From Candidatus Nomurabacteria bacterium (GTDB lineage: Bacteria > Patescibacteriota > Minisyncoccia > Phycocordibacterales > UBA9973): a stretch of DNA of 32,945 nucleotides. This document shows, piece by piece, positions 1-32,945 of the stretch (positions within the stretch are counted from its first letter, which is position 1; every line of letters starts with the position of its first letter). The position numbers and the translations under genes were made by a program. Below the pieces are notes generated by a model. That model was not told where the DNA came from, searched no databases, and saw only the letters and a list, made by a program, of their open reading frames with translations. Where the stretch lies: the NCBI GenBank assembly GCA_026396015.1, contig JAPLXP010000006.1, positions 1-32,945 of the forward strand, in the 5' to 3' direction.

Positions 1-78
1 ACAAAAATGTGGACAGATGCATCTGAAGAATCTTTGAAGAAAGCGATAGAAGATTTTAAGGTTGGGTTTTTGAAATAA
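1..78 (+). CDS. atpA: 3' end of F1 ATP synthase subunit alpha (partial)
   Basis: Frame 1 reads TKMWTDASEESLKKAIEDFKVGFLK*, which resembles the AtpA C-terminal helix; it lies upstream of atpG-atpD-atpC. Confidence 0.75.
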   Translation, partial: TKMWTDASEESLKKAIEDFKVGFLK

Positions 79-81
79 AAT

Positions 82-894
82 ATGGAAAATACAAAACCAT
101 CATTAAATAAAAAAGATAAAATATATGCTGTAGTGCTTATTGTTTTACAGATAAGTTTTCTGATTTTCATAATTACGACAGCACTCCGTATTTTATCTAC
201 TTATGGTCCTGGTGAATTTTCTTTAATTGGAGTTGTTTATATTGAATTATTAATAGGAATACCTTTATCTATTTGGGGGATATTGAAGGGGATATTTCTT
301 CTAAAAGATAGAATATTTCATGTTTTGTCATTGATTCTTTTATTAATTAGTATATTTAGTTTTCCATACGTAAATGGTCCTATACTAAGTAGAATATATT
401 TATCAATTTCAGAAAAAGCACATGAACCTGAAGTTGCAAGACAGAAATTAGAAATAGAAAAACAAAAAGCAGAATATGCAAATAATTATGCTCAAATTGC
501 AAAAGATTTAAGTTCATCACAAGTAATTTTGGCTGCTGACATGAATACTTCTAATTTTGATTATCCAGTTATAATTTTGAAAAATGGGTATATAATAGGT
601 CTTCCAGAAGTTAAATATGGAAATCATGATAAATATGTTAATTTTATAAATTGGATTAATAGTAACTTAACCAATAAAAGTGTAACTATATCCATACCAC
701 CTTTAAAAGAGATGTATGGTGATAATAATTTAGGAATGTATGTTGGTTTAAATGACTGCAATGAAAATATACCAATACTTCTTAGAGATGTAAGAAAAAA
801 ATATAATATAGAAGGTTATAATAATTGTAGTGTTATTAGATCAGATGAAATTTATTATAACGGCAAAGGCTTATATAGTGAATATTTAAAATAA
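82..894 (+). CDS. Hypothetical membrane protein (about 3 N-terminal TM helices plus a soluble C-terminal domain) inserted in the atp operon
   Basis: 270-aa ORF with hydrophobic segments in aa ~14-100; much more AT-rich than the flanking atp genes; 3 nt after the atpA stop and 7 nt before atpG. Confidence 0.75.
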   Translation: MENTKPSLNKKDKIYAVVLIVLQISFLIFIITTALRILSTYGPGEFSLIGVVYIELLIGIPLSIWGILKGIFLLKDRIFHVLSLILLLISIFSFPYVNGPILSRIYLSISEKAHEPEVARQKLEIEKQKAEYANNYAQIAKDLSSSQVILAADMNTSNFDYPVIILKNGYIIGLPEVKYGNHDKYVNFINWINSNLTNKSVTISIPPLKEMYGDNNLGMYVGLNDCNENIPILLRDVRKKYNIEGYNNCSVIRSDEIYYNGKGLYSEYLK

Positions 895-901
895 AAATTA
901 T

Positions 902-1819
902 ATGGCTGGAACAAAAGAAATTAAAAGAAGAATAAAGAGTGTGAAGAACACAAAGAAGATTACGAAAGCGATGGAGCTCGTAGCGGCTTCAAAGATGAAG
1001 CGTGCGGTTGCCAATGCACTCTCATCACGCCTTTACGCATCCTATTCATGGGATGTATTGTCTTCACTTTCTACACGCCTTGAAGAAGTATCTCACCCAT
1101 TTTTTAATGATAATGGTGGGGAGCGGGATTTGGTCGTTTTGATTACTTCGAATCGTGGACTCTGTGGAGCCTACAATTCCCAAGTGATTAAAAAAACTAT
1201 CCGAATGCTCAAAGCTGAAATTTCGCCTAGGTCCGACCTAGGCAAAGGAGTAGATTTGGTAACTGTCGGAAAAAAAGGGGATGTTGCTATGAGAAGAACT
1301 AATCAAAATATAATTGCAACATTCCTAGACCTTTCAGAAAATGTATCACTACGCGATGTATCCCCAGTATCGACCATGATCACCAGTGAATACAAAAAGG
1401 GAAGTTATGGAAAGATTTATGTAGCCTACACAGACTTTGTATCAGCTCTATCACAAAAACCAAATATCAGACAACTCCTACCGATCAGTCGCGCAGAACT
1501 CAAGATAGCGATCGAAGAAGTCGGTGAAGAGAGGAACAAAGAGACATTAGTTGAGACAGATGTACCGTATACAGTAGAAGGTGACCAGGCAATGCTCATC
1601 GAATCCCTAGCAGAGAAATTGGTCCGAATGCAGATCTATCAGATGATCCTAGAATCACAAGCCAGTGAGCAATCAAGTAGAATGATGGCAATGAAGAATG
1701 CATCCGAAGCCGCAGGCGAGATGATAGATGACCTGACACTGGCATTCAACAAAGCCCGTCAGGCAGGCATAACCCGCGAGATTAGTGAAATTAGTGCCGG
1801 AATGGCGTCGGTTAGTTAG
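902..1819 (+). CDS. atpG: F1 ATP synthase subunit gamma
   Basis: Motifs IKSVKNTKKITKAMELVAASK, TSNRGLCGAYN, SEQSSRMMAMKNA and NKARQAGITREISEI. Confidence 0.98.
   Translation: MAGTKEIKRRIKSVKNTKKITKAMELVAASKMKRAVANALSSRLYASYSWDVLSSLSTRLEEVSHPFFNDNGGERDLVVLITSNRGLCGAYNSQVIKKTIRMLKAEISPRSDLGKGVDLVTVGKKGDVAMRRTNQNIIATFLDLSENVSLRDVSPVSTMITSEYKKGSYGKIYVAYTDFVSALSQKPNIRQLLPISRAELKIAIEEVGEERNKETLVETDVPYTVEGDQAMLIESLAEKLVRMQIYQMILESQASEQSSRMMAMKNASEAAGEMIDDLTLAFNKARQAGITREISEISAGMASVS
1221..1246. repeat. REP-like palindrome in frame within atpG
   Basis: GCCTAGGTC-C-GACCTAGGC at 1225-1243 is a perfect 9-bp inverted repeat, extended by TTT/AAA; it encodes part of ISPRSDLGK. Confidence 0.6.
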
Positions 1820-1877
1820 GTTCTAGTAATTAGGTTCTAGGTTCTAGAATAAACTAGAAACTAGCCACTAGAAACTA
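1817..1877. repeat. Heptamer-periodic inverted repeat array between atpG and atpD
   Basis: Left arm TAGGTTC TAGTAAT TAGGTTC TAGGTTC TAG; right arm AAACTA GAAACTA GCCACTA GAAACTA. Confidence 0.85.
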
Positions 1878-1916
1878 AAAACTTTATTAAAAATTTATTA
1901 TAAGAATAATCATTAA

Positions 1917-3281
<1,365 letters not shown>

Positions 3282-3282
3282 T

Positions 3283-3356
3283 TAGGTTCTAGTAGTTAGG
3301 TTCTAGTTTTTAGGAGAATTCTCCACTAGCCCCTAGTCACTAGAAACTAGAAACTA
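3283..3356. repeat. Heptamer-periodic inverted repeat array between atpD and atpC
   Basis: Left arm TAGGTTC TAGTAGT TAGGTTC TAGTTTT TAG; central palindrome GGAGAATTCTCC; right arm CTA GCCCCTA GTCACTA GAAACTA GAAACTA. Confidence 0.85.
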
Positions 3357-3360
3357 ATTT

Positions 3361-3804
3361 ATGAACAAACAATTAAAACTTAAGATAGTCACACCAGAGA
3401 GATTGATTCTCGAAGAGTTGGTAGATCAAGTATCTATCCCGACTACAGAAGGGGAGCTGACAATATTGCCTATGCACATCCCACTGATCGCAGGATTAAA
3501 GTCTGGTGATGTGGTTGCAGTAGCAAATGGCGAGCATATCCCGATGGCAGTCACTGGTGGATTTGTAGAGATCAAGGATGAGGATGGTGTCACTACTGTC
3601 GCAATACTTGCAGACTTTGCAGAGCATGTATCAGATCTGACAGACGATGCAGTAGAGAAAGCCAAAGCTCGCTCTATTGAACTTGCCAAGCAAATGGAGA
3701 ATAAAGAGCATGTCGACTTTGAACACTTCGAGGCAGAGCTCGAACGCTCTCTCAACAGAGTCAAAATCGCCGACAAGTGGAGAACAAAAAAATACAGAAA
3801 GTAA
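3361..3804 (+). CDS. atpC: F1 ATP synthase subunit epsilon
   Basis: LKIVTPER, GELTILPMHIPLI and GGFVEI motifs, C-terminal helical hairpin, and position after atpD. Confidence 0.96.
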   Translation: MNKQLKLKIVTPERLILEELVDQVSIPTTEGELTILPMHIPLIAGLKSGDVVAVANGEHIPMAVTGGFVEIKDEDGVTTVAILADFAEHVSDLTDDAVEKAKARSIELAKQMENKEHVDFEHFEAELERSLNRVKIADKWRTKKYRK

Positions 3805-3811
3805 TCAAAAG

Positions 3812-3834
3812 AGCCCTAGAAATAGGGCTTTTTT
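3812..3834 (+). terminator. Intrinsic terminator of the atp operon
   Basis: AGCCCTA-GAAA-TAGGGCT followed by a T tract. Confidence 0.85.
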
Positions 3835-3840
3835 GTTGTA

Positions 3841-3870
3841 TTGACAATTATGTATTAAATATGTTATAAT
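3841..3870 (+). promoter_or_regulatory. Sigma70 promoter for ORF 3914
   Basis: TTGACA-N18-TATAAT with an extended -10 TG. Confidence 0.8.
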
Positions 3871-3913
3871 ATAAACAAGTTAATAAATTTCATTTCCAAA
3901 ATTTACAAGAATT

Positions 3914-4201
3914 ATGAAAGAAGAAAAAGATTTATTGAAGAAGTCACTTGTTTGTTCCATCAAAGATGGTTACATCAGTGCATTTATCCAATTATTTATG
4001 AAAAAAGAAATTGGTCACATCAAAGAAGTGACCTATGGAGATTTCATAGAATTAGCAAAAGGAACCAGCGATACTCGCTGCCAAAGAGTAGCATTATTTC
4101 GTTCATCAGTTAGACTCATATGGGAAAAACTGAAAAAAGAAAAAATGACAGAAGAAGCTAGGATTGCAATCAATCTTAGTCACCCAGAATGTATATTTTA
4201 A
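3914..4201 (+). CDS. Hypothetical protein
   Basis: 95-aa ORF bracketed by a consensus promoter and a terminator; no motif recognised. Confidence 0.6.
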   Translation: MKEEKDLLKKSLVCSIKDGYISAFIQLFMKKEIGHIKEVTYGDFIELAKGTSDTRCQRVALFRSSVRLIWEKLKKEKMTEEARIAINLSHPECIF

Positions 4202-4203
4202 AT

Positions 4204-4236
4204 AAAAATCGCTGCAAAAATTGCAGCGATTTTTTT
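4204..4236. terminator. Bidirectional terminator
   Basis: AAAAATCGCTGCAA-AAA-TTGCAGCGATTTTT between convergent ORFs. Confidence 0.85.
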
Positions 4237-4810
4237 AATTTAAATCTATTGAAAATATATAATAAGGTATTTTAAGATTTTCAATTTCTTTTTTTAGTAT
4301 TGAAAGACTGATTTCATCATAGTTGTAATTATCATTAATAAATTCATAAATTATCTCAGCATGTTTTCTGCAATAAATATTATTACTAATTCCATATTTA
4401 CCGAATGGTGATTGATAATATAAATTATAAAAATTTCCAGACTCATTTTTTATAAAAGTAGGTATTTTTTCTAATGATTTAAATTTAAAATCAATTAATC
4501 TGTCCTCAAAATATTCAAATGATTTGTTTAAAAAATTTTCTTCCTCATCATTATTTTCTTCGCTATCTAAATACTTGGGAAATATTGGTACATCTATATC
4601 TTTAATTTCCAAAAAAAGATTAATAAAATTTTCGATACTAATTGTTCCATTTTCAAAATATTTTTTAATAGTATTAAAACCATCGAATATATTTTTTACT
4701 TCTTTTCTTATTTTAATTTTATCTGTTTTCCCTTTGATTAGATACCTGTTGTTATTCCTTGTTTTTTTTCTATAAACAACTCTGACTGGATAAATGATTC
4801 TAGCTTCCAT
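4235..4810 (-). CDS. Hypothetical protein, very AT-rich
   Basis: 191-aa ORF ending at the shared terminator; no motif recognised. Confidence 0.65.
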   Translation of the reverse strand: MEARIIYPVRVVYRKKTRNNNRYLIKGKTDKIKIRKEVKNIFDGFNTIKKYFENGTISIENFINLFLEIKDIDVPIFPKYLDSEENNDEEENFLNKSFEYFEDRLIDFKFKSLEKIPTFIKNESGNFYNLYYQSPFGKYGISNNIYCRKHAEIIYEFINDNYNYDEISLSILKKEIENLKIPYYIFSIDLN

Positions 4811-4911
4811 AATTTTAAGGTTTATTTTAGTTAAATTCTATACTCAATTTTTCTACTTTGCAAATCTATCTATTTGAAGCAATCCAATAATTTGCTATAT
4901 TAAGTACACTT

Positions 4912-5853
4912 ATGAGTCAAAAATATACAATCCTTTTATATTACAAATACGTCAGGATCGATGAGCCTCAGGCCTTTCGCGACGCGCATTTCGAGCTCTG
5001 CAAGAGACTGGGCCTCAAAGGTCGTATTATCATAGCTACCGAGGGTATCAATGGTACTTGCGAAGGCACAGACGAGGCATGTCAAGAGTATATGCAGATT
5101 ATGAAGGCTGATGCTCGATTCTCAGATATTCACTGGAAAGTAAGTCTTGGTACTCCAGATGGTAAAGCTTTCCCGCGTCTTTCTGTAAAGGTAAGAAAGG
5201 AGATAGTGTCACTGCATCTAGGCGATGAAGACGAGGATATAGACCCAAATCAAATTACTGGAATCCATCTAAAACCTGAGGAATTGCGCAAATGGTATGA
5301 GGAAGGTAGAGAGTTCCATATCGTAGATATGCGCAATGGTTATGAGCTAGAGGTTGGTAAATTCGAAGGCACAGTATTCCCCGAGCTCGACAATTTCCGT
5401 GATTTGAAAAAGAATTTAAAAAAGATTGAAGACCTAAAAGACAAGACTGTTCTGACGGTATGTACTGGTGGTGTACGATGCGAAAAAGCTTCAGGACTCC
5501 TTGTTCGTGAAGGATTCAATGATGTATATCAGCTCGATGGTGGTATGGTCACATATATGGAAAAGTACCCTGGCCAAGATTTCAAAGGCTCACTGTATGT
5601 TTTTGACCAGCGTTTAACTTTAAATTTTACAGATCCTGCAAAGCACGAGATTATAGGTAAATGTAAAAAATGTGGAAGTAAAAGTGAGCACTATGTAAAC
5701 TGTTCAAACAATAATTGTCACGAGCATTTTATTTGCTGTATCGATTGTCTCGAGGAGAATCCTCCAAATCATCCATCAGGAGGTGTCGCATACTGTGATA
5801 TCTGGTGCAAGACAAAGGACAAGATAAATAAATTTAAAAAAGCATTAGTTTAA
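4912..5853 (+). CDS. trhO: Rhodanese-domain tRNA uridine(34) hydroxylase (UPF0176/YceA family)
   Basis: LKGRIIIATEGINGT, DMRNGYELEVGKF, CTGGVRCEKAS, GSLYVFDQR and a C-terminal Cys cluster. Confidence 0.92.
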   Translation: MSQKYTILLYYKYVRIDEPQAFRDAHFELCKRLGLKGRIIIATEGINGTCEGTDEACQEYMQIMKADARFSDIHWKVSLGTPDGKAFPRLSVKVRKEIVSLHLGDEDEDIDPNQITGIHLKPEELRKWYEEGREFHIVDMRNGYELEVGKFEGTVFPELDNFRDLKKNLKKIEDLKDKTVLTVCTGGVRCEKASGLLVREGFNDVYQLDGGMVTYMEKYPGQDFKGSLYVFDQRLTLNFTDPAKHEIIGKCKKCGSKSEHYVNCSNNNCHEHFICCIDCLEENPPNHPSGGVAYCDIWCKTKDKINKFKKALV

Positions 5854-5923
5854 TATTTAATATTTGATATAATTAAAATATTAATAATAAAAAGGAGTCA
5901 CTATGATTCCGTTTAATTAAATT

Positions 5924-5983
5924 ATGGCAAAAGGAATGGGTGCTAAAAAAGAAAAGAAAAAGCCAAAAGCTGTAAAGAAATAA
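5924..5983 (+). CDS. 19-aa lysine-rich micropeptide MAKGMGAKKEKKKPKAVKK
   Basis: Read by hand; upstream TGATATAAT promoter and a strong terminator immediately downstream, so it is the main ORF of its own unit. Confidence 0.6.
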   Translation: MAKGMGAKKEKKKPKAVKK

Positions 5984-5991
5984 TAGCTTTT

Positions 5992-6032
5992 AGAAATAGC
6001 TCCGGCGCTCTGCGCCGGAGCTATTTCTTTTT
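5992..6032 (+). terminator. Intrinsic terminator (AAATAGCYCCGGC family, copy 1)
   Basis: 17-bp stem AGAAATAGCTCCGGCGC-TCT-GCGCCGGAGCTATTTCT plus a T tract. Confidence 0.85.
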
Positions 6033-6089
6033 GTTATATATTGTGTTATAAATGCGATTAAGGAGGTAGCACTATGCTATTTAAAAAAT

Positions 6090-6479
6090 ATGAAAAAAAG
6101 ATTTAATAATCTAATTTTCTTTGGTGAGCTGTTATTCCATACTCTAATTGTAATTTATAAATTTATTTTAAAACGATACAAAGACAATATTTTTGTTTTT
6201 AAATTGTTTATAAAATGCTTGTTTGTAAATACTATTATGTCTTTTGATCACGGCCGTTGGCATTCTATTTGTTTTGATTATAAAAAACGCAAAATAAAAA
6301 TACCATTGAATACTCTGATATCATGTGTTTTGTATTATTTATTTAATGCATATTTCAATTTGGATATCCTATCGTGTATTACCCTTGGTCTTTTTTTAGA
6401 CATTATGTTTTTTATTTTAAAAATGTGGAATTTTCATTCAAAAAAGCTTTTGGAAAAAAGCTACATGGAATCAAATTAA
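6090..6479 (+). CDS. Hypothetical membrane protein
   Basis: 129-aa hydrophobic ORF between a TGTTATAAAT-like promoter and a terminator at ~6481-6514. Confidence 0.5.
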   Translation: MKKRFNNLIFFGELLFHTLIVIYKFILKRYKDNIFVFKLFIKCLFVNTIMSFDHGRWHSICFDYKKRKIKIPLNTLISCVLYYLFNAYFNLDILSCITLGLFLDIMFFILKMWNFHSKKLLEKSYMESN

Positions 6480-6480
6480 G

Positions 6481-6514
6481 AGCCTTATATTGTTGAATCA
6501 ATATGAGGCTTTTT
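6481..6514 (+). terminator. Intrinsic terminator
   Basis: AGCCTTATATTG...CAATATGAGGCT followed by TTTT. Confidence 0.7.
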
Positions 6515-6538
6515 ATCTTTTTATAGTATAATAAATGC

Positions 6539-7651
6539 ATGATTGGATTTATTATAATTGCACTTATCACTCAGGGATTACTGTTTTTTGTGCATTTTGT
6601 ATTCTACCGTTTTGGAGTAGATACTTTTCACCTAGCTGATAAATACAAATATATTTTAGGTACATCCATGGTTATCTTGCCCCTATCTTTTACTTCAAGC
6701 ATGATTCTAGTTCAGAAATTTGGTAATAAATTTACTGAGAATTTTTACTATATATCTTCTATTTGGCTTGGTACAGTACTCTGGATCTTCATAGCCATTG
6801 TGTTGTCTACTATTTCAAGGTATGTCATCTTGAATGATTTATACTATTCTATTTTTGCTGGTGTGTTAGTGGTATCTGCTTTTCTGGTATCATTTTATGG
6901 AGTATCACATGCTAGAAATATCCAAGTTGTACAGAAGGACATTTATATAAATAATTTACCAGAATCATGGGAAGGTAAAAAGGCAGTATTTATGTCTGAT
7001 CTACATTATGGAAATATTCATGATGTTAAAAAGGCTCAAAGAGATTTGAGTGTTGTTCAGGCTTTGGATCCAGATATCCTACTCATCGCTGGTGATTTCT
7101 TTGACGGACCCAATAAAAACTTGAAACAATTTTCTGATGTATATCGTGATTACAATCCCACAAAAGGTAAATATTTCATAAGTGGTAATCATGAGGAATA
7201 CGCAGGGCTTGCTCAGAGTTTTGAGGCTATTAGTGAATCAGGTTTTACAATTTTGGACAATAAAAATATCAACATAGATGGCGTTCAGTTGCTTGGTGTG
7301 CCATATACTACAAATGCAAAGAGTGATATAGACATAAATGCCATAAAAAGTATTTTGACTAATACTGATTACAAAAAAGATGTACCTAGTATTCTGTTAA
7401 AGCATATTCCTATCGACCTAGATGTCGTGCGTGACATGGGTGTGTCATTTGCATTCTTTGGACATACACATCATGGGCAATTTTGGCCATTGTCTTTGGT
7501 CGTGAATCGTATTTACGGTACACATGCCTATGGTTTTACTCAAGAAGATAGTACAATATTCTATACAAGCAGTGGTGTCGGATCATGGGGTCCACCTCAG
7601 AGAATAGGCACTGATAGCGAATTATTATTAGTTACATTTCATAAAAAATAA
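6539..7651 (+). CDS. Membrane-anchored calcineurin-like metallophosphoesterase (YkuE/YaeI-like)
   Basis: Four N-terminal TM helices, then SDLH, GDFFD, GNHE, GHTHHGQ and GVGSWGPPQR. Confidence 0.92.
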   Translation: MIGFIIIALITQGLLFFVHFVFYRFGVDTFHLADKYKYILGTSMVILPLSFTSSMILVQKFGNKFTENFYYISSIWLGTVLWIFIAIVLSTISRYVILNDLYYSIFAGVLVVSAFLVSFYGVSHARNIQVVQKDIYINNLPESWEGKKAVFMSDLHYGNIHDVKKAQRDLSVVQALDPDILLIAGDFFDGPNKNLKQFSDVYRDYNPTKGKYFISGNHEEYAGLAQSFEAISESGFTILDNKNINIDGVQLLGVPYTTNAKSDIDINAIKSILTNTDYKKDVPSILLKHIPIDLDVVRDMGVSFAFFGHTHHGQFWPLSLVVNRIYGTHAYGFTQEDSTIFYTSSGVGSWGPPQRIGTDSELLLVTFHKK

Positions 7652-7652
7652 A

Positions 7653-8090
7653 ATGGAAACATTATCATATTTTTTGACTATTGCAGGATTTATCATAGGT
7701 CTCGGTGCAGTCACTGTTATCGATACTCTTGGTTTTCTCGGTCGTAATTCTTCTTACTGGACAGAGACTACTATCAGATCACACAAAGTGACAAAACCCC
7801 TCATATGGATCGGTATATTTTTAGTATTAGTAGGTGCTACTCTTTTAAAGAATAATTATATTCTTTCTATATCAGAGTATGGAGTATGGATCAAGATTAT
7901 AATACTACTCATTGCAAATGGAATATTCTTATCTTTTTATATCAGCCCAGATTTATTAAAGAGAGAGGAGATGGGTATGTCTGGTGAATTATTGCCAATG
8001 ATAATGCAATACCAGATCATAGCGAGCTTCATCATATCTTTTGTTGGTTGGTGGTCTTTAGTATTCCTATTCATAAACGTCATAAGATAA
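7653..8090 (+). CDS. Hypothetical integral membrane protein (about 4 TM)
   Basis: 145-aa hydrophobic ORF starting 1 nt after the upstream stop. Confidence 0.8.
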   Translation: METLSYFLTIAGFIIGLGAVTVIDTLGFLGRNSSYWTETTIRSHKVTKPLIWIGIFLVLVGATLLKNNYILSISEYGVWIKIIILLIANGIFLSFYISPDLLKREEMGMSGELLPMIMQYQIIASFIISFVGWWSLVFLFINVIR

Positions 8091-8091
8091 T

Positions 8092-8123
8092 AAAAAGGCT
8101 CACTATATTAGTGAGCCTTTTTT
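8092..8123. terminator. Bidirectional terminator
   Basis: AAAAAGGCTCACTA-TAT-TAGTGAGCCTTTTT between convergent genes. Confidence 0.85.
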
Positions 8124-8127
8124 GTTT

Positions 8128-8748
8128 TTAACTTTTTCCTAGTGCGTAGTATGATTTCATACCTACGATAAGACAAGTACAAAGAGCTAAAAAAAGAACG
8201 AATACAAGAATACCTTGATTTATTGTGCTTTCTCCTGTGTACTGGTACCAGAAAGGGTAATCATTGCATAACTTTGCGTTTACTCGATCAAAATCTTTTG
8301 TCTGCAAAAAAATTGCAGTGCAAATGAATGTTATTAAAAATCCTAACCCTGAAGTAAGCATTGCTATTCCAGTCATGAATTTTTTAAAGATACCCCACAA
8401 TAATACGAAAAAATTATTCCATCCGTTTTTTAAAATCCTCTTCATTCCTTCTTCTAGGCTTCCCTCAAATGACACTTGTTGTCCTTCTGTTAGGTTTGCA
8501 TAGAATGTAGCTGTCTTTTCTTTCACATTAAATTCCCATACTTTTACACTATCAGGATTATTTTTGTATCCATTGTGTGCTGATACCGTTATCACACCTT
8601 TATATGTGTCGATATCTCTCCAGTAGGGGAATTCCCCGAATAGAGCAATTTGATTACGAACCCTGAATGTAGGGTTAAGAATTTGAAAGCCAATGTAAAT
8701 GATTACAATGATAGCTAGAATAATTAATTCAATTTGATTCTTTTCCAT
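8128..8748 (-). CDS. Hypothetical membrane protein
   Basis: Likely ATG at 8748 (MEKNQ), downstream of a minus-strand TTGACA(8805-8800)-N18-TATAAT(8781-8776) promoter; several TM segments. Confidence 0.7.
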   Translation of the reverse strand: MEKNQIELIILAIIVIIYIGFQILNPTFRVRNQIALFGEFPYWRDIDTYKGVITVSAHNGYKNNPDSVKVWEFNVKEKTATFYANLTEGQQVSFEGSLEEGMKRILKNGWNNFFVLLWGIFKKFMTGIAMLTSGLGFLITFICTAIFLQTKDFDRVNAKLCNDYPFWYQYTGESTINQGILVFVLFLALCTCLIVGMKSYYALGKS

Positions 8749-8877
8749 TTTTATTAAGTTGTTTGATTTAATTAAATTATAGCACATATAATGTTAATAT
8801 GTCAATATAAAATATTATTTAATATACGTCATCTTATTAAAGACTTTTACTCAAAATATGCTATAATACAACGACAT

Positions 8878-10368
8878 ATGGCAGATACAAATAATACAAA
8901 TATCGTCACACGTTTCGCTCCTAGTCCTACGGGTTTTTTGCATGTAGGTGGTTTACGTACTGCATTATATTCATATCTCTTGGCTAAGAAGTCTGGTGGA
9001 CGTTTTATTCTACGTATCGAGGACACAGACAGGGCTCGCACAGTTCCGGGTGGTGTGGAGAATATCCTCACATCTCTTTCTTGGGCTGGGGTCAATCCTG
9101 ATGAGGGTGTCATCCTGCGTGATGGCGAGGCGTCTGAGTCTGGTGCAAATGGCCCGTATACTCAATCCCATAGATTGGAAATCTATAAAAAATATGCAGA
9201 CGAGCTAGTAGCAAAAGGGAATGCATATTATTGTTTTTGTACTGCCGATAGATTGGCACAGGTCAAAGAAGATCGCCAGGCAAACAAGCTCCCACCCGGA
9301 TATGATGGTCATTGTAAAAATCTCTCAAAAGAAGAAGTTGAAAATAAATTGAAAAATGGCGACAATCATGTCATACGTCTAGCTATGCCTGATGATGGTG
9401 TATGTACTTTTCATGATTTGATTCGCGGAGAGGTCAGTTTTAAATATTCAGATGTAGATGATCAGGTATTGCTCAAGTCTGATGGCTTTCCTACGTATCA
9501 TCTAGCCGTAGTCGTAGACGATCATCATATGCAGGTGTCACATGTAGTCCGTGGCGAAGAGTGGATTTCAAGTACCCCAAAGCATATCTATCTGTATGAG
9601 TGCCTTGGGTGGACTCCGACACTATTTGCACATTTACCACTACTACTCAATTCTGATCGTTCAAAGCTTTCAAAGCGTCAGGGTGATGTAGCTGTATTGG
9701 ATTACAAAGAAAAAGGTTATCTTCCTGAGGCATTATTAAATTTCGTTGCATTTCTCGGTTGGAATCCTGGCGACGAGAGGGAGATGTTTACTTTAGACGA
9801 ATTAGTATCAGAATTTTCTCTAGAGAAGGTGAACAAGGCAGGCGCAGTGTTCAATATTGAAAAGCTCGATTGGTATAATCGTGAATATCTGAAAAAACTT
9901 GATGATGAAAAACTTCTAAAATATATCGACACATTCATGCCAGAAGTTGCTCGCAATTCTGTAAATTACAAAAATATTTTGCCTCGCCTAATGCATACAC
10001 TGCTGGAGCGTATATCAAAGGGTAGCGAGATTGCCGAGACATATACTGAAAACATCTCTTACTTTTTTGAAAAAGAAAAGATTGATGAGGGTATGCTCGT
10101 CTGGAAATCTTTAAAAGACAATCCCAATGCACTGGATATCACTCGTGGATATATAGCAGAAGCTCGTGCGATACTCGAGGGTATGCCCGTAGAATCATGG
10201 GATGATAGAGAGGCTATCAAGGGTGCCCTATGGCCTTTGACAGAGAAATACGGCCGCGGGGAAGTCCTCTGGCCATTACGTGTATCACTTTCTTGTCGCG
10301 ATAAATCCCCAGATCCATTTGAATTGTGCTACATCCTAGGCAGGGAAGAAGTACTCAATAGAATATAA
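8878..10368 (+). CDS. gltX: Glutamate--tRNA ligase
   Basis: RFAPSPTGFLHVGG (HIGH), LRIEDTD, RGEEW and KLSKR (KMSKS). Start reassigned to ATG 8878, just after TGCTATAAT. Confidence 0.98.
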   Translation: MADTNNTNIVTRFAPSPTGFLHVGGLRTALYSYLLAKKSGGRFILRIEDTDRARTVPGGVENILTSLSWAGVNPDEGVILRDGEASESGANGPYTQSHRLEIYKKYADELVAKGNAYYCFCTADRLAQVKEDRQANKLPPGYDGHCKNLSKEEVENKLKNGDNHVIRLAMPDDGVCTFHDLIRGEVSFKYSDVDDQVLLKSDGFPTYHLAVVVDDHHMQVSHVVRGEEWISSTPKHIYLYECLGWTPTLFAHLPLLLNSDRSKLSKRQGDVAVLDYKEKGYLPEALLNFVAFLGWNPGDEREMFTLDELVSEFSLEKVNKAGAVFNIEKLDWYNREYLKKLDDEKLLKYIDTFMPEVARNSVNYKNILPRLMHTLLERISKGSEIAETYTENISYFFEKEKIDEGMLVWKSLKDNPNALDITRGYIAEARAILEGMPVESWDDREAIKGALWPLTEKYGRGEVLWPLRVSLSCRDKSPDPFELCYILGREEVLNRI

Positions 10369-10374
10369 AAGACA

Positions 10375-10414
10375 AATACAAAAGGCGGGCCGTATACGGC
10401 CCGCCTTTTGTATT
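10375..10414. terminator. Bidirectional terminator (perfect 40-nt palindrome)
   Basis: AATACAAAAGGCGGGCCGTA|TACGGCCCGCCTTTTGTATT. Confidence 0.85.
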
Positions 10415-10415
10415 A

Positions 10416-10712
10416 TTATATAGTTTCCGAATATAAATATTTTTCTAAAACATCATCCGAATAAATTTTAGATAATTCAGAATAAAACTGAAGATTAATT
10501 TCTTTTAAATCTTCAAAAGTATCTGCCAAATTATTTTTAATAAAATTATTTTCCTCATAGCAATCTATGAATAATTGTAATTTTAGATTATTGATACTTA
10601 TTTTTTCTCCTTGATCAAGGAGTTCTTCTTTTGCTGAATTCATGTGTTTGTTGACAGATTCAGGATATATGATTTTATTATCTGGTGTTTTATTTTGTGG
10701 CATTTCGTGCAT
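10416..10712 (-). CDS. Hypothetical protein
   Basis: 98-aa AT-rich ORF converging on the gltX terminator. Confidence 0.55.
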   Translation of the reverse strand: MHEMPQNKTPDNKIIYPESVNKHMNSAKEELLDQGEKISINNLKLQLFIDCYEENNFIKNNLADTFEDLKEINLQFYSELSKIYSDDVLEKYLYSETI

Positions 10713-10777
10713 GTTCGTATTTTACTATATTTTTAAAGAAAAAACACGTATTTGTATTTTAGTGATATAATATTTAT

Positions 10778-10903
10778 ATGAAAATATTTAAAAAAGTAAA
10801 AGATGCGATAAATACTGTGAACTTTGACAAGATGGAAAAGAGGATTAGCTCTGCAATTAAAAACCCTCCTACCTTCAAGACAAAGAACAAGAGAGCAAAA
10901 TAA
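10778..10903 (+). CDS. 41-aa basic small protein MKIFKKVKDAINTVNFDKMEKRISSAIKNPPTFKTKNKRAK
   Basis: Read by hand; TGATATAAT 6 nt before the ATG and a terminator directly after the stop. Confidence 0.6.
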   Translation: MKIFKKVKDAINTVNFDKMEKRISSAIKNPPTFKTKNKRAK

Positions 10904-10939
10904 TTAAAAGCCCGTCGCCTGCGCGACGGGCTTTTAATT
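10902..10939. terminator. Intrinsic terminator
   Basis: AATTAAAAGCCCGTCGC-CTGC-GCGACGGGCTTTTAATT. Confidence 0.85.
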
Positions 10940-10989
10940 TGGTGTATAATAATTTTGTAATGAAAAAAGTCATCGTGATAAGCAAGTGG

Positions 10990-11012
10990 TAAGCAAGAAC
11001 CGTTCTTGCTTA
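10990..11012. repeat. Isolated REP-like palindrome
   Basis: TAAGCAAGAAC-C-GTTCTTGCTTA, 11-bp arms with a 1-nt centre and no T tract. Confidence 0.55.
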
Positions 11013-11096
11013 AACAAGGAAAATGACACGAGAGGTTATTTTGTATGTATTGCATAAATACGATTTTATGGTATAGTGTTAAAAAATTCTCTATAT

Positions 11097-11732
11097 ATGA
11101 ACATACAAAAATACACAAAAAGCAAAGGCTTGTTTTGCTTGCCAGACCAAGGTGACTTGATCGATGTTAGAAACAGATTAGATTCTATGGGTTTTGAAAA
11201 AGTTTCTAAAGAAGAAATTCTGATCTCTCATTTAGATAATAATTTAGGAAAGCCAAAACGAGCCACCACAGGAAATGCAGTACAAGATCAGTATCGCAGA
11301 ATTTCAAAAACCGGATATTCTGTCTACATTCATTCAGGTTTGATCGATGATCATTTTTCCGAAAAAGGGTCATCGTGGGTTTTGATTTTAAATGAAAAAA
11401 ATGAACGTGTGTGGATGCGTGAATTTTACCGCAATTTTGGAATACTGCTTTTAAAGAAGCTTTTGGCTTACGCACGTTTTGCCAGCAATATTTGTGATGG
11501 CAGATTGGATGGCGACGAGCTGGTTGAATTTTTTGAAAATAGGTATGAATGGCGTAGTAGTTCAGGCAAATTCAGTGGAATCGTTTTAAATTATAAAAAT
11601 TATTTATACGACCTTTCTATTGAAGAAAAGAGAATCGTGTCTCAAAAAGAGAGAATACACGATAGTTATTTAAAAGCGACTTTTGGCAAGGTTCTCAGAG
11701 AAAAAGATTTCCGTGCCACATGGAAAGATTAA
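11097..11732 (+). CDS. Hypothetical protein
   Basis: ORF with likely ATG at 11097, followed by a terminator at 11761-11791; no family recognised. Confidence 0.7.
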   Translation: MNIQKYTKSKGLFCLPDQGDLIDVRNRLDSMGFEKVSKEEILISHLDNNLGKPKRATTGNAVQDQYRRISKTGYSVYIHSGLIDDHFSEKGSSWVLILNEKNERVWMREFYRNFGILLLKKLLAYARFASNICDGRLDGDELVEFFENRYEWRSSSGKFSGIVLNYKNYLYDLSIEEKRIVSQKERIHDSYLKATFGKVLREKDFRATWKD

Positions 11733-11760
11733 AATGAGGGTTTGTAATACTCATTTATTC

Positions 11761-11791
11761 AGGCCCCGCAGAGCAATCTGTGGGGCTTTTT
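11761..11791 (+). terminator. Intrinsic terminator
   Basis: AGGCCCCGCAGA-GCAA-TCTGTGGGGCTT followed by Ts. Confidence 0.8.
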
Positions 11792-11814
11792 ATTTGCATG
11801 ATATACTAGGCTCT

Positions 11815-12369
11815 ATGCAAAAGACTGTAGAGATAGATGGCGTAGATGTGCCATATACAATCAGATCAAATTCTAAATCTAAAAAGATTAGTATTCGTGT
11901 ACAGGAAGGTGGGCAGATATCTATTACAAAACCCACCCGTGTATCTGTGAGGTATATTGAGAATCTTGTGGAAACTAAAAAAATTTGGATTACAGAGCAA
12001 ATTAAAACATTAAAGAATAGACCTAAAAAATTATTATCACATTATTCTGCAAAAGATTTCGATAAATACAAAGACGAGGCTTATAATCTAGTAGATGCAA
12101 GGATCTCACATTTCAATAAATTTTATAAATATGATATCGAGCGTGTGACTATACGTAATCAATCGACTCGATGGGGAAGTTGTTCACGGAGAAAGAATTT
12201 GAATTTTAATTACAAGATAGTATTATTGCCATCAGAATTACAAGACTATATCATCGTGCATGAATTGTGCCATCTGGCACAGATGAATCATGGTAAGAAA
12301 TTCTGGGATCTAGTGTCGCTACAAATTCCGGATTATAAAGATCGTGTACTTGAACTGAAAAAATATTAG
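11815..12369 (+). CDS. YgjP/DUF45-like zinc metalloprotein (M48/SprT-like)
   Basis: IRNQSTRWGSCS, LNFNYKI and DYIIVHELCHLAQMNHGKKFW (HExxH). Start reassigned to ATG 11815 because the upstream extension crosses a terminator. Confidence 0.9.
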   Translation: MQKTVEIDGVDVPYTIRSNSKSKKISIRVQEGGQISITKPTRVSVRYIENLVETKKIWITEQIKTLKNRPKKLLSHYSAKDFDKYKDEAYNLVDARISHFNKFYKYDIERVTIRNQSTRWGSCSRRKNLNFNYKIVLLPSELQDYIIVHELCHLAQMNHGKKFWDLVSLQIPDYKDRVLELKKY

Positions 12370-12435
12370 GACATATGAGCTGACTAGTGTATACTTTGCC
12401 AGTCGGTTTTAGCAGCTCTAATCAAATTTAAATAT

Positions 12436-12564
12436 ATGACAGATGAAACAACAACTACAACTACTGAAGAAGTAGTAGTAGAAGCTCCAGTTGAATCTAC
12501 AGAAGTTGAATCAACACCTGTTGAAGAGACTCCTGCAGAAACTACAGAAGAAGCTGCTGCATAA
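12436..12564 (+). CDS. 42-aa acidic low-complexity small protein (MTDETTTTTTEEVVVEAPVESTEVESTPVEETPAETTEEAAA)
   Basis: Read by hand; codon usage resembles the highly expressed genes (GAA, GCT, ACT/ACA, GTA/GTT); AT-rich leader and own terminator. Confidence 0.7.
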   Translation: MTDETTTTTTEEVVVEAPVESTEVESTPVEETPAETTEEAAA

Positions 12565-12567
12565 TGC

Positions 12568-12602
12568 ATTAAAACACCGAGATTATATCTCGGTGTTTTA
12601 AT
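12568..12602. terminator. Intrinsic terminator
   Basis: ATTAAAACACCGAGAT-TAT-ATCTCGGTGTTTTAAT. Confidence 0.8.
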
Positions 12603-12700
12603 TTGCTATCTTTTAAATACAATATGTGGTATAGTCAAGCGGTATAATAGATACATAAGGCACAGTCGAAGCTCTAAGAAAAACTAACATAAAAAATCAT

Positions 12701-12898
12701 ATGAAAGGAATAATCAAAACTCTTACAGACAAAGGATTCGGATTCATCTCTCGTGAAGGCGAGACAAAGGACCTATTCTTCCACTCTAAAGAATTATCTG
12801 GTGTCACATACGAAGATCTACGTGAAGGTGACGAAGTCACTTTTGAAGTAGTAAACGGTGAAAAAGGCCCAGCTGCTGTAAACGTGCAACGCGCATAA
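12701..12898 (+). CDS. cspA: Cold-shock domain protein (CspA family)
   Basis: KGFGFI (RNP1), DLFFH (RNP2) and GEKGPAAVNV. Confidence 0.95.
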   Translation: MKGIIKTLTDKGFGFISREGETKDLFFHSKELSGVTYEDLREGDEVTFEVVNGEKGPAAVNVQRA

Positions 12899-12900
12899 TA

Positions 12901-12946
12901 CACAAAAACAAAAACACACTCGAAAGAGTGTGTTTTTGTTTTTGTG
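12901..12946 (+). terminator. Long terminator hairpin
   Basis: CACAAAAACAAAAACACACTC-GAAA-GAGTGTGTTTTTGTTTTTGTG. Confidence 0.8.
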
Positions 12947-12962
12947 TGCTAGTATAGGGAAT

Positions 12963-13529
12963 ATGAAGATCACTTCAACAAAATTTATAACTGGGTTGGT
13001 AGACGACCATGCGATACTCTCTGACGGCATACCTCAGATAGCTTTTGTTGGGCGCTCCAATGTCGGTAAATCTACATTGATCAATACACTGACTGCGAGC
13101 TCTGTATCCCGCACTAGTTCGTTCCCCGGACGCACTCAAGAGATCAATATATTCCTAGTGAACAATGAATTCTATTTTGTAGACCTACCTGGATATGGCT
13201 TTGCTCGTGCATCTGGTATGGGCCGTGAGAAGATCAGTGAGCTCATCGACTCGTATCTATTCAGTTCTGTGAATGGTCAGAAGAAGGTAGTGATGATTGT
13301 AGATGCCAATGTGGGTATGACAGAAAAGGATGAACTCATGTTATCCATGCTCATCGAGCACAAAAAGGATTTTGTTATAGTTGCCAACAAGACAGACAAA
13401 GCTAGTCAATCAGAGCTTCATCACAATCTAAATGCAATCAGAAAAATTGCAAGGGAGCACAAAGTCATCCCATTCTCATCAAAGAAAAGAATAGGACTCG
13501 ATACTCTACTCGAAGAAATAATGAAGTAA
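12963..13529 (+). CDS. engB: Ribosome biogenesis GTPase EngB/YihA/YsxC
   Basis: GRSNVGKS, PGRT, DLPGYG and NKTD; start reassigned to ATG 12963. Confidence 0.96.
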   Translation: MKITSTKFITGLVDDHAILSDGIPQIAFVGRSNVGKSTLINTLTASSVSRTSSFPGRTQEINIFLVNNEFYFVDLPGYGFARASGMGREKISELIDSYLFSSVNGQKKVVMIVDANVGMTEKDELMLSMLIEHKKDFVIVANKTDKASQSELHHNLNAIRKIAREHKVIPFSSKKRIGLDTLLEEIMK

Positions 13530-13567
13530 TAAAAAAATATCTTTCAAATGAAAGATATTTTTTTATT
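13528..13567. terminator. AT-rich terminator hairpin
   Basis: AATAAAAAAATATCTTTCA-AA-TGAAAGATATTTTTTTATT. Confidence 0.7.
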
Positions 13568-13584
13568 TATCTTCTTTATGATAG

Positions 13585-13593
13585 TTATCCACA
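13585..13593 (+). promoter_or_regulatory. Single DnaA box
   Basis: Perfect TTATCCACA, 9 nt upstream of the -35 of the lexA-operon promoter. Confidence 0.5.
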
Positions 13594-13602
13594 GTTTTTT
13601 AT

Positions 13603-13631
13603 TTGACTGTGAACGAGCGTTCACATATAAT
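13603..13631 (+). promoter_or_regulatory. Promoter with a putative LexA operator in the spacer
   Basis: TTGACT-N17-TATAAT; the palindrome TGTGAAC-GAGC-GTTCACA (13608-13625) fills the spacer and has a GAAC-N4-GTTC core. Confidence 0.8.
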
Positions 13632-13668
13632 ATAAATATAAGTAATTAATAGTAATCAAATAAATTGT

Positions 13669-13863
13669 ATGAGCAGAGAACAATACATCAAATTAATAGA
13701 GAGAGAATTGCATAATATCAACAAGCGTATCGACATGAAGATCCTAGCTGGCGAGGAGTACAAAAAGGAGGCTCAGGATCACAAGATTCTGCGCCGTAAA
13801 ATACTTCAGAATTCACGTCGAGCATACTTCAACAAGTTTTTTCCAATGATGCTAAAATTCTAG
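13669..13863 (+). CDS. Small basic hypothetical protein, first gene of the lexA operon
   Basis: 64-aa helical ORF between the operator-containing promoter and lexA. Confidence 0.75.
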   Translation: MSREQYIKLIERELHNINKRIDMKILAGEEYKKEAQDHKILRRKILQNSRRAYFNKFFPMMLKF

Positions 13864-13875
13864 TATAATAGATAT

Positions 13876-14445
13876 ATGTACAACGACTACAAAAATAAAT
13901 TACTTTCCTTTTACCAGAGAGAGAATCGTATGCCGACATATACGGAGATGATGTCTCTCTTTGGCTTCAAATCCAAGAATGCAGTAGCTCGCCTCGTAGA
14001 TAAATTCATCGAGGCTGGTCTCGTTGCAAAGGATCATTTGGGTCGCTTGGTTCCTGAATCATCATTCAATGATGTTCCACTCCTAGGGTCCGTGAAGGCT
14101 GGTTTGCCTGCCGATGTAGCAGAGCAATCTTACGACACAGTGAATCTCGACAATTATTTGGTTAGCAAAAAAGGTAATACTTATATGCTCGAGGTAGATG
14201 GTGAGTCTATGATCGAGGCGTACATAGCCGATGGTGATATGGTGTTAGTAGAGAAGACTGAAAAAGCTCGCGATGGAGATATTGTCATAGCAGATGTAGA
14301 TGGAGAATTTACAATGAAATATTTTAGAGTGAATAGAGATGGTTCATTGTGGCTCGAGCCAGCAAACAAAGATTTCAAACCAATTTATCCAAAGCAATAT
14401 CTGCATATCAATGGTGTCGTAAAGGCCGTGATTCGTAAATATTAA
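13876..14445 (+). CDS. lexA: LexA-family repressor (wHTH plus S24 autopeptidase)
   Basis: N-terminal PTYTEM..FGFKSKNAV wHTH, Ala-Gly cleavage site (VKAGLP), catalytic Ser (GESM) and Lys (FTMKY). Confidence 0.9.
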   Translation: MYNDYKNKLLSFYQRENRMPTYTEMMSLFGFKSKNAVARLVDKFIEAGLVAKDHLGRLVPESSFNDVPLLGSVKAGLPADVAEQSYDTVNLDNYLVSKKGNTYMLEVDGESMIEAYIADGDMVLVEKTEKARDGDIVIADVDGEFTMKYFRVNRDGSLWLEPANKDFKPIYPKQYLHINGVVKAVIRKY

Positions 14446-14462
14446 AATGATATAATTATCTT

Positions 14463-14774
14463 ATGAAAAATTTTCACATATTTTTAGTATCCGTTAGTTT
14501 TGTTGCCCTTGTCGTAGGGTTCTCTGCCTATAAATTGGCCAATCCAGATAGGAATAGTGTTGCTGGTCAAAATATGACAGGAGACAGCAAATCATTACTT
14601 AAAGATAGTTCATCATTTCAAAATAATCTGGTTCCAGTTCCTGATAATTCTTCTATTGGTGCGCAATCTAATACAAGTATTAATTCTGAAAATACTGCCC
14701 CAATTGTAAAGAAATCTGTTATTCCAGCAAGAAAAGTCTACAATCGTGAGTCCGAGGATGAAGATGATGATTAG
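14463..14774 (+). CDS. Hypothetical membrane-anchored low-complexity protein
   Basis: N-terminal TM/signal segment, S/N-rich body and acidic tail; leaderless promoter and terminator. Confidence 0.7.
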   Translation: MKNFHIFLVSVSFVALVVGFSAYKLANPDRNSVAGQNMTGDSKSLLKDSSSFQNNLVPVPDNSSIGAQSNTSINSENTAPIVKKSVIPARKVYNRESEDEDDD

Positions 14775-14780
14775 ATAAAC

Positions 14781-14823
14781 CAAGCCCATACATCAGTCCA
14801 TGATTGTATGGGCTTGCTTTTTT
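14781..14823 (+). terminator. Intrinsic terminator
   Basis: CAAGCCCATACA...TGTATGGGCTTG followed by a T tract. Confidence 0.75.
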
Positions 14824-14901
14824 AACTTAAAAATGCTATATTGTCAACATATTCGCAAAACCTATTCGAAATAGGTATTTAACTATAATAATAAAACATT
14901 T

Positions 14902-15525
14902 ATGGGAGATTTTAATCGAGGTGGTGATAGAGGTGGTTTCCGTGGTGGAGACCGTGGAGGTTTTCAAAAGAAAAGTTTCGGAGGTAGTCGTGGAGGTGGA
15001 TTCGGTGGTGGCCGTGGAGGCGATCGCGGTCCAGTGAGTATGCACAAGGCTGTATGTGACGAATGTCAGAAGAATTGTGAAGTTCCTTTCCGTCCATCAG
15101 GAGACAAGCCAATATACTGTTCTGATTGTTTCGGAGGCAAGAAAGGCGATGGAGACCGTGCTCCAAGAAAAGAGTTCAGTGATCGTGGTCCACGTCCATC
15201 ATTCGGTGATCGTCCTGCTCCTCGCGCAGATTTCTCTGCTCGTCCAGCTGCTCCAGCAAATGACAGTACAGCAAAGCAACTATCAGAAATCAATGCAAAG
15301 CTTGACCGTCTAGTAAGTTCAATTGAAAAATTGACTGCTACTCCAAAAGTTGAATCTACATTTGTAAAAGTTGCTCCTGTAGTAGCTGCTCCAAAAGTAG
15401 AAGCAAAGAAAGTAGAAGTTAAAAAATCTGCACCAGCTGCAAAAGCAAAAGCTGTGAAAACTGCACCTGTAAAGGTAGCAGCAAAGGCTCCTGTAAAGAA
15501 GGTAGTCGCAAAGAAAAAGAAATAA
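14902..15525 (+). CDS. CxxC-x17-CxxC zinc-ribbon protein with an RGG-rich N-terminus and a Lys/Ala-rich tail
   Basis: CDEC-QKNCEVPFRPSGDKPIY(17)-CSDC, GGDRGGF repeats, a coiled coil, and a histone-H1-like KAPVKKVVAKKKK tail. Confidence 0.88.
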   Translation: MGDFNRGGDRGGFRGGDRGGFQKKSFGGSRGGGFGGGRGGDRGPVSMHKAVCDECQKNCEVPFRPSGDKPIYCSDCFGGKKGDGDRAPRKEFSDRGPRPSFGDRPAPRADFSARPAAPANDSTAKQLSEINAKLDRLVSSIEKLTATPKVESTFVKVAPVVAAPKVEAKKVEVKKSAPAAKAKAVKTAPVKVAAKAPVKKVVAKKKK

Positions 15526-15536
15526 TTTTTTCCTTT

Positions 15537-15568
15537 AAACAAAACCCCCATCTGGGGGTTTTGTTTTT
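15537..15568 (+). terminator. Intrinsic terminator
   Basis: AAACAAAACCCCCA-TC-TGGGGGTTTTGTTT. Confidence 0.8.
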
Positions 15569-15593
15569 GTTAAAATGATATATAATATTACTC

Positions 15594-16292
15594 ATGAATA
15601 AGACAGTTATTACAAGTTTAGTAATTATATTATTAGTCGTTGGTGTTGGTTGGTCTTTTATTAATAAGCCTAGTAAATTTGCTCCTTATAATGATTTTCC
15701 AGATTCAAATCAAATCCTAAATAATAATCAGTCATCTGACTTATCTGATGGTTCTAGTGTTGGTTCTTCAGATACTGCTAAAGACACAAAATTAACAGAT
15801 AATAATAAAAAAATTATGCAAGCAACAATGCACACAAGTAAGGGTGATATCGAGATAGAATTCGGTACAGCAACACCAAAGACAGTAGAGAACTTTATCA
15901 AGTTAGCAAAAGAAGGTTTTTATGACGGTGTAAAATTCCATCGTGTGATAAAGGGATTCATGATTCAAGCTGGGGATCCACAATCAAAGGATGATTCTAA
16001 AATGGCATACTGGGGTACAGGAGGCCCAGGATACAAGTTTGACGATGAGCTGACAGGCAAGGAGCAGTACCCACAAGGAACACTCGCTATGGCAAACTCA
16101 GGTCCAAATACAAACGGTAGTCAATTCTTCATCGTTACTGCTACTCCAGGTGCACCACTACCACCGAGTTATACTGTATTCGGTAAAGTTACAAAGGGGA
16201 TAGAGAATGCACTCGCAATAGAGAATGTAAAGACTGGTCAAGCAGATAGACCAATAGAGGCAGTGACAATAAATAGTATTACGTTGAAATAA
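15594..16292 (+). CDS. Membrane-anchored cyclophilin-type peptidyl-prolyl cis-trans isomerase
   Basis: N-terminal TM, then TPKTVENF, FHRVIKGFMIQAGDP, GTLAMANSGPNTNGSQFFI and YTVFGKV. Confidence 0.95.
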   Translation: MNKTVITSLVIILLVVGVGWSFINKPSKFAPYNDFPDSNQILNNNQSSDLSDGSSVGSSDTAKDTKLTDNNKKIMQATMHTSKGDIEIEFGTATPKTVENFIKLAKEGFYDGVKFHRVIKGFMIQAGDPQSKDDSKMAYWGTGGPGYKFDDELTGKEQYPQGTLAMANSGPNTNGSQFFIVTATPGAPLPPSYTVFGKVTKGIENALAIENVKTGQADRPIEAVTINSITLK

Positions 16293-16293
16293 T

Positions 16294-16337
16294 AAATATA
16301 AATAGCCCCGGCCTATAGGCCGGGGCTATTTATATTT
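16294..16337. terminator. Bidirectional terminator (AAATAGCYCCGGC family, copy 2)
   Basis: Perfect palindrome AAATATAAATAGCCCCGGCCTA|TAGGCCGGGGCTATTTATATTT. Confidence 0.85.
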
Positions 16338-16504
16338 TATCTCTTGTGTTCTCTCCAACTATAATTGTCATCTTCCTCCTCCTTGTCTTTTTTGTCTAGT
16401 ACTACAGGTGTACCACAAGCCTGACATTCGTCTCCAAATACACGTAGTCCGCATCTCATACAAGTCGGATCACTTTGCTCTTTTGTTTCTTCTTCATTTT
16501 CCAT
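16337..16504 (-). CDS. 55-aa zinc-ribbon small protein
   Basis: Read by hand: MENEEETKEQSDPTCMRCGLRVFGDECQACGTPVVLDKKDKEEEDDNYSWREHKR, with two CxxCG motifs; it ends at the shared terminator. Confidence 0.75.
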   Translation of the reverse strand: MENEEETKEQSDPTCMRCGLRVFGDECQACGTPVVLDKKDKEEEDDNYSWREHKR

Positions 16505-16547
16505 AGTTTTTAAATAATAGCATATAGATTAATGTCACTACAAACAT

Positions 16548-16576
16548 TTGACAAGTTTTTAAATAAATGCTATTCT
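16548..16576 (+). promoter_or_regulatory. Promoter of the DEAD-box helicase gene
   Basis: TTGACA-N17-TATTCT with an extended -10 TG, about 100 nt upstream of the ATG. Confidence 0.7.
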
Positions 16577-16675
16577 ACCTCTAGTTGAAATACTCCTTTG
16601 TGCGTTAGTGTTTCAATCCCGATTTGCGAGATGTATGCAAATCAATTAATATTGAAGCACTGAAAAATTATATAT

Positions 16676-18124
16676 ATGGCTTATAAACCAAATTCTGGAA
16701 GAACTCGGAGTTCTTCCTCTGTAAATGATAGTGGCGACAGTCGTCCATCATTAAGATCAAGTGGTAGTCGTGGCGGAGCATCTCATGGAGGCCCATCTCG
16801 ATCATCACACAATAGTAGTAGTCCTGCTCGTCCATCTCGCGATGGAGGATCTCGATCATCAGCACCTTATGCAGGTGGTGGTAATAGTAGACCGTCATCA
16901 TCAGGTGGTCGTGGCAATTTCTCAGGAAATCGCCGTGGACGCACAGGTGGTTCAGGCGGTGGAGGCGGATCACGTAGTGGCTCATCTCGTGCCGGAGGAC
17001 GTGGCAAAGGTAATTTTGAGAGAATAGATTTCTCAAGATTTATCAACAAAGCGACAATCACAGAAAAAGAGGAAGTATACATACCGACTCATACATTCTC
17101 TGATTTCAAAGTTGCTGATTCTCTAAAGCGAGCAATCGCAAACAAGAATTATATCTTCCCAAGTCCGATTCAAGACAAGGCTATACCTCATGCTCTAGAA
17201 GGACGCGATATAGTAGGTATTGCGAATACTGGTACAGGTAAAACTGCAGCATTCCTAATCCCACTTATCAACAAGATATTGAATAACAAAAATGAAAAGG
17301 TGATAATCCTCGCTCCAACTCGCGAGCTGGCAATTCAGATTGAAAAAGAATTGTTTGAATTCGTACGTGGAATGGGTATCTTCTCAGTAGTCTGCGTCGG
17401 AGGCGCACCGATATTTCCGCAAATCAAGACATTGCGCCGTCGTTGCGACTTTATCATCGGTACACCTGGACGTATCATGGACCTAGTAGATCGAAAAGAA
17501 ATAATCCTCTCGACTGTGAACAATATAGTTCTCGATGAGGCTGATCGTATGCTAGACATGGGATTCGTAGATGATATGACCAAGATTTTGCGTGCTATGC
17601 CAGAAGAAAAACAAGCCTTTCTATTCTCAGCGACTCTTCCAAAAGAGGTAGAGAAGCTAGTAGAGAGATTCACAAAGGATCCAGTGCGCGTGATGGTAAA
17701 GACTCGCGATACATCAAAGAATGTAGAGCAAGATATCGTCCGCATTGCACGTGGTACAGAAAAAATGGATGTCCTAGAAGACCTACTCTCAAGTGCAGAA
17801 TTCGACAAAGTTATAATCTTTGCCGAGATGAAGCATACAGTAGAGAAGATTTCAGTGGAGTTGATCAAGCGCGGTTTCCGTGCAGGATCTATCCATGGCG
17901 ACAAGCGTCACAACGAGAGACAGAGAACACTGACACAATTTAAAGATGGAACTCTTAGTATTCTCGTAGCGACAGACGTCGCAGCTCGTGGACTTGATAT
18001 TCCAAATGTATCTCACGTGATCAACTTCGAAGTGCCTCAGACTTATGATACCTATGTTCACCGTATCGGCCGTACAGGTCGTGCTAGTGCAAAGGGTATG
18101 GCCCTGACATTCGTAGCAGGTTAA
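16676..18124 (+). CDS. DEAD-box RNA helicase (RhlE/CshA-like) with a long Ser/Gly/Arg-rich N-terminus
   Basis: Q motif PSPIQ, TGTGKT, PTRELA, TPGR, DEAD, SAT, ARGLD and HRIGRTGRA. Confidence 0.97.
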   Translation: MAYKPNSGRTRSSSSVNDSGDSRPSLRSSGSRGGASHGGPSRSSHNSSSPARPSRDGGSRSSAPYAGGGNSRPSSSGGRGNFSGNRRGRTGGSGGGGGSRSGSSRAGGRGKGNFERIDFSRFINKATITEKEEVYIPTHTFSDFKVADSLKRAIANKNYIFPSPIQDKAIPHALEGRDIVGIANTGTGKTAAFLIPLINKILNNKNEKVIILAPTRELAIQIEKELFEFVRGMGIFSVVCVGGAPIFPQIKTLRRRCDFIIGTPGRIMDLVDRKEIILSTVNNIVLDEADRMLDMGFVDDMTKILRAMPEEKQAFLFSATLPKEVEKLVERFTKDPVRVMVKTRDTSKNVEQDIVRIARGTEKMDVLEDLLSSAEFDKVIIFAEMKHTVEKISVELIKRGFRAGSIHGDKRHNERQRTLTQFKDGTLSILVATDVAARGLDIPNVSHVINFEVPQTYDTYVHRIGRTGRASAKGMALTFVAG

Positions 18125-18169
18125 GATTAAAATCCTCGCAAGAAATGTTCTCGCGAAAAACAAGGATCT

Positions 18170-18211
18170 AAATAAAATAGCCCCGGCCATTAGGCCGGGG
18201 CTATTTTATTT
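18170..18211. terminator. Intrinsic terminator (AAATAGCYCCGGC family, copy 3)
   Basis: AAATAAAATAGCCCCGGCC-ATTA-GGCCGGGGCTATTTTATTT. Confidence 0.85.
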
Positions 18212-18247
18212 GCATACTATAATTTTTTATTTTATAATTTAATTGTA

Positions 18248-21200
18248 ATGAGGAAGTGTAGATTCCGACATTTATTATTTTCGATAATAATAACTATTTT
18301 TAGTTTCGTCTTTTTTCAGTTTACTGCACACGCATCTACTGATGTCACTGATGATATCTATACAGATACCACTTGGACCGCTATTGATAGTCCGTATATT
18401 GTCCACAATAATCTTTTGATAGATATTGGTGCTACTTTGACATTGGAGGCTGGTACGATAGTGAAATTCGACAATGGTGCAGGTCTGTATTTATTAGGTA
18501 ATCTGGATTCAAATGGTACTGAGAGTGAACCAGTTTATCTGACTTCGTTTAAAGATGATAGTGTAGGCGGGGATACAGATGGAGATGGTGGGGTAAATAC
18601 TCCCAATTATAATGATTGGGGAAATATTATTTTTGATACCGGATCTGTGTCCGGGAATTTTAATCACACACTTGTAAAATATTCTTCTGGGATATTATCC
18701 TTTGGTGCTACTGTGAATGCTCGTTATTTAGAGGATGACAATAGTCTGATGATATTTGGTGTGTCTGATAATTCAATCTCTCATTCAAGTCTGAATAGCC
18801 TGAGTTTATTTGGTGGTAGTACTGCTAGTCTGACGAATAGTGTCATGGTAGATGCAGCAGAGAATTCATATGTATATTTGGATGGTAGCAGTAATCTATC
18901 TGTATATAGTACAACAATAAATTCCAATCAAAACGTAGGTACGATATTTAGTGTTTTTGATCATTCCACCTTACGTATTACTGACTCTAGTATCACTGGA
19001 TATGGAGGGAGTTTTTCTCGAGCTCTGGGTGTTTTTGATTATAGTAATCTTCATCTACGGAATACTACGATCACGAGTATTGCCTATGGTGTGTATTCCG
19101 ACAGTAATGCCAATCTAAATATTCGTGATTCTAGTATTGATTGCAATCGTGATGGTCTGAATATTTCCAGGTCTGTGCTCGATATATCTGGAGGGTCTAT
19201 TCATTGTACGGTCAATGGTATAAATATATTTAATTCAGAGTCTGTGATTGATGGTATTACTGTATATGGAGCGACAGAGAATGGCATAATCTCGTACGAT
19301 GGGACTTCAGATATCAAGAGTGTATCTATCTTAAATAGTGAGGTGAAGGATAATCATTATGGAATCTCTGCATACCAGTCTCCTGTGATAGCTCATGGAA
19401 ATAGTATTCATAGCAATTACGTCGGAGCTTTTGCATACGATGACTATGTTGGAATTTTGGATTTTACAAAAAATTGGTGGGGTAGTCCGTCTGGTCCGTA
19501 TCAAGTGAATGACAATCCAGATGGCACAGGCGATGAAGTTCTTGATTATATATCGTACGACCCATGGCTACGCTATGATCCACTACACCCTGGTCCTTCG
19601 AATGTATTGTTCATACCAGGATTCCAAGCTAGCCGTCTATACAAACAAAAACACTTTCCGATTATTGGAGATGTTGAAGATAAACTCTGGGAGCCAAATA
19701 CAAATAGTGACGTGACAGATATGTATATGGATATGAATGGTGTCAGCATCAATCCAGATATTTACACGCGCGATATTGTCGATACCGAGAGTATATTGGG
19801 TCTAGGTAATACCAAGATTTATGATTCATTCATAAGTGATATGAATGCACTCGTGGCTAGTGGCACTATATCCGACTGGCGGGCAGCACCGTATGATTGG
19901 CGACTCTCACCGGATGATATCGTATCGCGTGGCGCGATAGATAGCAATGGTAATATTTCCTACAATAATGATTTAGGTCCCACAGATGAGTCATACATGG
20001 TCCGTCAGGTATTGTCTTTGATAAATACTTCTCGGGATGGCAAGGTGACTATAGTCACACATTCAAATGGAGGCCTTGTCGCCAAGGCCCTGATGGTAAA
20101 GCTCCAGGCGATGAAGGACGCCGGATTGAATAATTATATTGATTATATAGATAGGGTGATCATGGTCGCCGCTCCACAGGTGGGTACACCAAAGGCTATA
20201 CCATCGTTGCTACATGGATATAAACAAGATTTATTGAACGGAGTATTTTTAAGGCAATCAATTGCTAGAATATTTGGACTGAATCTTCCTGGTGGGTATG
20301 GATTGCTTCCGAGTGAGAAATATTTTTATACAGTCAAGGATTCTCCTGTGTTGTTTGATAAATCTCTAGAAGTTATGAATCCATATGTGAACTTACACAA
20401 GACCTATGGCGATAGTATTGGGAGCTACAGTGACTACATTAGCTTCCTCCTCGGTACAAAGGATAGTCGTGTTCAGCCTGGTGTAGATGAATTGTCCACA
20501 CCATCAATCCTCGGAGAAGGTATTCTGACTAGGGCTACAGAAATGCATAGTAGTATAGACAATTATGTTTTTCCTCCGAGTGTACATGTATATCAAGTGG
20601 CCGGATGGGGTCTGCCTACGGTCAAGAGTGTGCGGTATTTTGCACGTACAGATTGTGTAAAGTTGATAGCTGGCAAGCCTTGTATTAAGGTAAAGAGTGT
20701 AGACGTCGAGCCGAACTTGATAGATGATGGAGATAAAACTGTGGTGACTCCTAGTGCCATTTACGAAAAAAATGCAGATAGTTATTATGTAAATTTATAT
20801 CAATACGCATCGGATCATAAAATTAACATTAATAAAACATTTGAGCATGCTGATTTTTTTGAACTATCATATCTTCGCGATTTTATTAAGAATACATTAT
20901 TAGGAATAGATACTCTTCCGGATTATTTCTCCAAGGTCAAGCCAAAGAGTAATAGCAATCTAGTCTTGAATGTACACCTATCTCCAGGGGTCAAGAAGAC
21001 CGTGCAAGTAGTCAGCAAGACGGGTACCAAGGTTGGAGTTGATAATATCACTCCGATTAGTCTAGATGCGGACAATTTTGAGCCTATACTATCTCAGATT
21101 CCGGGGGCAAGCTTTACTCATCTCGGGCATAGCTACTACTTCTATTTACCTACAGGTAGTGGATCTAGTTATACTCTACAGATCAGTAGTGTCGATACTG

Positions 21201-21931
21201 GTGTATCTCCTGTAGTCGGTAGTGTGGTTGATGTGCAGGATGTGGATAATATAGGTGGCACTGGTAGTCAGGTTTCCGAGGGAGAGGTGACTATACGTGT
21301 AGATACAGTGAATGACACTACGATAGAGAATTCTGTGTACACTCCACCTATCACAGTGGGTAGTGGTGGTAGTGCGAGTGTAGATATATCAGATACTGGC
21401 ACGACTGGTCCAGTGGCTGTAGATACTGGTGGTAGTGGGTCTATCGATAATACTGTGCCATTTGTACCTACACCTGATCCTAGTTCTCCAGTACAGATAG
21501 AACCTGATATTACATTACAAAACACCCCAGACACTTCATTAATTATTCGTAGTAGTGGTGGGCATCCTTCATCTATTGCTGCTTTAACAGAGAATATAAA
21601 ATCTGAGATTCAGAATAATGTGGAATCACAAGATTTAAAAGTGGTTGCAGTGACAAATACTGAGAGTGATTCAAGTCCTGCTCCTTTCTCGGGTGGAATA
21701 AATAATATTCATATTGAAAAATCGAGTATGGGTAATCAAGAAAAAGTTTCAACAGATTCAGTCTATACCCCCGATACAAATACTAAAACAAAAGGTATTA
21801 ATAACAATTCAATGTTGGCATCTGTCTATAATACATTGGTCAACGTGCCTATTGATGTATTGCTGATAGTTATACTCTTTATATTATTGCTTGTTTACCT
21901 TGTATATAGACGTAGGAATAAGGTAAAATGA
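18248..21931 (+). CDS. Large exported, C-terminally anchored protein: parallel beta-helix repeats plus an LCAT/PGAP1-like alpha/beta hydrolase (lipase/acyltransferase)
   Basis: Signal peptide ending AHA; TWT..SPY / GT...PVY.TS / NWWG..SGP beta-helix signatures; LFIPG, APYDWR, THSNGG nucleophile elbow, AAPQVGTP, DGDKTV and a late His; C-terminal TM plus RRRNK. Confidence 0.85.
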   Translation: MRKCRFRHLLFSIIITIFSFVFFQFTAHASTDVTDDIYTDTTWTAIDSPYIVHNNLLIDIGATLTLEAGTIVKFDNGAGLYLLGNLDSNGTESEPVYLTSFKDDSVGGDTDGDGGVNTPNYNDWGNIIFDTGSVSGNFNHTLVKYSSGILSFGATVNARYLEDDNSLMIFGVSDNSISHSSLNSLSLFGGSTASLTNSVMVDAAENSYVYLDGSSNLSVYSTTINSNQNVGTIFSVFDHSTLRITDSSITGYGGSFSRALGVFDYSNLHLRNTTITSIAYGVYSDSNANLNIRDSSIDCNRDGLNISRSVLDISGGSIHCTVNGINIFNSESVIDGITVYGATENGIISYDGTSDIKSVSILNSEVKDNHYGISAYQSPVIAHGNSIHSNYVGAFAYDDYVGILDFTKNWWGSPSGPYQVNDNPDGTGDEVLDYISYDPWLRYDPLHPGPSNVLFIPGFQASRLYKQKHFPIIGDVEDKLWEPNTNSDVTDMYMDMNGVSINPDIYTRDIVDTESILGLGNTKIYDSFISDMNALVASGTISDWRAAPYDWRLSPDDIVSRGAIDSNGNISYNNDLGPTDESYMVRQVLSLINTSRDGKVTIVTHSNGGLVAKALMVKLQAMKDAGLNNYIDYIDRVIMVAAPQVGTPKAIPSLLHGYKQDLLNGVFLRQSIARIFGLNLPGGYGLLPSEKYFYTVKDSPVLFDKSLEVMNPYVNLHKTYGDSIGSYSDYISFLLGTKDSRVQPGVDELSTPSILGEGILTRATEMHSSIDNYVFPPSVHVYQVAGWGLPTVKSVRYFARTDCVKLIAGKPCIKVKSVDVEPNLIDDGDKTVVTPSAIYEKNADSYYVNLYQYASDHKININKTFEHADFFELSYLRDFIKNTLLGIDTLPDYFSKVKPKSNSNLVLNVHLSPGVKKTVQVVSKTGTKVGVDNITPISLDADNFEPILSQIPGASFTHLGHSYYFYLPTGSGSSYTLQISSVDTGVSPVVGSVVDVQDVDNIGGTGSQVSEGEVTIRVDTVNDTTIENSVYTPPITVGSGGSASVDISDTGTTGPVAVDTGGSGSIDNTVPFVPTPDPSSPVQIEPDITLQNTPDTSLIIRSSGGHPSSIAALTENIKSEIQNNVESQDLKVVAVTNTESDSSPAPFSGGINNIHIEKSSMGNQEKVSTDSVYTPDTNTKTKGINNNSMLASVYNTLVNVPIDVLLIVILFILLLVYLVYRRRNKVK

Positions 21932-21960
21932 ATATATTATAAATATAATTTATTACTCTG

Positions 21961-22404
21961 ATGAATTTCAATTGGCAAAAAATTACATGGGTTAGTTTAA
22001 TAATTTCTATCTTTTTTCTTCTTACAAGTTTTCTATTTTGGTATAAAATGGATTCTTTTTGTTATGCGGGTCATTATGATTGCATGGATACTTTAAAATA
22101 TGGTTATGCTCTAACTTTGATTCAGATCTTACCCTTTACAGTTGGATCTCTAGTTATTATTCTGCTATTTACAAAAAAATACAAAAAAATTCTTTATATT
22201 TTTACTTTTTTAATTACTATTTCTTTAATATTTTTTGTATTTACTTTACCAGTAGAATGTGGTTTTGGTATCTGTGGTGATAGATCAACGGGGTCATTGC
22301 TTCTCCGTAACCTATACCCAATAATTCTAATCCCGACGGCTTTGATCATGTGGATCTATTTCAAAATCAAAGACTACAAAGAAAAACTAAATCAACTAAA
22401 ATAA
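21961..22404 (+). CDS. Hypothetical 4-TM membrane protein with paired Cys loops
   Basis: 147-aa AT-rich hydrophobic ORF with CYAGHYDC and CGFGIC loops. Confidence 0.75.
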   Translation: MNFNWQKITWVSLIISIFFLLTSFLFWYKMDSFCYAGHYDCMDTLKYGYALTLIQILPFTVGSLVIILLFTKKYKKILYIFTFLITISLIFFVFTLPVECGFGICGDRSTGSLLLRNLYPIILIPTALIMWIYFKIKDYKEKLNQLK

Positions 22405-22406
22405 CA

Positions 22407-22450
22407 AAAACGACATTCGCACATTCTATAGAATATTAGAATGTCGTTTT
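22407..22450. repeat. Palindromic repeat, left copy (GACATTC family)
   Basis: AAAACGACATTC-GCAC-ATTCTA|TAGAAT-ATTA-GAATGTCGTTTT. Confidence 0.85.
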
Positions 22451-22461
22451 AATATAAATAT

Positions 22462-22755
22462 ATGTTGGCGATAAAGAAAACAAAGCAACCAAAGAATAGT
22501 AATCAAATGGAGAAGGTATTCAAAGGTGTTTCTAATTATCATAGAATTGATATTTTGTTGTTTGTTGGAAATCAAAAAGGCGTAACATTAGATGATATTT
22601 GTTCCCAATTGAATTTAAATTTTAAAACTGCGTCTGGTCATACTCACAGATTAGTTCAATCTGGGTTAATAAAAAAGGTTCATCAGGGTCGTTTTGTAAT
22701 TCATACATTGTCGCCATACGGAGAAAATATTGTTAAATATATTAAATCATTCTAA
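22462..22755 (+). CDS. ArsR/SmtB-like winged-helix DNA-binding protein
   Basis: [42 protein letters not shown] and QGRFV..TLSPYG. Confidence 0.85.
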
Positions 22756-22764
22756 TCTATAATC

Positions 22765-22806
22765 AAATGACATTCTCACATTCTCGAGAATGTGAGAATG
22801 TCATTT
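22765..22806. repeat. Palindromic repeat, right copy (GACATTC family)
   Basis: Perfect 42-nt palindrome AAATGACATTCTCACATTCTC|GAGAATGTGAGAATGTCATTT. Confidence 0.88.
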
Positions 22807-22868
22807 TTGTTTATATTTTTAAATTTGCGGTGATTGCTTGGGGATGGTGGGGAGGGTATAATTTGGCT

Positions 22869-23354
22869 ATGAAAAAAGCATATTTTGCAGGGGGATGTTT
22901 TTGGGGATTGGAGGAGTTGTTTCGTACTCAGCCGGGAATCGTAGATATCACAGCAGGATATACTGGAGGTGAGAATGACAATCCTACATATGAGGACCAC
23001 GAGGGTCATGCCGAGGCACTAGAGATAGTATATGATCCATCCGTCACTAGCTATAAAAAACTTTTGGATTTCTTCTTTCAGATCCATAATCCGACGACAT
23101 TGAATCAACAGGGTAATGACAGGGGTACCTCATATCGCTCTGCGATATTCTATCAGAATGATGAAGAATTAAATGAAGCAAAAGACTTTATCGATATAGT
23201 AAATAAATCTGGACGTTGGTCCGACCCTGTCGTTACCATACTCGAATCATTCACTATATTCTGGCGTGCCGAGGAATATCATCAGGACTATCTGCAAAAG
23301 AATCCCGGTGGATACACGTGCCATGCGATATACTTTGACTCATATTTAAAATAA
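22869..23354 (+). CDS. msrA: Peptide-methionine (S)-S-oxide reductase
   Basis: [28 protein letters not shown] and AEEYHQDY; start reassigned to ATG 22869. Confidence 0.97.
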
Positions 23355-23376
23355 TCTTAAACCTAAAAAATATAAA

Positions 23377-23588
23377 ATGGAAAACTTAAAACTAAACGAA
23401 CTAACTGAAGAAGAGAAAAGGGTGATAATAGACAAGGGGACTGAAAGGCCTTTTGTGGGTGAATATACGAATACTATGGCCACTGTGGTGGCCACCTCGG
23501 GCACCTATTCACAGGTGAAGGCTTTACCGACAAAAACATCCGCCACTGCGTGAATTCAATATCAATGAAATTTATAGAGGGGAAATAA
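23377..23588 (+). pseudogene. msrB: Internally deleted, frameshifted methionine-R-sulfoxide reductase
   Basis: One frame gives the MsrB N-terminus ([22 protein letters not shown]); from 23481 another frame gives the C-terminus ([31 protein letters not shown]). The central first CxxC / GWPSF / RTE part is absent. Confidence 0.88.
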
Positions 23589-23608
23589 AGTTGTGGTATA
23601 ATTTATTT

Positions 23609-24115
23609 ATGGAGAAAGATAAAAACAATTATGCTTTTATTGATAGCCAGAATTTAAATCTGGCAATTCAATCTCTTGGATGGAAATTAAATTTTTCTAG
23701 ATTCAGAGTTTATTTAAAGGAAAAGTATGGTGTCTCAAAAGCTTTTTTATTTATTGGCTACATAGAAGGAAACAATCAATTATACATATCGCTTCAAAAT
23801 GCAGGATTTATTTGTATTTTTAAGCCCACATTAAAATATAAAGATGGAACTACAAAAGGGAATTGCGATGCCGAGCTCGTGCTACAAGCTATGATTGAAT
23901 ATCAGAACTTTGATAAAGCACTTATTGTAACAGGTGATGGTGATTTTCATTGCCTTGTTAATCATTTCATACAAAATAAAAAATTAAATGCAGTTATTAT
24001 TCCAAATAGACTTAGTTTTTCTGCCCTACTAAAAATGGACTACATAAGGCCATATTTGAGATTTATGAATGATTTACAAAATAAATTAGAGTATAAAAAA
24101 GAAAAGGCCCCTTAA
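23609..24115 (+). CDS. NYN domain (LabA/DUF88, PIN-like) putative ribonuclease
   Basis: AFIDSQNL, KGNCDAEL and VTGDGDF acidic active-site motifs; start reassigned to ATG 23609. Confidence 0.92.
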   Translation: MEKDKNNYAFIDSQNLNLAIQSLGWKLNFSRFRVYLKEKYGVSKAFLFIGYIEGNNQLYISLQNAGFICIFKPTLKYKDGTTKGNCDAELVLQAMIEYQNFDKALIVTGDGDFHCLVNHFIQNKKLNAVIIPNRLSFSALLKMDYIRPYLRFMNDLQNKLEYKKEKAP

Positions 24116-24153
24116 GGACAAAACCTTAAAGGGTGATCTCTTCCGTTCGTGAT
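24095..24153 (-). ncRNA. Predicted ~59-nt small RNA antisense to the 3' end of the NYN gene
   Basis: A minus-strand promoter lies just upstream; the transcript AUCACGAAC-GGAAGAGAUCACCCUUUAAGG-UUUUGU-CCUUAAGGGGCCUUUUC-UUUUUU folds into a long hairpin plus U tract and contains no AUG. Confidence 0.6.
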
Positions 24154-24159
24154 AAATGT

Positions 24160-24189
24160 ATTATAGCACCCACTATACATAACAGTCAA
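24160..24189 (-). promoter_or_regulatory. Convergent sigma70 promoter pointing into the NYN 3' end
   Basis: Minus strand TTGACT(24189-24184)-N18-TATAAT(24165-24160) with an extended -10 TG. Confidence 0.75.
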
Positions 24190-24216
24190 TACCTTATTAA
24201 TATAATTATAATTTAA

Positions 24217-24684
24217 ATGAAGAAATTTTGGCTTATTAAAAGTGAAGGGGATTGCTACTCGATAGATGACTTGAAAAAAGATAAGAAGATTGCTTGGACT
24301 GGTATTCGCAATTATCAATCCCGTAATTTTATGATGAATGACATGTCCGTAGGTGATATGGCCCTCTTTTACCATTCCAATGGCACAGTCGAAGCACCCA
24401 CTGGTGTATACGGCATAGCCCGTGTGGCCTCGGCATCGCACCCGGACGAGACGCAGTTTGCAAAGGGGGATGAACACTACGATCCCAAGGCGACAAAGGC
24501 CAAGCCGATTTGGTACTGTGTAGACATGGCCTTTGTCCTCAAATTCAAGAATCCTGTGACCCTCGCTGAAATCAAGATTGACCCTGCTCTCGATGGCATG
24601 CTCGTCCGCGCCCGCGGATCCCGCCTGTCCATTCAACCCGTCTCCCAAAAGCATTTTGAGTATATTGTGGGGTTAGAGGGGTAG
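24217..24684 (+). CDS. EVE domain protein (Thy28/THYN1-like, PUA fold)
   Basis: FWLIKSE, WTGIRNYQSRNFM, GDMALFYHS, YDPK and SRLSIQPV. Confidence 0.94.
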   Translation: MKKFWLIKSEGDCYSIDDLKKDKKIAWTGIRNYQSRNFMMNDMSVGDMALFYHSNGTVEAPTGVYGIARVASASHPDETQFAKGDEHYDPKATKAKPIWYCVDMAFVLKFKNPVTLAEIKIDPALDGMLVRARGSRLSIQPVSQKHFEYIVGLEG

Positions 24685-24730
24685 AATTTGAGTGATGTAT
24701 TGGATGGGTGTTTTGTGGTATAATTTTAAT

Positions 24731-25381
24731 GTGAAAATAAAGGATTTTCCTAAGCAAGATAGGCCAAGAGAAAAACTGGAAAAGTATGGTCCAGGTAAAT
24801 TATCAGATGCGGAATTGCTAGCTATATTACTACGAACTGGAACAAAGGATTTGAATGTTTTAAAATTGTCTCAAAAAATTTTACAAAAATTTGAGAACAA
24901 AAAAATTATAGATATTTCGATTGAAGAACTAAAAACTATTCACGGGCTAGGAACAGTTAAATCTTGTGAAATAATTGCTTGTTTTGAATTGGGAAAAAGA
25001 ATGTTGAAAGACAAAAAATTCTCAATCTTACTCTCACCTAAGGATGTTTGGGAAAGAATGGAAGATATCAGAGGGAGTAAAAAAGAGCATTTTGTTGTTT
25101 TTTATTTAGATAGCAGAAACCAAGAAATACAAAGAGAAATTATCTCTATGGGCACATTAAATGAAAGCCTGGTTCATCCACGGGAAGTCTTTGAGGGTGC
25201 TATCAAAAATAATGCCGCTTCGATTATACTTGCTCACAATCATCCGTCAGGAGATATGGATCCATCTGAAGCAGATATTGAAATAACAAAAAAGTTAGTA
25301 CATGCTGGAAAAATTTTAGATATTAAAATTATTAATCACGTTATTATAACAAATAATTCATGGTCAAGAATTGAATTTTAA
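24731..25381 (+). CDS. radC: RadC (UPF0758) JAB-domain protein
   Basis: RPREKL..G...LSDAELLAILLRTG, HhH, EHF, VHPREVF and HNHPSG..PS..D; start reassigned to GTG 24731. Confidence 0.95.
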   Translation: MKIKDFPKQDRPREKLEKYGPGKLSDAELLAILLRTGTKDLNVLKLSQKILQKFENKKIIDISIEELKTIHGLGTVKSCEIIACFELGKRMLKDKKFSILLSPKDVWERMEDIRGSKKEHFVVFYLDSRNQEIQREIISMGTLNESLVHPREVFEGAIKNNAASIILAHNHPSGDMDPSEADIEITKKLVHAGKILDIKIINHVIITNNSWSRIEF

Positions 25382-25394
25382 AAATATAAATTTT

Positions 25395-26780
25395 ATGAAT
25401 AAAGAAACTAGAATTAAAAATATTGCTGAAATTATCAAGAGAGATAAAGAGCATGGTAGACAGGATATACCATGGAAAGATAAATTGGAGCCGATGGCTG
25501 TTTATTTAATTCCTTTAGAATATCTTGTTTACAATAAATATAATGGACGTATTTTAAGTAGAACTAAGTCACTTGAAATGCAAGGTTACGAAATTGATGC
25601 TGCATCTAAAGAAGGCAAAAATCTTATCGAGAAGCTTCTTATGGATTCAAATCCCGGAAGAAATAAACAAACCCTTGATAGTATTAATAAAATGGGACAA
25701 GAAAAAGTAGGAATTATTACTCGAGATGGAATTGTAATTGATGGTAATAGGCGTACTATGTTGTTGAATAAGTCTGGTAAATATAATTATTTTAAAACAG
25801 TTGTATTGGATGTTACCTTAGAGGAGAACCCTTTAGAGATTGAGAAGCTTGAAACAACTTATCAAATGGGTGAAGATGAAAAATTAGGATACAAAGCAAT
25901 CGAAAAATACTTAAAATCTAAATTATTGCATGAAAGAGAAATATCTATTGATAAAATTGCTGACTGGATGGGTGAAGATAGCTCAAAGATAAAGGAATAT
26001 TTGAGTGTAATGGGAGTAATGGATGAGTATTTGGAGTACCTTGGATGCACTGGAATATATACACAGCTAGATGAAAGAGAGGACCAATTTATAAGCCTAA
26101 CAAGATGGCTAGAAACTTTTTATGGAGAGAATAGTTCCAAGGGATTTGATGGATATAAAGATAGTGATGTTGATGATCTTAAAATAATTTCATTTGATTA
26201 TATAAGAGCTATTTATGAGGGAAAAGAATTTCGTAATATTGGTTACGGTTTAAAAAACAATCATTTTTTTGGAGATAAAAAAATTTGGGAAAGTTTTAAG
26301 GATTTTCATTTTAAAAAAATGGATACAATAAAGCATTTGGAGATAAAAATTGACTTTAAATCTGATAATCTTGAATCCCATTTAAGGGACAGAGATGTAA
26401 AATACAAAGAGAGTACAAAAAATAAAGAAGGAGAGAGTTTTTTAGAAGAAAATATTAGAATTCATAAGCAGCAACTACAGAATATAAAATCAGCAAACGA
26501 ACCCTCAAAACTTGTGTCAACTGCAAGTGATGCTTTAAATGCAATTAATCAAAAAAATCCATCCTTTTTAAATAATGATGTTTCCGACGGCCTCGAGGTA
26601 ATAAGCGAAAAGGTTATAAATATGATTGCGGTTAATTCTCCTGATAAGATTCTCTCTCATGTTAATAAAATGTTAAAATCAATTTCTTTAGATAAAGATA
26701 ATTCTTTAAAAAAACATATGTTGATTAAAATACAAGACATTGAAAAAACGATATCTCTTATAAGAAAAAATATCGAATAA
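25395..26780 (+). CDS. ParB/Srx-fold-like protein with a putative HTH and a helical C-terminal region
   Basis: IPL..L.YN..NGRI and GQ..VGII..DG.VIDGNRR (ParB-type arginine patch), then an IDKIADWMG HTH-like segment; likely ATG at 25395. Confidence 0.65.
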   Translation: MNKETRIKNIAEIIKRDKEHGRQDIPWKDKLEPMAVYLIPLEYLVYNKYNGRILSRTKSLEMQGYEIDAASKEGKNLIEKLLMDSNPGRNKQTLDSINKMGQEKVGIITRDGIVIDGNRRTMLLNKSGKYNYFKTVVLDVTLEENPLEIEKLETTYQMGEDEKLGYKAIEKYLKSKLLHEREISIDKIADWMGEDSSKIKEYLSVMGVMDEYLEYLGCTGIYTQLDEREDQFISLTRWLETFYGENSSKGFDGYKDSDVDDLKIISFDYIRAIYEGKEFRNIGYGLKNNHFFGDKKIWESFKDFHFKKMDTIKHLEIKIDFKSDNLESHLRDRDVKYKESTKNKEGESFLEENIRIHKQQLQNIKSANEPSKLVSTASDALNAINQKNPSFLNNDVSDGLEVISEKVINMIAVNSPDKILSHVNKMLKSISLDKDNSLKKHMLIKIQDIEKTISLIRKNIE

Positions 26781-26785
26781 ATTAT

Positions 26786-28762
26786 ATGGATAATATAATA
26801 CATATAGATATTGATAATTCGACCTCTAATTTTAAGTTAATAGGTGACATTGAAAGTGTCATCAGTAATACTAGATTAGTTTTTTCATTGAAGAGATTTA
26901 GCTATAGTTCTTTTGATAATTATATTTTGGTGCCATATAATCAAAAATCAAAAATACAAATACTTCAAGATTTAATTTTTTTACTTGAGAAATTTAATTT
27001 TAATGCAAGTTTAACTAACGGAACCAGTAATGAGGTGTCTAATTTTGAGAGAGAAAAAGATTCTTTTCTTGTTTTTTCTAACAAAGCTAAAAATATTCGT
27101 AATAACGAGTTTGATAAAAATCCGGAACTAGTAAATGATTTTGATAAATTTCAGAGTGTTTTAAAGAAAAAAATAGTACGCCCACTTTACCGGCTTCAAT
27201 TGTTGTCTGCTTTTCACATGGCTTTTTCTCAGAATTCTTGTAATTTTGCTGTACCTGGTGCTGGAAAAACTTCCATTGTTTATGGAGCTTATGCATATTT
27301 AAATAGTCTTCCTGCTGATGATGATAAACATGTAGACAAAATATTAGTAATTGGACCACTGTCATCTTTTTCTCCTTGGGAAAAAGAATATGAGGAATGT
27401 TTTGGTCGCAAACCATCATTCCAGAGGTTGTCTGGTGACTCAACTATTTCTAGGTCTCATAAGGAACAACATCTTTTTTCTGGTAATCCTGTTGAGCTAA
27501 CTCTTATAAATCACGGAGGTGTTGATAGTTTACAATACGAAATCATTTCATTTCTTAAAAAAAATAAAACAATGGTTGTGATTGATGAGGCACATAGAAT
27601 AAAAAACCCGGAGGGTGTTTGGGGGAAAAGTGTTGTTGAGATATCAAAGGAAGCAAAATCTAGGGTTGTGTTAACAGGGACACCAGTTCCAAATGGCTAT
27701 GAGGATTTGTATAATTTGTTTCAATTTTTATATCCTTATAAATATAAAGATATACTAAAATTACATTTTCAAAATTTAGTTGAAATGACAGTAAACTCAG
27801 ATATTAATAGTGATAGAGTCAAGGAATTTATAGATAGTATATCACCATATTTTATTCGTATTAAGAAGAGTGATTTAAAATTACCACCAATAAATGAAAC
27901 ACTGGTTAAAATTAATATGAGTATAATGCAAAGAGAAATTTATGATTTTATCGAAGATAAATATATTAAGCAATTTAAAAGTAATAATTCAGCTAATGTT
28001 AAGGATTTGTTAAACAAAGCTAAATTAATACGCTTGAGACAAGCTTCCACTAACCCGTCCCTTCTTCTTAAATCAATTTCTGAAAATATAGACTCAGAAG
28101 ATTATGAACAAAGAATCAATTTTTACAAGCAAATGCCAGATGAGTTTCAGGATGATTCAAATATTGTTTCTAAAATAATTAAGTATTCAAAAATTGAAAC
28201 CCCTGAAAAATTTATTGCAATAAAAAAAATATTAGAGGAAAAGATATTTATTGAAAAAGGAAAAGTTATTATTTGGACTATATTTATTCAAAACGCCAAA
28301 GAACTTCAGGACTATCTTATATTCAATAATATAAAATCAAAATTGTTAATCGGAGAGGTTCCTCAATCTGAACGTGAATTTATTATTGATAAATTCAATA
28401 ATCCAGAAAATATGGAATTTCAAGTTGTTATCGCCAACCCATTTTCTGTGTCTGAGTCGATTTCACTTCACAAGGGTTGTCATAATGCTATTTATATGGA
28501 GCGTGACTATAATTGTTCTAATTTTTTGCAGTCCAAAGACAGAATACATAGATATGGTTTATCTCAAAAGCAAAAAACTAATTACTATTATTTAGTTTCA
28601 ACTGATTCAATTGATGAAATTATTAATGAAAAATTGGCTATAAAAATTGAAAGAATGGAAAAAATAATTGATGATGATATACCACTTTTATCACATATTA
28701 ATGATTCAGATGAAACTGATGTGATTAAAGCTTTATTAGAAAATTATTTTAATAAAAATTAA
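26786..28762 (+). CDS. SNF2-family (SF2) helicase/translocase
   Basis: PGAGKT, DEAH, LTGTPVPN, RLRQASTNP, KVIIW, SESISL and QSKDRIHRYG. Confidence 0.92.
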   Translation: MDNIIHIDIDNSTSNFKLIGDIESVISNTRLVFSLKRFSYSSFDNYILVPYNQKSKIQILQDLIFLLEKFNFNASLTNGTSNEVSNFEREKDSFLVFSNKAKNIRNNEFDKNPELVNDFDKFQSVLKKKIVRPLYRLQLLSAFHMAFSQNSCNFAVPGAGKTSIVYGAYAYLNSLPADDDKHVDKILVIGPLSSFSPWEKEYEECFGRKPSFQRLSGDSTISRSHKEQHLFSGNPVELTLINHGGVDSLQYEIISFLKKNKTMVVIDEAHRIKNPEGVWGKSVVEISKEAKSRVVLTGTPVPNGYEDLYNLFQFLYPYKYKDILKLHFQNLVEMTVNSDINSDRVKEFIDSISPYFIRIKKSDLKLPPINETLVKINMSIMQREIYDFIEDKYIKQFKSNNSANVKDLLNKAKLIRLRQASTNPSLLLKSISENIDSEDYEQRINFYKQMPDEFQDDSNIVSKIIKYSKIETPEKFIAIKKILEEKIFIEKGKVIIWTIFIQNAKELQDYLIFNNIKSKLLIGEVPQSEREFIIDKFNNPENMEFQVVIANPFSVSESISLHKGCHNAIYMERDYNCSNFLQSKDRIHRYGLSQKQKTNYYYLVSTDSIDEIINEKLAIKIERMEKIIDDDIPLLSHINDSDETDVIKALLENYFNKN

Positions 28763-28771
28763 AATCAGTTT

Positions 28772-30229
28772 ATGACTACATATATTACAAAAGAAGAAGT
28801 TTTAGAACAATCAAGAATTATACTTAATAAATCTTTATATGAAATAATGCCTTCTGATCAGATAGAAGAAATAGAAAGAAAAATTTATGAATATAAAAAT
28901 CAAAGAAAAGGGTATCTGGGTGAATTAATTGAATGGTATGTGTTTGGTAAAAAACCAGACGGCTTAAGTCAGGCTGATTTTAATATTGCTGGAGTGGAGC
29001 TAAAGGCAACACCCCTAAAAAAACATAAGAATAATATCTATGCGTCAAAAGAGAGGCTTGTTTTTTCAATGATTAATTATGAAGAAATTGTAAAAGAAAC
29101 TTGGGAAAAAAGTTCATTTCTTAAGAAAAACAAAGTTATTCTTTTAATGTTTTATCTATGGATTCAAAGTCAAAGTATTTTAGATTACGAATTTAAATAT
29201 ATTCATTTACTTGATTTGTTAAATGACTTGTCAGACGAAGATGTTTTTCAAATTCAGAAAGACTGGGAGTATATAGTAGAAAAAATCAAAAGAGGAGAAG
29301 CACACTTGTTATCTGAGGGAGATACTTATTATTTGGGAGCTTGTACGAAAGCTGCTAATAGTCGTGTTGTTAGAGACCAGCCAATGAATCGTACACTAGC
29401 AAAACCTCGTGCATTTTCTTTTAAGCAACAATATATAAATTATTTAATACAAACAAAACTTCTTAAGAGAAAAACAAGCACAGATTCTATTTTTAAAAAA
29501 CAAAGAAGGATTGAAACAATTGAAAGTGTAGTTAAAGAGAAATTCGCATTATTCATCAATAAAACAGATGAAGAAATATTAAAGAAACTTAATTCAAATT
29601 TAGGTAAGAAATCAAAAAGCTATAAAAGGCTAATAGTTAATCAAATCCTTGGGGTAAAATCAAATAATATTGAGGAGTTAGAAAAAGCTAATATAACCCT
29701 AAAGGTTGTGACATTGGAATATAATGGAAGATTAAAAGAATCTATCTCTTTTCCATTTTTTAAATATAAAGATTTAGTTAATGAATTGTGGTATGACGAA
29801 GAAAATGAAAATATGGCGGAACTTCATTTGCAGCTTGAAACTAAAAAATTCATGTTCGTTGTTTTTCAGAAGGTTAAAGGCAGTGACGATATTATTTTGA
29901 GAAAAACTATGTTTTGGAATTTCCCCATGAAAGATATTTCTAAGGCCCGAGATGTATGGGAGAAGACCGTTGATTTTGTTAGTAGTGGAAAAATTGTTAA
30001 AGAGATTGTTTTAGATAAAAAAGGAAAAGAGAAGAGAATTACATATTTCCCTGGTATGTCTTTTAATGGGGTAGTTCATGTTAGACCTCATGGCTCAAAC
30101 AGTAGAGATGTAAATATTTTACCTGTCGCTGACCTCTTAACTGGTCAAAAAAGCTATACAAAGCAATGCTTTTGGTTGAATGCAGGTTATATACAGCAGG
30201 CCATAGAAAATGACAAAGATCAAGCTTGA
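28772..30229 (+). CDS. Sau3AI/MutH-family type II restriction endonuclease (probable GATC target)
   Basis: KG.LGELIE, ADF..AGVELKATPLKK, KERL..SMINY, SEGDTYYLGACTK, KPRAFSFK, KESISFP, HVRPH and KQCFWLN; 485-aa two-domain size. Confidence 0.9.
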   Translation: MTTYITKEEVLEQSRIILNKSLYEIMPSDQIEEIERKIYEYKNQRKGYLGELIEWYVFGKKPDGLSQADFNIAGVELKATPLKKHKNNIYASKERLVFSMINYEEIVKETWEKSSFLKKNKVILLMFYLWIQSQSILDYEFKYIHLLDLLNDLSDEDVFQIQKDWEYIVEKIKRGEAHLLSEGDTYYLGACTKAANSRVVRDQPMNRTLAKPRAFSFKQQYINYLIQTKLLKRKTSTDSIFKKQRRIETIESVVKEKFALFINKTDEEILKKLNSNLGKKSKSYKRLIVNQILGVKSNNIEELEKANITLKVVTLEYNGRLKESISFPFFKYKDLVNELWYDEENENMAELHLQLETKKFMFVVFQKVKGSDDIILRKTMFWNFPMKDISKARDVWEKTVDFVSSGKIVKEIVLDKKGKEKRITYFPGMSFNGVVHVRPHGSNSRDVNILPVADLLTGQKSYTKQCFWLNAGYIQQAIENDKDQA

Positions 30230-30254
30230 TCAATTTGATTGAATCTGCTAGAAT
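30218..30254 (+). promoter_or_regulatory. Internal methyltransferase promoter with GATC sites at the -35
   Basis: TTGATC(30226-30231)-N17-TAGAAT(30249-30254) with an extended TG, overlapping the palindrome GATCAAGCTTGATC (30218-30231); the ATG is 6 nt after the -10. Confidence 0.65.
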
Positions 30255-30260
30255 TATAAT

Positions 30261-31532
30261 ATGAAAAAGATTAAAGTTATTGAGCTATTTGCTGGAGTTG
30301 GAGGTTTCCGAATCGGCCTTGATAGAGCTAGTAAAAAAGATGTAAAATTTGAAACAGTTTGGAATAGTCAATGGGAGCCAGGAGCAGTAACTCAGCATGC
30401 CTCTGAAATATATATAAAAAACTTTGGTGATAATGGTCACTCCTGTGAAGACATTCAGGATGTTGTTGACAATAAATTTAAGGAAATTCCCAATCATGAT
30501 TTACTCGTTGGTGGTTTTCCTTGCCAAGATTATTCTGTTGCCAGAACTGCTAATCAAGCAAAAGGTATCTATGGAAAGAAGGGAGTTCTGTGGTGGTCTA
30601 TTTATAATATTTTAAATAAGAAAGGTAAAAATGCACCTGATTTTTTGTTGTTGGAAAATGTTGATCGTTTATTAAAATCACCATCAGCACAAAGAGGTAG
30701 GGATTTTGCTGTTATGTTGGCTTCTCTTTCTGACTTAGGATATATTGTTGAATGGCGTGTTGTTAATGCTGCTGAATATGGATTTCCACAAAGAAGAAGA
30801 AGGATCTTTATTATGGGATATAAAAAAGGAAGTAAGGTTTTTAATCTTATTAAAAAAGAAAAAGATTTAAAAAATTGGATTTATAAAGAGGGGGTTATCG
30901 CAAAAGCATTCCCTGTTAAAAAAGATAATTCAAAGCTTGAAGAATTTGATATTAAAGGTAGCCTTGAAGAAATATCAGATAATTTTTCTTCTGATAAACC
31001 ATCCAAAAGCCCTTTTGAAATTTCGGGTGTTATGATGGATAGAAAAATTTATACAACTAAAACAACTCCTGATTACAAGGGTAAATTTATTACACTTAGT
31101 GATATTATTATTCATGATGAGAGTAAAATACCAGAGGAGTTTTTTATAAAAAACGAAGATAAAAAGAGATGGGAATATTTAAAAGGTGGGAAAAAGGAAG
31201 AAAGAAAATCTAAGGATGGTTTTGAATATAGTTACGCTGAGGGCCCAATGATTTTTCCTGATTCATTAGATAAGCCATCTAGAACTATAGTTACAGGAGA
31301 GGGTGGAAGTTCTCCTTCTCGTTTTAAGCATGTCATTAAAACTAAGTCTGGTAAATTGCGTAGGCTTACACCTATTGAGCTCGAAAAATTAAATATGTTT
31401 CCAGAAAACCATACAAAGATAATGCAAAGCGGAAAAATAACGCCGGATGTAAAAAGAGCTTTCATTATGGGGAATGCTTTGGTTATTGGTGTTATTGAAA
31501 GATTAGGAAAGTCTCTCTCTGATTTTGTCTAG
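30261..31532 (+). CDS. dcm: DNA (cytosine-5)-methyltransferase, M.Sau3AI-like
   Basis: ELFAGVGG, GGFPCQDYS, ENV, PQRRRR, RRLTPIE and MGNAL; also NSQWEP, GVLWW, QRGRDF and RTIVTGEGG as in Sau3AI-type MTases. Confidence 0.95.
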   Translation: MKKIKVIELFAGVGGFRIGLDRASKKDVKFETVWNSQWEPGAVTQHASEIYIKNFGDNGHSCEDIQDVVDNKFKEIPNHDLLVGGFPCQDYSVARTANQAKGIYGKKGVLWWSIYNILNKKGKNAPDFLLLENVDRLLKSPSAQRGRDFAVMLASLSDLGYIVEWRVVNAAEYGFPQRRRRIFIMGYKKGSKVFNLIKKEKDLKNWIYKEGVIAKAFPVKKDNSKLEEFDIKGSLEEISDNFSSDKPSKSPFEISGVMMDRKIYTTKTTPDYKGKFITLSDIIIHDESKIPEEFFIKNEDKKRWEYLKGGKKEERKSKDGFEYSYAEGPMIFPDSLDKPSRTIVTGEGGSSPSRFKHVIKTKSGKLRRLTPIELEKLNMFPENHTKIMQSGKITPDVKRAFIMGNALVIGVIERLGKSLSDFV

Positions 31533-31577
31533 CATCTAATAATTCTTAAATATTAATCATAAAACTACTTTAAAATT

Positions 31578-32771
31578 ATGAACGAAATAAAATGCCCAAA
31601 ATGTGGAACCTCATTTAAAATCGACGAAGCCGGTTTTGCTGATATTCTCAAACAAGTCCATAATGCAGAATTTAATAAAGAGTTAAAAGAGCGCGAAAGA
31701 GCATTTAATATAGATAAGGAAAATGCTGTAAAACTTGCTGAGGCAAATACTAAAAATGTAGCACAGGTAGATATCTCAAGGAAGGATTCCGAAATATCCG
31801 AAATGAAGTCAAAGATTGAAAAATATAATATTGAGAAAAAACTTGCCGTTACTGAAGCGGTTAATAAAATTGAGAAAGAACGTGATTTACTCGCTAATGA
31901 ACTAAAAAATAAAGATACTGAGATTCAGGTTTTCGCTAATTCTCTGAAAGATAAGGCTTTGGCTTTGTTTGGTAATGAGAATGCTAAAGAAGTCGTATTT
32001 AAGAAGCCATACGAAGTTCAAAAGAAGGAATTTGAAGAAAAGTTAAAGCAATTAAAAGAAAAGGCTCCTTCTGTATTTTCTGTTGATGAATTACAGGGAG
32101 AAGAAGAGAAGGCGGAATTTATTACGACATTCCGTGATTTACTTCGCATAAAATCATCACTTGAAACTTTTGCTGAATTTTCTTTTAGTGACGTTGGTAT
32201 AACAGAACAAGAATTTTATGACTACCAGAGTAAATATCTTGATATTTATGAAGAGCGTAAAAATTATGAAGCTGGGGCTGAATCTATTTTAGATCAGATT
32301 GATTTTGAAATTGAATTGACTGTTCGAGATGTGATTAATTTTGACTATATAATCCAATTAATTGCAGGTCTAAAGAACATTACTTCTGATGCATTAAGGA
32401 AAAAGAAAACAGAAGAGATTTTGCATGTATTTGATGGTGATGTTCAATTGCGTAAAAAGAAAGATTTGATTAAAAAATTTATCGAAGAGAATCTTCCACA
32501 TATAGATAAATCAGAAAATGTTGAAAAAGCTTTCGGGGAATTCTGGGCAAGTGAAAGATCAAATGCATTAAAAGAAATTGCTGAATCTGATAATATTTCA
32601 GTTGAAAAAATCGAACAGTTAATAGGAGAATATCTATATACACAAAGACTACCTCAGGGTCAGGATATAGTTGATCTGTTGCCTGCGACACCTAAACTAC
32701 TAGAAAGGCAGGGGATTATTGATTGTATTAAGGGTGCTATTGAAAATGTAGTTGATATGTTTGAGTGGTAA
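31578..32771 (+). pseudogene. In-frame chimera: DUF2130-family N-terminus fused to the C-terminal domain of a type I restriction subunit HsdR (EcoR124I-like)
   Basis: aa 1-~125: IKCPKCG.F.IDE.G.ADILKQV plus coiled coil. From DKALALFGN onward: FITTFRDLLR, DYQSKYLDIY and DFEIEL....INFDYI; no nuclease or helicase motifs. Confidence 0.75.
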
Positions 32772-32780
32772 AATAAATTT

Positions 32781-32945
32781 ATGTCAAAACAAATATCAAT
32801 AAGAAATTTTTGGAGTTTAAATACCGACGAGGCTGTCGTGACTGGTATTTTAAGAAGTAATTTAAATAAAGATGTTGAGGTTTTTATGCCACTGAACTCT
32901 CAAATGAAAGATGTAGATTTAGCTTTGGTTAATGTAAAAAGTAAA
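32781..32945 (+). CDS. Partial ORF running off the window, possibly a PD-(D/E)XK nuclease
   Basis: MSKQISIRNFWSLNTDEAVVTGILRSNLNKDVEVFMPLNSQMKDVDLALVNVKSK...; the E..V...L / VF.P / D.DL pattern fits the start of that fold, but the catalytic (D/E/Q)xK is beyond the window. Confidence 0.5.
   Translation, partial: MSKQISIRNFWSLNTDEAVVTGILRSNLNKDVEVFMPLNSQMKDVDLALVNVKSK

Follow-up and report, generated by a model that had tools for sequence, protein, structure and literature searches.

The stretch of DNA analysed here (the window, 32,945 nucleotides) carries on its plus strand, in this order, a MarR/ArsR-like gene (22462-22755), msrA (22767-23354), a broken msrB (23377-23588), and a gene for an NYN-domain protein (23609-24115). 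Downstream of the NYN gene the plus strand continues with genes for an EVE protein, RadC, an unassigned 469-aa protein, an SNF2 helicase, a MutH/Sau3AI-like nuclease, a C5 DNA methylase, and a type I R-subunit fragment; no tRNA or tmRNA gene was found anywhere in the window. The space between the NYN and EVE genes holds, on the minus strand, a promoter sequence pointing back into the NYN gene (TTGACT-N18-TGC-TATAAT, 24189-24160) and a hairpin with a U tract (24133-24108 and its tail). The features considered are the following:

23590-24189, no strand: whole cassette of about 600 bp, with two inward-facing promoters as its bounds; edges from the alignment with loci L002 and L003
23594-23602, plus strand: predicted NYN promoter, an extended -10 box TGGTATAAT recognised from the sequence, ending 6 nt before the ATG; the similarity to L002 and L003 begins here
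23609-24115, plus strand: gene for a predicted NYN (LabA-like, PIN-fold) nuclease of 168 aa; Pfam PF01936, invariant acidic residues, AlphaFold2 model, and fold matches
24160-24189, minus strand: predicted RNA promoter with -35 box TTGACT (24189-24184), an 18-nt spacer, and TGC + TATAAT (24168-24160); 11 of 12 consensus matches plus the TG
24092-24153, minus strand: predicted small RNA gene of about 59-62 nt, starting at the A of ATCACG and finishing with the U tract; covariance model R1
24145-24153, minus strand: single-stranded 5' tail AUCACGAAC of 9 nt, family consensus AUCACCAAC; 93% mean pairwise identity in 58 long-class relatives
24137-24144, minus strand: 5' arm of the outer stem, GGAAGAGA, pairing with 24097-24104; from the fold, with 80.6% of alignment cells paired
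24108-24133, minus strand: inner stem (24133-24124 with 24117-24108) and hexaloop UUUUGU (24123-24118); 94.1% of cells paired
24095-24105, minus strand: U tract UUUUCUUUUUU, complementary to the codons that specify KKEK in NYN; terminator rule

The NYN protein of the window matches Pfam family PF01936 (NYN) with 44 bits against a cut-off of 24.2 (E = 4.3e-11). PADLOC returns a loosely matching NYN model (E = 6.3e-8), and among the NCBIfam models none was found for it. Its AlphaFold2 model (pLDDT 92.9) was compared by Foldseek with known structures, and the matches include 2qip (E = 3.4e-8, TM 0.71) and the NYN domain of MARF1 (E ~2e-3, TM 0.60). The PIN fold that a preliminary description of the locus had assigned to this protein is borne out by the model and its structural matches, the protein being predicted to adopt a PIN-like alpha/beta structure. 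Five residues (D12, N15, D87, D110, and D112) are invariant in 65 aligned sequences. Judged from the surrounding motifs, D12, D87, D110, and D112 are probably the four canonical metal-binding acidic positions; the NYN/LabA-like group is described as holding a metal ion by four conserved acidic residues (PMC5499597). We infer that the protein is a candidate endonuclease with an intact active site. The position of the -10 box, 6 nt before the ATG, and the absence of any SD-like sequence 5' of the ATG in the window suggest that the NYN mRNA is probably leaderless. Over the 69 scored loci, a -10 box (at least 5/6 match) ending 3-12 nt before the NYN ATG (mode 6) occurs in 22, and an SD-like 4-mer precedes the gene in 6.

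The minus-strand promoter reported in the preliminary description is present at 24189-24160 exactly as given there, and it is the best promoter-like site in the interval 18000-30000. As a class, promoter-like sites are not enriched in this interval (52 versus 58.7 ± 7.5 in shuffles), so the window by itself is weak evidence; what raises the unit above chance is its recurrence, as a whole, behind homologues of the NYN gene. The earlier claim that no credible protein gene lies behind the promoter also stands: the minus-strand ORF of 180 aa at 24654-24112 starts upstream of the RNA promoter and merely mirrors the EVE gene in antisense. The predicted minus-strand RNA folds with -21.1 kcal/mol (z = -4.0; none of 200 shuffles as good) versus -15.0 kcal/mol for the plus strand of the same region (z = -1.6; 13 of 200 shuffles as good). 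In its fold, an outer stem of 8 pairs and an inner stem of 10 pairs are separated by a 3x3 internal loop; the inner hairpin is terminator-like, with the loop UUUUGU and the tail CCUUUUCUUU. From the 6+10-bp hairpin proposed earlier, the loop, the internal loop, and the 10-bp inner stem are retained, whereas the outer stem is corrected to 8 bp by the fold. The coordinates further agree with the original observation that the 3' arm and U tract of the RNA are the complement of the last NYN codons (KKEKAP*). A conserved small ORF within the RNA was considered and rejected, there being no AUG in the window RNA and no conservation of the AUGs of its relatives. Covariance model R1, the E-values of which are rough, scores the window RNA at 75.3 bits (E = 3.7e-12) and detects no second strong copy in the 772-kb genome, the runner-up having E = 0.17. 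No Rfam 15 family was matched at gathering score over the whole window, and in E-value mode the region 23900-24300 gave chance-level matches only (best Srn266, on the opposite strand, 21.5 bits versus 63, E = 0.35). Full-text searches of the literature (main texts, journals outside subscription) yielded no paper in which a small RNA or an antitoxin is connected with an NYN protein of bacteria, and a text search of PMC8040213 for NYN, LabA, DUF88, Saccharibacteria, and TM7 likewise gave nothing. With no match in Rfam and no description found in the literature, the RNA is a new family.

Conservation was followed behind the close homologues of the NYN gene, obtained by scanning one genome per species and keeping the best 80 of 98 relatives (60-83% identical). 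Judged by record titles, their sources are metagenome-assembled genomes of many Patescibacteria lineages, with a few labelled Bacteroidota or Proteobacteria. The pattern of reverse -35 box, spacer, -10 box, and ATCAYNA start was matched in 77 of 81 rows; L025, L061, and L070 miss it, and slight variants of the RNA unit were seen there by eye, whereas in L079 the contig ends inside the NYN gene, and this row is left out of the count. The convergent RNA unit is thereby present behind 80 of 80 evaluable close homologues. In 45 of 80 loci the RNA -10 box is preceded by the TGn motif, and in 47 of 80 the distance from its end to ATCAC is 6 nt. The -35 and -10 boxes are kept at fixed spacing while the sequence of the spacer drifts, which is the signature of a promoter in use. 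The inner stem, nearly fully paired in the 80-sequence alignment, shows changes on both sides at 6 of its 10 pairs, amounting to 92 cells versus 28.1 ± 3.8 in shuffles (none of 500 reaching 92) and to a covariation score of 0.283 versus at most 0.192 for slid partners, values that are somewhat favoured by the structure having been derived from the same sequences. Pairs of the G-U type outnumber those of the A-C type by 53 to 10, which indicates that the helix is selected as RNA on the minus strand. Beside the 93% identity of the 5' tail, pairwise identity amounts to 85% in the loop and its closing pairs (GGUUYYGUCC, 80 sequences) and to 53% in the covarying middle of the stem; it is 29% at the four-fold degenerate sites of the NYN gene, which are saturated, and 26% in the flanking DNA 61-120 nt past the RNA start. 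Conserved unpaired parts together with a covarying stem give this putative RNA the look of a structured molecule that is recognised by a partner. Depending on the locus, one and the same set of conserved nucleotides encodes the C-terminal tail of NYN in different frames (KKEKAP*, KKRPHKDETL*, and others); the constraint therefore acts on the RNA and not on the peptide. All four features that had been predicted for the homologues, namely a 5' end of the ATCACG type, covariation in the stem, conservation of the loop, and a promoter in reverse orientation, were found.

These data also bear on the simplest explanation, that is, an ordinary intrinsic terminator of the NYN gene lying beside a chance promoter-like sequence. 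The lack of enrichment of such sequences in the window would agree with it, as would the plus strand, which follows the terminator rule in 61 of 80 relatives; the hairpin may indeed terminate the NYN mRNA as well and so be bidirectional. On the minus strand, however, the rule is followed in 80 of 80, and the promoter reaches at least 10/12 consensus matches in 60 of 80 loci versus 0 of 79 control windows placed another 100 nt outward. The 5' tail is conserved although it lies outside any terminator, and the strand bias of the G-U pairs favours the minus strand. The plain-terminator explanation is already contradicted by these comparative data, and we regard its probability as negligible.

In more diverged NYN homologues (36-62% identity; 20 genomic and 3 from viral contigs) the element is mostly still there, in varied form. 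An automatic test of promoter, fold, and U run was passed by 15 of these 23; L110 and L111 pass covariance model R1, and in L109, L114, and L118 the RNA was accepted by eye or weakly. Behind L112 and L116 no recognisable RNA was found, and L115 is ambiguous. The outer stem is swapped in diverged relatives for GAGAGGC/GCCUCUC or GGCUGGC/GCCAGCC and the 5' tail reads AUCACGAUGA, AUUACGACGA, or AUACACAUGA; the apical GG-UUYYGU-CC is retained.

The similarity of the DNA to that of the closest relatives, L002 and L003, begins about 20 nt 5' of the NYN ATG, at the extended -10 box, and ends just past the RNA -35 box. Being confined between the two promoters, it delimits a self-contained cassette of about 600 bp. 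The neighbours of this cassette are assorted. The largest cluster of non-NYN neighbours covers 6 of 80 loci, and no conserved neighbouring protein gene or third component was found among the 80, in keeping with the earlier remark that no protein antitoxin is evident. The immediate neighbours are mostly housekeeping genes (RNA polymerase beta-prime, primase, triose-phosphate isomerase, phosphoglycerate kinase), and further ones include CTP synthase, SecA, DnaK, tRNA synthetases, glycosyltransferases, and a few methylases and integrases; the cassette thus often sits between housekeeping genes, not in defence islands. Most neighbours are co-oriented with NYN (upstream 56 of 74, downstream 61 of 74), so that the reverse promoter serves no convergent protein gene. 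The distribution is patchy: the NYN gene is present as a single copy in its own genome, relatives turned up in 111 of the 401 genomes sampled across the phylum, and neither of the two genomes of the same family has one. One of the latter (G284) has msrB and msrA in a different order and no EVE gene, and synteny is not kept. The closest NYN relatives (83% identical) stand in other genomic contexts, and the subfamily counts at least 132 representative clusters at E ≤ 1e-30. A search of 50,697 phage records gave no match, a plasmid search returned only NYN genes that are 25-30% identical (rhizobial plasmids among them), and viral contigs supplied three NYN loci, all of which carry the RNA. Horizontal spread of a self-contained cassette is the best explanation of this pattern. 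Together with the conservation of the RNA, the absence of a protein partner gives good support to the prediction, already made in the preliminary description, that NYN and the RNA form a two-component module.

The many unrelated intergenic sites and the sharp borders could also be taken to mean that the hairpin and its flanks act as DNA, as the place at which a selfish element mobilised by NYN is recognised or recombined, with transcription being incidental. PIN-like folds do include DNA flap nucleases. Such an element would give no reason, however, for promoter hexamers that are kept at fixed spacing around a drifting spacer, or for the excess of G-U pairs, which indicates a helix of one RNA strand; moreover, no convincing terminal repeats or target duplications flank the cassette in the window. 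We therefore consider a DNA-level role highly improbable.

Searches that started from the RNA instead of the protein revealed an asymmetry of loss. Model R1 found 12 places in 11 of 151 genomes. Eight of them adjoin intact NYN genes; at L090 the RNA lies next to a degraded NYN, at L097 only the first 15 NYN codons are left and are fused to the tail, and at L092 the RNA stands without NYN at the end of an ABC-transporter gene. L096 resembles a plain terminator and was set aside. A 16-mer scan of metagenomes provided 80 further loci, 9 of which are the RNA according to R1; the other 71 were left out as chance matches, and no NYN was found at any of these. Among the nine metagenome copies, six have a full NYN, one (L166) only the last 21 NYN residues, and two (L195 and L130) none. 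In total the RNA-first searches gave 20 confident copies, 14 with intact NYN, 3 with remnants (L090, L097, L166), and 3 orphans (L092, L195, L130), whereby the copies lacking an intact NYN are few (6 of 20) and kin among them are not independent. The -35 and -10 boxes are kept in at least five of these six, including all three from metagenomes. Where an orphan lies behind another gene, at its 3' end (ABC transporter, ligA), its usefulness as a terminator might alone account for its persistence. The close NYN gene is never found without the RNA (0 of 80), and the RNA is sometimes found without NYN, a pattern that points to an inhibitor or antitoxin rather than to a cofactor or guide.

The possible partners of the RNA were sought by base pairing. 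In its own genome the 5' tail (12 nt, at most 1 mismatch) matches the cis site and only two others, for which a rough hand estimate of chance is about 3, and a target in trans was rejected as being at chance level; the complement of the loop is present only in cis. Within the NYN coding sequence, the best sites for the tail cluster on the GDGD codons (35 of 80 within nt 300-330, through the hexamer GGUGAU). This candidate was likewise dropped, as shuffled sequences pair with the same energy (mean z = 0.00) and the codons are variable. Pairing with the start region of NYN in the manner of the par locus, evaluated over 78 loci, was no better than in shuffles for the tail (mean z = 0.11) or the loop (mean z = -0.06). 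Two likenesses, of AUCACC to the 3' end of 16S rRNA and of the loop to the tRNA T-loop, were also given up as unsupported, since AUCACC is not retained in diverged relatives.

An RNA with a constant single-stranded tail and loop, linked exclusively to a nuclease, could in principle be a cofactor, a guide, or a dedicated substrate of that nuclease. The tail would then direct or activate cleavage within a ribonucleoprotein, or NYN would process the RNA, which resembles a mini-helix with a 5' leader. The NYN fold is common to RNA-processing enzymes, such as protein-only RNase P, and this adds to the plausibility. Yet a guide with a constant tail cannot encode changing targets, and the genome holds no target beyond chance level and the complement of the loop only in cis. 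Orphan RNAs that keep their promoters after loss of NYN are unexpected for a cofactor, for which NYN without RNA should moreover be tolerated, contrary to what is seen in the close homologues. A role of this kind seems to us distinctly improbable. From the three roles offered in the preliminary description, the asymmetry of loss leaves the inhibitor or antitoxin in favour and speaks against the cofactor or guide.

Our main reading, to which we give a probability of roughly 55%, is that NYN is a toxic nuclease restrained by an RNA antitoxin dedicated to it. According to this model, the -10 promoter in front of the NYN gene would drive expression of the endonuclease, probably through a leaderless mRNA, and a convergent RNA of 59-62 nt would be transcribed from the near-consensus promoter and end at the hairpin and U tract, where it overlaps the final codons of NYN. 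This RNA, made constitutively and in excess, would be the antidote that keeps NYN harmless; if its supply were stopped by loss of the cassette, by transcription shut-off, or by phage infection, the nuclease would be freed. Most likely, NYN would bind the conserved single-stranded 5' tail and the apical loop directly, in the manner of type III toxins. A toxin with an RNA antidote would agree with the asymmetry of loss, with the autonomy and patchy distribution of the cassette, with the strength of the RNA promoter, and with an active site that is intact. We know of no precedent for toxicity of a stand-alone NYN/LabA-like protein.

The antidote might instead act without touching the protein at all. 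In a purely cis-antisense mechanism of the type I kind, the RNA would pair with the 3' end of the NYN mRNA, RNase III would cut the duplex, and the mRNA would be degraded. Several observations speak for it: the convergent, overlapping layout is found in every locus, the hairpin loop of the mRNA is by its origin the exact complement of the hairpin loop of the RNA, and an RNase III gene is encoded in the same genome. The window and 19 of 80 relatives have no U tract on the plus strand, and there the mRNA would span the whole complement. The txpA/RatA pair, with converging transcripts, a 3' overlap, and RNase III, offers a precedent in the available part of a review (PMC4147584). The fixed, abutting arrangement, which cis-antisense action needs and a protein-binding RNA does not, counts against direct binding. 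Against pure antisense action stands the fact that complementarity in cis holds for any sequence, yet the tail and loop are 85-93% conserved next to saturated silent sites; this is beyond the need of a purely cis-antisense RNA. In those 61 of 80 loci in which the plus strand follows the terminator rule, the mRNA could stop at the shared hairpin before the complement of the tail; no second pairing exists with the 5' region of NYN or elsewhere in its coding sequence; and orphan RNAs with intact promoters have no mRNA partner. For these reasons (the conserved unpaired sequence, the lack of an RNA target outside the cis complement, the possible early stop of the mRNA, and the promoters kept by the orphans) direct binding of RNA to protein appears more likely than pure antisense action, and the latter taken by itself appears unlikely. 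Pairing with the 3' end of the NYN mRNA may nevertheless contribute, with both modes operating.

A further step, which we offer only tentatively and hold to be doubtful, would be to see here a new class of toxin-antitoxin or abortive-infection system: a 600-bp cassette that its leaderless mRNA and its two inward-facing promoters would suit to any host, and in which a single short hairpin RNA directly binds and silences a PIN-fold NYN, neither partner being related to those of known type III systems. If so, the cassette could rank among the commonest accessory modules of the candidate phyla radiation. Should the antidote reading be true, RNA-antitoxin systems would extend to PIN-fold nucleases and to the Patescibacteria, in which regulatory RNAs and toxin-antitoxin biology are almost unexplored. 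Stand-alone bacterial NYN/LabA-like proteins form a large family, and a conserved RNA partner is the first concrete handle on one branch of it. At about 600 bp and being self-sufficient, the cassette is directly testable by cloning.

Compared with known systems, the arrangement is closest to that of type I modules with convergent genes, and the remark in the preliminary description that it knew no named system with this layout needs correction: txpA/RatA and the par locus of pAD1 are type I systems whose transcripts converge in the same manner (PMC4147584, in the part available). The txpA/RatA and bsrG/SR4 pairs of Bacillus subtilis have, like the cassette, convergent toxin and RNA genes with a 3' overlap and a promoter for the RNA itself, and they are likewise small modules in variable genomic contexts (same part of PMC4147584). 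At the level of sequence, the cassette thus shows the 3'-overlapping type I layout, an RNA from its own promoter converging on the end of the presumed toxin gene. However, the toxins of these pairs are small membrane peptides, whereas the cassette encodes a soluble 168-aa NYN-domain protein, not a small hydrophobic peptide; their overlaps are long and free to drift in sequence, whereas the cassette RNA has about 60 nt and strongly conserved unpaired parts. The par transcripts RNA I (Fst) and RNA II share a bidirectional terminator, RNA II has about 65 nt, and the 5' end of this antitoxin needs a second pairing with the translation start of the toxin. The cassette differs from par in having no 5'-end complementarity to the NYN start region, and in the type of toxin. 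ToxN is not known to have a PIN/NYN fold. The type III systems ToxIN and AbiQ resemble the proposed cassette in their endoribonuclease toxin, in a dedicated structured RNA made in excess, in portability, and in abortive infection (PMC4147584, available part). ToxI consists of tandem 36-nt repeats lying upstream of the toxin and co-transcribed with it, whereas the cassette RNA is a single hairpin, downstream and convergent; no ToxI-like tandem repeats, the mark of a type III antitoxin, were found in 23000-24700. With the type II toxin VapC of VapBC, NYN shares a PIN-like metal-dependent nuclease with conserved acidic residues, borne on a small mobile module; VapC, however, is neutralised by the protein VapB, encoded upstream in the same operon, whereas the cassette has no conserved protein neighbour. 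NYN proteins constitute a separate branch of the PIN-like superfamily, and in the available part of the review on that superfamily (PMC5499597) the bacterial NYN/LabA-like group is of unknown function and is given no RNA partner. The LabA-like NYN proteins (PF01936 / COG1432; structure 2qip) have the same domain and fold as the NYN of the cassette. A peptide toxin, pairing at the 5' end, a tandem-repeat antitoxin, and a protein antitoxin, each of them a defining feature of one of the known systems, were looked for and not found. By analogy, the cassette would be comparable to the RNA-antitoxin modules, with the layout of type I, the logic of type III, and the toxin fold of type II.

Upstream of the NYN nuclease gene, the window carries on its plus strand a MarR/ArsR-like gene (22462-22755, 850 nt from NYN), msrA, and an msrB that is broken at 23377-23588. 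The first 33 codons of msrB are in frame, within an open reading frame at 23377-23553, and the C-terminal portion (HLGHLF...KFIEGK, followed by the stop codon) is read in a different frame at 23493-23588; the change of frame is due to an internal deletion or a frameshift. In a genome of the same family (L123, 1991-2368), MsrB is intact and has 125 amino acids. Between the MarR/ArsR-like gene and msrA, and overlapping the start of the longest msrA reading frame, lies one further element:

22765-22806: inverted repeat, perfect over 19 bp, with a 4-nt loop

This repeat may act as a terminator or as an operator, and a sequence resembling it was found upstream of NYN at locus L028. A protein similar to the MarR/ArsR-like one was met at the metagenome locus L195, where an orphan RNA (a copy of the small RNA with no NYN gene beside it) faces a 98-aa HTH protein encoded on the minus strand at 262-558; the two proteins share 49% identity, a resemblance that was seen just once and might have arisen by chance.

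Downstream of the cassette, the genes of the window look like a restriction/defence island (24217-32771), a context that was absent from the other NYN loci whose neighbouring genes were compared. It encodes:

EVE
RadC
469-aa protein with a DGNRR motif
SNF2 helicase, ZorD/DpdE/DrmD-like
MutH/Sau3AI-like nuclease
C5 methylase
type I R-subunit, C-terminal fragment

Elsewhere the cassette lies within gene groups that usually form operons: it is flanked by the RNA polymerase beta-prime and primase genes in one group of MAGs labelled Paceibacteria/Nomurabacteria (L005, L012, L023; also L006 and L029), and by the genes for triose-phosphate isomerase and for phosphoglycerate kinase at L078.

In diverged variants of the RNA (L119, 4470-4530; L104, L105 and L107), a symmetric internal loop with tandem non-Watson-Crick A/G positions takes the place of the inner helix (for example CUGAUG...CUGAUGAG in L119 and CCUAAGG...CCGAAGG in L104), and the apical GG-UUUCGU-CC is retained. 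This loop may be a structured protein-binding motif.
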